Assembly: GCF_041146345.1 (NCBI RefSeq)
Contig: NW_027191414.1
Span: 1,364,001 to 1,428,000 of the forward strand
Origin: Neodothiora populina
Taxonomy: Eukaryota
Length of the DNA stretch: 64,000 nucleotides
Direction of reading: 5' to 3'
In this document: one piece after another, positions 1 to 64,000 of the stretch
Numbering within the stretch: the stretch's first letter is position 1
Layout of the letters: each line of letters starts with the position of its first letter
Position numbers and translations under genes: made by a program
Notes under the pieces: generated by a model
What the model saw: the letters and a program-made list of their open reading frames with translations, nothing else
Database searches by the model: none
Told to the model about the DNA's origin: nothing

Positions 1-1355
<1,355 letters not shown>

Positions 1356-2421
1356 ACGCCTTGTTTTCAAACTGCCATTCCCGCGCGAAAGCCGCGAAGC
1401 TACTACCGAGCAAGAGACGCATTCCTCTCGTACCAGAGCGAGACAAAGAGAGAAGAAATGGCTCTCATCTCGAGGCCTTTTTTCGCAACCCTCTATTTCC
1501 CTGCTGTGTCAAACGCCGCAGTATGCTACCCGCAGGCAATTCCACACCGAAATACAAACAACCTTGCATAGCGGGGTCATGGGGCTTTTTTTTCTCTCGC
1601 TCTTGGGGATTTTCCTTATTGTTTTCATCATCTGCCTCTTTTTTTTTCGTTTTGTCTATCGGGGCTATTTCGCAAGCACACAGGAGTCAAAAGAAACGGG
1701 TGGAGGGAGTTTTGAGAAGGAATCAAAAACGAACATGTATTAGAGAGAAAAAGAGAAGGCTCGTACAAGAAAACGGGGACATGAGAGGGTAAATCGTAAG
1801 AAGAGGCAGAGAGAGGCAGAAGTGGGCAAAAAACGACACCAGCACCTTTCCCGGGTCTTTTGGTCAAGGCTCATACCCGTGGGGAAAACAAGAGAAGTGC
1901 AGGAGTAGACGAGACAGATCCTCTCTCTGTCTCTTCAATCTCTCTTCTCTATTCGACGACATCCCTCGCTCGATAGCAAAAGTCCAAATGCAAGACAAAG
2001 ACACCTTATTACCATTTTCTCATCCATTCATCCACGTTTCTATGCCTATGTGGATCTAATTATCTACGGATCCGTCATCTTTATCTTTCTGTTCAATTAC
2101 TCGTCGCGTTCATCGGTCTTCTCTTGGCCTACTACCTGCTCTAGCAATGTACTGATTCACGAGTATATTCGTCCACTTATGCAGTCGAACATGTCTCCAT
2201 TCATGCGTTCAGCTATTATTCAGTCCTCTACTCACTTCTTCTAGTCAACTAGTAGATATCCCATCCACCCAAATACTCATCCATGCGATAAATCACCTCT
2301 GGGTTGAGATGGCCATATAAGAGCAGAAAGCAGAAAGAAGCTCCACGCAGTGGCGCCGTCCGCGCAGGACAATTCCTTATGAGAGCAAGTCAATTCTAGT
2401 AAGACATAATATACATGTAGG

Positions 2422-4241
2422 CTAAGCGACGACGCCTCTACTCTTCAGTTCTTGTATCTGCTCGTCCGTCCTGCCTAGCACCTCCCTCAGAATCTCAGCC
2501 GTATGCTGCCCCAGCGTCGGCGGCGCGCTCCTGATGCCCGGTGTCGAAGCCGAGTACTTGACAGGTGTATTGACCAGCTTGATCTCGCCGCACGTCGGAT
2601 GCTGCACCTGCGTGACCATGTCCCTGGCCAGCACGTGCTCGTGCGACAGCGTGGCTGCGATGTCGTTGATGGCTGCGTACGGCAGGCCGCTGCCTTGGAG
2701 CACGTCGAGCCAGGATTTGGTTGTTTTCGTGCGCGTCACCGTCTCGATTAGCGATTCCAGCTCGTCGCGGTGTTGCACGCGCAAGGCGTTCGTGATGAAG
2801 CGCGGGTCGGTCGTCCATTCTGGGTGCGAGAGGCGGGCGCACAGCACGGAGAAGAGCCGGTCGTTACCGCCGCCCAGCATGATGTCGCCGTCGGAGGTGT
2901 GGAAGCCGCGGTAGGGTACGATGGAGGGGTGCGCCGTGCCCCAGCGGCCGCTGTCGGGTTTGCCGGAGATGAGATGCGAGGAGGCTAGGTTGGAGAGGGT
3001 GGCTACTTGGCAGTCCGAGAGGGAGATGTCGATGTGTTGCCCGCCGTTTCTGCCAGGGGTTCCGTCAGAGGAAGAGATTTTGGATCTTGCTAGTAATGCT
3101 GCCATGATTGCGTTCGAGGTGTATAGTCCTGTCGTTAGGTCTGTCACCGCTACGCCTACTTTCACGGGCGGTCCGTCTCGGGATCCGGTGATGTGCATCA
3201 GACCCATTTCACTGTTTTTTGTTGGTTAGACGTCAGTGCTGTGTTGGAAAGAGAGCAGGGAGATTGTGGCAAAGTCAAATTGTGTCGTGGTCTGCGTGAC
3301 TTTGACCCGTCTTATGCTATCGCTTCCTCCTTGCAGCTTTTTCTGCTCACCACAGTGACGCGGTAATAGAGATGATAGAGACGATGGAGAAAGGAAAAAA
3401 AAAAAGACTCACGCCTCGACCATGACATCGTATCCCGCTCGATCACTGTAAGGACCCGTCTGCCCATAACCAGTGATACTTGCATAGATCAGATCAGGAT
3501 TGATCTCGGACAGGGTGTCGTAGTCCATGCGGTACTTCTTCAATGCTCCCGGCAGATAGTTTTCGACGAGCACGTCTGCGTTCTTAGCGAGCTCGTGCAG
3601 GATCTTGACGCCTTCTGGGTGCTGAAAAGAAAGGCCGAGGGATTTCTTGTTGCGGTTGACCTGTATTTTGGCGTATGTCAGGATGGAAATGGAAGAAGAA
3701 GAGAGTCACGCAGTGGTTCAGAGATCATCAAGATCTCGAGATATAGATATTGTACAACAACTATCGCAACTCACCGAGAGGTAATAAGCACTCTCGCCAG
3801 CCTCATCTACCTTGTCGCCTTCTATGTGCTTGGCATATGGCGGGCCCCAAGCACGAGTGTCATCGCCACGGGTTGGATGTTCAATCTTGATGACTTCGGC
3901 TCTATTTGGTCACAAGCAGCATCAGCAACACGGGACGCCAGACTTCAAACCCTCGCAGAAGGTCATACAGAGCAAGTCATCTCACCCAAGATCTCCTAGT
4001 ATTTGTGTGCAATATGGCTATCACAAAATCAAGTCAGGACTCGATGCTCACGAGGTTTGGGACTATATTGTCTTACGCCAGCCAACACCCGTGTCATATC
4101 AAGCACTTTGATCCCTGCCAATGGTAGTGTCGCCGCATTCGACCAGCTCGCTATAGAACTGGTGAATGCTCTACTCTGGCCGACCAATCGAGACGGGTTC
4201 ATGTTACGCCCGCATCGAAGCGGTAATCTGGACAAGACCAT
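2422..4241 (-). CDS. CoA-transferase family III (CaiB/BaiF; succinate-hydroxymethylglutarate CoA-transferase-like), multi-exon, probable mitochondrial presequence
   Basis: [17 protein letters not shown]|..[48 protein letters not shown] and PPTLGQHT motifs. The N-terminus is Arg/Ser-rich. Confidence 0.92.
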
Positions 4242-4922
4242 GCTTTGAACGACACAGCAAGATTAAAAAGCAATTGGGAAGAGATACCGCTGTCGAAAAA
4301 AGACGATGTTCACAAATCCAAATTGTAAATATTTTTGCGTCAAGTTGAGCACTCGCATGTTGTCAGAAGCCAACTAATTATTGGAGTTAAGCGGGAGCAT
4401 CGGTCCTGACTTGCCGAGGCTTGTTTCTCCAATACTGTAAGGATTCCCCGAGCACCCATTGTCTCGCAAATACCAGTCTTCTTCTATCGACAGAGAACGC
4501 AAGGGATCTTCAATCACTCGTAGGACTGCATCACGACCTCCAGTCCGAGGCACAACACTCGCCAAAAGAGAAAAGAAATGCAGTCTGTCGCCGCTTGCGG
4601 CTGAAAGGCCGACGAAACAGCCCCGGCAAAGATGATCTGATTAGATGATCTGAAACGTTAGTGACCCCGACTTCGGATAGCTACATCCAGCGAATCAGAT
4701 ACATCCATCTTGCGGGGTAGATAAGAGGTATATATGTACCCTAGTCCTGCTACCAGTATTATACTGGATGGTGAGGGAACTAGTTGTCGTTCTGGTGATT
4801 CTTCATTGATCAGAAGTCTGTTAAAAGAAATCATCAATCCTTCTTGAATTGACAGCCATTCACCTCTATCAATTGGCTTACATCTAAGAATCCTCAATCT
4901 ACCTTGCCTACTGATCACCACT

Positions 4923-5873
4923 ATGGATAAGCAATCGTACCTCCCCAGAAAAGATTCAGGTATTGAATTGGACGACAAATATGAGCATACTACCGGTTTT
5001 CTGGACTTGCCACCCGAAGTTCGTACCTCAATCTACGAGCTCATCTTTGATCCAGAAGAGAGTCGGCGACTAGCATATCACCATCCTGGCCAGCCGGATA
5101 GTCTGCACGAAGAATACTATGCATCAGATCACCTCAAGCCATTACTGACCTGTCGTCATATCTACTCTGATGCACATCTTCTTGCTTTTTCTCGTACTAC
5201 TTTCGTCGTTCGAAATCCATTTACATCCAAAGACATATCCAAGCGTCTTCAATCACGGCTGTCTCAATCCCAGATTCAGTCAGTTCGCAGTGTATCATTC
5301 GTCGCCGAGGCAGACCACTTCAGGTCCATGCGTAACTGGAAAGGTCATGCATTCGGAAACACCGAGCTATTTCTCGATCATCTAGACATTGTACTTCACA
5401 AAAGCAGCTACTGGCATTACATGTTCGACTTCAATACCATCATGGTTGAGCTGCTCAGGAACCTCAAGTCAGTAAAGAGGATAACATATATCAAAAATGG
5501 AGGTAGAGTGAAGCCTCACTTCCATACTTGGTTCAACAGGCTGGGTGCTGCGATCCTGAAGTTCGATGAGCTCTATCGCTTTGTCAATGGTCAGCCTGAA
5601 GAAAGATGGTGGGCATGGGAGTTTGATGGTCGCGCGCAGACGGCCAGTCTAATTGCCAGACCTGCAAAGCCTGCAGATTTGTCGCATGCAGAGTATGAAG
5701 AATATATGCGACCGATCAGGGAAGATCTGACGAGAAGTATCGAGGCTGAGGCTTACGATCCAGACCCAATGTCAAGGAACGGGTATGTTGTTGTTCTTCC
5801 CTCACTCTCCTTGACGCGGACGTAAGGCATATAGATAGCATAGCTTTATTGACTTTCCTATCTTAGGTTTTGA
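4923..5873 (+). CDS. Fungal hypothetical protein with an N-terminal F-box-like motif
   Basis: 300-aa ORF with FLDLPPEVRTSIYELIF..LLTCRHIYSDA. A likely terminal intron 5783-5866 gives ...NGF* at 5873; unspliced, the stop is at 5825. Confidence 0.7.
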
Positions 5874-6462
5874 GACATCATTGTGAAGAGGGCGCGACTC
5901 CCAACACCGTACTGAAGCGTCCGGCAGAGGCGCTGAAAGCCGGCTAGAAGCTTCGGTCTGCATCCAGGCTCATATGACTATGTATATTCATGGTCTCGAT
6001 GAAGCGTCTCAAGGTTTTGATGCGTCATTGCATATGCACTCACATTGGAATGTTGCATCGGTGGCTTGTGGAGTATGAGCTCCGACGATGCAGACGCTGC
6101 GCCTCCGCCTACCTGCATAAGTCCGGGGCTGCAATCTTGATGCTTGCAGATGGTGATTGGACCATGACACTGATAATCATCCAAAGCACTTGTGTTGTCT
6201 AAGCGCCTACGCCAAATGATCCTGATGATTGCCACTTATTACGGAGGTGCTCACCAGTGGAATACAGGCTGACACTTCTATCAGCCATTTGCGTTGGGGC
6301 GTCTACCTTACCTACAACCAAGCGAAGTTCGAGGCTCCTCTCGCTCTTCCCTTCGCCTTTGCCCATAGCGTGTTCCAGTTACAATCCGCTTCCTAGACGT
6401 CGTATATAATCATGTGATACGTGCTAAACCATTAGAAACGAAAGACTGATCGTCGATACACA

Positions 6463-8978
6463 ATGGGACGACCAGAGGATGATAACGATGCAGGGTACGA
6501 TAAATGGGACAGAACAAGGAGCGAGATATTTACAGACACACACTATCAGTATATAGAACATCCACTCATTGAGCATCGATTGATGTCGGGTGGTCCGTGG
6601 CTCCCCGAGAAAAGTCGGCCGGAATCCAAACACGACCACCATTTATTGGTATCTCTTGCCAATATCAGGCCTGATGAAATGCAGTTGCCTTACAAAGCCA
6701 GGCACGAGAGAACAGCGCAGATACCAACCAAGGCTACTCTGCCACAGAAATATCCAAATCGCAACTCCATCATAAATGAAGGACAGCCCCTATCTCGACG
6801 AGGCCCATTTAGTCACGGAACTTATCTTGCGGAGATCAAAGAACTTACCAGACTTGATGATATGATCCATACGCTTCGATGCTATGAAGATCCGTTGAGT
6901 GTGCGTGACTCTGATTCTGGATATGGGTCGCATGTAGAGACCGAGAGCCCTGACTCCTTATCTCTGGTGAATGGCAACGACGCTACCTTATTTGGGCCGG
7001 CGTTGACAAGAGAGCATAATAACGCTCTCGAATACCTGGACGAGCGGTACATTGTTGAACCCCAAAAGCAATCACCACGATCGGACCAGTTAATTTTGGG
7101 GCCAAATACGCCATCTCCTGGAAGGTTGTATCCCGCCAGATTCGACAAGACGATTCAAAACTTCATGGAATCTAAACGATTAGCTCTTCGAATCGAGGCG
7201 TTTGAAATGCTCATTCGATCCATGCAAGAGCAGCGCGCCACAACATACACATATATGAGTATAGCTAGGATAAACCAGGTGAAACATGTAGCAAGTAATC
7301 TGGACGTCTACCATGCTATACGGCGTCTGGTGCATGCTTATCATCTCATGGTACCACCTGAATCGCTGTTGAAATTCCCAAGAATATTATGCGACGCTGT
7401 TACAATTAGATGGTCCCTCAAGAATACCTTCTTCAAATTCGACATCTCAGCGGAAGTAGCCTTGATGCGTTGCTCACCGGGCGTGCGACATGGACTTGGA
7501 CTTACGACGGCCCCTATGAAGATCCGAACACGAAGATTGGTTGATTTGCTTGCTGTGATGCACCTCGACTTTCCCCATGATAAGTCTAGAGCAATTTATT
7601 CGAGTCCTCTTAGTTCTCGACTGACAACAATGAAAATCAATATAGAGGAAGTTGCAGCAACATTGATGAGATTTGCATTCCTTCAATTCAAGTCTGCCAC
7701 GTGGGTTGTTCGTCATGGTCATTTAATCATGTCGATATCCCTGGCTTCATCACATCACACCTTGTCACGGCGCGATCCCTTACCGTTTCCAACATATCCG
7801 CAAGAGGTAGACAATTTTGCGTTCGAAGACAATCATGAAGACAAGATTCGCTTCACGTCCACCAACTGGAAAGGGCTACTGGAAGAGCTTAGTCATCTGC
7901 AGACTGACGACATATCCGTGAACCTATCTCCTCGTTCCAACATACTTGACAAGTGTCAGTTGTTTGTAGAAACTTTCACTGGTGCTCCACTACAGTGGTC
8001 GCCATTAAGACAACCGTGCCGCCCGCTGCTCTCTGGTCTAGGTCGCGTTAAGTGGAGATGTGTAAGGTCTGATTCACCTTTTGTGTTTCTTTCACTAACG
8101 TCTATCAGCCTTGTGGTGAAACTCACTACGAAGACATACCCAGGACTCTCTGCAACAGCTTGGTCAAAGATCTCGAGCAAAACACTCTCAGACATCACGC
8201 CTCTTCAGCTAAGAACCCAGTGCTCTTGCTCAGGCTCTCATGTCTTTCTCCTTGTCAAGAAACTAGATGACTACCGTCTAGCACAATGGCCGTCAGACAA
8301 CGAAAGTGACTCTGGCTTTTTCCGATCACTGAAGCAGAGGTACATCGAGAAACGCGGCATACTTCGTTATTGGCTGTCAATATACAGGTTTTCCCACTGC
8401 GATTTCCGTCGAGTATGTATTGTGGCGCTCCTTCTCACACATCAAAGCTGACCGCATGCCTGCTTTAGATGAAAAAGACCGGCGACTCAGAGTTCGAGCC
8501 CGGCAAGATCGAGATCCCAGACCTGACGAAAGCAACCGACTATTACTACTCACCGCACCCCATGGACGACGACCCGCCCATCTCGCGCAGGCTCTTCTAC
8601 AAACGCTTCCACGCCTGCCACGACCATAAATGGTACCACCTGCACACGCGCCACCGCCGACTCTGCAACTTCGCCAAGAACAACGTTCGACGTATCCCTA
8701 AGCGCGAAAAAGATCTCATCGAGTAGGGCCCCGAGGACGAAATCTTCTGGGGCCTCTATGCGCGCGAGTGGGCTTCTCCGTGGGCGTTCATCCTCTGGAG
8801 CTTGGTCCTGTTCATGCTGCCGCAGCTGCCTTTTGTTGTGTATTGGTTGGTCAGGCACCCTGGTGACTTGCAGGACGCTCTGGCGCCGTGGTCGATTTGT
8901 CTGGCTGTCTTGCCTCTGTTTTGGGGTTCGATGTGGCTTGGGGTTAGGGATTCCGTGGCTTTTGAGATCGGACGCTGA
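6463..8978 (+). pseudogene. Fungal-specific hypothetical protein with C-terminal TM hairpin; disrupted (apparent frameshift near 8110-8240 and in-frame TAG 8724-8726)
   Basis: Long ORF from 6463, with introns 8062-8108 and about 8413-8468. After the TAG the same frame continues GPEDEIFWGLYARE...HPGDLQDA...* to 8978. Confidence 0.6.
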
Positions 8979-9235
8979 TGCTTGATGGCTATGACTTCTT
9001 TGGTGGGATTTCCGGGAACCTTCATTATAACGCAGTTGTTCGGAAAAGCATGCCTAGGGGACAATGGGCTTGTATGTTATATTTTCATACTCTGTGATTT
9101 TTGGGTAATCTAATGAGACGAACAAAACCAGGTATCACCAGTACAATGAAACAAAACAAAAAGCATACTCGTGAAACTCGTCAATAACCCGATTTGAAGC
9201 ACGTTCGGCTTTGGGATTGGACAAAGGCAATTTGA

Positions 9236-11527
9236 CTACCAAGCCTCCCACTTCTGTCCGCCCATGGCAACAAGACGATTGAACATCTCGTCTCTGAGCA
9301 CCATGGCCGTCATCTTCCATGTCTCGCCAGTCTTACTGACGATCTCAATGCCATCGGCGATTTCTCTGTCCAATGCCCATCCGACGACCAGCTTGGCTTT
9401 CCAGCCTAGTCCGCCGACTTTCTTGATTTCTTTAATGTCGGCGATGGCTAGAGACCAGACGGGATGAAGCAGTTCTTCGCGACCGAGCGAGCCTTCCTCA
9501 GCAATTTTCTTGTCCAGAGAAAATGACACGCATGGGATCGTGGCTTTGGTCGAGATGTAAGCGTGGCCCTTTTTGCCGTGGTATCTGCATGCGAAGTCGA
9601 CTGGTCCAGTGAGATCCTTTTCCTTGTCGGTGACGACGACTCCGAGTCTGGACTTTGCGTGCTCGCTTCCGACCTTGGCTTTGAGGTGGTCGGCGCCCAG
9701 AGCAGTTTCGATAGTACCCTTGACACCGTGCTTGAAGAATGAGAGTAGCTTGGCGCCCTTCTTGCCGTGTTTGGCGTCCTTACTGTGGTCAATATCTGCG
9801 CCACCGGTCTCGTGTGCTGTGGTGGGGTCGTGTGCCATGGCGGCATCGAGTTCTTCTTGCGTGGCGTTCAGAGGCCAATCCGAACCAGTCGCACGAAGAT
9901 GCTCGTCGGTCACGTCCGCAGGAATATCCGGAGGAGGCTCGGCTGCACTGGGTGGAGGTGGGATGGGAGCCTTGTTCGCCTCGCCGATACGGAGAAGAGT
10001 AATGGTCAGTTGCGCATTGGTGGGTACACCTTTCAGGAGAGTGCTATAGACGGTTTAGTTCTGTGAGTAGCAAAAGCAAGAAAACTTGAGGGAACGCACT
10101 TTCTGATCTCCAGTAACTTTTCCCAGTGAGGGAAGGTCCTATTCAGCCACTTCAGACCGGGTTGGATTACTGGATCACCGAAGAAGCCAAAGCCAACACC
10201 AAAGGTAGCACCCTTGGTGAACATATATGCGCTGGTCAGAAGTGAAATACCGAGTAATGGAACCACGACAGCGGCGATTCTGAGTCGGTACATGTCCTGG
10301 GGAAATGGAGGGGTGGGCGACAATGCACTACGCCGCAATGAGTATTCTGATAAAGTCAGACAGACGATCTGGACGAGGTCTATACTTACTTGCCGAATCT
10401 TTCCCATGTATCTGCAACATCAGCAAGACCATGCATAATCGGTCGCATCTTAGTCCACATGGCAGTCTCCATGGGCACTTTTGTTTTGTCATGCTTGGCG
10501 CTGGTTTTGGCGCCTCCAGCACTAGCTCTAGCATCACTGGCACTGGCGGCCATGCTGGTTGGATCAGGTACACTGTCGCCGGGTGCACCAGCTTCCGATG
10601 GAGGCTCGCCTTGAGGGTGTTTGCCGCTTGCACTCGCCAAAGCCACAGACGCGATACTGTTGACGAAATTACTCGCCTCGGCTTCTGCTGCCTCACCCTT
10701 GTGGTTCTCAGGAGCTCCAGTAGCGGTGTCCGTACTTCCCAGAACACCAGCCTTCGGCTTTTGCACTCCGCCAGTCTTACTGTCAACGAGTGCAATGGGC
10801 GCTGGAGGAAACATGACGTCTCGACACGGAGGGTATGCGATGAGCAGGATGATAGTGCAGGCAAATAGGGGAACCAACAAGTCAAGGACCCAAGCCACAA
10901 AGTATGCCTAGAAACACATCAGTGCTGCCTTTCATCCGTAGAAAAGTGTTGTGCATACGGTACAGAACCAAGCAGTGCGTCGAGTCTCTCGCCATGATCG
11001 CAATCGAGCAATCTGCTTGCCGAATCCCATCATACCAAGACCAACAGTCATGTAGAGTCGTTCAATATTTGCTCGTAGCTTATCGGGAGAAAACTCCTCT
11101 TCATCTGCAACATTGAGATCCAGATTTCCAGGAGGAGGAGTGACATATTCCTTGACGTGGTACATTTGCTGGTTGCCAATCGTCAGACTTCGCGCTTTCC
11201 TTTTCTGACAGAGAATGGAGGAAGGTACAATACCTTGTTGAAACGTCTGATCAACAGCCATAGTTCTTCATTATCCATACCGCCCACGAGAGGGGCAGCG
11301 ATATTGTGCTTCGGCTCATTCCAGCCCAGATCAACAACTTCCTCATCATGAGGTTGCTGCGCAGCGCCCTTTTCCTCGAACGTGAGCGCCTCCTTGGCTA
11401 AGGCATGGCTATCTGTAGGATTGTGTCGCAGCGAAGTCGCCTGATCTGTCTTGTCAGGATCAGTGACAGCCTGAGTGCTGTCAGGAATCGGCAGGAGGTC
11501 TTTGTAGACCAGACCTGTCCCCACCAT
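9236..11527 (-). CDS. Conserved fungal membrane protein, DUF3292-like, multi-exon
   Basis: Consecutive exonic ORFs: NEELWLLIRRFNK|QMYHVK..EEFSPDKLRANIERLYMT, PPAPIALVD, ADTWERF, FFGDP and KVGGLGWKAKLVVGW..RDEMFNRLVAMGGQKWEAW. Confidence 0.75.
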
Positions 11528-12362
11528 GCTGGAGATTTTTGTAAAATACTACACTCCTGTCTGTGCTATATTTATGGTCAGGGGTAGATTGATTCAGAGC
11601 TTAGCATTCATTTAAAAAGTGGAAGATGTGTAGCAAGGGTCCAGATGCTTATTGAGAAGACTCGAAGAAGGATGAAGGTTTTCCCACGGGGATGTCAAAA
11701 GATATCTAAACCTACAATGACACTAAACACTACTACCTAGACATCCAGGGGACAAGCACATGAACACGGCACTGGGCTTCTGCAGCACAGCGAAAACAAG
11801 GTACATACAGGACACGCAACTCCTTCACCCGTTTGTTGCTAACATTCAACATCCAAGTCCCTCGCATGAGGACTCTGGCCTACGTCATTGCGTATTTTGA
11901 GCCGTCCATCGCAGCTTGGATCAGCAAACCCCAGATCGATCGACGCCTGGCCTTGACCAAATTGGGACGTCGACCTCCAGCCGTTACCATGTTATTATTC
12001 CGATGTCCATACATAACTCCAGCAGATCTTGACTATGCGCTTAGGGCAGTGAGCGATAAGAGTGATATCAGAGCATCATTTCAGCAATCACAGATCTAGA
12101 TGCTGATGTGCGACAGCCTTCTTGATATCTGCCAAGCCTGGAGTAGGGATGTTCAAGCAACGAAGCAGCTCGGGTGATGGGTAATCGCCAACTGGCGCAA
12201 ATCCTCAACTCTTATCAGGATGCATGACGTAGTCTGTGTTTTGGTGTTTGTAATCAGAACATGCGTCTATCTCCTAGTGTAGCAACTGCTCGGTTATCTC
12301 AGAATTGTAGAAAACACATTAATTCGTTCCTCGTAGTTTGGAACACATCACACAAATTAAAC

Positions 12363-13405
12363 ATGGCAATCTCAAGCAGAGTAGCAGCTGTGACTGGTGC
12401 GAACAAGGGTATCGGTCTGGCAATCGGTAAGTCAATCATTTCATGTTGCGCTTGACCTACATTACCAAGGGTATTCCGCCTCGATGACTATGTAAGTACT
12501 GGTATTTTGACACCCGATTCTGATTGAATTAGTACGAAACCTTGCTCTCGAATACCCCAAGTCTTCCATTGCAGGCAGTCCCTTTTTGATATATCTGACT
12601 GCTCGATCGGCCGAGCGCGGCGCTGAGGCGGTCAAGACTTTGATCAACGATCCCCAGCTCAAGAGCGCAAAAGTACTTGCTCAGGATGGAGGTGATACAA
12701 CCATCAAGTTCCAAACTCTAGACATAAGCGATACCTCCAGCATCCAAGAATTTGCTTCATTCCTGAAGAAGGAACATCCCGATGGTATCGATATTGCAAT
12801 CAACAATGCTGGCGTTGCCATGGATGGTTTCGGTGAGTGAACTCATCATCTTGAAATCTTACTATACAATGCTAACGTGACCTTTATCAAAAGACTCGAA
12901 TGTTGTGAAAGGTACGCTGAAGACAAACTATTACGGCGCTCTCGAGGTGACACAAGATCTTCTGCCTCTGATTCGCGATGGGGGTCGTTATGTGAATGTC
13001 TCATCTTCGGCTGGTGTGCTTAGCAAGTACACCCCTGAGCTTCGCGAGCAGTTCATCGCTGCTTCAAAGACTAGTGTTCCTGAATGCACCAAGTTGATGG
13101 AAGCCTTCACTGCCGCCGTCGCCGAGGGCAAAGAGAAAGAGAAGGGTTGGCCGAGCGCAGCCTACGCTGTTAGTAAAGCCGGATGTACAGCTATGACCAA
13201 GGCCATTGCATTGGAAGAGTCGAAGAAGGGCAGAGGTGTACTCGTCAACTGCTGCTGCCCAGGATATGTCAACACGGACATGACAAAGGGCAACGGCACC
13301 AAGACCATAGACGAAGGTGCCAAGACCCCGGTCTTCTTAGCTTTGGGAGACATTGGAGGTGAGACAGGTGGATTCTGGCAGAGCGAGAAGATCAAGGAGT
13401 GGTAA
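12363..13405 (+). CDS. Short-chain dehydrogenase/reductase, carbonyl reductase-like, 3 exons
   Basis: VTGANKGIGLAI|VRNL, NNAG, YAVSK (YxxxK) and CCPGYVNTDM motifs. Introns 12427-12532 and about 12834-12893. Confidence 0.92.
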
Positions 13406-14869
13406 ACGCGCGGATATGGAGTTGCTACTGATGCCAATTCATGAAAAGTATATAGCATTTTTGAACATAACAGTCGACATGGCTCTTCCACACTGCCGTT
13501 CTACCGCATGACCTCGGGCTACTCTTGATCAGGTTACTGGGGTCGTCCTTGGCATCGTATGAGTTCAATCATTCCCTTAACAAGATGTGGACCACGCAAT
13601 ACTTAATGAATACATCGATGATGAAACGCATGACCATATGGTGGCCATTCGATCCTAATTCGCGTGCTATCCTGGAGTTTTAATGTACGGAGTTCATTGG
13701 ACAGGGTCGCCCAGCAAACACGAACGACGGCACTGTGAGCTTCAAACGCCGACGCGTACCGTACAGTATATCTGCAACCAAAAGTATAGTTCATAGGAAA
13801 AGTCCATATGGATTGTCCATCAACTTACAATGGACCTTATCAACGCCAGTCTTGCAATGAACTGGAATGTCAAGACTTATCGCGAACCTCACTCTCCATG
13901 AGGTGCCGTAGTGCATTCCGGAATGCCATGATCATGCTTACCACGTTTCCATCTTCAAGACCGAGCTTCCTTCACCACCGAGTTCAGGTAAGTCTACAGG
14001 ACCCGCTGACTGACAGGGAGGGCGCGCACCTCTGCTGTCCCCAGTCTGATCATGGCGGCCCAGACGAGAACGCAGATTGTCCTTTGAACAGAGCCGCTGC
14101 GTCAATGCTTCGTCCGTCATGGTTGGCGCAACTCAACTTAGCCTATCCACAATATGGAGTTGGGGATCGGCCTTTCAAGTCAACACATGTTGGGACACCC
14201 CGAGTCAGGTGCTATACATCCTACGGTGCCGCATGTCCAGACTGCCTTGAGGATACAAGTCTGTCTCATACAGAAACGTGAGAGAAAGACATGTACCTGC
14301 GGGAGTCGCGTTTGCTTCGACGACTCCTTGCACTCCTCGGACACTGATGTACCTTATCTAACGGTCGAAGAGAGCGATATCCGCGCTGCAACGAGTGCAA
14401 GCAGTCTACATATAGCCTCTCCGCATACAGAAAAGGAACAACAATAGCCCATCAAGTGACAGAGAAGCCTATCAGAGTGGGGAACTCGAAGTTGTATATC
14501 ACGCAGGATTCGAAGATCTTAGATGTTGCCATACCATCCCCGCATTACGTGCGACTTTGATTGGCTACAGCTCCACTCGACTGCACACCCTGCCACGAAG
14601 GGCGACCTTCAACACAGCATGTTTGAAAGCGGTTACATACACATGAAGTCGTCTGGTAGGTTGCCCTATCGTGGTCTCGCGTGAGGGATGCGGATGTCGT
14701 TGTTGCTGCTTTGAAATTCATGTAGGTCATTTTAAGTCCTCGTCACGAGCAAGGATCACTATATATTGTAACTGTCTCGCTGAGCCAGTTCAGTGAACTG
14801 TAAAACTACTTGTAAGAAACATTGTCCTTTTCACAAACTGTCACAAGTGCAAAACAAATAACATCAAAT

Positions 14870-16287
14870 ATGCCTGCTGCAAAAGAACTATCACCGTATG
14901 AGCAGATCCCTGTGACCAAGGCAGACTGTAGGTTACCAAATACCAACCAGAAGATACTTCACATACTGATATAGCACTCTTAGTGGACTGGGCAGAGCTT
15001 GTAACTCTTGACTTAAGCTTGTTTGACCAGCCTAACGGCAAGGAGGCTCTTGTCTCGCAGCTCGAGCATGCCGTCCGCCACGTCGGTAAGTACGCTCCCA
15101 TGAAGGAAATGTGTCGTCTCGTATGTTGACATCGATTGATCAAGGTTTCTTCTATGTCAAGAACTTCAACATCAGTCAAGAAGAAGTCGACAGACAATTT
15201 GCCCTCGGTCGCGAGTTTTACAACTTGCCTCTTGAGGAGAAGCTAAAGTTCCACAACCTAGAAGCCCTCGAGAGTGGAGACTACAATGGCTACAGACCCG
15301 CAGGAATGCGAAGGTGGGCACAGAGCTGAGAACTGATGTCTATCTTTGCTTCTTACTGACGATAATGTTCCAGTCTGGGCCCTAAATTGACCGACAACAT
15401 CCAAACTTACAACCTGCCCAAGTTTGACGGATTCCACCCCCGACCGCAACCAGCAATCCTTCAAGACCACATTGAAGAGATCGAAGACTTCAGCCGCGTG
15501 AGTCTCGTGTACTAGTCGTTACCTACCCGAAGCTGATATAAGGCCCTCCTAGAGATGCCACAAAGAGGTTGTAGTCAAGCTCCTCAAGCTCTTTGCCATC
15601 CTGCTCGAGCTTCCCGACGAGGATCAACTGGTAGTTGACCACCGGTACGATGACCGCGGCGAAGACCATCTCCGCTACATGCACTACTCCGCCCGCACTC
15701 CCGAGGAGAACGAGCGCGTAGGCGAACTGTACAGTCCCGGCCACACGGATCTGGGTTCCATTACTCTTCTCTTCCGTCAACCCGTTTGCGCACTCCAGAT
15801 CCTCAACAACGAGGGTCAGTGGAAGTGGGTCAAGCCTCAAGATGCCACCATTACCATCAACACTTGTGACGCATTGACTGCGCTCACGGGTGGGTACATC
15901 AAGTCGAGTATCCATAGGGTCCACGCCCCTCCTGCCGATCAGGCTCATATTGATCGTTTGGGCGTACTATACTTCGCCCGGTATGTGTTATTGAAGTTAA
16001 TCCTCCGCATCAACAAATGCTAATGATCCATTCTCACATCCAGACCAAACAACCACGTCAAGCTCGAGCCTATCACCAACAGCCCTGTCCTAAACAAGTT
16101 AGGCCTCAAGACCAACGCACTCACCGAGATCGGTCAACACCTGACCATGGAGGAGTGGGTCACAAAGAGACAGAGCCAGCAGCAAAGAAGGAAGAAGACG
16201 CCCCAGATCACAAAGGACGGCAAGTACTTTTACGACAGCAAGGATCTGGAAATCGTCCCTGGCTTGCAGGCGCAGATCCACAACTGA
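14870..16287 (+). CDS. 2-oxoglutarate/Fe(II)-dependent dioxygenase (IPNS/DIOX_N family), multi-exon
   Basis: DWAELVTLDL..GFFYVKN N-terminal domain. Facial triad GHTDLGSITLLF (HxD) and HRV, plus RLGVLYF (2OG-binding Arg). Confidence 0.9.
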
Positions 16288-16855
16288 GCTGGTGGCAAGT
16301 GACGACGATGAATCTTGAGGACGAAATGTGACCATGCCTCTTTGTTAGTAGTGGCGGAAGCAGAGGTCTGGAGAATAACATACCTACACCTGGCATCTGA
16401 ATGTATATCATTCCCGCCACCAGATTCTACGCGTTCCCTCATGATCGGTTGCATATAGTGATCTTGTGACAATGAAACGTACAAGGGCTATACATGACTG
16501 ACGACATTGCGACCTGCTGACTGGCAACAGGATTCGTGGTGCGTCTGAACGATGAGTGGCCCGTATGGAGACTATGGTGATACAGGCCCCAGATGTGGCG
16601 CAGATGCACTGCTCTGTAGAGCTGGTACAAAAGTGCGCTATGAATTCATGTCTGGATGAGCGTGGATTTACCATCCGACCATATCCACCATGGTCCAGAA
16701 CGTCTGCAACATACGTCGGACTATCCAAGTCAAGACCGAGTCTCGCTGTCTACCCAATGCAATACAACAGATGCGATGGCAAAGTTGAACGACAAGGCTT
16801 ACACTGACATTTCATTTGTCGTAATAACTCGTAATACAAAGACTAACTATGCTAC

Positions 16856-18673
16856 TCATGTCCATCTAGTCGCACGACCGATCTTCTTGCGTTCATTCTC
16901 GAGTCTAGCATATCGACTGGCGAACCGACTCTTCTTTCGAATAGCGGGTCCATATCTGAACAAGAAGAACGGCGCCGGTGCTAGTAACACTGCTAAGCAT
17001 CCGATGATGGTCATGACCCAATGGACACCGAGATTCGAGTACCAAGGTCGAGCCACAAGATTGATCAAAGCGGATGACCAGTACCTGAAGAAAGTGACGA
17101 TTGCCAAAGCGGACCCGGCGTATATGCCATCTGTATCGAGAGGCGTCAACACTTTTATAGTCAATAAGGACATCATGGTAACCACTTACAAACATCTAGG
17201 ATATACTGGTAAACAGCCACGTAAATGCCAGCCCAGCACACGCTGAAGAGTGTCACGGCACCCAAGTCAGACCACGGCGAAATCGAAGCATAGTTCGTCC
17301 AGCCGAGCCAGAACAGCGAGATGGGAAGCAAGATAGCCAGGGGGACTGCAATCCACAGACGATACTCTGGCGCAGGCAGATCTCGACCCGGTATGTTTTG
17401 GCCGCTAAATCCATGCCTTCGTCACCATTCTCACGCTCCAATTGGATGACCTTTCTATTATATAGATGGACGTATACAGGCACTGAACACGTCCACAATG
17501 TGACGCCTGTCAGAATGGCGGCATAGGAGGTTCCGATCAGACCTCTTTTGAAACCATAAGTGTCGCCGAAAATGAAGGAGTAGCCCTGGAGAAATCCGTA
17601 GACGACGACATAGACCAGAACAAGCCAGAAGCCGAGAAGAGGCACGATTGGCTCTTTCGTCAGCATGTGCAAGGACCGCAAGAGAGCGGCCTTCAAGCGT
17701 TGTGCGACTGAAGCTTGTCGCTCGATTTCGGACAGATACCTCTCATCACCAGTCACTGCTCTCAGGTGTTTTGCCTTCCATTGTAGCAAGATAGGAGCAA
17801 ATGTTTCGGGCAGGAGAAACACCGTGAATAGGAGCGTGAATCCGGAGATGATGACGGGTATCCATTCTGTCCAGCGCCAGCTGACATTGGATTGTGCGAT
17901 CCATGCACCCACTAGTGGCGATAAAGCAGGACCTAGTCATATAAGTCAACAGTCTCCTTATGGGCAACAGCAAACACAACAGGACTGACCATAGAAAGAC
18001 GCGAGAACAATCACCGGCCAAGCCACAGTTCTCTCCACGATGCTGAATAGGTCTGCAACACTGGCAGCATGGATGGCAAGGAGGATGCTACCTCCAATAC
18101 CAGCAAGAAACCGAAAGACACACTTCGCACCAAAATTCGGAGAGAGTGCCACTCCAATCAGCCAGCACAATTGAAAGAATCTCGAGCCGATGTATATGGG
18201 ATTACTTCCGACAGTTTCTGTTATGGTGAGCCCCTTAGGATGATTCCTCATTCAAGCACTATTGGCTTACCAGATATAGGCCCAGCAAAGAGCGCTCCAA
18301 AACCGATTCCGAAATTGTAAAGCGCCGGGGACAGGGTTTCGGCTTCCTCGCTCACATGAAACTGAGCTGAGATTTTCGATGATGCTTGAGAGTCTGCAGA
18401 TCCAGCCCAGTCAAGCGCGAAGACGTTTATCCAAAGAAGAAATAAGACTCCCCAGCGTCTGGTACGCGACCAATTTCGAGGGTTACATTTATCGTCCGGC
18501 CCGTTCCAATCGACAAGCTTGCTTTCTGTCTTTTCATCTACAGAGCCCGCAAAGGAGTCGGATAGAGAGAGCGTGTCTTCTAGAGATCGTGGGGTTTGGT
18601 CGAGTCGGGCCTTGCCATTGTGATATGCCTTTACGAACTCGTGCAGCTCTTTATACTGCCTCAAGGACTGCAT
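16856..18673 (-). CDS. MFS transporter, DHA1 (drug:H+ antiporter) family; apparent frameshift near 17385-17421
   Basis: VDWNGPDDKCNPRNWS, WRWTEW, LPETFAPILL, PEYRL and YAGSALA motifs. The PEYRL block is out of frame with the upstream exon. Confidence 0.85.
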
Positions 18674-21600
18674 GTCCTTGCCCTACCTTTGCACTCTGGA
18701 AGTGCGGTTATATCTGCTGCAGAAGCGGATTTGATATGTGCGTATCGCACTCTACAAAAGAAGAATTTCACGACGATCATTTTTATCACTTTTCTGTTGC
18801 GATCTCTCTTCTACTATCTTCGAATTGCGTGCTTACCCTGACGGATCTCACGGTAACAAAAAATCATCTTCGCTGTGTGATGAACATGGTATGACATGAC
18901 GTCACAAAGGTCTGTTCTGGGTAAAGTCACTGCGGCTCCGAAGTAGGTCAACCGTAATGGGACCGCCGCTATCACTACAACGATGTCGGAGCAGTGTGCA
19001 TAGTCTGAGAATCTAGCATGGACCAGTAATGAGACTGGACTATACTGTTTTGTGGACAATCGAGAAGACCGAAGAGAGTCTACTTTTGATTGCAAGAGCA
19101 ACTGAGGCTGTAGCACTCGTCGATGCCGAGCAAGCCGGGTCTAGAATTTGACCACCCATTCCGACGACAAGTTGTCAATAGCGACGAGAATAGAGCAGCC
19201 ACAATACTGATGATCAGGGTAGTGTACGCCCTCTACCTTTCCACGGAGCGGAGAGAATGAAGAGCAGTATCCTTGTATCAAGTCTGTTCAGCTCGAGTAT
19301 ATCTGCCGAGACATGTCGAGCTCAGTAGGACCAATGAATCCGAAGCGTGCAGGTGTCGTCGGCTGGCGCTTCCGGAGCCCTACATCGCATGCCGACGGAG
19401 AGTGAATAGCTGCGCATATCCGGAAATTGAAAAGCATTTCCATACATTTCCCAAATAAATGTTCGCAGCGGTCGGGTGCATCATAAATGCCCCGATACAT
19501 TCGAACGAGTTCAGGAACGTCGAAAGGATAAGGTAGGTTCTTCAATTTGCGCAACAGTTCTACGGAGAATATAATGACCACTCACGAACGTTGTGTGCTG
19601 CATTTGCGGGCGGATGCAGGGTAAATCTGCAAGACCGGTTTGTTATTAAGGTATGCTTGATAGATTTATGTTACTTGCTTCCCAGGTGTGATCGTGTCGC
19701 CACGCTGATCAGTAGACGTTTTACACGTGGCGAGAGCGGGCATTGGGGAGCCGATATATGAGGACGGCAAAAACCCACACGCACAGTGCACGTCGCAAGT
19801 ATTTATGGATGAGGCTCCAAGACCACTAAAGCTTGTCCAAGCCGTGACGCAGTCGGTGAGGGTGTGTCTTCTATCGATGAGCTTGAGTTTGGGCATATGA
19901 AGGTGTCAACCATGCAGTGTGTGCAGGGAAGCGCTGTGCATATTGTGCGGCACGATGAGGCTCATTAAGACGAAGCATTTTCGTGATAGATGGTTGAGCC
20001 GCTTTACGTGCTTACCGCGTTTGGATATTGGACATGTATAAGGTAAGGTATACTACGAATATACATCTCCATCGATGCGAAAGCTGATGGGAAATAACCA
20101 ATAAATGATCGCCTCACGTTTGACTACTTTTGCAAGCTACGAAGGCACGACAGCCTCGCAGGATTATCGTACATAATAGTTATCAGCAAAGTATCTGTGT
20201 AGGCGGGATGTGATTTACATACAAGTGCTCTAAGTGCTTACAGGGATGCTGTACATCAGCTAGCTACGGGGAATACTTCACCAAGTAGACATTTATTATT
20301 GGAATCATATTCCGTCTAGAGTACCTACAGTAAGGTAAGCTTGATGAAGCTAACGCAGTCAGAGTCGACGCCAAGTCGATACATTGCCACCAATTCGATA
20401 ACATGACCACACATCTAGGCACATTCTGTGTCTCTTGGCCTACTGCAATGCATAATCTATATCGATTTTCTTGTATTCTTAATAAGAGATGCTGCTCCAG
20501 AGAGTTTTGCGTGTAGACAGTCGAAAGTGTGCAGTACAAGTATATGGAAGTACCCCGCATCGTCCAACACATCCTACTGCGGAAAAGCATTGACACCCTT
20601 CTGTCTTCACCACCGACTATCCCCATCCCCCATCGGTCGAAGCTGCAGTAGCGCCGGACAAGGCTGAGAGCCGTATCTGTTCGAAGATCATTCCTGGGTA
20701 CCTACCATTGACGTCTACATCTCTGCCCTTACTCAAGATTCTTCGCGTGTTCGTTCTATGAAACGAGGTCGTGAGCTCGTGTCGCCAGGCATAATTAAGC
20801 TTCTCTTGATCCTGGCACTGCTTGACTTATTTTTGGACTCTTCTGCAAGGGCATTGGTAGGGATCTTCGAGAACCACAATGCAATGTGAGTAATCCTCCG
20901 CTTACTTCTCGATTTGCTTGCAGCTCTCGACATGATCAATGAACACATGGCTCAAGACAATGGGTGACTTCGTGATCATCTCCATGACCGACTAGGCTCG
21001 AATCAAGGCTTCCGGGCTGGCGCTTTTGGACCATTAAATCAGACTAAAGGCTAGCTTCTGGTTGGTCCTATACCGCCTATGCTTCCGGAGATCTTCTTTG
21101 TGACTTGATTCGGGCTGCTGATGAGAGTACTTGTGTACGACAGTCTTTCCCTAGATGACCCCACTCGGATCCACCCGAAGTCGTGTTTGATAATTGCAGA
21201 CGCCTGATCTTGACTATTGATCGTCTGCATGTACAGATGTACGTTCACACATGAAGCAAAAAGTCCCGCCCGGCTGCTCGCCTTCTTTGGGTTAACGTGT
21301 CAGTATGCCCGCCGCCACGCGGAACGCCTTGCAGCGTTTTACTCGATGCAGCAAGAGACTTGACCATTTCTCCCAGATTGAGATCTTGCTGTGGCTTAAA
21401 GTTCTGGACTACCGTGTGAGTGGGTTGACAGTGCTGACAGCAGCTATTCTCGGGACACACAGTGGAGTGGCTCATAGATTCCGGTGGGTGAGTGTCGCTC
21501 GGATCGTCTATAGCACGTTAGCGTGTCGTAGTCTTTCAAGTGCTCCAGTCCTCGCGTGGCCCACACGGCTTTGCATGACGAGGCTGTTCAGGCTCGTAGG

Positions 21601-21832
21601 GGACCCGGAGATGGCTAATTCGGGTCATCCTTTTGGATGGAGAGTTGTCGAACTGCATCTGTAGGTGAGTGGCAATGGCACTACATATATGTTTCTCGTA
21701 GTGCCGCATGTTGAGTCCGATCGCAATCCACTTTCGCTTTCCATTAGCTGCGTTTCCAAGACCTGATCTCGGACATTGCTTCTAAACTCACTCAATCGCT
21801 CTCTGTTTATATTTGCGGTGGCGAGTCTCATC

Positions 21833-23753
21833 ATGCGGTTCCACAACCTGGTCGAACTATGCCTCTTGGCGTCTGCTTCCTTGGGACTGGGCGAGGCCCT
21901 TCCTGCCCAGAACTATCTATGGGGAGCGGATGGTATGGGAAAGATGGTCAAGCGTGCAACTACTAGCACAACATCTGCTTCATCAACCTCATCACTAGTG
22001 GCAGACGCAGCTTGTACCAATGGTGCTTTGACACGATCATGCTGGGGTAGTGGCTACAGTATCGCCACCGATTTCGATCAGAAGCACCCGACTACTGGCA
22101 AGACTGTTACTTATGACCTCACAATCACCAACACCACTTGCAACCCAGATGGCCACGGTGATCAGCAATGCTTGCTGGTCAACGGCCAATATCCTGGTCC
22201 TGTCATCACTGCCAACTGGGGAGACACCATTAGTATCACTGTACACAACCAGATGCAAGACAACGGTACCAGCATGCACTGGCACGGTGTCCGTCAATTG
22301 AACTCGGTTGGTTCTGACGGTGTCAACGGAATCACTGAGTGTCCCATCGCACCCAGCAAGTCCAAGACCTATACCTTCTTGGCCACGCAATTTGGAACCT
22401 CATGGTACCACAGCCATTACTCATCCCAGTACGGTATGGGCATTGTTGGACCCATTGTCATCAATGGACCGGCAAGCTCGAATTACGATGTTGATCTTGG
22501 AGCTTTCCCCGTCAGCGATTGGTACTATTCTAACGCTGATAATGTCAATATTTTGACCTTGAACGCTCTTCAGACAGGTGGTGCCGGTCCTGCCGGTGAT
22601 ACCATCTTGGTCAACGGTACCATGAACAACGGTAATGGCAAATATGCTCAGGTCACGGTTCAGAAGGGCAAGAAGCATCGTCTCAGACTGATCAACACTT
22701 CCGTTGATGTGAGTAATTCCAGTTTCGACTTCTGTATGATTACTAACCCAAAGACAGAATTACATCAGAGTCAAGCTTGACAACCATCCCTTCACTGTAA
22801 TGACTGCAGATTTCATTCCTGTGAAGCCTTTGCCCGGACAAGACTGGGTTCTCCTGGCTATTGGCCAGCGTTACGATGTCGTGTTCACAGCAAACCAGAC
22901 TGCTGGAACCTACTGGTTCAGGGCCGAGGTCGCTGGTGACTGCTTCAGCGCAAACAACGGCAAAGGACGTGCCTTGTTCACCTACTCAGGCTCTACAGTC
23001 AGTGCGCCTACCGATTCCAACACTGCCCCTCCCACGAATGGTTGCCAGGATCTCGTGACTGTGCCATACTGGAAGCAGGCTGTCGACCAGAGCACTTTCT
23101 CCGCCCAGGCCAAGACACTCAACACTGGTCTCCAGATCCCAGGAGTTACCGCCAACGGCCAGAACCTCGTTCTTTGGGCTCTCAACACTACTGCGATGAC
23201 TGTCAAGTGGGACACGCCGACGCTGCAGTATGTTGCTACAGGCAACACAAGCTACCCTCAGTCATACGACATGATCGAGATCCCGAACGAGGGTGTGTGG
23301 ACCTACTGGATCATCCAGGTTGCGAGCGGCTCGCCGCCTCCTGCTCACCCGATCCATCTTCACGGACACGATTTCTTCGTCCTCGGTCAGGAATCAAACG
23401 CAGTCTTTGATGCCTCGACCGCAAGTTTGAATTTTGCCAACCCGCCGCGTCGTGATACTGCCACTCTCCCCAGCGGAGGATGGTTAGCTCTTGCTTTCGT
23501 GGCCAACAACCCCGGTTCCTGGTTGATGGTAAGAGTTCCTTGTTCTACTTCTCTACTTACCTCAGAGCTAATATGTTTCCTCTTTTAGCACTGCCACATC
23601 GCATGGCACATCAGCGAAGGTCTCGGTGTACAGTTCCTCGAGGCCAAGAACAACATCCAGATGCCCGACATGACACAATTCAACCAACAGTGCTCTGACT
23701 GGAAGTCGTACGCCAAGACCATGCTGTACCCCCAGGTCGACAGTGGCCTATAG
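21833..23753 (+). CDS. Secreted laccase (multicopper oxidase, AA1), 3 exons
   Basis: Signal peptide plus KR pro-site. Four Cu motifs: HWHG, WYHSH, HPIHLHGH and HCHIAWHISEGL. C-terminal DSGL tetrapeptide typical of ascomycete laccases. Confidence 0.96.
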
Positions 23754-24105
23754 AGTAGTTTGATTGTCGAGTTTTTCTTTTCTTTTCTTTCAGCTCATCT
23801 TCGGCGGCGCGTGAGGGAGGGAAAAATACGAGAGACGGGGTACGGAAGAAGACGACAGTCTAATCGAGTGAATGGATGGATGAGTGTATGACTGGATCAG
23901 GCCGGGGCTTTCTTCTTGCATTTGAACTGTCGGAGGCTCGCTCGCATTTCTTGTCATTCAAAGATATCTATATCACCCTCTTATTGTCTTCCTTCTCTCG
24001 TCATTATCTCAATACAATCTCCTTCGTACTGTACTTTGTGTCCCATATGCCATCTCCTTCCGTCTTCGATGAGAGACAAACAATGACTATCACCAGTAAA
24101 GGAGC

Positions 24106-24259
24106 GTCTGCCTCCGGCGGCCACTGCGTGAAGCTTACTCTCTCCCCCTCTACCATCGTCTCTCAGCATGGTTACTCGAGTAGAACTCTGACTCGACGCA
24201 ATCATCATCATCACCTATGAGTAATGTCTGCCTCCGGCGGCCACTGCGTGGAGCTTACT
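24106..24259. repeat. 34-bp direct repeat (2 copies, 120-bp spacing)
   Basis: gtctgcctccggcggccactgcgtg[a/g]agcttact at 24106-24139 and 24226-24259, with one mismatch. Confidence 0.9.
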
Positions 24260-25244
24260 TCTTACATTTGATCATCTCTCCACTCTACACCATTCTCGAT
24301 CAGAAATCTTCACAAAACAGGCAACGTCGAACCAGAGTTCTTACTGCATAGTGCATATGGATGGGATGGCAGAGAGAAGACAAGCAAATCTGCGATTCGG
24401 TGCTTATTCGCTTACCTGCTTACTTGCTTGTTTATATGGCTACTTAGATGCGTATTCATGCTTACAGTCTTCCAACCTGTCGTCGCGCGAATGGAATCCA
24501 CGGTACCTTACAGAACAGCCCCTTGCTTACCACCTTACATTACTGCTGTCGCGGTGCGCGTGCTTACGACCGCTAGCATACTGCGCCTTTCCTTGCTTAC
24601 TGCCGTCATTATTGCCGTTCTGCTGCTGTGGCCTTGCTGTGGTGTTGCTTACGAGTGGCAGATCGATGCTTGTTGCTTTATAAGTTTGGTATCGTGAGAG
24701 TGTGTGTAGGTCGGGATTATGGTCGAGGATGACTGCATCTTGCTTCTTCGCGTCAAGTGTTGGAATATTGGTTTGAGGCGTGAGAGTTCGAGTGTGACAT
24801 GGGGTGTAGATCGCTACCTTGGCCATGTTGCTTGGATGGGCAAGGCATACGGACTTATTGGGTACGATGTGCTCGTCGTACCTACTTACTTACCTATCTA
24901 CCTACCTATTTACCTTTATTCTTTCACTGCATCGTGCCACAGATCGTTTACGGCGTGGCAGGCTATGATTGAGAGTGCTTCATGTTGTCAAGACAATCAT
25001 GAGCGGATGGAAGAGCGTCAAGAAGTCAAGAAAGTGTCAAAGTCCGTAAAATCCCAAGGACTTTAACAGGAACATGGAATTTCATTTCATTTCTAAACCA
25101 GTCCTTTCGGCAATAATGAGCGTGAGATGTGCTGTGCTGTGGCATGAAACGCGCGACAACAGTCGTTAGATATTCATGTCCTCCGAAACTTCAAATGTAG
25201 ACCGGCAATCGAGGAGAGCTTGAGATCATGACAAAAGAAGTTCC

Positions 25245-26438
25245 TCACATCAGACAAGCCTTCATCTCGATAGCAGAGGAAACGGCCGGGGCGGACCCGC
25301 CGAGACGACGGTATCCGCCCTCGCTGGCGACGCGCTTCTGCAGCTCGGCCATCTTCTTCTGGTCACCGGTGGGATCCTTGGAGTCGGCCTCGAGTCCCCA
25401 CTCCAGGAACTCATTAGTGTAGTTGGGCTCGTAGTCGGCGGGCAAGACGCCCAGACGCTTGCCGTAAGCGGTGACTTTGTTCCAGTCGCGCATCACGTTC
25501 TTGAGGTCCTTGCTGAAGTAGGCAAAGGAGCGCTCGAAGATCTTGCGGTTCAGGGGAGTGTTCATGACGGGTTTCATGTCGACGTATTCCTCGTAGGCAC
25601 GGGCGGGGTCGGCAAGGACATAGTCGGTCGCGCGCTTGCAGGCACGCATGAATGCCTTGACTTTGTCTGGGTTCTGGAGGATGAACTCGTCGTTACCAAT
25701 GTAAAGAATGGAACAGAAGCAGCAGCATCCCAGCTCGGCGAGTTCGTCGATGCGCAACATCTGGACGTCGGACTTGGGACGACCTTGCTCCTCAAGCCAC
25801 TCTTCGAGCTCAGGCATTTGGACATTCTCAAGACCAATACCTGCGTCGATGGCGCCAGACTTGATGGCCTTGGCCACGTTCATACCGCATCTCACTGCAG
25901 TGTAGTCGTCGGGAGTCATGCCGTAGTGGGAGGTCAGCTCGTCAATCTGGATCTTGCCGAACTCCCCGACATAACCAATCTTCTTTCCCTTGAGAGTGTG
26001 GAAGTCGGGGGTGATGCCAGAAGACTTGAGGTAGACGACACCAGTAAAGGGCTCATCGAGGAGAGAGCCGATAGATGTGACGGGGAAGCCACGAGCCTTG
26101 GCTGCCAGAGTATGAATCATGGCCTTGAATCCCAAGTCGACCTTGCCACTGCCGATGATCTCCGTAACGTCCTGCCGGCGAAGATAAGTTGATGTGTTGT
26201 GATAGATGGAAAGAGAAAACGTACACTGGGGTCATTGGGCTCGAGCAGAGCAACCTTGACACCCTCATCGGCAAAGTATCCCTTGGCCTGAGCCAGGTAA
26301 ACCGGGGCGTGGTAAGGAGTAGCGTGCCTGTATTCATGTTTCGTGTCAGTCCCAGAAACTCTGCATCTATCTTCAGACAGTGACAGAAAAAGACAAGACC
26401 GACCAGTTGGACAAAAAGGTAATCTTGTCGGTCGACAT
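25245..26438 (-). CDS. NMT1: HMP-P synthase (thiamine pyrimidine biosynthesis), exons 26438-26404, 26327-26225, 26171-25245
   Basis: [27 protein letters not shown] (PLP Lys / substrate His) and CCCFC motif of the THI5/NMT1 family. Confidence 0.97.
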
Positions 26439-26488
26439 TCTTGCTTCTCGATCTGATCACGGTATGGGTCGTCTGAGTAAATACAGAG

Positions 26489-26779
26489 CTGTTGATGGAA
26501 ATCCATGTCAGTACGACTTGACCTTGGGGATCAAGGAAAAGAAAGAGGGAAGGCTAGCAGTCCTTTCGCTGGAATTATCCAGATCAAGTTTCAACGGTAT
26601 AATCTCAGAACAGTGTGCCCCTTTCGAGAGAAACAGAGGCAACACCGAACACCCGTCTGCATGAATTTCATGGCAGTTCATTTGTTCATATAGACGTTAC
26701 CTGTATTACACTCGACTTGACCCCAAGACAACTCCATAGCTGATACTGATGGCCCTTCCTTTCGAGGAAGTTGTCATAC
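26489..26779 (-). promoter_or_regulatory. Alternatively spliced 5'-UTR intron of NMT1 (5' splice sites at 26779 and 26700; 3' splice site at 26489) with two uORF starts
   Basis: G|GTATGA at 26779, CAG|GTAACG at 26700, branch TACTGAC 26513-26507, CAG acceptor 26491-26489. ATGs at 26777 and 26737 lie between the two donors. Confidence 0.85.
26555..26662 (-). ncRNA. TPP (thiamine pyrophosphate) riboswitch aptamer in the NMT1 5'-UTR intron
   Basis: Minus strand reads GCAGACGGGTG..(P3 hairpin)..TTCTGAGATTATACCGTTGAAACTTGATCTGGATAATTCCAGCGAAAGGACTGC. It has the conserved CUGAGA, AUAC, UGAUC-GGAUAA-CCAGCG-AGGA elements. P1 is GCAG/CUGC and P2 is ACGG/CCGU. Confidence 0.97.
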
Positions 26780-27694
26780 CGTAGTGGTGATTGGCGTGGA
26801 CTGAAGGCTGGTATGCGAGAGGAAAGTAGGATGATAGGAGAAAAGAAAGAGGAGAGGGTTGGATCTGGCGGAGGCTACTTATACCTGTGCAACAAGCTCA
26901 ACTTACTCGGGTTCTACAGGATCAGGTGAGGGATTGACGGGGTCCGTTGTTCGCGGACATGCTTTTCCCTGCCACTATTGCTCAGAGAAGGATGCATACA
27001 ATACATGCTCAGCTACCCTTGCCTTGACTATACGATTAATAGCGTAGTCTGACCATCGTGGGTCGATAGTGGGGCAAGAGGGAGGGGGATCGACGGAGAG
27101 ACTTCCTGATGCGGAATAAGGTCCCGTAGCTCGATGGTACAGCATTGTTTCGAATTCAACATGAAAAATCACCCAGCAACAACCATTGAACACTGTACTG
27201 TGCTCTCTGGTCGATTTCTCTTGATAGATCACGCTTCTCGAGGCACTGTCTGTGTATCGTCTTTTCTCTCTAAGGCTGTCAAAGTGATGGACGAAAGATG
27301 GCACAGTCATGCCTCCAAGAGAGCTCCGCCTTTTAGCTCTCGAGCCTTCGGGGGTTCTATGGATCTGCGAGTCAAGTGCTTTCGAATAGGCCCGGACAGG
27401 AACAGTCCGGGAATTGAAACGACAGAACACGATTATTGCGTGGGCCATGCAAGATGATTGCTCTGCGGCCTGAAAAATGACGAGAAAGTATAAACGTCGG
27501 ATCAGGAGACTCGGATCATTGTCCACGTCACAGGACGAGAAGCGACAGCTAAAGGTCGGGGACAGAAGCAACGGAAGTGCTCTGATGGCCAATAACGAGC
27601 AATGGCAAAGGTAAAAGTCGATTATGGTATCTCTCTTTCTTTCTTTTCTCTTTCCTTGTAGTCATATGTAACTCTACGTAGGCTTTTCAGATCT

Positions 27695-30055
27695 CTAACC
27701 TTCGGTGCCCGTGCTCCGGAATTGAGCACAGAGCCCGGCATAACCGTGTGTGAGGTCGAGGATATGCTGAGGCAGCGAGGTGGCTTGCACGATGCTGCGA
27801 ATCTTGACCGCACCCTCGTCTTCGATGAGTCGGCGGATCGTGTGCAGGAGACTAGGGGAGAACTGTATTCTGGTGCGTCAGCCAGATGCAAAAAAGAAAA
27901 AAAGATAAAGAACAAAGTACCTCTGAATACCACTTGGCTTGCCAGGCGATCAACCTGATCAAGCAACCCAGAGCAGGCAGAAGATCACCGGCGCGCTCGT
28001 GGTGTTGCAAGACGCCCTTCATGGCCTTGGGCGAGAACCTCGTCTCGAGGCAATTCGCGTAGGCCTCGACAGACTCTTCTTGTCGGTGCAGCCTCTCGGC
28101 CAGTTCGCCGAGTATCTCCCACTCTTCGCCCGACTTTTTGTATTGTAATCTCTGAGCTGCGTACTGCGCGCTCTCGGTGCGCCAGATGGTGTAGACTCTC
28201 AAGTCTTCGTACAGAACCATGAACAGGTTGTCGAGCCAGCGTTCGCACAGGCGCTTGTGCTGGAACTGAGTGTACGAGGTGTGGTTGGGGTCGGCAGGCG
28301 GCTGCGGATCGGGAGTCTCGTTCTGAGGCGCGACGGTGACGGTATGCGAAGGTTTGGAGACACGTGGCTCGAGGAAGCGTGGCGAAGTGGCGTTTGGCGC
28401 CGAGCTGCCGGACGATGAAGGTCGCTCCTCTGCTTGACCGTGCGAAGCAGCATTGGAGCTGGAGTTGTCGGGGCCGGGACTGGTGGGACTGCGGATGGCG
28501 GTGGTGCTGGCGTTGCGTTGGTGGTCGGGCACAACGCTGTGCTGTCGCTCGTTGCGATATTCCTCCTCCATGACAAAGACCTGACTCCGGATCTTGAGCA
28601 GCTGGTCCCAGCCGATGCGCTTGGTGATCTCGGTCAAGAGGGCGTATGCCTTTTGGAAGGTGCCCTTGTAGTGGGCGGCGCTGAGCCTGCGCAAGGTCGG
28701 GTGCACGAGGTCGGTCTCGCCAACAGCGCCGGCGTCGTCGATCTCGTCGCACATGGTCTCGGGGGCAAGAGGCAGCGACACACGGGCGGGATCGGGAAGA
28801 CGCGGCGAGTCTTTGTCTTGGTAAGTAAACATGGGACACGAGTTGAGGGTCAGCAGAGCCATGTCCCACTGCTCCATGCTGATGTAGACCTGCACCAGTC
28901 TCGCCCACGTGCCGAACTCGCTGGGGGCGGAGATGACGCTGCGCCTGGCGAGATCCAGCGCCAGATCGCTTCGTCCTTTGGATATGCAGAACTCGGCCTG
29001 GGCGTCGAGCAGAGAGTAGTCCATGGGCAGTTGTTCGATGGCTTCGTGGAGCAGGCGGACCGCCTTGACCTCTTCATCGCCAGAGATGTAGACACGAGCG
29101 AGTAGAGAGGCGATCTCCGGGTCGCGCATGCGTAGCTTTTCGAACAGGTTGATGCCTGATGTGTAGCGGCCGGTGGTGCGGATGTAGTCGAGGAGGCCGG
29201 TGGTCAGGTGGTTGGACACGAGGTTGGGCACTTGGATGTCGGGATCCGAGCCGAGTTGCCAGCCTTTTGTCCATCAATTAGGCATTAATCCGAGAAAGAG
29301 AGAGAGAAAGGGACCAAATATATACCATTGAAGAACAGCCTCTCTGCAGCCTCGAGGAACCTGTGCTCGGCCTCTGTGTTTGTGATTGGGTTGAATCGTC
29401 TCACTCCGACAATCTTCTTGATCGTGTCTCCTGATCCATCGTCTGCATATGAGTAGGCGCGCAGGACGCTGCACAGATATGTCTCGAGCCATTGTTCCTC
29501 TGAAGCTTCGAACTTGTCGCCCCTCTCGTTGACGCAGTAGCTCTCGACGGTGCCGGGGATCTGCACCTGGACGCGCATGTCGAGTCTCGAAAAGGCATTG
29601 TAGCAGCTGTGGATGGGTCATGTCGGTCAGCAAGCGGGAGGCACGTGAGACGAAAAGACCGAAGGTAAGAAAGAAAGAAAGAAGACAAAAAGAAAGAAAG
29701 AGAGAAATACCAGTAGAGCCCAGAGACGACCTTGTGTTGCTTGTCATGCGGCGAGTAGACCAAAGTATTGATGTATGCGGCAAGACTGGCCGACGACGAG
29801 GCGTCCTGTCCCGTGACGTGATGGTATACACTGACCGGTTTGGCCGTGGAAGACTTGACGGGCTGTTTGACCAGCTCTACCAGATCGGGGGGTCCCAGCT
29901 CGCGCAGGTGTTGCAGACCCTCGGTGCGCAGTTCGACGGCGGCATTGTCCTCTTGCTCGAAGATTCTAGGACAATCATATTTCAGTCACTGTCTTTTGGT
30001 ATACATTGACGGGATCGGGTGGATGGGCGCACTCAGGGACAGCGGACGACACCAT
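27695..30055 (-). CDS. BCH1: Exomer cargo adaptor (ChAPs family; Bud7/Bch1-like), multi-exon
   Basis: RELGPPDLV, CYNAFSRLDMRV, WLETYLCSVLR, ALLTLNSCPMF, KRLCERWLDNLFMVLYEDLR and EWEILG motifs. The final exon ends ...STGTEG*. Confidence 0.9.
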
Positions 30056-31258
30056 CGCGCCAGGTGGTCTTGTTTCTAGGATGCGGAATCGACCAATGCG
30101 ATTGTGGACGTCGGTCGTTTGTGTATGGGATGCGGGCGTTGGCGACTGAATTACAAGGAGAAAGGAGGGTGAAGCAGATGGCGCGCAATTGGTAGAGGGA
30201 GAGATTCGGTCTCAATGCTAAGGTATGCGGTATACACAGACGATGGTATAGAGATACAGGACAACGGGGATTAGAGTGTAGACGATTGACCTTGCCCCAA
30301 AACACAGACACACAGACACTCTTGCACACGGTGATGCAAACACCACCTGCAGACAAGACAGAGCAAGACCAAGGACAAAGACAAGACACGACGCGCGAGA
30401 CAAGGCTAGGCGAGGCGAGGCGACGCAATCTTCTTATCTTAGTTTGGTTTAGCGATACCACAGACGATCCTGCAGGGAGCAGCAGTCTGGACCAAATAAT
30501 CATCAAAATCGAGTCCGTCTCTCCAACAAGAACCATAGCAATCAAGAGGTACAAGTATGATCAACCTCGTGTGGTTATTCCACTTGTTCATAGTAGGTAG
30601 AATACGCTGTCTCTTTCTCCTACTTCCTTCTCCACTGCCTAGAGCCGCCGAGAAGACGACGCGTTGAATGAGTGCAGTACAAAGTGAGGTAATTACCTAA
30701 GCTGTAATTGCGGCGAGCACACGACGCGATTGGCCGGTCGCCTTTAGAGTAATGATTCGATTTGATCGATCTGAGCTGATTCACCAAAAAACCCTCGGAA
30801 TTAGGGTTCAATAGACAGTATAGCAGTAGTTGATCAACCTACAGTAGTAAAGTAAGGTAGGTAAGATATTAAGATATTCCTGGTCTCTCTTCATTCACAG
30901 CAGCTATATCTTGTTTGTGTTTTTTTTCGATCAGAGAACACACAGAGGACATCTTTTCTGGATATATCAGACAACGGCAATCTACCAAGCCTCTGTGCAT
31001 CCAGAGCTACCGCTGACACCTCTGGTCAACTCCTAGTCAACTCCATCCTTTAACAAGGCACCCATTGACACTCTTCGGGCATCACCAATAATCCGCACCG
31101 ACAATAAGGACGGACTGAGAAGGTAAAGGAAACATGACAGACTCATGACCATCGTTGCGACACACTCTTCCGCAGTCCATGTGCGCCAGAACACAACGCA
31201 CCTACCCTGACAGTAACCGAACACTCCCCGCTCCTTCCCTCTTTTCTGTGCAATCGCA

Positions 31259-34200
31259 ATGGCGACGTTCAAGGCGCTCAACATCGAGTCCGACGACGAG
31301 GAAGACATCGAGATCGACAACACAAAGGAAATCCAGGTCGAGGAAGCGCTGAAACTCTACCAAGATGCCCTGAGACTCCACTCCGAAGGCCCGCGTTCGT
31401 ACAAGCAGACTGCTGCCGCATACCGCGCTCTGTTCCAGTCAGACATCTTCCAGTATCCCGAGTCCCAGTCAGAACTCAAGCGACTCGAGCTGTACGGTGC
31501 GCCCGCAGATGCCGATGATTGCCAGGTGGTGCAAGAGGGAGACGCCGTCGTGGGCTACACCGGCGCAACCGAGGAGAACGCGCTCGGGACTCTGCCGCAG
31601 CTCATCCATCTGTCACAAAAGAATCACGGCCAATTCCTGCTCGAGTCGCTGCAGTACAAGATCAAACACGAGGCGGGCGACGTGCCACAGAGAGAAATCC
31701 ACACTGCCGCCCTGGCTGCACTCAACTCGTTTGTCGAGTCTCTGGACAAGGACGAAACCGACCCGGACCTCTGGAGGCGCACCGCCGCTGTTGGAGACCT
31801 CCTGGGCAGCGGTAGAGTCGCGCGATATTGTCTGGAAGCGGTGCTCGATGCTGACGATGCTGCCATCGAAGCTGTTCTTTCCATCCCGGGGCTGGCGGAA
31901 ACGCTTGCTGGACAGCAGCTGAGAGATGTCGTCATGAATCTGCACGACCAGCTGTCCATGCTCCAGCCGCCTCTGTCGAACATGAAGCAGCGGAAACTGT
32001 CCAAGTTGCTGAAAGAACGACTGGACACGTATGAGCCACTCCGCGCTTACCAGCGGAGTCATGTCCCCCCGCAGCTCCCCCACGAGCCGGTGCGCACCAC
32101 TCTCAAGTCCCCTCGCACTTGGACCCATGTGGGAGAGCTCCTTCTTGAACATGCCGTGAGCGATGCTAACCCCCCTGACGTACACATTCCTGCGTCGAGC
32201 ATCGTCTTTGATCTTGAAGCCAGCCTTGACGACCTCATGGACCTCGACCACTCCGGCAATCTGCCCTCGTTTCGCGCACACGATCTTCCAGACAGTCTTC
32301 CTTCCTCCCAGTTCCTCGGCATGGACGATGGCACCCCGACTGCTCCCGTGCCCGCCTTCTCTTTGCTGCCTCAAACACAACCCACCGACTCGGACCCTGC
32401 CTCAACAACTCAACTGACAAGAAAACGGTCGGGAGATGTCGCCGGTCTGCAGGATTCCACAGAAGCAGGCCGCAGCAGGAGTAAGCGTGTCCGTGCTCGT
32501 GAATCAAATGTCGACGCCTCCATCCTCGAAGATGAACCTCTCGTCGACAGTGTGCAAGCCGAGCGGGAGCTGGATGATCTCAATTTCGTGGATGGTCTCA
32601 TGGTCGATGCTGTCGATAAACTCCTTGCTGCTCTGCATCTGCCCACCATCACTCTGCGCACGCTCGATCGAAAAGCCCTCCGAGGCGCCTCCGCCAAGCC
32701 CGATTCCCAGGTTTTTGCTCACTTGCCCGTCGGGGCCACGCAGAGGGCGAGTCTCGATCTCTACCACTTCCTCGAAGCCTACTCAGACGACATGGCCCGG
32801 ACGCTCCTGCTCGCCAACACTGACCTGGACGCCACATCCGACGCTCACGTCCAGCCGAGCGGCCTTTCTCCTTCGACATCTGATCAGTCCCAAGAGCCAT
32901 GGCCGAGCGTCGACGAGGTAGGGGGCTTGCTTGATCACGTGCAATCGCTGAGCAAGACATGGTCACACACGAGTGAGGTGATTTTCTCGTGGCTGTCCCA
33001 ATTCTTGAATCCGGATGCCAGCTGCTTGACCCCACCTCCACCCAAGGGCAAGTCCAGCTACGTCTCACAAAGGTGGCAAGAGCCTCTCAAAGCTATCCTT
33101 GTCCGCATCATCGTCACAATCGACGAGTACATCTACCACATACTCGATCAAAGAATCCAGGAACATGACACGAGCCTCGTGCGACACCAAGAAGCTGCGA
33201 GCAACCCCAGCTCTCGGAATGCTGCCTTGGCCGATGTCAACATGATCCAATCACTCTTCGAACTGCATCTTGACGTCTATTCCCTCATCAAGTTACCCAA
33301 CAGCGGTGTGGACCAAGATGCCATCCTCCTCCAAGCCGATCGCACTGATCGATGGGCTAACCTTTCCCGCGATGCAATGAACGTGCGTACCACATTACTG
33401 GACCGCGCTAGCCTGAAGGACGAGCTCAATTTGCGTTATCTGTGGGCGGCGACCCATCATATCAGCATCGCCTCCGATGTCTCCCGCGAACATACAATTG
33501 CTTGCTGGCAGGAGCTCCGATCCATCTTTGTTGCAGTGGACGGACCAGTCATCGAGCTGCAGAACAATGTAGTCATGCCATATCTCTCCATCGAGTCCAT
33601 TGACAGAGAGCTCTCTCGCCTCACCACTCAAGACTTTTTCGTCAAGATCTTCAATCCTGACCAGGAGGACTACACCGTTGTCATCGAAAGCCTTGAACCC
33701 TTGCTCGAGATGCTACATGCAGACTCCACCATTGACTTGACCGTTGCATCTCCGGAACTCGTCAACTTTCTTAAAAGCAGTACCACCGAGCTCCGCGTTT
33801 CGCTATGGCAGCGTCTCAGAGAGGCTTATGAGAATATCGACTATCCGCCCATGGTCGTCTGTTGCTACTTCCGCATAGTTGAGATGCTGATGGGAGTGAT
33901 CAAAAGTAGCTCGTTCACAGAAAAGCCTCTGGCTGAGAGACAGACCACATTACTGAAATACCTCCGCCTCTCGCAGAGTCTAATTGGACGTATCGTTGTT
34001 CTTGCCGACAAGAATGAGAATGCCTTTGAATGCATGGACATGGTGAGGGTAAAGTCTGGCCTCGAAGCAATCATCGACCTGCTCAAAATCTTGCACAGCT
34101 ACACGTTGTTCCATGATGACATTCGTGTCGGGCTACGTGCAGCTCCAACCTCGCCCACAGGCGCCTCGTTACGTACCTTTTCACCCTTCACCAAAGCACT

Positions 34201-37200
34201 GCAGGAAACCCAATTACATTCGTGGATTCTTGTCTATAAACTCGTCAGCGAAGCTGTATCACAGAACCCCGAAAAGGTAGAGTCTCCCGACAACAGCCTG
34301 TTCGACTTCTTGCGCAATGTGCATAACGTACTCGGAGCTCGAAGCCTATGCGGCAAATTCAACAGGGCTTTCCTCAAGATGCTGAAACAAGAATATCTCC
34401 GGATGAGAATAGCGAAATCAGTGGACAACAAATATTTCGATATCGAGTTTGCCCAGATACTTTACGACCTCTACAATCTGAAGCTGTTCCTCAATCCCAA
34501 CTATGACCAGCAAGAGCACAACTGTCAGCCCGATGTCACCGCCGACAAGCATTCTGCCATGCAAGCTGTCGATCTCCTGCTTACTCTGGCTTCCAAGATG
34601 AAGATGAACGACCTCCTCAAGCATCCTATCCGCGACACCATCGAGAAGGTCCATGCGCTCGTGACGCGGAAAAAGCCTTCAGACGCAATCATGAAGAACA
34701 GGGACGTCATTCGCACCTTTCTCAAATCCCCCATCAATCCCTCGGAGGTTTTCCAGTGTGTCTATGGCGTGGGCAACCTCACTCTGTATCCTGTGCCAGC
34801 AGAGCATGCAATACTGGCGGCCAAGGGATGGTATTTCCTCATGGGCTACATACACCTGAGTCGATTCAGATCCCAGAAGAGGACAACGGCCACCGCAACC
34901 GACGATCTCGACATTGCAGTTGCATTGTTCATGCAAGAGCTGGAGTACAGCATGGACAATTGGGAGACGTGGTTTAGGATCGCTCAGGCGTACGACTCTA
35001 AAATCGAAGAACATGTCTCTTGGTCGGCGGAAAAGCTGAGCAGCAATGCCGCTGAAATCATACAGCTCCAGAAGGCAGCGATACATTGCTATAGGATGGC
35101 GGTCGCTTTGGCCATGCGTACAGCTGAACCTGGAACCGAAACAACTGCCAAATTGGCCGAGCTTTTCGCCGATTTTGCCATGAGGCTATACGCTTCCACC
35201 AGAGATCCTTTTGATATGCAAGCCTTCTCCTTGGGCGAAGTCGAAAGATTCTTTAGCACAGAGACTTTGGTCAAGGGTATACCATTTCGACCTATGAGCC
35301 CCTATGTTGCATGGAAACTCGCCAGAGGTTTTTTCATCAAAGCCATCAGGCTGAACCAAGACAAGTGGATGTACGTTCTGCATAGCACTAGACCTTCTAA
35401 TCATCATAATCACTGACTTTCATCCCAGTCTACATTACCACTTGGCAAAGTGCACATGGAAGATGTTTTCCCGAGACGACGATGCGCGAGAGATAGACAG
35501 GCCACTTGTTCCAGAAGATGTCCTCGGTGACATTGTCAAAGCCATCGAGCTGTTGCCAACCAAGAAAGATCCTCGACGCACTTCGTCCGAACCGATCCTC
35601 GAGCCGCATTACAAATTGGTCTCTGTTGTCCACAAGATGGTCGGAGCTGGCGACCTGGAGGTAGGACCGCGCCTGATTCCATTCGTATCCACAGTACTAA
35701 AATATTCTCAGCCCGATGAAGCTTGTGACATACTCCAGGCTACACCGTATGCCGCCAAGGTAGAAGCAGTGTCAGAACTGCCTGAGTGGGAGGAATATAT
35801 ACTCAAGGTGCTCAAGAACCTGCGAACTGCAGACAAGGCACATTGGCATCATCGTATGATAGCAAGAGTATGTCGTATTTTGTGCACAAGACAAAATACT
35901 TTACTGACTATGATAGGCTGCAACAATAGTCTACCACGACGGCAAAGACAAAGCCTCCATTCTTGCCGCCAAGCACGAATTGACACAGCAGATGTTCACC
36001 AAGACGATGCAGCTGCAGATCTGGAAGCCCGAGCACCAACGCCAGGGCCGGCATTTTGTCTATTCGGCACGTTACGTTCGCTTCTTTGCGCGCCTGCTGG
36101 ACCAGCTGGACGACAGAACGGGGCTTGACGGACTGGCACGCAGGGTCCGCAAGCGACAGGTCGATATATACGAACATGCCGCGGTATGGCAAGACATCTG
36201 CCAATCGTATCTTCGGGTAGGTTCATCCTGGCCATGTCTCCTGCTTATGCTAACGTCGGTCTCAGGTCTTGCGCAGCTTTGGTGCTATACCACTTGGACA
36301 CGAAACAGCCGTTTTTAGTGCCATCACTCACGAAGACTTTGAACGCCGCAAAGATTTGTTGGAGAAGTGGTGTCAGGATCCTTCATCGACCTCTCCTACG
36401 CTTACCGCAATGCAAGAAGCTCTTGAACTGAAGAAGATCAACGCAGGTCTGATGAAGGCCGGACTCATCGATGATTTAGTTGGAGATGCATATGCCTGTC
36501 TTTACGATACCGTAGGACAGCAGCTGTGGTCAACAGTAGAGTCACGCGAGGCGGAAGAGATGTCGAAAAAGGAAACCACCGACGCCGAGATCAAATTTAG
36601 AGACGAGTCGGCTCCAGCCACAACTCATCCTCCTCCGAGTCCGCCTCGCAATCCGATGATGAAGCTGAGCCACCTGATGAATATCGAGGGCAACACAGAA
36701 GCTTCAACACCCGTCACTACCCAGCCGTCGACTGTCGCGACACCCACAGCAGAAGCGACCCCTGTCCCAGGCGCCGCGGCGTCGGACGGCGCAGCACCCA
36801 CCTCATCACAACAGCAACAGACAAAGCGTAAGCCTGGCATCGGAAGACGAGAAATCAGGCTGTGCGCCGAAGCCTGCGTCAGCAAAGTCGCCCCTGTTCC
36901 CACCACTGTCAAATCCCGCCCATCCACGAGCGGCCAGGTCCAAGTAGTGATCGAATACCGTCCCAGATCAGCCAGCATAAAGGCCATGTCCGGTCGCCGC
37001 AGCATCGATGCCTCGGCGGTTGGAGCAGCAGCTTCGTCAGACGCAGACGACGAATCCGACGAGAGCGAACTCAGCGATGTCGACGAGGAACTCGTCACTC
37101 AGGGCATTCCTGGTAGCAAACCGAAGCCGAAGCCGCAGCCTCCTAGGCTAATGTTCCCTGGTCTTGCCAAGATGCCTGAAGCCAGCAGGGCTTTGTCATC

Positions 37201-37666
37201 GTCGTCTTCGGACATTGAGGCCGTAGCGGTAGGTCAGGATGGAGAAGATGACGAAGATGAACAAGATGAAGAGATGGGCGATGAGGGTGCAGGCGAGGAG
37301 GAGGAGGAAGAAGAAGAAGAAGAAGAAGAAGAAGAACGGGAGGGTCAAGCCAATCAGCTGGACGAAGAGGAAGAAGAAGGCGACGTCGAAAATCAAGAAG
37401 GTGTTGATGTCGTAAACGATCAGCAAGATGGAGAGGAGGAAGAAGGAGAAGAAGACATCAACATGGAAGAGGTTGGCGACGACGAACAAGAAGAGCAAGA
37501 AGAAGAAGAAGAAGAAGAAGAACTCGAAGACGAAGAAGAGGAAGACGACGAGGACGGAGGAGAACTAATGGGCACCTCTGCAGCATGGCATAACCAACAG
37601 GCCCGCCTCGCCGCAGAAGAAGCCGCTGCCGCTAATGCTCAGCTTATTGGACATATTTCTGAATGA
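31259..37666 (+). CDS. HIR3: Histone transcription regulator 3 (HIR complex TPR subunit), multi-exon, acidic C-terminal tail
   Basis: MATFKALNIE..TKEIQVEEALKLYQDAL, LWRRTA, LEPHYKLVS, DKAHWHHRMIAR and QMFTKTM..IWKPE..GRHFVY motifs. Confidence 0.92.
37297..37545 (+). repeat. Coding (GAA/GAG)n microsatellites encoding poly-Glu in HIR3
   Basis: gaagaagaa runs at about 37307-37336 and 37499-37522. Confidence 0.85.
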
Positions 37667-38240
37667 TTGAGTACATAGTACCTATGCAGACGCTTGGGGA
37701 AAAGGATATAATAACTCGAGCCCGATTTGGAAAATTGAGCAACGCTTGTATACCTCGTGACTACCAAGGAAACACACCTAGTTGATGCAAGGGTTCATTG
37801 GACCATATCCCGCCCCCCATCCAGTGGATTGACAAATTCGTGAATACCTACTCACTTACATATCCGACCCGAAGAAACCGACTCGGTTCTCGACGGTCAG
37901 CTTACTACAATCGGGAATTGATCGCGAACTAATGCATCGATATATTACTTGCCCTTGTTGAAATTGACAAGATGAGATCGATAGGACAGTACGTCAGAGC
38001 ACACACGAGACAAATCACTCGGGTAGAAGTAAAAGGACAAGAGAAAGCGAAACAAGGACAGGGGAAGAGTCAACATGTAGATAGAGATAAGATACATAGA
38101 CGATACACAACACTCAGATAACCAATTCCTCCCATTTCCGTGTTCTTTTATCCTCCTGCGTTTCAGAAAGCAAAAAGCATAGCAACACCAACGGAGAGGC
38201 AAGTCAGACTTGATGATGACGATGATGAGAGGAGACAAAT

Positions 38241-39397
38241 CTACTCGAGATCATCGACGACATCAAGCGCGTCCTCCGTGGGCACCTCGCCCTGCTTGTT
38301 CTTCTTGGCAGCGGCCGCAGGGCCACCTTTCGTCGCCGTCTTTTCGTCGCCTGCTGCGTCTTCTGCGTCGTCGTCTTCTTCTTCGTCTGCTAGTGGCTCT
38401 TCTTCGTCCTCGTCCTCCTCTGCGTCGTCTGCAGAGGCGGCTTCGTCGTCGTCTTCGTCGTCGACTACCTCCGGGACTTGGTCGTCCGCGGCGGCAGAGT
38501 CTGAGTCTGAGGCCTCTTCGTCATCGCCTGCTTTCTTGCTTGATGATGAGGTCGTTTTGGCCTTTTTCTTGGCTGGCTCCGAGGCGGCTGCTGTGCGGGA
38601 CTTCTTCGCTGGGGCTTTTGGGCGGGGGTGTGGTTAGTTTCTTTCCATTTCTCCTTCTTTGCAAGAGGGGGTTTGAATCCAAATAGAGATGGGGTTGAGG
38701 GATATTTTTCATGAAGGAATGAAAGATACGATGAAGGAGGTAGTGGATTGTGCATGTTGAGAGGGGAATCGATCTGGCAGGGTACATCTAGGGTGACCAA
38801 GGTGGACTGAATGAAGTCGTTATAGACTCAGGGGTGCAAAAGGGTAAGAGATGATAGTGAAAATGGAAGACAAGGGGGTGGTAGGTTTGAGTGATACGTC
38901 CACATAGCTTCAGATCAACTTGAGCATTTTATCAAGAAACTGTTGAGACTATGCAGCAAGAGAAGAGGAGAACATGGGAGGAATTCAAGAAGAGGAAAAA
39001 TGAGAGAAAGAAGAAAGAACGTACGAGGAGCAGCATCGTCCTCTTCAGACTCATCGTCGTCTACAACATCTTCGGCATCAGACTCTTCGTACCTGCAAGG
39101 GGGTATTCATGTTAGCCTGGAGCCTGCTACAAGCTGCTTGGAGCTCTTCGCTTCTTTTAGCAGACCAATCGCAACTCAACATTGCCAAACTCTGTTGCTT
39201 GACAGACGAGCAACAAGCCCATAGCAACGCGACGATGATGCACATCGAATCAAGTATATGCGACAAGTAAAAGAGATAAAAGCAACAAAACAGAGGCATG
39301 ACATCATCACTCACTCTTCTTCCTCTTCGCTATCTTCAGGAAGGGATTGAAGCTCCTCTTCCTCGTCCTGCTCGGCTCTTCTCTTGCGGGTGGACAT
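38241..39397 (-). CDS. Small acidic/Lys-rich low-complexity protein (174 aa), exons 39397-39315, 39092-39025, 38614-38241
   Basis: The splice model keeps frame (83+68+374 nt): MSTRKRRAEQDEEEELQSLPEDSEEEEEYEESD..APPPAKKSR..PAKKKAK..DDLE*. It has NLS-like basic clusters. Confidence 0.8.
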
Positions 39398-39588
39398 GAC
39401 GAATAGTAAAAAGGTGTATGTATTGAGTAGTTGGTAGGTAAAAAGAGAAGAAAAAGGGAAGAGACCGAGACGAAGAGAGGATTGGGGGAATGGGAAAGGG
39501 AGCGCGGCTGGGGGAATGATGCAAGCCACCTCCAACAGCAGCAACTTAGTTCTGTCTCTTATGTTGTGTGTGTGGGGAAAGCTGCATC

Positions 39589-39613
39589 TGCTTGCTTGCT
39601 TGCTTGCTTGCTT
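39589..39613. repeat. (GCTT)n tetranucleotide microsatellite
   Basis: tgcttgcttgcttgcttgcttgctt upstream of the acidic-protein gene. Confidence 0.9.
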
Positions 39614-40664
39614 CCCTTACTTTACCTTTCGCCGATACGCCTTGCCCTGGCCCGTCTTGGCTTTACTGCGACCAAAGGGGGAGAAAATACACTCGCCAGG
39701 GCAACCGTCGTTGTCGTTGTTATCGATCCGTCGCACAAAAGGCAATTTTGGCTGTCATGAACGCACACAAGCTTCGGTGCCTGGTTGAGCAGAGATCAGA
39801 AAGGGTAAAGTGTCGACACTGCCGAGTCTGTCTGCAATTGGCTCTGATGGGAAGCACGTGGGTGTCGCCTTGACTTCCTCTCTGGCTTGGACATTCATGG
39901 TTGTCGCAAAAGACGACTTAGGTTCTGGTAATCAAGCTAGACGATGGTCGACGGAGGTGCAATTATTATGTCGGCTTGATCAACAAATGCCGACTTCTGC
40001 GCCCCGTGGCTACACAACCAGGATGCTTGTGATCGTTGCCTACCGTATTCATCATTCAATCAATATCATCTGTAATCTCATAAAAACGAGTTTAAGCGTA
40101 TTCGTGCCTGGGTTGACAAGAAGTGCAGTCGGCCGACAAGACTCTTGTGCGTCTTGTCATGTAAAACGACAAGTAGGCTGATTTGTCTTCTGTTGCACAA
40201 ATTGCCCAAAAGCCATGGATGTGAACCGCCGTGAATCGAACGAGTGCGCTTGTCACCCACTTTACTCCAGACCCGTCTTGATTGAGCTTCACTTGAGTCC
40301 CGAGGTTAAGCCGGCCAGGATTGGTAGCTCACTTCCCGCTGAGCCAACGACGCCAATCGGTCTCGCGCCTTCCCGCTCCAGAAAATTCACACCCTGATAC
40401 ACGGGACTCCAAACCGCCCGCGCTGCTCCACCACAACCACATTCAGTAACCACTACGGCTCTTGCCACCCATCTGGTCGCTAAGCTGCCGCATAGTCCAT
40501 ATATACTGTTTTGAGATATTGTCTAATTTTCACGTCGAACTCGGACAGGCGGCAGCGTCGTCCACACCAATAGGAATCACCCAGCGCTTGGATCGCGCCC
40601 GGCAGCTGTTGGAAAGATCTGTGAAACTTTTTCTGACGCAGAATCCACCATCATCACAACACAA

Positions 40665-43073
40665 ATGCCTGCTCTTGCGCCACCTAGAAGACAGCGCTTG
40701 GCCGGGCTCAATAGTGGACGCGATGGTTCTCTCAAGCCACTGTCACGGCCAGGCAGGCATGATTCCGCTTGTGGATGTGATAAACCCACCTTCGAAATCG
40801 TGGATTCGTCCAAAATTTGTATGAACTGCGGTACGGAAATCAGTCAAAGTAATATTGTCGCCGAAGTCACGTTCGGTGAATCGGCATCTGGAGCTGCAAC
40901 TATCGATGGTGCCCTTGTTGGAGAAGATGCAACTCACGCTAACACTCTTGGCCACACGGCGAGGAGACTCGGTGCAAGTACCCGCACGAGGGAGGACAAT
41001 GAACAAAACGGACGAGAGGCCATCCGTGTCTTCACTGGAAGAATCCCCATTGCACAAAATGTCGTCGACCAGGCCATACATCTATGGAGACTCGCTGCTA
41101 AGGACGGATTCACTCAAGGCAGGAGAGCCGAAGAAGTGGCAGGTGCCTGTTTATATGCTGCCTGTCGTCGTGATAAGCACAACACCGTCCTCCTGATGGA
41201 CCTGGCCGAGATCATCACGATAAACGTATTCGCCCTCGGTGACACTTACAGAGCTTTGGCAAAGAAGCTCTACCTCGAAGTCAAGGGACAGTCGCAACTC
41301 GTCGAGGTAGAGCCACTTATCCTCAAATATGCGAGTAAATTGGAATTCGGCGCAGCTACGCGCCAGGTGGCCGAGGATGCTGTCAAGATCATTCGACGAA
41401 TGAAGCGAGATTGGATAGTGACAGGCAGACATCCCGCTGGTCTCTGTGGAGCTTGCATCATTCTTGCCGCTCGAATGAACAATTTCCGCCGTAGTGTCCG
41501 TGAGGTCGTGTTTGTGGTGAAAGTCGCCGATCTGACCATTGCAAAAAGACTGGAGGAGTTCAAGCGCACCAGGAGTTCGTTCCTTACAGTCGATGAATTT
41601 CGAAAAGTCGGCAATAGAATCAAAGTGCAGCATGATCCCCCTTCGGTCTATGAGGCCAAAGAGCGGGCACGTAAGCTACTTGAGAAGAAGCGAAAACGCA
41701 TGGAATATATGCAGAGCAAAGAGAACTCTGTCGACCTCACATCTGTCGCCACTTCCCGACAATCATCACTCACACCAAGCTCGGTCGCCGAGGATCGTCA
41801 ACCATCACAGAGCCTTGAGGTTCAAGATGGCAACGTCGACGCTGCTGCACCAGCACCCAAGCGACGGAAGACTAATGCTGTCGCTCCTTCTTCGCGGCCA
41901 CCACGACGTGATCGTGACGGGTTTGTCATCCCGGAGCCACCAATTGATCCGCTTCTACTCGCAGCGGCTAATGCTGCAGCTGAAGAAATCGCCAATGAAG
42001 GACACAATGAGTCAATAGACTCGAATACAGATGCCCCCGTCAAGGAAAAACGAAAACCCGGGCGACCTCGCAAAGACAAAAAAGCCGAAGCCACGCCGAC
42101 GCCGATACCACTTAGTGAAGAAGACTTACTGGCTGAGGAAGAACTCGAGGGAGAGATTGAAGAAATTCTCCGAAACGATGAATGCATCAGTAAATCGAAA
42201 GACGATATTGAGCGAGAAAAGCTGGAAGAGCGAGCCAGGCTCCTCGCGGAGCAGCAGCGCGCGATGAGTGCCGCTATTGTAGCACATCGCGCTGAAACAC
42301 AAGGTCGCTCACGATACGTTATCCCCGATACCGAGATAATCGGAGAAGACGAGTTTGCAGACGACCCAGAGGTGCAAAATGCCCTGTTGACTGAGGAACA
42401 AGTCAGGGTGAAGGAAAAGATCTGGGTCGCGCACAATGAAGACTGGCTACGAGCACAACAAACAAAGCAGCTCAAGCGCGCTCTAGACGATGCCGAAGGC
42501 AAAAATAAGGACAAGGGTAAGCGAAAGAAGCGCGGTCGCATGGGTGACGGCTCGGTGCTTGAAGGTGGTACACCGGTCGAGAGCCCAGCGGATGCCAATA
42601 GGCGCATGCTTGAGAAGCGCGCGCCCAAACAATTCTCTCAACGCATCAACTACGCAGCTTTGACTGCAATCTACAATCGTGGAACACCTTCGGAAGCCGG
42701 CACGCCCGCGCCCGAAAGTCGGGCAGGCAGTGTCGCTCCTTCGGAAGGTGGCCCGCCGTTACAAACAGATCTACCAACCCCTCCAGCAACACAGCTACCA
42801 GCTGCCATCGATCCTCACACGTCGACAAAAGCGCCTCAACCCGAGAATGCGGATGTGGACGACGATCCGGACGACTACTGGCCAGATGCAGAAGAAAGTG
42901 GCAAGCCTGACGAGGATGCAGAGGAAGAAGACGATGAGGCGGACTACAACGCTGCGCTCGCCGGTGTCAACCCATACGGATCTGATGCCGGGGGATACGA
43001 ATCCGATGCTGGCGGCTATGAGGAGGAATATGCGTCAGATCAAGGTGGTGACGATCAAGGGTTCGAGGACTGA
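40665..43073 (+). CDS. BRF1: TFIIIB 70/90-kDa subunit (TFIIB-related factor), single exon
   Basis: Zn ribbon C..C..CMNCG, IVAEVTFGESASG, GACLYAACR, RMKRDWIVTGRHPAGLCGAC and the C-terminal KQFSQRINY TBP-binding block. Confidence 0.95.
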   Translation: MPALAPPRRQRLAGLNSGRDGSLKPLSRPGRHDSACGCDKPTFEIVDSSKICMNCGTEISQSNIVAEVTFGESASGAATIDGALVGEDATHANTLGHTARRLGASTRTREDNEQNGREAIRVFTGRIPIAQNVVDQAIHLWRLAAKDGFTQGRRAEEVAGACLYAACRRDKHNTVLLMDLAEIITINVFALGDTYRALAKKLYLEVKGQSQLVEVEPLILKYASKLEFGAATRQVAEDAVKIIRRMKRDWIVTGRHPAGLCGACIILAARMNNFRRSVREVVFVVKVADLTIAKRLEEFKRTRSSFLTVDEFRKVGNRIKVQHDPPSVYEAKERARKLLEKKRKRMEYMQSKENSVDLTSVATSRQSSLTPSSVAEDRQPSQSLEVQDGNVDAAAPAPKRRKTNAVAPSSRPPRRDRDGFVIPEPPIDPLLLAAANAAAEEIANEGHNESIDSNTDAPVKEKRKPGRPRKDKKAEATPTPIPLSEEDLLAEEELEGEIEEILRNDECISKSKDDIEREKLEERARLLAEQQRAMSAAIVAHRAETQGRSRYVIPDTEIIGEDEFADDPEVQNALLTEEQVRVKEKIWVAHNEDWLRAQQTKQLKRALDDAEGKNKDKGKRKKRGRMGDGSVLEGGTPVESPADANRRMLEKRAPKQFSQRINYAALTAIYNRGTPSEAGTPAPESRAGSVAPSEGGPPLQTDLPTPPATQLPAAIDPHTSTKAPQPENADVDDDPDDYWPDAEESGKPDEDAEEEDDEADYNAALAGVNPYGSDAGGYESDAGGYEEEYASDQGGDDQGFED

Positions 43074-44700
43074 GAAGATTCGTGGTTTTGTCGCTGATCG
43101 CTGCAGAAGGCACGTGCGGATGCTTTTTGTTGGGTATATAGAAACATGCAGGTCGCAGTGCTAGGAAGGAACATTCGGGCCCGAGATGGCTGGTATCTCA
43201 TAGGCGTCGCACAACACGAGACTTGATAGCATACATTGGGACACGCAAGGCTCATGCAAGATAATCTTCGCTCATGTACGCCTGTCTACTCCGCGGCGAA
43301 GCCGACTGTGTCGCCTATAGTAGGGTGGAGCTGAATTAAACATTATCCACTATAAAAACCTTTGCCTTCTCAAACGCTACTTTCCAGAAGAGACTCGCGC
43401 CACCAACGTTGCTCTTGTACCTGGGGAGAGTGTAAGTCGGTAGATAAAAATTCTGCTCCCTTATTGGAGGGCAACCCTGTCCCGCTCCCCGAATTCAAGC
43501 TGAACACACGAGTATCAAAAAAGGCTAAGTTATAGTATAGTGACTATACAATGTTGGGATGTAACTTGGACATGGAGTAATTCAATCTCTTGCGGAGTAT
43601 CATAAATTAATATGCATATCGTTGTAGAGCCGCGGCATGAAATGAAAGCCCTATTACGTCTACGGTGGCGATGCAGCTAAGGTATACTGGTCGGACCCAT
43701 AGCCAAGCAAAAATATACAGGACTCTGCTTGGGCAGGCCACGTTAGCGGAAGGCCCCGGATTATACGCGAGCCTACCGTACGTTTATTCCAACATTACGA
43801 GACTCGAACGCGAAAATCCAGCACAGAAATATGGTAGATGCCATCCAGCGACGAGACGAACGACCAACTACCAACAAAACAAATCAACCAGCCCATGATT
43901 ATGCATGATTTGTTCTTCAGCGAGGTCTTGATAGTGTTTAGCCCCGCATGGGATCCCCGTGGGGAATTGTCCATGCAGAAGTCCATGCAGAGTCTCAAAC
44001 CCCGCAGATAATAGTGAGTCGTAGTCAGAACCGTACCCATCTCACTCTTTGCACCGAGCAACGTGCAAGCAAGATACGGCGCTAATGCCATTTCTGCGGC
44101 GCGGGTTGGCTCTTCGTCTGTCCTGACACGTCTTCAATCCTTGATGTCCGGATTGAAATGTCGATCATCGCTGCAAACGAAGCCGAAAAGGTCGTGCTCA
44201 CCTGCCGTGAAGCCAAATCCCGCTTCCGAGGCGAGCTTTTTCATGCTGCTGTGTCACTTCCGAACTATAACCACATATCATTAATTATTGGAGCGTTTTT
44301 CTTGTCAACGACGCACACCTACTCTCCCAATGGAAACCTGCGGGACCATTCCGGCAGTCAGTGGATTCGACTCCGCCAGCTTGTCATGCTAGTCCATAGC
44401 GATCAAGCATGATCAGCACGAGATCGATGAGGGGTAGGGGCATTAGTGCAGCGTAAAAGGCGTTTTGTCGCAGACCATGATCTCCGGCCGATTGGGACGA
44501 CTGACGAGGTGCCAATGTCCTTGTTAGACTGGGGACGTGTCATGTGTATATTAATTGCATTTACCTCCCGCTGTCGTTGATATCAATTCGTGTCTCCCGC
44601 GCGCTGTCTGGTGTTGAGATATCTTCACTTCTTCTACTTCTGTCTATCCTTAGTAGTACCTATTGACCTTTACATACCACACATATCCCCTTGTTCGAGT

Positions 44701-45907
44701 ATGTCAGGTAACAATATCGACAAGCCATCCCGGGACTTCGAAATCATGCATCAAAACAACAACTCCGACGACCTTTATAAGTCGGAGACACGAGATAGTG
44801 CACTCGAGAGAGTGCGAACGGCGGGCACAATCTCCATGTCGCCTGAGCTGTTCGAGAGGCTGTACCTGGGGCCACAAACCAAGGTCTCTGGAGATTTGCG
44901 AAAGACCTTTGGCAACCCTACTCCTCTGTAAGAACACCTTGTTTGTCGTCGTCATATCGAGAGCTAATTGCCACACAGTGGTCTCATTGGATTTGTCGTC
45001 GGTCTGACACCACTCGCTTGCTGTCTCATGGGATGGCGTGGGGCAGGGGGTCTTGGAACTGCGAATATGTATGCTGAACAGCTCATCCAGGGAGATGACT
45101 ATTGCTCCCAAGCTCATTGACTAACATCTTTTTGTTCAGCGGAGTCTACTTTTTTATCGGTGGTCCATTACTCATGTTCAGCGGTATCCTTGAATTCTTC
45201 CTCGGCAACACATTTCCCTTCCTCGTCTTCGTTACATATGGTATGTATCCTCGAATCTGGAGGAGAGGACTTGTCCTGATCATTGAATCTAGGTGGAATC
45301 TTCCTCGCTCTCGGTGGAACGCTCCAATCGTTCTACGGATCAGCAACCATATACTCTCCCACACTGAATTTCTACGAGGGTCTGCAGAGTCCTGGCTTCA
45401 ATGCCAGTCTTGGTAAGTCGGAGTACTAAGTCTGATGAAACATTGGCATCGCGTTGTTCTGACTGTTTCATGTTTGACAGCCTTCTTCCCTCTTGTAGCC
45501 GCGCTGCTCAACGTCTACTTCATGGTTGCAGCCACACGTATCAACGCCGTCTTCACATATGTCTTCGCTGGCTCTGCGATGGGTTTCATCCTGTTCGCTT
45601 CTTTCCTCTGGGCACTCGCCGAAGGATCAACGGAGGCTTCCGGGAGATTGTTGGTCGTAAGTTACCGTCATTCACAATAACTGCTTGACGGAAGCTCCTA
45701 CAACAAGCATTGGATTGCAAAGCTAACAGAATCCTCAAACAGGGTACCGGAGGTGCGTGGTTCGCGACAGTCTTGGGAGGATGGTACCTGCTAGCTGTCC
45801 AGATGCTTGGTGTCGCCGGCTTCTCGCTCGCCTTGCCCGTCGGAGACTTCTCAGCTTTCTGGGAGAGGAGAAAAAACAAGAAGACTGAAAGAGAGCACAG
45901 TGCTTGA
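44701..45907 (+). CDS. GPR1/FUN34/YaaH (SatP) family transporter (acetate/ammonium; AlcS-like), multi-exon
   Basis: MSPELFERLYL, FGNPTPL|GLIGFV and GILEFFLGNTFPF motifs, with multiple TM segments. Confidence 0.9.
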
Positions 45908-48900
45908 AGAACCAGGCCGGAGGAAAGCAAGAGGACGGTATAAAATTTCAAGATCCCACCTAACGAACTCGAGAGCGATAGTCACGTTGAGAGCTTCGCG
46001 GAAGCCTCTCACGAGTATGGTCACCTACCTTACGAGTGTAGAGTTACCACTCGTTATTGGGATGTATTCTGTATTCAGGCGCAAGACAGGGTCTCCCCAG
46101 TATATGCCTTGTTGTAACATAGTCCGCCATCCCTAAAATCGCAAGCAGGGTTGATTGTCAGCTTAGCGTAGGGTATACAAACTTCACAGGCGACTGCGCA
46201 GCAGCAGGAAGACCTGCTCACAGTATCCAGGTGCATCTCGAAACGACGAGCCAGATGTGCAAGCGATCTAGGAAGGATTCCCAGCAACGACGGCTGAACC
46301 TCTCCGCCTCGGCAGCACAGCCCGCTGCTGGATACGGTAAGGCGCATTCACATGAATCTTGGCTGAATTGTCTGCGTTACTATTCCATGCCGTCCCATAG
46401 GTCGAGTTCGATATGCCGTCCCTTGTCCTTTTATGGTTTACAAAACAGACTACCTGTCCGGCGGCTCGCTCGCTTTGCAAGGTCAATGCAGGTGTCGTAG
46501 CGTGTCGTTCGCCCAGACACACACTTGTTCCATTTGAGGTGTGAAGAGTAACGGCAATTTCACCAAGGATTCGTGCCGTCTGTGTGGCGTCGCGGGCGGC
46601 AAAGGGAAATGAACTGACTCGCTTATCGGAATGTCTTCCGCTGCCTCGTCTCGTGTCCCGACTCGTGTGGGTCTTTGGGTGTATTTGGTTCTGTCGATGT
46701 TATTGATAATTATGACCCCAATATTGCAGACCTCATATAAAAAGGGCGACGGTGCTCTCCGGATCTCTGCTATACGAAGGGGTAGTTTTTGACTGTTGGG
46801 AGCAATGGGTTTACTTTATGGTAGGCCAAGGGTTCAACATCGTGGTGGCTATGTTGTACTTTTCTGATCTTAACATTATTGCTGAGGAGCGGCAAAGAAA
46901 GATTTTATGCTTCGCTTTGCACCGTGATTCGATATATGGCCAAGTCTCTGGGCCTGTAGACAATGACTTTGTTGAGGTATGCGATGCTTTTTCTTTGATC
47001 GTTTAGATGCACATGTGATTCTAGTCGTCTTTTGAATTGGTCGAGAGAGCCGAGGAATATGGCCCAGATTTGCCTGTCACTTGGGCGAAGCAGCTGTGCA
47101 GGTTAGCATAGCCTTGAGCTCGGCTTGTTACGAATGCACAGGAAGGTCAGTGGTCTTGCTACACTAGAGGTCCTCGTCGCTTCTGGCGTGCATGATTCAT
47201 GCGGACTAGGTCATGGTCGTATTGAAATGCTCGACTGCCATTGAAGAGCGACATAAAGCTACCGGCAGCTGTGAATATTCACCATCCTAACACGAAAGGG
47301 GAATTACCATAACCTCGACGTCTTTGGCGACGAAGAGTAAAAGCCTAGAGAAAAGCCGATTCGAAATAGCAGATTAGCCTTTCAACGAGCGACATTAGAT
47401 ACTATTTACAGTACGAGAACACTTGACTTTTACCGGACCCAGCCTCAATGTCTTTGCAGAGGTGAAGCAAAAAGACAGCATGCAGACACATCTGGGGACC
47501 AAAGCAATGATACAATCACTACGAGTCGCAGGCCACGTGCGATATTTCACCCCTGGAAACAATGCTCATGGAGAGCTCTACCGCCCCGAGGCACAGCCTA
47601 TCCGTGGATAAGAGCATTACATGACACAGCAACCCTGACACATTCAGAAAGCACACTCTCTGTTCATGGACTTACTCTTGTTATCATTATCATCAACGCT
47701 GACACAATTTCATGTCTCAAACGAACGCGTGTTATCAATGCACCCGTACTCAGATAAGGATACCGGGATTGTTGACGTACGACAGAGTGCGCCACGGTCT
47801 CCTTCCCCTGATGATCTCAATGCAATGGATAGCCTTCGGAACCATCAAAGTCCTAACAAGCGAATCTAATCCGGATCACCATGCGTACAATCGTAGATCC
47901 GGCCGAGCTGCAGTAGACCTCGATAGTTGATAGTTCAAAGCTGTGACGTCCCGGAGACCAACGGGTATCTCCTCGATGGAGCCATGGTTGTGCAACTTAG
48001 CCAGTGGGACGGCTCGAGGTCCGCGAGCATCATGGCCCGCTGCATCATGTTGCATCAAGGCGATATGTCCTATCGTGGTTGAGAAGAGCATACGATGACA
48101 TCGTGTTTACTGATTATCAGCAACGAGACGCTCTTTGTTGAAACAACGACAGGTCTACCTACAGCGCGCCGGACACCCTCGAACGGGGGCATGCTTGTTA
48201 TTTCCGTGTCATGAACATATACCTTGAATTATGATGGCGCAAGATCAGTCTGATCGGTGCTGGACCAGGCTGGCCATGTCAAGAGCAAAAGCCAACAATC
48301 ATCATCAACTCGATCCATGCACTCACGGTGGATGTATGGCATTGTCACTAGCATTTCCACTTGCTACGACTTAGCCACGAGCTACATGCATACCAGATCT
48401 CATGCAAACAGAGGTACGGTAATAATACCTTCGGCTCTGATACTCAATGATGGCACCAGACTCTGTTGCTGTTGGACAAAAGCGTTACAATTACAAGAGT
48501 AAAGATTTTTGGTACACATCAACACTCACGCATTCCCTTGCCGGAAGCAAAACTATACTTGAAGAGGCAGCACAGCCCATCACAACGATCGAGTGAGCCA
48601 GCGTAAGAGCACTTGACGTTCAGCACGATGCCTTGCCGTCTGGCAAGTCTTACAGACAACAGGCAGGGACCACTGTGGTTTGTCATTCATAAGACTAATC
48701 ACTAAGGGGCTCCATCAGCCACAAGTAGCGACGTCATCCAACCAGTCTTGTCTCCAACAAGTCCCGGATGTGTGATGTGAGGACTAACCTCCTGGACAAT
48801 GGGCCACTTTGATGATCTCCATTGCGCGTGGTTTTTTCTTGCAGGACTAGTGGACACTGCGGTCTTTCAAAGATCTGGTAGCATCATAGTTACCAGCAGA

Positions 48901-50711
48901 TACTTGGACTCGAGTAGGTACCTAAGCAGCGCGAGGCCCAGCTGTTACCATAAGTGCGACGTGATTCGCTGGCAAAATACTGTTGTAGCTATAAACGTGG
49001 AGCCAGCTCTGAAGCACTTAAGCCAGCAGCCAACGTTAATCGCTGATCATTTGTTTGAGCGAATACGGCACAGGCTGCACCACAGTCAAGGATAGATAGA
49101 CATTGTACACGAAAGATAAGAGTGATATAAGGGATCATGAGAGCGACCTCTTATCGCGCGAAGAGAAGCATAGATAGGAAGTCACGGCCTGGGGCCATTC
49201 GGAAGTGGCAAAAAGTGCAGTCGGTTCCCTTGTACTGGGACGAGGAGATCAGGAGGATCGGAGTATCAGTAGAGTCGAAGATTGGCTATCGCAAGTGAAT
49301 CGTCCTTGTATGTGCGACATGGGCGAAGTACGGAGGCAGGTACGAACAATATTACCGCTCTGAGAGAAGACATCCCGGTGTCGATGTTTGTTTGATCACC
49401 TATCTTACCTATACCGATTTCGATCTATCACGACGCTTGGACTACTTGTCTTGGCAGGCTGCACCCTCGGCAGCTGCACTGGCCGATCGAGGTAGGCCGG
49501 CACAAGACACACAGCTGTCAATGCCACCTTTGCCTCCACGCCTTTCACTCACAGACTCAATCCACTGCTATTGCGGAGGCGGCGTGACCATCCCAGCTTT
49601 TATCAAGATGGCGCTGAACGGCGCGCAGCCTCATACCTCACTCGAGCACCTGTGCACAAGGCAATACGCAATCTGGGGCAAACGTGCGCGCGTAGTAAGT
49701 TTAGTGTAACTGTTATCTTCCTAGCAGAAGTGCCTATCTCACATTGTAGGGGCTTAGTGCAAACACCTCTGTTTGCCATCTTTTGCGAGCCTCGACATCA
49801 ATAACTTGGGCAGTGTAGTCGAGCGTCTCTCGATATTCTAATGGTTGCAATACGACGTTCCCTATGCTGACATCGATCACCTGAGCAGTGCTGCCGATGC
49901 GTTGGCAGATCGAGAAATGTTCAATGTACACGAAGGATCTGTGGATGCAAGAGGAGGGCAAAGTCGTAATAGCGCGCACACTGCCCTGTGACTGTAACGC
50001 ACCGCTTTTTTGACTCGTTTATGGTAAATATCTGACTATTTCTATTTCTCATCTTTCTCGGCATTGTTATTAGTCTTCCCCAATCTCACGACTCAGACCG
50101 GCGCGCACGGCAGGCGTCGAGGTGCCTCCGAACCCTGCCAATTTCGCAACCTCATACAGTAACCCAATCCTCGTAGCCTGCACGAGTCCGCGACTCCACC
50201 AGTCGTTTCATCGCTTTGACAATGCGAGAAGCATTGGTGTCAAAAAGAACAACGCTAGGGCTGCCCGTTATCGACCGTGGACCTAGATGTTTCTGACAGA
50301 AAAACTCTCGTAATGACCGAAAAAATGCCAATCCTTGGCGAATGGAGAAACTTTCTGGGCGAGGCAAAAGCGCAAACCGATCCACCCTCGTCATAGGCGG
50401 GTACGATGTAAGTGAAATTGCGGCGAGGTATATACGTTCTTTTCTTCTCTCTCGTATCGTAGACTATTTTTTCCAGGCCACAATACAGTCCCTTTCTATG
50501 ACCACGCCTGCCATTCAACTTGCTTTCCTGTAGCTAGCTCTGTTTGAAATCCAGCGCCCATTGCACCAAATCGAGACGACAACCCCAAAGCGCCCTTCTT
50601 TTCATCAATATACGGATCTCCCCAAAGCAACATTGACGGACAGAAACGACATTGACGATAGCGACAAACCCCATACTCAACAGCCCATAGCACCTGCGCC
50701 CTCACAGTGCC

Positions 50712-52546
50712 ATGACTTCCTCCTACGACCCCAATGCGACTAGCGGCCCTCACCAAAGCGACACGATGCCGGACTCACATTTCAAGAAGGGAACTTACAA
50801 GGATGAATCAGACTTGACTTTGCATGACTCCGAGGTCGGCTCCTCCAAAGCGCCTGCTGACAATATGTTGGTCGTGTTAGGGTATCAATCTGAATTAGCC
50901 AGGACCAGGTCAACGTTGCAGGTTGCTTTCATGTCCTTCGTGCTCAGTTCGATACCCTTCGGTCTGTCAACTACTTTCTCATACCCCTTAGTTGGTGGTG
51001 GTCCCGCCGCCATCATCTGGGGCTGGGTAGGTGTGTCCCTGATCATTGTCTGCGTGGCCGTGTCTTTGGGTGAAATCACGTCTGTGTATCCCACCGCTGG
51101 CGGTGTGTACTATCAGGCGTACATGCTGTCTCCGCCCGGGTGTAGAAAATTATTGGCCTGGATCTGTGGATGGTCTTATACGCTCGGCAATGTCATCATC
51201 ACCCTAGCTGTCAATTTCGGTCTCGCCCTCTTCATCGGAGGATGCGTCAACATCTTCAAAGACAGCGAGGGAAACAACGTTTTCGCAGCTGAACCTTACC
51301 AGATCTTCCTGATCTTCCTAGCAATTACCTTGCTTTGCAATGCGGTCTCTTCCCTCGGAAACAAGTGGTTGCCTATTCTGGACGTGCGTATCACCATGCT
51401 CTCGTGACGAGGCTTAATTTTCCCTATCCCCCCGATCTCATTCTGGAAGTTGTGCTTACATGATCACACAGACCTTTGCGATTTTCTGGACTTTCGCTGG
51501 TGTCCTCGCTATTATCGTTTGTGTTCTTGCAATCGCCAAGGAAGGTCGCAACAGCTCCAGATATGTCTGGGGAGGATTCGTCAATGATTCCGGCTGGACC
51601 GATGGCTGGGCGTTCTGCGTAGGCCTCCTGCAGGCGGCATATGCGACATCAGCCACTGGGATGGTCATTTCGTAAGTTTTCGTCTTTGCCACTCAATGCC
51701 GATCCAAGTATACTTACGTGAGTATCAGAATGTGTGAGGAAGTCAAGCAGCCCTCGACGCAAGTCCCCAAGGCATTGGTTGGCACCGTTCTCTTGAACCT
51801 TGTCGCTGGTGTCGTCTTTCTTGTTCCTCTGGTGTATGTCCTTCCTGATATTGCTGCCCTTCTTGCGGATCCTTCTGGTCAGCCTGTTCCAGCAATCCTG
51901 GCGTCAGCGGTTGGCAGCAAAGGTGGTGCGTTTGCACTTACCATTCCCCTCATCGTTCTTGGCATCATCTGTGGTATTGGTTGCACCACTGCCGCATCTC
52001 GTTGCACATGGGCTTTCTCTCGCGATGGCGCCATTCCCGGATCGCATTTGTGGAAGCAGGTCAACCCAACCTTGGGCGTACCTCTGAACGCTATGATGTT
52101 GAGCATGATCGTCCAGATCGCGCTTGGTTGCATTTACTTCGGTTCGGCTGCGGCGTACAACGCCTTCAGTGGTGTCGGCGTCATCTTCCTCACCGTCAGC
52201 TACGCAATACCGATCTTCGCCTCGATGCTCAACAACCGCAAGCAGCTTGTTGGTGCTCCGTTCCACATGGGTGCCTTCGGCGCTTTCTGCAACTGGATAT
52301 CCATTGGTAAGTTGGAAGATGTAATCAGATCCATGTGTAGATGGTGCTAACGTCCATTTAGGCTGGAGTCTTCTCGCTGTGCCCTTGTTCTGTATGCCTT
52401 CAGCCATTCCTGTGACACTGAACTCGATGAACTATGCGTCAGCTGTGTATGCTGGATTCATGTTAATCGTGATGGTCTGGTATTACGCCTGGGGGCGCAA
52501 GAACTACCAAGGACCGCCGCAAGAGGATCACGAGATCCTTCAATAG
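50712..52546 (+). CDS. Amino acid/choline/GABA permease (APC superfamily, ACT family), 4 exons
   Basis: LGYQSELAR, GEITSVYPTAGGVY, MCEEV, SRCTWAFSRDGAIP and MNYAS motifs. Confidence 0.92.
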
Positions 52547-53296
52547 GCGTTGTCTGCTGCCTATTTTTCCTGTGGTCGTTATGCTCCATACCTAACTTTG
52601 TACATAAAAAACCTTATACCCGTACATAGAGTATGTAGCAATACCATCTCATCACTTTTTTCGAAACCTAGCACCCCAAGCTGTGGGTCAGACTCAGCAG
52701 AACGTCACGACTCACCATACAGACGCCTTTGCCGCTCGCAGCAGGAGGTAACACTATTCACCAGCTCTCCATCGGGTTTGGGAAAACTTGCAACTTACAT
52801 TGTGGCCGGCTGTCGCTCTTGATATAGTCGCTGGGCCTTTGAAGCAAAAAATAAAAGAAAACACGATCGCCTGCTCGTAAAACCTCACGCGTCGCTCGTG
52901 GCTCGTTCGTCGGCCTTGTCTAGATGCACGCCAGCGCCAGCGCTCTGATCAACAAGAGGTACTCCACGCCAATAGCCAATGGTCTTTTCAGCGATATACA
53001 GAGACACCGCTCTGATTAAATTGGCGTGCATGCAAAAGTCGCTCACATTGGCTGAGCCGCGGCAATCAACGGAGTGAACGACCATAACAATCTTTTCGTT
53101 TGAAAAGATCGGATTATTTGACCAAGCAATGTCAAATCTTGACGTGGAATAAGTTCTTCATTGATTTCAAATACTAATTCGTCTCGAACGAGTACTTCTG
53201 ATATCCTGACAAGATCCGGCCTCACCGTACCACAATGATACTAATCACGCTGGATGCTACCTACTAAGCTAAAAGCACTCTGCCAGAGCACTCCAT

Positions 53297-54164
53297 CTAC
53301 CATGGATATTGCCCATGCTCATGCACGAAACATCCGTGTTCAGCATCTCTCCCGCCATTGAGGAGCTTGACTATAGGCGCGGCGCCCTCACTCGTTGGCT
53401 TCGCTCCGTTGTCAGCGTTATTGTTTTCACTCAAGTTCGACACGCAGAACCCAGGACAATAAGCAAAGATCTTGAAGCCTTTTGGTCCATGGTGATATAC
53501 CTGGCATGCAGTCACCATGTTCAAGGCGGTTTTGCTGACGCGGTACTGTTCGCCTGCGATGTTGTATCCTGGAGATGTCGGGTCTAGGCGCTTTGCAATA
53601 GATCCCACGCCACTAGAGACATTCACTATCCGTGGAGTCCCGTTCGATTTGCTGAGCAAAGGCGCGAACTTGTCAACCATCACCATTGGACCGATGGCAT
53701 TGGTCTGGAAGCACTGTGCCATCTGCTGTGCCATGGTACCCTGACCAAAAGCCACAGCAGCATTGTTCACTAGAGCATCGAGGCTGGCAGATAACACAAC
53801 ATCAGCAGGTCGATCACCCTACAGAGCATGAAGCCTGGCATTGTAGTGTACATACCGGCCATACTTGGTCTCAACAGCTTTAGCAGCATCCTCGATAGAA
53901 TCCTCGCTGGAAACGTCGACTTCCAACAACTCCACCGTACCCGGCTGCCTCTTCGACTCTAGGTCCTTGATGGCGACTTCGCCTTTGCTAACAGAGCGGC
54001 AGCCAAGGAGGACGAGTTTGGAGGCGTCCGACAAAAGCTGAGACACCAATTCGAGGCCAATGCCTCCATTAGCTTTGGATCGTCAGCGAACACATATCTT
54101 GAGTACGCATGCCGTAAATGATCGTACCTCCGGTTACCAAGACGATGTTCTTTGCAGCAGCCAT
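53297..54164 (-). CDS. Short-chain dehydrogenase/reductase, 3 exons
   Basis: IVLVTG|ANGGIG, LVNNAA, NVSSGVGS, YRVSK (YxxxK) and CPGF motifs. Confidence 0.9.
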
Positions 54165-55128
54165 GAAGGTCTAAAGCTGTATTTTACCTGGTTCAGTGTT
54201 AACGAAAAGCCGCTTGAGTCTGATCGTTGAAGATGGCATCAGCACTGAATTTAAATAGAGCTGTTCACCTTAACTCCGTGACAGGATCAAGCCTTCTTGC
54301 TCTTTACAGTAGAGCTACATTTTATCTCCGGTCTGGCATGTTACATACTGATGCTGCACTCGCTTGATTGGGCAATGGACAAGGTTTACTCCCAACGGAC
54401 TTAACATGAATAGGTACCTAAAGCCGGTGGTTTGACCAGGGTTGCAACACGACCATGTCGCTCTTTGCAAGTCTGTTGTTGAAGACAGACCCAGTCTTAC
54501 CCCTCACAGGATCAAACGGGGAAATGTGTTGAGAAGGAGTAGCATCTCTTGATATTTTCCAGCGACAAGAAAGACGCCTACGTCCGTAGTCGGCTGCTCT
54601 TCGCTTAACAGAAGCGTACAATGTGAGGTTCTATCTTGACCCTGTATCATGAATAACCTTACATACCTTAGCTAGGACTGCTCTGGGGATGGGGGCAATC
54701 CTCACGTGATTAGGCCCCGCAGCAAGAAACGAGTGCTCCATGATGGCTGTGTTCTGACCTCTGTCTTGGTATGGATAGAGATAATCATACAGTATCGGGT
54801 TCGAGGCAGGTCCGCTCTCACGTAAAACGGCAGGCGTACATCTATGGAAACGATTGTCCAAGCGGCCATATATGATGATATAGTATTGCACCGTAACACA
54901 TGGTCGCAAGCCGGTACACAAATGCTCAATTTCCAAGCACTCACTGCAATCACGTGCTAAGAATTTCACTGAAAGGAAACCAGAAAAATGGACTGGACGA
55001 GCCTAGTGGCCATTGTAGTTAATCAGAAAGTATATACACATCAAAATCCTGCAGCCTGTGAACCCTACTATACCACTAACTCCTGTAAGCTAAAGGAAAC
55101 ACCTTCATCTTCACACTGTCCCGGACGT

Positions 55129-56226
55129 CTATCGCTCCAGTAAATCCTCCCGAGGGGTATCTTGTCTATGCATTCGCTCCCGAGTGTCACAACCCAGCCA
55201 CAACAGATCCGGGCGGCTGTAATGCCCACAGATATCTAGGAAGCTTCGCGCGAAAATGGCATGGCTGAAATCGAGGTCTGCAAAGACGCAACCTTCGGTA
55301 GTGGGACCTAGAGACTCACTAATGACACGACCGTCTGGCCCGACCACAGCAGATGATCCACCTCCGGCGGCGTTCATGAGCATACCGGCCTCGGTCGACA
55401 TGGCCTTTATGCCCTTTTCGGTGATGACCTGTGTCGCATGTAGCACGAAGGCTTGTGATTCGATTGCGTAGACTTGAGACAGACTCAAGCATCCTAAGTT
55501 GACTATTCAGTACAAAGGGAGCCCAAGAATGTGTGTGGTTCTACTGACCTTCTGAAGTCATCGACCAGAGACCCGGTCCACCATCGTGTGGCACGATCGG
55601 CGGCCAAGCCGAGCAATGGATGTCTTCCTTCTGATGGATGCTGTGATACTTGAGCAGAGGCTGGGTGTGTTCCCAGCAGGCGAGCGTTCCCACGCGTCGA
55701 TCGAGAGATGTGGATGCTACATTAAAGAGACTCTTGCCAGAAGCGTCTCCGAAGATGGTTCTTTCCATGTGAGTAGCCTTGAGCTTGCGTCGGGTCATGA
55801 GCATCTTGCCGTCCGAGTCGATAAGCGCTTGAGCAATGTAGAGCGAGTTGTTATCGTTCTCCGAGAACCCCAAAGATACAACAACCCCTGCCTTGGCTGC
55901 ACATGCCTGAATCGTGCGCATCTCATCCGAGTCTACTGCTAAAGAGTTCTGAATGTACTTTGTGCTCAAAACAGGGTCCAGAGGACGACTCCTGTGGATA
56001 ATCCGGAGTCAGTACATTGTCTTTGCTTTCCAATATTTCGTGTGGCGACTAACCAAATCCATGCAGGATATCCTGGGATGAACGCCTCTGAGAAAGTGAC
56101 AAGTTCAGCGCCTCCTTCGGCGGCTTCTTCGATGATGTGGCATGCCTTCTGGACCGACTTCTCCAGGTTGAGCCATTCGGGCTCGTGCTGTGATACAGCG
56201 ACTCTGACTGTCGTCTTCTTAGTCAT
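55129..56226 (-). CDS. Nitrilase (carbon-nitrogen hydrolase branch 1; aliphatic/arylacetonitrilase-like), 3 exons
   Basis: Catalytic triad FSE(A)[17 protein letters not shown] and [10 protein letters not shown]-terminal [15 protein letters not shown] (not CWEN) argues against a cyanide hydratase. Confidence 0.95.
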
Positions 56227-56540
56227 GTTTGTAAGAGGTATTGTGCAAGATACGAGGCGAATATCAGGTCAAGGGTGTATGAGGATCAAAGATATGATAT
56301 TGAATGATGACTGTTTGTTGTCGAGCCAATCTGTGGCATCGACTGGCTCTTTATACAGGCACGCGACCGAGTTGCTTACGACAGTTGATAATACAAGCTA
56401 CGCGCTCGTAGCTGATCACAGATAAGGTCATGAACGACCCCGTAAAGAGTAATCTGACTTATCTTACCTTATACTTAACTCTAATACCGTGTGGCAGGAC
56501 ATTTACGGTCAGATCTGCTCTCACTACGGCCTATCTGGGA

Positions 56541-56727
56541 TGCGGATAGGTCTTCCGCAGTGGTGAGAGTTTCATGGTCTCACGCATGCCCAGACACGGC
56601 GGGGTAAAGCATGCTTAAAGGGGTCCAGAGGAGCGTCTAATCTTGCCGATCCCGCTCGTTACTCGTTATATGATACGTACTCAAATGCTGCGACGGAGGT
56701 ATGGCTATCTGCGGATTTCGTACCGCA
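56541..56727. promoter_or_regulatory. Two CGG-triplet palindromes in the nitrilase promoter (candidate Zn2Cys6 sites)
   Basis: TGCGGA-taggtct-TCCGCA at 56541-56559 and TGCGGA-tttcgt-ACCGCA at 56710-56727. Confidence 0.6.
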
Positions 56728-56841
56728 CTCGCGATAATCAATATCCGCTGTCTCAAGCTGATATATACAAGTAGATTACTCGCCAAGTAGATGTATTATG
56801 CTTCGCACGAGCCGTTCAGACAATTTAAAATTGGTATGCAT

Positions 56842-59159
56842 TCATACATTATATGTCGTTGGCCCTTCGTTATCAAACAGCCAGTCAAGGTATGAAGCAT
56901 CCATACCCTGAATAGCAGATGCCAGGTCATCATCATGTTGCAGTGGTGGATCTTCCCAGAAACTCTCGATTGTGGCGTGTAGCGCTATATGGTCGAGCCC
57001 GTCATCAACTCGTATGGCATGAGATGCGAATCCAGGATCGACTCGAGGTGTCGCGTCTTTCTTTGCTGCCTCTCGTGGATTCGATAATGGCCCACTGTGC
57101 GCGATTGGCAAGGTCCATACGACTTCCCACTTGTGGGCAAGCTCTTGTATTCGCCTGAAAGCAGCTCGGGCACGATGACCCCATCTGTCTTGCATCTCGT
57201 ACAGGGCGTCCACGCAGATCCGCACACCATTGGCAGATCGCCGGCCGAGAGGAGTGCGACCTGCAGTAGCATTGAGTAGATGAATGACAGCGGCCGTGAG
57301 AATGTAGTCTATTATCTGAGGGGAAATGCTCGTGAAACTTCGTAGTCGGCGGTAGGCGCGAACGATCTTGGTTATGGTTGCCGCAGCCGTAGTCACCGAC
57401 TGAATGGCAAACCGGCCTGCCGGACTCTTGCCTGATTCATCAAGCAGCGGCCGATGAATCAATATGAGCGAGGTTTGATAGCTGAGTTGTAGCCAGACTA
57501 CAGAATCTGGCATGTATCCTTTGCTCAGTCGCAGTGCTTCATCATTCTCGCTGTTGAACTTCACGAGACTTTGATGTGAACGAAGCACCAGAGCTGTTTT
57601 ATCCTTCCTATCGAGCTGCGCCCAGCCGAAGGCGTATCTGATGATATTGTCAGTCACACGGCGTGTACAAATGGAGAGGGCTCATTTTACGTTTGATCCA
57701 TACAGGAGTCCCATAGATGCCATAGTTCGCAGAATCGGTCGTGCGCTATGTCGTCGACACCAGGGGCGCCTGGTAGTATAGATAAGAAGGAGGGCTGCCG
57801 AACTCGTTGCCAATGCATAGTACAATTCATGCCCAGGCTAGACGTAACAAGCCTTGGAAAAGAAAAAAAGTTAGGCTAAGAGTCCGCTGCGTATGTTGGG
57901 GTCCATCATACCGATCTACTGAAAAATATGCAGAAAAGGAGCGTACACGACGTTTGTAAGCAGACGAGTGGACTGCAAAAGAAGAGTCTGGACTAGTCAA
58001 TGCAGTTACGTGCAGTCCAAGGTGTAGGACTTGTCCTGTTGCCATTGCTAGAGGCGGAGAAATGTCAGTATCATGACTTGTTGCATACCATCGTAACACA
58101 TGTGCAGAGGTCAGCTCACCTATCCAGTTGTATGCCATGCTGTGAGCACCAAGCATTAGGTCTCTCCAACCGAGCAAGGCCAATCCTTGGATAACCAGGT
58201 CACTCGGTTGACTCGCGATACATTGCAATGCAAGATTTGAAGCATTAGAGTAGTAGTTTTCCTCAAGCAACCGGACATGCTGCTGGCCCGAGAAGAATGA
58301 TGCAACCGCAAACAAGGCGTTATTGCGAAAATGGGCGTCTAGTTCGTTTTCACCTTCACTGCCATTGACAAGCAGATTGGCGTCTTCTGAATCAAGAAAA
58401 CGGTGATAGACATTGAATTCGTCCATGAAACATGCCACCAGATGCTGCCTGAGCTCATGGTTGGAGGATGTTGATAGGCTAGTGTTTAGTTCTCTGACAT
58501 TCGCCTTTGGACCAGCCTGAGACACCGAATGTGAATCAGGCACCGTACTCTGGATAGAAGAAATCGTGAAAGAAGGCTCTCCACGGTCCTCAATTTGCAC
58601 CTTAAGCATCAAGGAAGAAAGTTCTTCAATGGCAGCTGAAGATCTGATATATGGTGAATCGCCGCTTCCTTCGTAATCATCGAAGGATGTGTTCCCTATG
58701 AGGTCTGAGGACGTGCTTCTCTCTTGACCGATGCCTTCGTGCTCATGAGCCAGTGCTCTGGAGGGATCTGCGAAAGACCTATCATGCTCATTCGATGATC
58801 TGGCTTCCAGCAGTGCGTTTTGCAGTGTATTAATCTGGTCTTGTAGATTGCGTATGAGCTCTTCATCTTGATACTTTCGTCTGTTTGGCTGTCAGCACTG
58901 CCTCACAAGCGTAGCAGAACGTGAGCATCTCATCATACTTGCGACTCGTCTCCGGGATGTACAAGCATGTGCGCCCTGATCGCTGACACAGGAAGCAAGT
59001 AGGTTTTGCGCCATCGCACTAACTCAAGGTCAATTACAAGCGACTAATATCATACACTGCACATCTTATGCAATAATGCCCTACCTTGCGCTTCCCTTTG
59101 CGACACTCCTCGCAGGCGTTCTTAACGCGAGCACGTGGTTTAGTCTGTTCGTCGTCCAT
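56842..59159 (-). CDS. Zn(II)2Cys6 binuclear-cluster transcription factor with fungal middle-homology domain, multi-exon
   Basis: ACEECRKGKRK|CDGAKPTCFLCQRSGRTCLY, a coiled-coil linker, LHLGLH..RRVRSF..YFSVDR and LILIHRP. Confidence 0.93.
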
Positions 59160-59408
59160 CGAGAGCGTCTGGTCTTGGCACTTGCGGATTATGTCTTGAC
59201 CGAGAAATTAATTAATCAACCCGTAGCATTCTAGATCACAACGACATCAGGCGGCCAACGAGCTTACCATCTTACGGGTTCAGTCTTCATGAACAATACG
59301 AAGTCGTGACAAGAGCTGTTGTCGAGAGCAGCCCGTCCCCCACTCGTTTTACCTTCCACGCCAATCCGTTCAGAGCTGCCTTCCGAAAGTCTAAATCTAT
59401 ATCGCTTT

Positions 59409-59523
59409 TGCGGATGCATCATCCGCACATTCTTATCAATAGACTTCATCTGCATCGTTAGTACAGGGTACAGGTCAAGACAAATTGGAGTTGAGAAGAG
59501 TAATGCGGAATCCATGTTCCGCA
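59409..59523. promoter_or_regulatory. Two CGG-triplet palindromes in the divergent TF/oxd promoter (candidate Zn2Cys6 sites)
   Basis: TGCGGATG-cat-CATCCGCA at 59409-59427 and TGCGGAA-tccatg-TTCCGCA at 59504-59523. Confidence 0.6.
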
Positions 59524-59743
59524 AGATCGATACTGCTACCACAAGGTTGTCAAGTACGGGGTTAGTGTAACGATAAGGTAAGGTAGGTAAGCGGTGGATC
59601 TGCAAGATATATATGGGATGGAATGAATCTCGATGATTGCAATTACTTCAATTCTCATTCGCCAGTATTTTCATCCGATTTGCAAAGCACAGTTTGGTCA
59701 GGGCCACCCTCATAGCTAGAGAACGTTGTCATATCAAGCAGAC

Positions 59744-60841
59744 ATGGTATTTCTCATCGATCTGGGTGATGAAGATCTCCTTTTCACGTACGCTATCTTC
59801 GGCGTTCAGCACCCGACGATGAGCGCGGAGAAGAAACGTCAAATCAGTACTCTACATGACTTGTTGTCATCATCTGCTGGACGTGTAGACCAGCTATGCG
59901 ATGAAGATCATGGCACAAAAGGAGGACACATGCCCCCTTCAACGACTTTCGTTGCATACTGGCTACGCAGCAGTGACTACGAGGAGTTTGCCCAATCGAA
60001 GGCATTTGCAGACTTCTGGAATGATCTACCCGACGATGCTGGCGTCTGGCGGGAGGTCATGACCGTGCCAAAGGCGCGTTATATGTTCGCTGCGAGTCAA
60101 GAAGTGAAGTGGGGCTTAGCCACGATGTCGGAGCTGAAGATCAGTAACGATGAGGGCTATTGGGGAGTATATCGACACCGATTGGGCGATGTAGGAGACA
60201 CATATACGTCTCCATATGTAACCAACACCATGAATAGCACCACCTCTCCAGAGACCGCAGCTGAAAATGTAGAGACTGCGAGACCAGTCTTGAGCATACC
60301 CCAGCCAGGGTCACCAAGCATCGAAGGCGAACAACCGATTCGACGTGGCAAGGTCACCATTACGAATCCACCAGATAACCTATGCTTCGTTCGCGAAGGA
60401 CAGCGCCAGCCTCACGTTTCAAAAGAGGAGGTCGATCTATGGATCGAACACATCTCCCCTCACGCAGCCTCCTGGATTGACCATCTTGACACCAATCGTC
60501 AGAAGAATGGAGTCATGACATTTACAACCCACGTTGGACGTGACAGAGTCGCGAGCAGTGACACTGTCGTAGAAGCTGCACCTGTAGCTGAGACAAACCA
60601 GCTGGCATTCTTCCTTGATCTTGCACATTTTGAGCGTGCAGGAAGAAGTCACAAAGGACACGTACAATTAAGGAAGAATGTCATGCAGCATTATGGACCG
60701 GGAGGCCAGATGCAGAAGCTTGGCAAGGCGGAACTGTTTGTCGAGTTATGTGTCTTGAAGAGCGGTGACTTGATCGCTGAGTATATTGGATGTACAGAAG
60801 GGACCGGGCTGATGTGGCTCGAGTCAGACACGAAGAATTGA
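59744..60841 (+). CDS. Heme-containing aldoxime dehydratase (Oxd) homolog with non-canonical catalytic residues, single exon, 365 aa
   Basis: FGVQ, VAYW, GVWREV, EGYWGVYRHRL, DNLCFVREGQ, FERAGRSHKGH and AEYIGCTEGTGL align with Oxd blocks (EHGYWGSMRER, NIALIRSGQ, ERWSESHPTH, EYINCHPGTGM). First ATG is at 59744. Confidence 0.88.
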   Translation: MVFLIDLGDEDLLFTYAIFGVQHPTMSAEKKRQISTLHDLLSSSAGRVDQLCDEDHGTKGGHMPPSTTFVAYWLRSSDYEEFAQSKAFADFWNDLPDDAGVWREVMTVPKARYMFAASQEVKWGLATMSELKISNDEGYWGVYRHRLGDVGDTYTSPYVTNTMNSTTSPETAAENVETARPVLSIPQPGSPSIEGEQPIRRGKVTITNPPDNLCFVREGQRQPHVSKEEVDLWIEHISPHAASWIDHLDTNRQKNGVMTFTTHVGRDRVASSDTVVEAAPVAETNQLAFFLDLAHFERAGRSHKGHVQLRKNVMQHYGPGGQMQKLGKAELFVELCVLKSGDLIAEYIGCTEGTGLMWLESDTKN

Positions 60842-62321
60842 CCGCTCGTAACCGCATATTCGAACAGGCTCAACTCGTATGCTCAGAACACTGGTTGTCT
60901 TCAGCTTCGTCGTATACTCATATGCAATACGTACATGTTGACTATTTTGTCGAAGGTGATGTTGTTAGTGATGATCCTGAAGCTAGTTTGCCATAGTGAC
61001 AACCCCTGTAGATCTGCCGAACCAGAAGCGACCCCGGATCCGCAACCTACGGGTCCAGTTTTCAATGGTTGGTATCTACAACAAATCTCCATCGTGTCAC
61101 GACGTGCCATTACCAACCTGTGTTGCTATATCTTCGCTAGACTCACTTGTATACTTTACCGGTGACGAGTGCCCTGGGTGGTGTTGCAATTGAATCTACA
61201 TGTGATGATTCGGCCCATATCCGAGACGGTCAGTCCGGATCATACTGTAGCATGAATGAGTTCATCATGACTCAGCTGCTGTACTGGTCTTCCAGCACAG
61301 ATTGTTGTATCAGTTGCCTACCATGTAAGCCTATCAGGAATGGACATGTATTGCATCGTCGCGACCACATGTGATCAAAGCTGTCACGCTGGGCTGCTAC
61401 CACGGACATATGATCAGCAGATGTTGAGATGTATGGATGCAGCTCTGCCAGGGTCCATTGGTGCTTTTGGAAATATGCAGATATAATCTTATCATCCGCC
61501 GGTACTATACCTACTATGGATCAGCTCTTAGAAACTGGATCAATATCATGAACGACAACGGCGGCCAGATCGATGAACAATAATTCACTCGACAGTTTCA
61601 CGAAAGCTACTACACCTGTGTTTCTCCGGATCCGTTTTCGTATCTTACAGCAAGAGTACACCGGTTCTGAACCTCATCAAGATTCTGCAGATGATGCCAG
61701 CAGCTCTGCTTGGCAATATCCGTGCAAATAAACGCATGATCATCCTGGCCAGGATATATACGAGATCATCCTATTTCTTACTTCCACGGTCCAATAGTTG
61801 TGCTCGCATGCTACTCCACAGGATGAAACGGCAAGCACGGCTAACACTTCCGGCCATGGCATGCGATTTCTGCTGTTTATTGGATTCGAGAAATATAGCC
61901 TTGCTCAGAACGAGTAATTTCTCGGAGAACTCAGCGGGAGAATCCATTCGAAGGTCATATCGCACCACTGCCAAGGACATCCAGAAACGTCCATATTACG
62001 AGTTTGCAGCGCGGGTCAGGCATTCCACGTTGTCATTGTGGAGTCCGATATATCGGTAAGGCATAGACACCTTAAGTCTTCGTGGCTGGTCCACTATATG
62101 GTCTATGCGGCTGACATTGCTCAACAGGCCAAGAGTCCTACCATATGCACTGTTCAGACCCCCGCTATTAACGTCACACCGTATGTATCCCTTCATGACA
62201 TGTATAAAGGAGTGTGAGAGTACGAGGATGGTCTCTTTCTCTGCCATTGACTGTAATTCTTCAGATCATAGACTCCGACCTTAACGTATCCCAATCTGAA
62301 ACAACCGCAAAGAAAGCCAAC

Positions 62322-62754
62322 ATGTCTTTCCACCTTTCTGCCCAGGAGATCCACATCGCCGACAACCACATCCTCAGAGCACGTCTCCAGACCGAGAGCG
62401 GCGAATGGCGGGAATCCGAGATCGATCTTGACAACCACATTGGAAACATCAACGGCATGTTCCAATGGGACAGCGCTGGTGAGTGGAGTCTCTCCTGCAA
62501 CGAAGAAGCAAGTAAGAGTTGACCATGTCCAAGGTTTCTCCCAGACTGCTCAGAACGCACACTTCGCCATCGAGGGTGGCGGTCAAGTCCCCGTCCTCCG
62601 TGCTGAGCTGTTCAACGAGGCCGGCGAGCCCATCTCCCGCGACGTGAACTTGGCCGAGAGAATCGAGAACCACGACGGTCAATTCGTCTACAGTATGAGA
62701 TCCATCTGATCAAGTCACAAAGATATGCCAGCTGACAATTGCCCGATAGCCTAA
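62322..62754 (+). CDS. Cyanovirin-N homology (CVNH) lectin, exons 62322-62478, 62534-62692, 62750-62754
   Basis: MSFHLSAQEI..HILRARL..SEIDLDNHIGNINGMFQW..GFSQTA..VLRAEL..DVNLAERIENHDGQF; internal two-repeat CVNH pattern. Confidence 0.92.
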
Positions 62755-63651
62755 GCCCGCTAGAGGATTGCTCGTTCTAGAGGGTATATGATCGAATCGA
62801 CATACCACTAAGACTGGATTGTCAACATCGCGGAAGCGATAGTTTGTATATTAGCATGTTCAGTATGACACACCAATGCAGTGCTGCTTCTACTAGAAAC
62901 GCCTTTGCCCCTGGTTGAAACCATCCCACGTGATGCTGCTACGTAGCCATGACTCGTTATCGGACGAGGAGAACGATAGTAAAAGCATACCCAGTAATGT
63001 GTTCTTGCTTCCGCGTTGAATGGGTCTTGTATTCTTATATTACCTTTGGTATGTTAATGGAACAGGGAGAGGTCCCCAACAGTGATTCGCACCTCGCCAA
63101 CTCCATGCTTCGAGCTATGTCTCCTCAAGCTATCGTACACGCCATATCTGATACAGACGTGAATTGCGGAGTGCTGTCGTATGAGCGTATACTCAACACG
63201 TCATGAGCCGCTGAAGTGCGCGGATGGAGATTTGTCGCAGCATTGTTTTCAGGCCGACACTAGAGCTTTGACCACAGCAGCGCCACATGAGGCTACGCGA
63301 GTAAGCAGCATAGCGACACCTTCGCTGAGTCACAAATGCTCTGAGAAAGTCGTTACGATCTTCTTTATGCTACGTGCTACGTCTGCCCAGCCAGATAAGC
63401 AGAATCCGGGGTAGGGCAAACTCTCATATCTTACCATCAGTCTGGAGACTTCAGGTAAGGGTAGGTAAGTGCCACGTGTATCTCACCTTACCTTACTGTA
63501 CCTAATTGTACCTTACCTTTGAACAGTCCTTTAGATACTTTACCTGCTCTCGGCCTAGACCAGCCAGCAAGAAAGCGATTCTCCCACATCCCCATTGCCT
63601 GACAAAAATATTGTATCCTGATCTCGCGTAAAGGAAGACGCCGATTGGGCA

Positions 63652-63993
63652 ATGGAGTACCTCAAGGCACGTACCTTACTCACGGAAAGGGCCGTTACGT
63701 CACAAGCATCACCATGTGACAGGCACTGGGAAGTTGCCGAGGACACTTGCGACCAGCAGGACGGCGAAGTCCAGGTCATACCGGACATCGAGGTGATCAA
63801 AATGCGAAAGAATCGATATGTACGTGGATTGGAGTGGCAAGTGTCTACCTCAAGGGACTGGTACAGATTCGACAGATCCGTTGAGCACATAGGCGATAGC
63901 GAGTTGCGGGGTCAAGTTCTCCAGCTGCTCTGCCTATTGAATCAAATGGAAGTTCTAGGCCATGCCCTTGACAGCACTGTCGAAGGAAGTTGA
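63652..63993 (+). CDS. Possible hypothetical protein (may continue or splice beyond the window edge)
   Basis: 113-aa ATG-initiated ORF with no recognisable motif. Confidence 0.3.
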   Translation: MEYLKARTLLTERAVTSQASPCDRHWEVAEDTCDQQDGEVQVIPDIEVIKMRKNRYVRGLEWQVSTSRDWYRFDRSVEHIGDSELRGQVLQLLCLLNQMEVLGHALDSTVEGS

Positions 63994-64000
63994 AAACACT

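Follow-up and report, generated by a model that had tools for sequence, protein, structure and literature searches.

Do a nitrilase gene, a Zn2Cys6 regulator gene and an aldoxime-dehydratase-family heme gene that lie side by side in the fungus Neodothiora populina form one functional unit? We analyzed a window of 64,000 nucleotides, the whole stretch of DNA around them, and found all three genes to be real and intact. We consider it likely that they work under common control to convert aldoximes by way of nitriles to acids, as a fungal counterpart of the bacterial oxd-nit-nitR cluster. That fungi possess aldoxime dehydratase activity was recognized decades ago. Our literature search found nothing on the organization or regulation of fungal aldoxime dehydratase (Oxd) genes, no description of a fungal cluster or of the palindrome reported below and no match for six cluster locus tags; key primary papers lay outside that search.

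The sequence-only reading of this DNA had described the three genes as adjacent, with regulator and dehydratase divergently transcribed across about 580 bp. Splice models and profile matches bore out the adjacency, and the distance between the regulator and dehydratase start codons measured 584 bp. The nitrilase exons (56226-56054, 55991-55549 and 55493-55129, separated by two GT-AG introns) agree exactly with database model P0121, and the regulator splice model is identical to P0241. Between the regulator stop codon and the nitrilase ATG lie 615 bp. A sequencing run compared with this DNA contributed four short pieces, none of them spliced, and probably represents DNA. Flanking reductase, permease and CVNH genes had no match in the 11 loci searched. 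Hence, we rejected them as cluster members, and the linkage described below is not general synteny.

Table 1. Genes and promoter elements of the cluster (window coordinates)
Feature	Position	Strand	Details
Nitrilase gene	55129..56226	minus	3 exons, 326 aa; Glu47-Lys127-Cys163, CWEH motif
Palindrome TGCGGA-N7-TCCGCA	56541..56559		Nitrilase promoter, 315 bp from ATG; candidate regulator site
Weaker palindrome variant	56710..56727		One mismatch in an arm and a shorter spacer; possibly a chance match
Zn2Cys6 transcription factor gene	56842..59159	minus	6 exons, five GT-AG introns, 669 aa
Palindrome TGCGGA-N7-TCCGCA	59409..59427		Divergent spacer; 335 bp from dehydratase ATG, 250 bp from regulator ATG
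Second spacer palindrome	59504..59523		8-base spacer; second 7-base site instead in L004 and L005
REV-type aldoxime-dehydratase-family gene	59744..60841	plus	No intron, 365 aa; PF13816

The dehydratase matched PF13816 over the entire profile (1-310 of 310; E=1.6e-75, 254.8 bits). Its AlphaFold model (pLDDT 86) had only OxdB, OxdRE and OxdA structures among its ten best matches (TM 0.69-0.72; 7f2z, 3a17 and 3w08 among them), and the protein is thus predicted to share their fold. Full-length profile and fold together place it in the Oxd family. Mapping on OxdRE (3a15) placed Tyr143, Arg146, Glu218, His306 and Val333 at the active site. In the alignment, His306 faces His319 of the 373-aa 3a15 chain; the chain numbering runs 20 residues ahead, so that this is His299, the proximal heme ligand of OxdRE. 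Among 120 homologues His306 is present in 118 (the other two have gaps), Arg146 in all 120, Glu218 in 114, Tyr143 in 113 and Val333 in 108.

Is this, then, an enzyme of the bacterial type? Canonical bacterial Oxds employ Arg178, Ser219 and the distal His320 for catalysis; His320 performs acid-base catalysis in OxdA, and its exchange in the H320A mutant abolishes dehydratase activity (PMC5391958). Only the Arg of this triad is retained here, as Arg146, whereas Glu218 replaces the Ser and Val333 the distal His. Identity to bacterial Oxds, which have Arg-Ser/Thr-His, is 17-19%, and the NCBIfam OxdA model scored 62.8 bits against a cut-off of 600. We therefore rejected assignment to the canonical type of OxdA, OxdRE and OxdB. 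The Oxd-family identity given in the sequence-only reading stands, but that reading had overlooked both the missing Ser and distal His and the common promoter palindrome. Fungal Oxds fall into REV and REE groups, according to a 2024 review (PMC11568032), and the Arg-Glu-Val signature of the dehydratase, present also in 105 of the 120 homologues, makes it REV type. The same review describes REV-type enzymes, a large group, as short of information (PMC11568032); the cluster links that group to a partner enzyme and provides candidates for its regulator and operator.

From its sequence, aldoxime dehydration is the most likely activity of the dehydratase. Two further fungal Oxds, OxdFv of Fusarium vanettenii and OxdAsp of Aspergillus ibericus, are non-canonical yet active on aldoximes. 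Both are described as lacking the distal His and as of the REE type, in contrast to the REV enzyme here. OxdAsp is described as using a triad of Tyr-x-x-Arg plus Glu, which corresponds to Tyr143-x-x-Arg146 and Glu218. A weak second PF13816 match in the genome, on C4, was rejected as an Oxd: it is a Monooxygenase af470-like protein (96 versus 33 bits) with no match to the REV profile.

The dehydratase is 57% identical over 356 columns to OxdSs of Sclerotinia sclerotiorum (XP_001597459.1, SS1G_01653). OxdSs is listed as an indole-3-acetaldoxime dehydratase in the same review (PMC11568032); hence, the enzyme here is not uncharted. The two proteins have the same Arg-Glu-Val site, the same His ligand position and a place in the same REV clade of our tree. 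They differ in that the database model of OxdSs has 347 aa and is without the conserved C-terminal strand, and in that OxdSs, in the portions of the literature available, is reported as a lone enzyme, unlike the clustered dehydratase. According to those portions, OxdSs accepts indole-3-acetaldoxime and 4-hydroxyphenylacetaldoxime but not phenylacetaldoxime (PMC11568032), prefers indole-3-acetaldoxime (PMC11568032, PMC8955678) and has an activity, as native enzyme, of just 0.014 U/mg (PMC8955678). Phenylacetaldoxime, which had been suggested as a substrate from the sequence, is therefore doubtful for the dehydratase here, and the 43% divergence from OxdSs leaves room for another substrate range. 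By analogy, a path from aldoxime through nitrile to acid would fit this closest assayed relative.

The nitrilase matched PF00795 (E=1e-42). Its top five PDB matches were nitrilases (E 1e-65 to 1e-61), followed by cyanide hydratase (1e-54) and NIT4 (1e-23), and the triad of Glu47, Lys127 and Cys163 together with this best similarity to true nitrilases assigns it to nitrilase branch 1. Identity as a cyanide hydratase was rejected on rank, as 9ofa came sixth with 187 versus 224 bits. The cyanide hydratase class is assigned at >60% identity, and the arylacetonitrilase class is defined through activity (PMC6928751). Like fungal arylacetonitrilases, the protein combines the Glu-Lys-Cys triad with CWEH. 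Two close homologues bear the source label "Arylacetonitrilase," but such labels are assigned automatically, and further members of that clade are called "aliphatic nitrilase" and "putative cyanide hydratase." CWEH-x-QPL is present also in an unlinked nitrilase clade, so the motif is not diagnostic of the nitrilase substrate.

A synteny search had been proposed as a check on the cluster, and it revealed conserved linkage. Counting dehydratase and nitrilase as linked when they lay within 1-3 locus or accession numbers, we found them to be neighbors in 27 named species from four fungal classes. The gene between them was the regulator in 7 species and one uncharacterized gene in 11; in the remaining 9 no gene is annotated between the adjacent enzymes. 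At the DNA level, two homologous loci (L004 and L005) have the same gene order and orientation. Two other dehydratase loci (L003 and L007) showed neither a nitrilase nor a regulator in the 8 kb flanking them on each side, and in Rhinocladiella the two enzymes are on different contigs. A nitrilase adjoining an OxdSs-type dehydratase was seen for the S. nivalis sister; none was seen beside SS1G_01653. All 19 linked nitrilases fell into one clade of 26 rows (SH-aLRT 100), drawn from the 120 best matches plus cluster members, a sampling that favors one clade; 16 other nitrilases, including second Botrytis copies at other loci, lay outside it. Trees of the two enzymes contained matching subclades. 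We conclude that the three-gene arrangement is more than chance, because it recurs in other fungi. The module is not peculiar to N. populina or to pathogens: it was also found in Aureobasidium-like loci, Halenospora, Tricladium and a black yeast.

Could the cluster have come from bacteria? Bacillus sp. OxB-1 and Bradyrhizobium carry oxd, a nitrilase gene and the gene for an AraC-type NitR side by side (PMC8955678). The fungal locus likewise unites dehydratase, nitrilase and regulator. In contrast to the bacterial clusters, it has separate promoters, a Zn2Cys6 protein in place of an AraC-family NitR, a REV enzyme in place of a canonical Oxd and an intron-bearing nitrilase, the named relatives of which are all fungal. 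By analogy, the cluster would work like the Bacillus/Bradyrhizobium type, yet it is not a member of it. It looks like an independent assembly in fungi and not a transferred operon. Within fungi, the two quick trees united Fusarium and Chaetothyriales (97 and 95), whereas a smaller nitrilase tree did not; in the latter, an AU test spoke mildly against a clade of Leotiomycetes and Sordariomycetes (p=0.024). Hidden paralogy accounts equally well for this placement, so we do not claim horizontal transfer.

The regulator matched Zn_clus (PF00172, 34.5 bits) and Fungal_trans (PF04082, 29.3 bits), both above cut-off. A six-cysteine cluster starts at residue 16 and is followed by a probable coiled coil, judged by eye, and the Fungal_trans domain; binuclear cluster, dimerization helix (the coiled coil judged by eye) and middle homology domain are those of a pathway-specific Zn2Cys6 protein. 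Among 1.84 billion representatives searched, the best non-self match was the Botrytis gene between dehydratase and nitrilase.

Zn2Cys6 proteins typically bind CGG inverted repeats, and a repeat of this type is common to the promoters of the neighboring genes here. The presence of one palindrome in both enzyme promoters is a new observation. TGCGGA-N7-TCCGCA occurs twice in the window and not at all in 100 shuffles; of 4 sites in 24 Mb, 2 are those at the two enzyme promoters. First seen in the window alone, it was afterwards present in all five homologous promoters, and it was the sole 5-N-5 dyad family common to all 5 non-redundant promoters (at most 3 in 30 shuffles). When the nitrilase promoter is aligned with those of L004 and L005, the longest stretch conserved is its copy of the palindrome, and the copy at 59409..59427 aligns with the same site in both; the weaker variant is conserved in neither. 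The palindrome core was present in 3/3 metagenome loci with the regulator and in 0/10 in which no regulator was seen (at least 500 bp upstream in each), a comparison that covers few independent lineages, since L004 is nearly a copy of L005 and the L015 dehydratase carries a frameshift. On these sequence patterns, the regulator probably binds the palindrome ahead of both enzyme genes. The locus had been taken for a dedicated, inducible module. Conserved linkage and a common cis-element of Zn2Cys6-dimer type are consistent with the dedicated, co-regulated part of that claim.

Several other explanations deserve weighing. Chance neighborhood of three unrelated genes has next to no probability: solitary dehydratase relatives such as L003 and L007 would suit it, but it is refuted by the recurring linkage, and the linkage-associated nitrilase clade, the common palindrome and the 11 loci devoid of the flanking genes also speak against it. 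Might the enzymes be a real pair and the Zn2Cys6 gene a passenger, or one with other targets, while an unlinked factor reads the palindrome? Nine linked species do without an annotated intervening gene, regulator-family paralogues exist elsewhere in Botrytis, and binding of the regulator to the palindrome is predicted from sequence. We nevertheless regard this as quite improbable, as the palindrome tracks the regulator, CGG repeats suit its class and its closest relatives in two fungal classes sit at the equivalent position.

The same chemistry could also serve another purpose, namely influence over the host through auxin, made from indole-3-acetaldoxime via the nitrile as indole-3-acetic acid, with detoxification and nitrogen salvage secondary. 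The reported preference of OxdSs, the many plant pathogens among the carriers and the citation of OxdSs as evidence of an auxin route in S. sclerotiorum (PMC7961953) are in keeping with this. We hold it to be unlikely, however. No aldoxime-making enzyme was seen adjoining the cluster, which is kept in Aureobasidium-like loci, Halenospora, Tricladium and Cladophialophora, fungi that to our knowledge are not host-manipulating pathogens. Moreover, catabolic genes that respond to their substrate are usually laid out like this, around a local regulator with sites at each enzyme. It is likewise improbable that the REV heme protein mainly performs another reaction, such as redox chemistry or the conversion of a different N-O or N-heterocyclic substrate to a nitrile (isoxazole-type ring opening being one possibility), with the nitrilase handling the product. 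Both the canonical Ser and His are replaced, and clade-invariant residues such as Glu218 and Gln220 suggest a distinct pocket. Dihydroisoxazoles and benzisoxazoles are further substrates of Oxds (PMC11568032), which have redox side activities as well (PMC5391958), and the activity of OxdSs is very low (PMC8955678). However, the predicted fold and heme-ligand position are Oxd-like, OxdFv and OxdAsp are active without the distal His, and OxdSs, the sole assayed close relative, dehydrates aldoximes with clear selectivity (PMC11568032).

How might a co-regulated aldoxime module operate? A Zn2Cys6 dimer would recognize the CGG-N9-CCG inverted repeats of the nitrilase promoter and of the spacer common to regulator and dehydratase, which follow the consensus TGCGGAT-N5-WTCCGCA. 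In the presence of aldoxime or nitrile it would turn on both enzymes and may boost its own expression. Judging from fold, residues and OxdSs, the substrate of the dehydratase would be an arylalkyl aldoxime, with indole-3-acetaldoxime and 4-hydroxyphenylacetaldoxime the best candidates, bound to a ferrous heme that His306 holds; Glu218 stands at the position of the bacterial Ser219. As the distal His is absent, the proton would probably come from Tyr143 with Arg146; water would be lost and the nitrile formed. The nitrilase, as expected of its family, would convert the nitrile to acid and ammonia. The fungus would thereby rid itself of a plant defense compound or its precursor and recover the nitrogen, while an auxin-type acid would arise as a by-product.

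Poplars produce aldoximes on herbivory (PMC10756763). A fuller reading, which we put forward tentatively and think less probable than not when taken with all its parts, is that of an ascomycete three-gene aldoxime regulon, independent of bacteria and moved or lost as a unit across classes. It would comprise an aldoxime- or nitrile-sensing Zn2Cys6 protein, the operator TGCGGAT-N5-WTCCGCA and a His-less Tyr-Arg-Glu dehydratase, and would be the genomic home of OxdSs. With it, bark and leaf fungi, including N. populina on herbivore-damaged aspen, would intercept plant aldoximes ahead of camalexin, glucosinolates and cyanogens and release auxin-type acids. The cluster itself would account for how plant-surface and canker fungi cope with widespread plant defense chemistry. 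It could also yield a fungal sensor of aldoximes or nitriles, the first of its kind, and a new pair of enzymes with which to make nitriles and acids without cyanide.

A wider regulon was rejected: genome-wide counts were 21 for the 10-base core and 22 for the reversed control, so the core is not in excess. Two other 12-base sites lie before a metallo-beta-lactamase-family gene and in a stretch without an identified gene; we gave them no weight as support. CreA-type sites were not enriched at the promoters scanned. With regard to nitrogen control, HGATAR sites showed no excess in three dehydratase promoters. In two nitrilase promoters, HGATAR counts were 6 versus 3.1 and 6 versus 2.4 (21 and 16 of 300 shuffles were as high), which makes GATA sites in the nitrilase promoter borderline.

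The nitrilase, regulator and dehydratase genes form a real and conserved module, and they are probably co-regulated. The sequence-only reading had placed the three genes side by side, and splice models and family matches bear this out. Window splice models agree letter for letter with database proteins for the nitrilase (P0121; 326 aa, two GT-AG introns; PF00795) and the regulator (P0241; 669 aa, five GT-AG introns; PF00172 plus PF04082). The dehydratase belongs to PF13816. Proteins identical to the queried exons carry the names Neodothiora populina AAFC00_006087 and AAFC00_006088. The nitrilase lies 615 bp downstream of the regulator on the same strand, and the divergent regulator-dehydratase spacing, estimated earlier at about 580 bp, measures 584 bp.

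Features of the cluster, its surroundings and related loci (window positions unless a locus or contig is named)
Feature	Position	Strand	Remark
Nitrilase	55129-56226	-	
Zn2Cys6 regulator	56842-59159	-	
Dehydratase	59744-60841	+	single open frame
Palindrome	56541		TGCGGA-N7-TCCGCA
Palindrome	59409		TGCGGA-N7-TCCGCA
Palindrome variant	59504		8-base spacer
Short-chain dehydrogenase	53297-54165	-	directly downstream of nitrilase, same orientation
CVNH-domain gene	62323-62750		flanks region
Amino-acid permease	50711-52550		flanks region
Frame	21767-23588		presumably multicopper oxidase-like
Frame	25245-26231		presumably like thiamine-biosynthesis NMT1/THI5 protein
Monooxygenase af470-like gene	L025:6662-7507 (G000 C4)		weak PF13816 match
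Dehydratase, metagenome	L015:1282-2397		three frame changes
Third perfect 12-base palindrome	G000:C16:1002064-1002082 (L032, L034)		

The genome contains one gene of the REV type, the fungal Oxd class with Arg-Glu-Val at three canonical active-site positions, and two distant nitrilase-like matches outside the cluster. A second PF13816 match was rejected as an Oxd, since it belongs to another family. The Monooxygenase af470-like gene, which is not an Oxd of the REV clade, adjoins an aldehyde dehydrogenase gene. Nothing marked the CVNH-domain and permease genes as cluster members: flanking genes were not conserved together with the cluster in the 11 loci tested, and the short-chain dehydrogenase was not found beside it in 11 other loci.

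Linkage was scored from locus tags and accession numbers in protein searches, plus metagenome contigs; species were tallied by hand among named species, the names being those of cluster representatives. In 27 named species the tags or accessions of dehydratase and nitrilase differ by 1-3, which, together with metagenome loci L004 and L005, upholds the linkage in relatives for which a synteny search had been proposed. The middle gene is the regulator in seven of the 27 (five Botrytis and two Venturia species), as in the run BGAL_0118g00020, 00030, 00040; some Venturia gene models fuse regulator and nitrilase. One gene of unassigned family intervenes in 11 species, for example between BCIN_02g03010 and 03030. 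The enzymes are adjacent in nine: Sclerotinia nivalis, Ciborinia, Halenospora, Tricladium, Bisporella, Cladophialophora chaetospira and three Fusarium. In one species, Rhinocladiella mackenziei, the same-clade nitrilase lies on a different contig. Among at least 21 metagenome loci with a dehydratase, all three genes are present in L004 and L005, ordered and oriented as in the window, and in L015 the regulator stands in tandem ahead of the frameshifted dehydratase rather than divergent from it. The other 18, mostly short contigs, showed neither partner; L003 and L007 had no nitrilase or regulator with 8 kb covered on each side. The L015 dehydratase would be either a pseudogene or an assembly error; the regulator end appears intact.

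All 19 linked nitrilases tested grouped in a single clade of 26 rows with support 100, separate from 16 others in a quick tree, and an equally quick dehydratase tree shows the same subclades. The regulator's best match after itself among 1.84 billion representatives was the middle gene of Botrytis (48% across 598 residues; 150 matches listed, 10 of them named). The annotation of a same-type nitrilase from Exophiala bonariae (P0147, 866 aa) includes a tail of 540 residues without a Pfam match; the tail appears unlike the regulator and is possibly a model merged with another neighbor.

Zn2Cys6 dimers usually target an inverted CGG pair. The palindrome TGCGGA-N7-TCCGCA, a candidate operator, occurs twice in the 64 kb, once in each of the two promoters read, and in none of 100 shuffles; the 24 Mb of the genome contain four sites, including these two. 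The window served to define the motif, which was afterwards sought in homologous loci. L004 and L005 each have one copy in the nitrilase promoter and two in the spacer, and L015 has one upstream of its dehydratase. The palindrome is the best conserved block in promoters that otherwise align poorly. In an unbiased count of 5-N-5 dyads, only its variants were common to all five non-redundant promoters, compared with sharing by two promoters (29 times) or three (once) in 30 base shuffles. These checks outside the window span only about two lineages. The palindrome was absent upstream of the dehydratase in all 10 loci where no regulator was seen and the upstream DNA spanned 500 bp or more; this count excludes four loci for which that stretch was shorter, as well as four partial matches. 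Elsewhere in the genome the core GCGGA-N7-TCCGC is at background (21 versus 22 in the control); hence, the predicted regulon seems confined to the cluster. The third perfect palindrome precedes a metallo-beta-lactamase-family gene (PF00753) by about 240 bp; this gene could be a fourth regulated one or a chance neighbor.

Aligned on OxdRE (3a15), Arg146 and His306 of the window dehydratase match Arg178 and His299, and Glu218 and Val333 replace Ser219 and His320. We take His299 of OxdRE to be the heme ligand. The structure model has the Oxd fold. The catalytic set is described as Ser219, His320 and Arg178, with H320A inactive (PMC5391958). Judged by alignment, the dehydratase lacks this textbook active site and is not of the textbook type. 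Among the best 120 of 133 homologues, 105 have the REV residues, 8 more are gapped at a single site and 7 carry different residues; the predicted active-site change is therefore no private decay of the window protein. Tyr143 is conserved in 113 of the same 120, and its position is Met in bacterial enzymes and in the canonical fungal locus L021. We infer that Tyr-Arg-Glu replaces His, with help from a result reportedly obtained for OxdAsp. A small subgroup (P0093, P0099, P0114; L010) has a third type, Arg-Asp-Ala with Asn for Tyr143.

XP_001597459.1, entered as the Sclerotinia sclerotiorum enzyme OxdSs (PMC11568032), is P0252 of a homologue cluster. At 57% identity, the window dehydratase is a close relative of this known enzyme; identity to bacterial enzymes is 17-19%. 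The P0252 model (347 aa) stops short of the conserved last strand of its 361-aa relatives, so the annotation may be truncated at the C-terminus. REV and REE enzymes are characterized in PMC11568032 as common across fungi and lacking information.

The module works like the oxd-nitrilase-NitR clusters of Bacillus and Bradyrhizobium but is not one of them, differing in regulator family, promoter layout and active site. No description of the fungal cluster, its regulator or the palindrome was found in the part of the literature searched. The chemistry itself is known, but with the cluster, candidate sensor and candidate operator, both how fungal aldoxime metabolism is regulated and what REV enzymes do become open to direct tests.

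We consider it likely that the regulator responds to an aldoxime or nitrile by switching on both enzyme genes through the palindromes; the dehydratase would then take water off on ferrous heme, and the nitrilase would liberate acid and ammonia from the product. Neodothiora populina causes running canker of aspen (PMC8032200). Poplars make aldoximes upon herbivory (PMC10756763), and so a substrate supply is plausible for an aspen fungus. The gain may be detoxification, nitrogen or auxin. GATA-site counts were borderline, and the available text of PMC6928751 gives no sequence motif fixing nitrilase substrate class. OxdSs has been interpreted as an auxin route (PMC7961953), phenylacetaldoxime inhibits plant-pathogenic bacteria (PMC10756763), and phenylacetic acid is itself antifungal (PMC9867223).

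Follow-up and report, generated by a model that had tools for sequence, protein, structure and literature searches.

A palindromic CGG repeat in the promoters of a fungal aldoxime–nitrile gene cluster, a probable binding site of the regulator whose gene lies between those of the enzymes

The window analyzed here, which is the whole 64-kb stretch of DNA, carries adjoining genes for a nitrilase (nit), a zinc cluster transcription factor, and a heme aldoxime dehydratase (Oxd; gene oxd). Linkage of a heme aldoxime dehydratase to a nitrilase with Glu-Lys-Cys motifs identifies the locus as an aldoxime–nitrile cluster. Its genes and the palindromic sites in its noncoding DNA are listed below by their positions in the window.

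55129 to 56226, minus strand: nitrilase gene, three exons, 326 aa, ATG at 56226
56842 to 59159, minus strand: Zn(II)2Cys6 transcription factor gene, six exons, 669 aa, ATG at 59159 and stop at 56842
59744 to 60841, plus strand: heme aldoxime dehydratase gene, intronless, 365 aa, PF13816 match with E 1.6e-75
56541 to 56559: site 1, TGCGGATAGGTCTTCCGCA, CGG-N9-CCG, 315-333 bp upstream of the nitrilase ATG
56710 to 56727: site 2, TGCGGATTTCGTACCGCA, N8 with one arm imperfect, 484-501 bp upstream of the nitrilase ATG
59409 to 59427: site 3, TGCGGATGCATCATCCGCA, N9 with perfect 8-bp arms, regulator ATG at 250 bp and oxd ATG at 317 bp
59504 to 59523: site 4, TGCGGAATCCATGTTCCGCA, N10, 221 bp upstream of the oxd ATG
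59183 to 59189, plus strand: lone half-site TGCGGAT, 24 bp before the regulator ATG

All three exons of the nitrilase gene match PF00795, and residues E47, K127, and C163 are presumably its catalytic triad, as judged from nitrilase motifs. Its two introns (55992-56053 and 55494-55548) are seen as GT-AG joints in contigs. The sequencing run X2 is labelled “DNA?” and derives from the same sample as a possible source of the assembly. Because its contigs skip seven GT-AG introns, they were taken to be transcript-derived, and such contigs cannot fix true transcript ends. A further run, X3, contributed three short, near-identical pieces and no promoter footprint; contigs from neither run cover 59294-59935. 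When translated with these introns, the factor is 669 aa long and identical to P0121, a Neodothiora populina protein.

Genes for an amino acid permease and a short-chain dehydrogenase (SDR) adjoin the cluster (50712-54166). The earlier note had seen no palindrome in front of either, and indeed none lies in the 600 bp upstream of each gene. The SDR gene was also not found at any foreign locus examined, which agrees with its missing motif. Downstream from oxd is a small intron-containing gene with a CVNH (cyanovirin-N homolog) domain (62323-62756). Farther away, frames that by eye resemble a multicopper oxidase and a Thi5/NMT1-type thiamine pyrimidine synthase were noted at 21767-23588 and 25245-26231.

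In canonical aldoxime dehydratases, a His ligates the heme, a distal His and Ser occupy the active site, and the characteristic triad is Arg-Ser-His. The window enzyme keeps the His that aligns with the heme ligand and carries Glu and Val where the solved bacterial enzymes have Ser and His. Its residues (R144/R146, E218, H306, and V333) place it in the REV type, with E218 and V333 replacing the distal Ser and His. Among 58 aligned homologs, Glu and Val are each found at these positions in 55. A fold predicted from the single Oxd sequence has a mean pLDDT of 33. Scans of prokaryotic genome contigs and of viral contigs returned no Oxd relative (zero of 67 and zero of 64 candidate stretches, respectively).

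In the available portions of two reviews, the REV type is said to be common among fungi and little studied (PMC11568032), and the REV/REE group as a whole is called poorly known (PMC11568032, PMC8955678). The first of these reviews lists XP_001597459.1 as OxdSs, an enzyme acting on indolyl-3-acetaldoxime and 4-hydroxyphenylacetaldoxime (PMC11568032). OxdSs (SS1G_01653, from Sclerotinia sclerotiorum) is 57% identical to the window Oxd and has the same REV motifs, so the window enzyme belongs to a clade in which at least one member is reported to be active. A nitrilase, SS1G_01652, bears the locus tag neighboring that of OxdSs.

The earlier note had drawn attention to the four palindromes, and a pattern scan of the window found all of them at the coordinates and spacings given for them. 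Each contains an inverted pair of CGG triplets, as do all 13 sites collected over all loci, and each lies in noncoding DNA 221-501 bp upstream of the nit or oxd ATG. Site 1 falls in the gap that separates the nitrilase contig, which reaches 56432, from the regulator transcript contig, and it aligns with the sole site of the Aureobasidium-type nit promoter. Site 2, in comparison, is covered by the spliced transcript contig of the regulator, whose 3′ part continues down to 56641. Because this contig spans 56641-57637, site 2 lies within the regulator 3′ UTR, the only one of the four to do so. Thus, the two sites that had been assigned to the nitrilase promoter are both upstream of the gene, but the N8 site also belongs to a transcribed part of its neighbor.

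The pattern proposed in the earlier note (TGCGGA-N6-8-WCCGCA) yields seven strand matches in the window, corresponding to the four palindromes and nothing else, and 100 shuffles of the window gave a mean of 0.05 matches with none reaching seven. Because the pattern was tuned on these same four sites, the window count is post hoc and by itself proves little. Independent tests were provided by a scan of an orthologous locus with the unchanged pattern and by two enumerations, one of inverted dyads and one of plain words, which are described below.

Throughout the 23.96-Mb genome, the exact pattern has 24 strand matches at 16 places, of which four are in the cluster and 12 are outside. The outside places account for 17 strand matches, and the reversed-pattern control also gives 17. 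Hence, the motif is dense in the cluster and rare outside it. The earlier note had named abundance across the genome as grounds for abandoning its proposal, and what was found is a background level. A wider regulon finds no support in the 12 outside places, four of which fall inside long coding frames and none of which is paired with a second copy. Two single, near-consensus palindromes, each ∼230 bp upstream of a gene, are compatible with chance yet are the best candidates for outside targets. One precedes a metallo-beta-lactamase-fold gene (L014:1501-1519; G000 C16) and the other an amino acid permease-like gene (L015:1501-1520; G000 C17). Elsewhere in the genome, PF13816 also matches L052, but this match is weak, partial, and without a palindrome, and the nitrilase-family paralogs L049 and L050 also have none.

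Relaxed forms of the pattern are less discriminating. The looser TGCGG-N7-11-CCGCA occurs at 93 genome places versus 83 for its control. The word TGCGGA-N0-20-TCCGCA occurs at 29 versus 11, and because these places are scattered across 14 spacer lengths, the control is imperfect for that word. TGCGGA-N7-TCCGCA occurs at four genome places; in only two of these are the inner bases A or T on either side, and these two belong to the cluster.

Orthologous loci were sought by scanning metagenomes with an alignment of 58 fungal Oxds, which yielded 18 loci. Five of these (L017, L022, L025, L030, and L034) have <200 bp upstream of the match and are uninformative on promoters. Matches to TGCGG-N5-13-CCGCA are present at six of the 18, and in five of the six they lie in promoters. 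Three independent foreign clusters could be footprinted.

The first of these is represented by L018 and L019, which encode Oxds 97-99% identical to that of Aureobasidium pullulans and were counted as one species. Their genes stand in the same order as those of the window; a single N9 site precedes nit, and the divergent promoter contains three more sites, all N9. The unchanged pattern finds three places in the 15 kb of L019, all in nit or oxd promoters, whereas 200 shuffles gave a mean of 0.01 and none reached the observed count. In promoter alignments between the window and L019, the palindrome is the clearest conserved block; in the intergenic region between the regulator and oxd, this block is site 3, aligned with L019:6746-6764. 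Like the window, L019 carries another site closer to oxd (N9, 192 bp upstream). At the place of the lone half-site at 59183, L018 and L019 carry a full N9 site, 26 bp before the regulator ATG, and no counterpart of site 2 was found in their nit promoter. Between L018 and L019, 36 of 458 bp of the divergent promoter differ, yet none of the 42 half-site bases do (p 0.027).

The second cluster, L021, is sister to Exophiala aquamarina in the Oxd tree and carries two sites, N11 in front of oxd and N10 in front of nit. In this rearranged cluster (L021:6742-14940), 2.7 kb separate the tandem oxd and nit genes. No regulator ortholog was found in its 15 kb, and a different zinc cluster gene follows nit. 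In the third, L031, the 3′ end of the regulator lies upstream of oxd, together with an N9 site that has one outer mismatch and a weaker N7 site. The expectation in the earlier note that orthologous promoters would keep the motif is therefore borne out by the L018/L019, L021, and L031 sites. The footprints indicate that the motif is conserved across Dothideales and at a locus sister to Exophiala aquamarina.

The remaining loci offer less. L026 has one weak N11 site and no regulator match in its 8.5 kb. At L029, a single N12 match is inside the coding frame, and upstream there is only a weak GCGG-N7-CCGC. No site was detected in the upstream DNA examined at L024, L027, L028, and L032. L020 and L023 each carry a lone oxd without a site and without a regulator or nitrilase match within 7 kb on either side. 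Apart from its Venturia-like oxd, L020 has no long frame in 15 kb of AT-rich DNA (L020:1-15083), where TpA/ApT is 1.1-1.9, which suggests that the surroundings of the gene have been degraded by RIP.

Seven promoters were used for the motif enumerations: the nit and oxd promoters of the window, L019, and L021, and the oxd promoter of L031. They were chosen because nit or the regulator adjoins oxd, the set was fixed after the first locus scan had been seen, and L018 was omitted as a duplicate. TGCGG is the sole 5-mer whose inverted dyad is present in seven of seven promoters (null maximum of three over 500 shuffles), and among nine control promoters only that of L026 contains it. The plain-word enumeration recovered TGCGGAT in all seven promoters, a count reached in none of 300 shuffles, and TGCGGATG in six (null maximum of four). 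The refined motif is TGCGGAW-N5-WTCCGCA. Its 26 half-sites begin with TGCGG, followed by A (20 of 26) and then by T or A (24 of 26). Spacers over the 13 sites are N9 in seven, N10 in two, N11 in two, and N8 and N7 in one each. Tolerance of variable spacing, as proposed in the earlier note, is thus only suggested by the N7-N11 range, given that N9 is clearly preferred.

Other words in these promoters were considered and set aside. Two nit promoters have six GATA-type sites apiece (uncorrected p 0.08 and 0.02), which is not significant. The GATA-factor-like GATAAGGT is present in four of the seven promoters, a count reached in 36 of 300 shuffles. Its occurrences, at 56420 and 59571 of the window and in the L019 and L021 nit promoters, are a hint of nitrogen control that falls short of significance. 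GCGGGG, which we take to be a CreA-like word, is found in six of seven promoters and is not above the null.

The protein encoded between the enzyme genes has an intact zinc cluster (residues 16-43) of the form CX2CX6CX5-12CX2CX6-8C and a middle homology region, with both PF00172 and PF04082 above cut-off, as befits a Zn(II)2Cys6 factor. The best solved relatives of its zinc cluster are Hap1, Lac9, and Gal4. A basic linker (49-56, low confidence) has constant length in 12 close sequences, the window protein and 11 orthologs, and is followed by a long helix (58-83) predicted from the single chain, in which L64 and L71 are nearly invariant among homologs. The middle region is predicted to be helical, with Cep3 as the best fold match of the model.

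In 12 named taxa, the locus tag of the regulator ortholog directly adjoins that of oxd: Exophiala aquamarina, E. mesophila, Aureobasidium pullulans, Aureobasidium sp. EXF-8845, Botrytis cinerea, B. deweyae, B. galanthina, B. calthae, B. convoluta, Monilinia laxa, M. fructigena, and Sclerotinia borealis. Monilinia vaccinii-corymbosi, in which the tags are not consecutive, is an exception. All homologs found are unnamed hypothetical proteins or bear automatic labels only. A Monilinia fructigena model (P0133) fuses the regulator with the nitrilase, probably through an annotation merge of adjoining genes. The best alignment of the S. borealis regulator (P0206) spans only 16% of the query. This short alignment and the absence of an S. 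sclerotiorum ortholog among 35 matches may reflect decay in Sclerotinia.

The arrangement can be compared with several known systems. The sites of Gal4/Lac9, Put3, and Ppr1 consist of CGG triplets in inverted orientation, to which Zn(II)2Cys6 homodimers bind, with spacers of fixed length (N11 for Gal4, N10 for Put3, and N6 for Ppr1). The window sites share the inverted CGG-Nx-CCG form, and the protein shares the zinc cluster, linker, predicted long helix, and middle homology region. The differences are that N9 is preferred here, that the half-site is extended to TGCGGAW, and that N7-N11 spacers occur among conserved sites. PrnA, QutA, AlcR, and GliZ are further pathway-specific Zn(II)2Cys6 regulators embedded in their clusters. 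AlcR recognizes the half-site TGCGG, as here, in inverted repeats 2 bp apart, whereas the window regulator has standard cysteine spacing and its putative sites have spacers of N7-N11. AflR, too, is encoded within the cluster that it controls, and its sites, like those of the window, precede cluster genes and occupy a divergent promoter, but its motif is given as TCGG-N3-SCGA in the available text (PMC12501005).

Bacterial aldoxime–nitrile operons, which combine oxd with a nitrilase or nitrile hydratase, are described as having the same two-step chemistry and linked genes (PMC8955678, in part). The fungal cluster differs in having separate promoters that would be coordinated by a shared site, and in having an Oxd of REV rather than canonical type. 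OxdSs resembles the window enzyme in identity, motifs, and a nitrilase with a neighboring tag, but differs in lacking, among those 35 matches, a regulator ortholog in its species.

From these sequence comparisons, we consider it probable that the palindrome is an upstream activation sequence of the embedded factor, bound by a homodimer with a preference for N9. In the mechanism that we infer, two copies of the factor join in the manner of Gal4, and the zinc cluster of each reads one TGCGGAW half-site of an inverted pair, preferably CGG-N9-CCG. Homodimers on paired CGG triplets are described as the family norm in the portion available (PMC6265462). The bound factor would turn on oxd, whose product would convert an aldoxime to a nitrile, and nit, whose product would convert the nitrile to an acid and ammonia. 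The inducer is probably a plant aldoxime or its nitrile, which the middle region would sense, and the sites in the divergent promoter may control the regulator gene as well.

Several observations stand against this proposal. Spacing departs from N9 in six of 13 sites, unlike the fixed spacing of the Gal4, Put3, and Ppr1 sites. The L021 sites have no regulator nearby and a different zinc cluster gene beside nit. Site 2 is in a transcribed 3′ UTR, and the M. vaccinii-corymbosi tags are non-consecutive. Expression data from S. sclerotiorum, a species whose regulator and promoter lie outside this comparison, are also at odds with joint control. In the available parts of one study, SS1G_01652 is up 3.4-fold at 24 h and 2.3-fold at 48 h, and SS1G_01653 is absent from four supplements (PMC5372324). 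In another, the direction is opposite, with SS1G_01652 down early (PMC7065775), and the supplements of that study gave no matches.

One alternative is that a zinc cluster factor encoded elsewhere reads the sites and that the embedded gene has a different or subsidiary function. In its favor, both L021 sites persist with no regulator nearby, L026 has its weak N11 site without a regulator match, and CGG half-sites are reported to be common to many family members (PMC12719309, in part). However, outside the cluster the genome carries the motif only at background level, which implies a regulon about the size of the cluster, and the motif is missing from L020 and L023, where oxd stands alone. Moreover, the regulator is linked to oxd in 12 taxa that include the sister lineage of L021, and relocation of the regulator in L021 is therefore the simpler reading. 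On balance, an outside factor seems unlikely. The earlier note had taken the palindrome for the binding site of the embedded factor and the regulon to be nit and oxd. This reading is supported, with the background level of the motif elsewhere in its favor and with L021, which retains its sites with no regulator close by, as a caveat.

The variable spacing raises a different question, namely whether the embedded factor occupies TGCGGAW as two loosely coupled monomers, in the manner of Pho7, AlcR, or AflR, with spacing free over about a helical half-turn. Monomer binding is reported for these three proteins, in AlcR with extra helices within the zinc module (accessible text of PMC6265462 and PMC12501005). 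The extended 7-bp half-site, the N7-N11 range, the low-confidence linker at 49-56, and the lone half-site at 59183, which stands in place of a full L019 site, would all fit such an arrangement. Yet the sites are inverted pairs with a mode of N9, isolated half-sites are common in the window (24 copies of TGCGGAW, eight of them in the cluster promoters), and a conserved long helix with two nearly invariant leucines follows the zinc cluster. We therefore regard loosely coupled monomers as quite improbable. Coincidence, favored by tuning the pattern after the fact, is scarcely a credible explanation of the repeats. The pattern was fitted to four sites and its looser form barely exceeds its control across the genome, but the promoters of L018/L019, L021, and L031 yielded the motif independently, and two unbiased searches also returned it, so this possibility is already largely refuted. 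A homodimer of the embedded factor on the N9-preferring palindrome thus remains the reading that we favor.

The host offers a plausible context for such a switch. Available text reports that several poplars make aldoximes after herbivory (PMC10756763) and that N. populina causes aspen canker (PMC8032200). Because the regulator is identical to an N. populina protein and poplars make aldoximes, a host link is plausible. The cluster probably degrades plant defense aldoximes, and its Oxd, whose activity is predicted from homology to OxdSs, may act on host-derived substrates and have some part in disease. A bolder extension, which we put forward only as a tentative and rather doubtful idea, is that the factor is a dedicated sensor of plant defense aldoximes across three ascomycete classes. 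Leaf- and bark-dwelling fungi might then detect CYP79-type chemistry of the host and derive auxin-type acids (phenylacetic or indole-3-acetic acid) and nitrogen from it, using a coiled-coil dimer whose basic linker accepts N7-N11.

In the full-text literature, with subscription papers thinly covered, no description of the regulator or motif was found, and a literature search for aldoxime, fungus, and Zn2Cys6 together found no paper. Six Botrytis and Sclerotinia locus tags were found only in two transcriptomes (PMC5372324, PMC7065775), and the available sections of two reviews give no fungal regulator of the route (PMC11568032, PMC8955678). The type of switch is ordinary and its mechanism is textbook; what appears to be new, within the literature covered, is its description for the aldoxime pathway.

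The fungal aldoxime–nitrile route has so far been known through a few purified enzymes, and a candidate regulator, its putative site, and two putative targets can now be named. Orthologs exist in tractable fungi, including Aureobasidium pullulans and Botrytis cinerea, where BCIN_02g03020 adjoins BCIN_02g03030. An aldoxime-inducible promoter would serve as a biosensor, and the tractable orthologs make the sensing of plant aldoximes by fungi directly testable.

Follow-up and report, generated by a model that had tools for sequence, protein, structure and literature searches.

A REV-type aldoxime dehydratase gene next to nitrilase and Zn2Cys6 regulator genes in Neodothiora populina

Aldoxime dehydratases (Oxds) are sought for cyanide-free nitrile synthesis. 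The canonical enzymes OxdRE (PDB 3A15-3A18), OxdA (3W08), and OxdB (7F2Y) have RSH or RTH sites, and in OxdRE the residue Glu143 orients His320. R178, S219, and H320 are named as site residues of OxdRE (PMC12582005), and H299 is described as its proximal ligand, with S219 and H320 on the distal side (PMC4835899). Binding of the aldoxime to the iron through its nitrogen is described as established for all Oxds (PMC8049032). In the canonical mechanism outlined in the same source, the oxime nitrogen sits on Fe(II), the hydroxyl is held by Ser and His, and Arg protonates His. Water then departs and His takes the C-H proton.

Sites called 'REV or REE' are widespread in fungi and understudied according to a 2024 review, which uses the term REV after Kristkova et al. 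2023 (PMC11568032). Two REV enzymes and one REE enzyme are listed there. OxdSs, the indolyl-3-acetaldoxime dehydratase of Sclerotinia sclerotiorum (Pedras et al. 2010), is known from native purification without recombinant expression. It accepts indolyl-3-acetaldoxime and a few related compounds, and phenylacetaldoxime is not a substrate (PMC11568032). A low activity of 0.014 U/mg is given for the enzyme purified from the fungus (PMC8955678), and IAOx dehydratase activity in Sclerotinia is described within the IAN route to auxin (PMC10459833). OxdAsp is a 'non-classical' Aspergillus ibericus enzyme (Pei et al. 2023). With recombinant OxdAsp in E. coli cells, conversion of cinnamaldoxime and citronellal oxime at 100-200 mM was nearly complete. 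OxdFv of Fusarium vanettenii (REE; Kristkova et al. 2023) is also reported active. Clusters of oxd, nitrilase, and regulator genes are described in Bacillus sp. OxB-1, Bradyrhizobium, Fusarium graminearum, and Ochroconis mirabilis (PMC8955678, PMC4738786), and in F. graminearum and Ochroconis the Oxd and nitrilase genes are given as adjacent (PMC4738786).

The window analyzed here is a stretch of 64,000 nucleotides from Neodothiora populina (contig NW_027191414.1, positions 1,364,001 to 1,428,000), and its features are listed in Table 1. The protein of interest matches the profile PF13816 (Dehydratase_hem) from end to end (residues 17-356, profile positions 1-310 of 310, E 1.6e-75). The score is 254.8 bits against a Pfam cut-off of 25, and the start Met is the same as that of the homologues. 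In the PDB, sequence matches are confined to the three Oxds of solved structure. An AlphaFold2 model built from 77 sequences (pLDDT 88.9) has the fused two-ferredoxin alpha+beta barrel of OxdRE, OxdA, and OxdB, with Z 34.6-36.4 and rmsd 2.2-2.5 Å over 307-317 aligned residues. The best non-Oxd fold reaches Z 7.6, and Foldseek is in agreement. Profile match, alignments, and model together confirm the initial annotation, in which the gene was an aldoxime dehydratase with RSH replaced by R-E-V, and its residue pairs with OxdRE, and they bear out the Oxd fold.

A profile search of the genome contigs (23.96 Mb, 18 contigs) found one true Oxd gene, so that it cannot be a redundant companion of an RSH enzyme. 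A second candidate, on contig C4 (L002, G000:C4:1063521-1066814), was rejected. Its frame at 1141-1989 (+) matches PF13816 weakly (33.5 bits, profile positions 202-306), the Oxd motifs are absent, and it encodes a different, membrane-anchored-looking protein, which begins with a hydrophobic stretch, has a single ferredoxin-like half, and looks like one of the DUF4188 type. One RNA run gave two short contigs, both off the Oxd gene.

Table 1. Coordinates of the genes, residues, and linker discussed in the text (positions in the window)
Feature	Position	Strand	Remarks
Nitrilase gene	55129..56226	-	three exons, 173+443+365 bases = 326 aa + stop
Zn2Cys6 fungal transcription factor gene	56842..59159	-	several introns; divergent from Oxd, 584-base spacer
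REV-type (Tyr-Arg-Glu-Val) aldoxime dehydratase gene	59744..60841	+	365 aa, single exon, stop-free translation
Met114 for OxdRE Glu143	60083..60085	+	Glu in 73/73 His-type, never top residue in 35 Glu-type representatives
Tyr143 (OxdRE Met175; OxdAsp Tyr138)	60170..60172	+	helical turn before Arg146
Arg146, catalytic arginine (OxdRE Arg178)	60179..60181	+	Arg in 120/120; 3A15 alignment
Pro/Thr/Ser-rich inter-domain linker, ~residues 152-200	60197..60343	+	exceeds bacterial RSH enzymes, mostly clade-wide
Glu218 (OxdRE Ser219; OxdAsp Glu192; OxdFv Glu187)	60395..60397	+	Glu in 114/120, Asp in 3/120
His306, proximal heme ligand (OxdRE His299)	60659..60661	+	118/120, remaining two are truncated sequences
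Val333-Glu334 (OxdRE His320-Glu321)	60740..60745	+	distal His gone

Residues were paired with those of OxdRE by a phmmer alignment to 3A15, whose chain has 20 extra N-terminal residues that were subtracted for numbering. The pairs are R146/R178, E218/S219, H306/H299, V333/H320, and E334/E321. The codons of R146, E218, H306, V333, and E334 begin where they had been placed at the outset (60179, 60395, 60659, 60740, and 60743). A wider alignment was made by profile search of representatives at 50% identity (314 matches, 150 of them listed and 144 of these new). It holds 112 sequences, namely 103 of the 144 new representatives (300-460 aa; 41 dropped) and 9 closer proteins. His is found at position 320 in 73 rows (His-type), Glu or Asp at 219 without His320 in 35 (Glu-type), and neither in 4. 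This alignment gives the same residue pairs and places M114 at OxdRE Glu143. The proximal His is kept in all 35 Glu-type and all 73 His-type representatives.

In close homologues (120 listed of 133 found, with the query counted among the 120; named sources all ascomycetes), the five key columns read R-E-H-V-E in 105 of the sequences listed. The other 15 are 7 truncated sequences, 3 with R-D-A, 2 with R-E-A, and 3 single deviants. Since the substitutions are clade-wide, they do not come from chance or decay. None of the 120 has His at the V333 column or Ser at the E218 column. As for another distal His or Ser, which would speak against the initial annotation, His306 is the only His or Ser column kept in at least 80% of the Glu-type rows, and His145, His303, and position 115 are variable among close homologues. 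Glu334 was considered as a substitute catalytic residue and rejected, because the same residue follows His320 in 72 of the 73 His-type rows. Two other site variants were seen: a fungal R-D-A subgroup (P0093, P0099, and P0114, from L011 and L012) in which Asn stands in place of the Tyr, and a single protein (P0195) that combines Asp at 219 with His320 (R-D-H).

The identity of the query to canonical RSH/RTH Oxds is 16-19%. Fold, proximal His, catalytic Arg, and flanking motifs are common to both, but Ser/Thr219 has become Glu (E218), His320 Val (V333), Glu143 Met (M114), and Met175 Tyr. The query also has ~27 fewer N-terminal residues and a linker that is 31 residues longer. With the canonical Glu143-His320-Ser219 relay absent, a different acid/base set is required, as had been proposed. 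The query scores 62.8 of 600 bits against the OxdA equivalog NF050090 and falls below its cut-off; OxdSs (46.7 bits) and OxdAsp (33.3 bits) likewise fail.

The three enzymes of Table 1 of the review were recovered among the matches by accession: OxdSs is listed as XP_001597459.1 (P0135), OxdAsp as XP_025572196.1 (P0159), and OxdFv as XP_003042958.1 (P0327). OxdSs is 57% identical to the query by BLASTP and 60% by alignment. It shares the Y-R-E-H-V site, and the two proteins agree at each of the 14 site and pocket positions that were compared. The query linker is 9 residues longer and a second loop is shorter. Note that the P0135 model has 347 aa against 361 aa in its cluster mates, ends ~14 residues early, and is without the conserved C-terminal Cys-x-x-Gly-Thr-Gly; this short database entry is probably a gene-model fault. 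OxdAsp belongs to the same PF13816 family and is 34% identical, with Y138-R141-E192-H287-V313 corresponding to Y143-R146-E218-H306-V333 of the query. It differs in having Gln at the Glu143 position (Met in the query), Phe/Trp at two pocket positions (Val/Phe in the query), and a shorter linker (Arg-to-Glu spacing of 51 versus 72). OxdFv is 32% identical. Its site is I138, R141, E187, H275, and E303, of which Arg, Glu, and the proximal His are shared with the query, and both enzymes are without Glu143 and His320. Glu303 of OxdFv is found at Val333 of the query and Ile138 at Tyr143. That Glu303 might really be the next-position residue was rejected, since E303-E304 of OxdFv align to V333-E334, and E334 pairs with E304. 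The query is thus not of the REE type. With R146, E218, and V333, as in OxdSs and OxdAsp, it is of the REV type, a definition read from the name.

The query is an ordinary member of the named fungal Oxd branch, closest to OxdSs, and its REV site is already known, being shared with two enzymes reported active, OxdSs and OxdAsp. The initial annotation spoke of a barely characterised clade and of a Fusarium vanettenii enzyme with a similar site. The first holds in so far as information on REV/REE enzymes is short and links between site and substrate need experiments (PMC11568032), but the type has a name and two listed REV members. The second holds for a non-RSH site with Arg and Glu, but that enzyme is REE, not REV, and is only 32% identical.

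A FastTree phylogeny was made with 84 rows chosen by hand, of which 21 are close homologues, 26 are distant Glu-type and 27 His-type sequences, and 10 are bacterial (of 18). In the midpoint-drawn tree, the 27 RSH/RTH rows lie on one side with a support of 99. The query and OxdSs are within a 20-row group (support 100). OxdAsp is in a sister group and joins them in a group of 39 rows (support 100). The bacterial rows are on the Glu side, outside the 39-row group.

These bacterial relatives come from a search of GTDB genomes in which five distant Glu-type proteins were the queries and which gave 19 loci (L020-L038), in most of which the match lies at about 4001-5000. Oxds were extracted from 18 of them (without L035). 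Fifteen are Y-R-E-V and three are Y-R-E-A, where the search words select Tyr or Glu themselves, not Val/Ala. The hosts are Proteobacteria (mostly MAGs), Pseudomonas sp., Arthrobacter zhaoguopingii, and Pseudonocardia. Among 102 scanned neighbor ORFs (of 169), nitrile hydratase subunits are found in L021, L033, and L037, amidase in L023, L033, L034, L035, and L037, and acetamidase/formamidase in L038, while nitrilase is absent from the 102. Nitrile hydratase, amidase, or acetamidase is therefore near Oxd in 7 of 19 loci, a raw count with no background comparison. In four gammaproteobacterial loci (L029, L032, L035, and L038) a thiolase-like gene (PF18313) is directly upstream of Oxd on the same strand. 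The review places REV/REE sites in fungal homologues (PMC11568032). No description of bacterial REV members was found in the searched literature; the sequence-space paper or its supplements may include them.

In the window, the regulator gene is placed between the nitrilase and Oxd genes. All three nitrilase pieces match PF00795, the exons are open, and the introns (62 and 55 bases) are GT..AG. The Glu-Lys-Cys triad is carried in the words SEAF, RRKL, and CWEH. In the regulator, the six-Cys motif is spread over two exons with a 66-base GT..AG intron, and the Fungal_trans match is weak, below cut-off. With Oxd linked to a nitrilase and a regulator, an arrangement common for genes of this kind, the locus has the makeup of an aldoxime-nitrile cluster. 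It differs from the printed clusters in having a Zn2Cys6 regulator between the two enzyme genes, and may differ from the fungal ones among them in its REV-type Oxd.

Seventeen related metagenome loci were compared, and six of them extend for 5 kb or more to one side. In three of these six fungal loci a nitrilase is found within 10 kb of Oxd. L004 and L005 have nitrilase-regulator-Oxd with order and strands as in the window, and in L006 the nitrilase is 3 kb downstream of Oxd. The other three of the six (L007, L008, and L011) show neither nitrilase nor regulator. A regulator homologue is in the same place in L004, L005, and L016; L016 is short and its regulator adjoins Oxd. The Oxds of L004 and L005 are 97-99% like an Aureobasidium pullulans protein, and that of L006 is 84% like an Exophiala protein. 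Because the DNA of L004 and L005 is 98% identical, the nitrilase linkage is seen in two independent lineages besides the window. Across the linked loci (L004-L006), conservation is higher for the nitrilase, with 68-81% by exon, than for Oxd (53-54%) or the regulator (41-46% over the long pieces). Chance adjacency is unlikely, as the genome has one true Oxd and ~9 nitrilase-superfamily loci (12 exon matches). The initial annotation had also allowed for other chemistry, which has little support with a nitrilase in the neighborhood of the gene.

An SDR gene (53297-53797, -) and an amino-acid permease gene (50712-52350, +) stand beyond the nitrilase gene. Both were rejected as cluster members, being unmatched in all 17 related loci. 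On the other side, 1.4 kb downstream of Oxd, there is a spliced gene for a cyanovirin-N homology (CVNH, PF08881) lectin (62214-62709, +).

Another feature of the protein is its inter-domain linker. The spacing from the catalytic Arg to the Glu is 72 residues in the query and 41 in OxdRE numbering, so that the insertion is 31 residues rather than the ~35 first estimated. It is Pro/Thr/Ser-rich as described (43% of residues 152-200), but it is mostly a feature of the clade: the median spacing is 63, a spacing of 72 is found in 3 of 120 listed sequences, and ~22 of the 31 inserted residues are clade-wide and ~9 extra. Residues 151-200 are modelled at lower confidence (block pLDDT 69-84). The linker was also considered as an intron. 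This was rejected and the linker is taken as translated, because homologues share its words and, of the seven GT..AG candidates in it that keep the frame, none shows a branch site within its last 30 bases.

The best explanation of these data, and one that we hold with high confidence, is a fungal REV-type heme b Oxd that takes aldoxime to nitrile and, with the neighboring nitrilase, to acid. Heme b binding and aldoxime dehydration in the ferrous state are predicted from homologues with the same site. Ferrous heme would be carried on His306 and bound by the aldoxime nitrogen, as in all Oxds. Co-variation suggests that Glu218 holds the oxime hydroxyl and takes the C-H proton, that Tyr143 extends into the space left by the change of His to Val and donates the proton for the departure of water, and that Arg146 tunes both. 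From the linkage, the nitrile may be passed to the neighboring nitrilase to give acid and ammonia, and the divergent Zn2Cys6 regulator may control the pathway. The role would be detoxification of plant aldoximes and nitrogen gain from them.

The part given to Tyr143 needs separate discussion. The residue was overlooked in the initial annotation, which had R146, E218, H306, and V333 right. Among the listed representatives, OxdRE position 175 is Tyr in 30 of the 35 Glu-type rows and in none of the 73 His-type rows, and position 143 is Glu in 73 of 73 His-type rows and Gln or Met in most Glu-type rows. The association of Tyr with site type (Fisher p 7e-22) is overstated, as the rows share descent on one branch; the Tyr split follows one deep branch and so reflects few evolutionary events, not 108. 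A search for REE proteins gave 22 new matches, of which 5 under 280 aa were dropped. The OxdFv group has Glu/Gln at 320 in 18 of 19 rows and Tyr in 0 of 18 (2 gaps), and its single Val row (1/19) carries the Tyr. The alignments suggest that in every site type a single additional polar group lies close to the heme, be it His320, Glu/Gln320, or Tyr175. In the AlphaFold2 model, Tyr143 is one turn before Arg146 on helix 142-149, so the two should face the same way. A catalytic triad of Y138-R141-E192 with H287 as ligand was reportedly proposed in the OxdAsp study. In the OxdFv study, R141A and E187A are said to be inactive and E303A active. The residue numbers of these two studies match the alignments exactly. 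A full-text literature search for Y138/R141/E192 with aldoxime dehydratase gave nothing relevant among the matches listed. On balance we favor, with some reserve, a Tyr143 that replaces the distal His as proton donor.

The main alternative challenges the Tyr step and not the activity. In a two-residue site, Glu218 would be both acid and base, Arg146 would set its pKa and steady the leaving hydroxide, and Tyr143 would be a mere space filler or pocket shaper. OxdFv is reported active with Ile at the Tyr position, so Tyr is dispensable in some backgrounds, and together with the reported inactivity of R141A and E187A but not E303A this means that Arg and Glu alone may suffice. Tyr is also absent in 5 of 35 listed Glu-type representatives. 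A space filler does not account well for the close sequences listed, where Tyr is found in 113 of 120 and the equally space-filling Phe is rare (3 of 120), nor for Tyr being missing exactly where 320 is His or Glu/Gln, and Y138 was reportedly named as catalytic in OxdAsp. We regard the two-residue site as the less probable of the two, but as a serious contender.

It is very improbable that the protein is mainly a redox enzyme (peroxygenase, peroxidase, or catalase) working through a distal Glu-Arg, with dehydration as a side activity. It is reported that H320D in OxdA raises catalase, peroxidase, and peroxygenase rates 2.5- to 36-fold (PMC5391958), and OxdSs is slow even on its best aldoxime (PMC8955678). 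However, Glu218 occupies the Ser219 position and not that of His320, OxdAsp is an efficient dehydratase with the same site, and Oxd is linked to nitrilase in the window and in two other fungal lineages, while in bacteria it is linked to nitrile hydratase or amidase. It is scarcely credible that the protein is a decayed copy or one that binds heme or oxime without catalysis: His320 loss is described as abolishing dehydratase activity in RSH enzymes (PMC8456930, PMC5391958) and the query branch (0.39 in FastTree) is somewhat longer than those of its nearest relatives (0.21-0.27), but the substitutions are present in 105 of 120 listed sequences and in active enzymes, and the frame is intact in the sole Oxd of the genome.

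For the preferred reading, a REV-type Oxd feeding a nitrilase, the pocket gives a hint of the substrates. V2, A116, V313, and V333 stand at OxdRE M29, L145, F306, and H320, where the register at 145 is alignment-dependent. The OxdRE cavity is described as lined by M29, L145, A147, and H320 and as widened by smaller residues (PMC8456930), and M29G and F306A give OxdRE aromatic oximes as substrates (PMC11568032). The small pocket residues of the query would thus fit bulky aryl-alkyl or indolyl aldoximes, like the substrates of OxdSs, and plant aldoximes of this kind are the most likely substrates.

What is added here is the exclusion pattern of Tyr, His, and Glu, the linkage to nitrilase and regulator, the bacterial Y-R-E-V group, and OxdFv as REE. 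The significance is modest, and neither a new enzyme class nor a new pathway is revealed. A wider reading, which is tentative and rather doubtful as a whole, is that the Glu-type is a second deep branch of Oxds, in which a Tyr on the Arg helix replaced the distal His as general acid and the Glu of REE enzymes replaced Tyr, and that its OxdSs-like members serve an auxin route. If so, the Glu-type branch would span fungi, Proteobacteria, and Actinobacteria, and the OxdSs-like subgroup, with nitrilase and its own Zn2Cys6 regulator, would be an inducible fungal pathway by which plant indole-3-acetaldoxime is turned into indole-3-acetic acid (auxin). The gene would also give recombinant access to a subgroup for which a single native preparation of low activity is all that is known. 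As the gene is intact, consists of a single exon, and belongs to the OxdSs subgroup, it should make the substrate range and the acid/base question easy to test.
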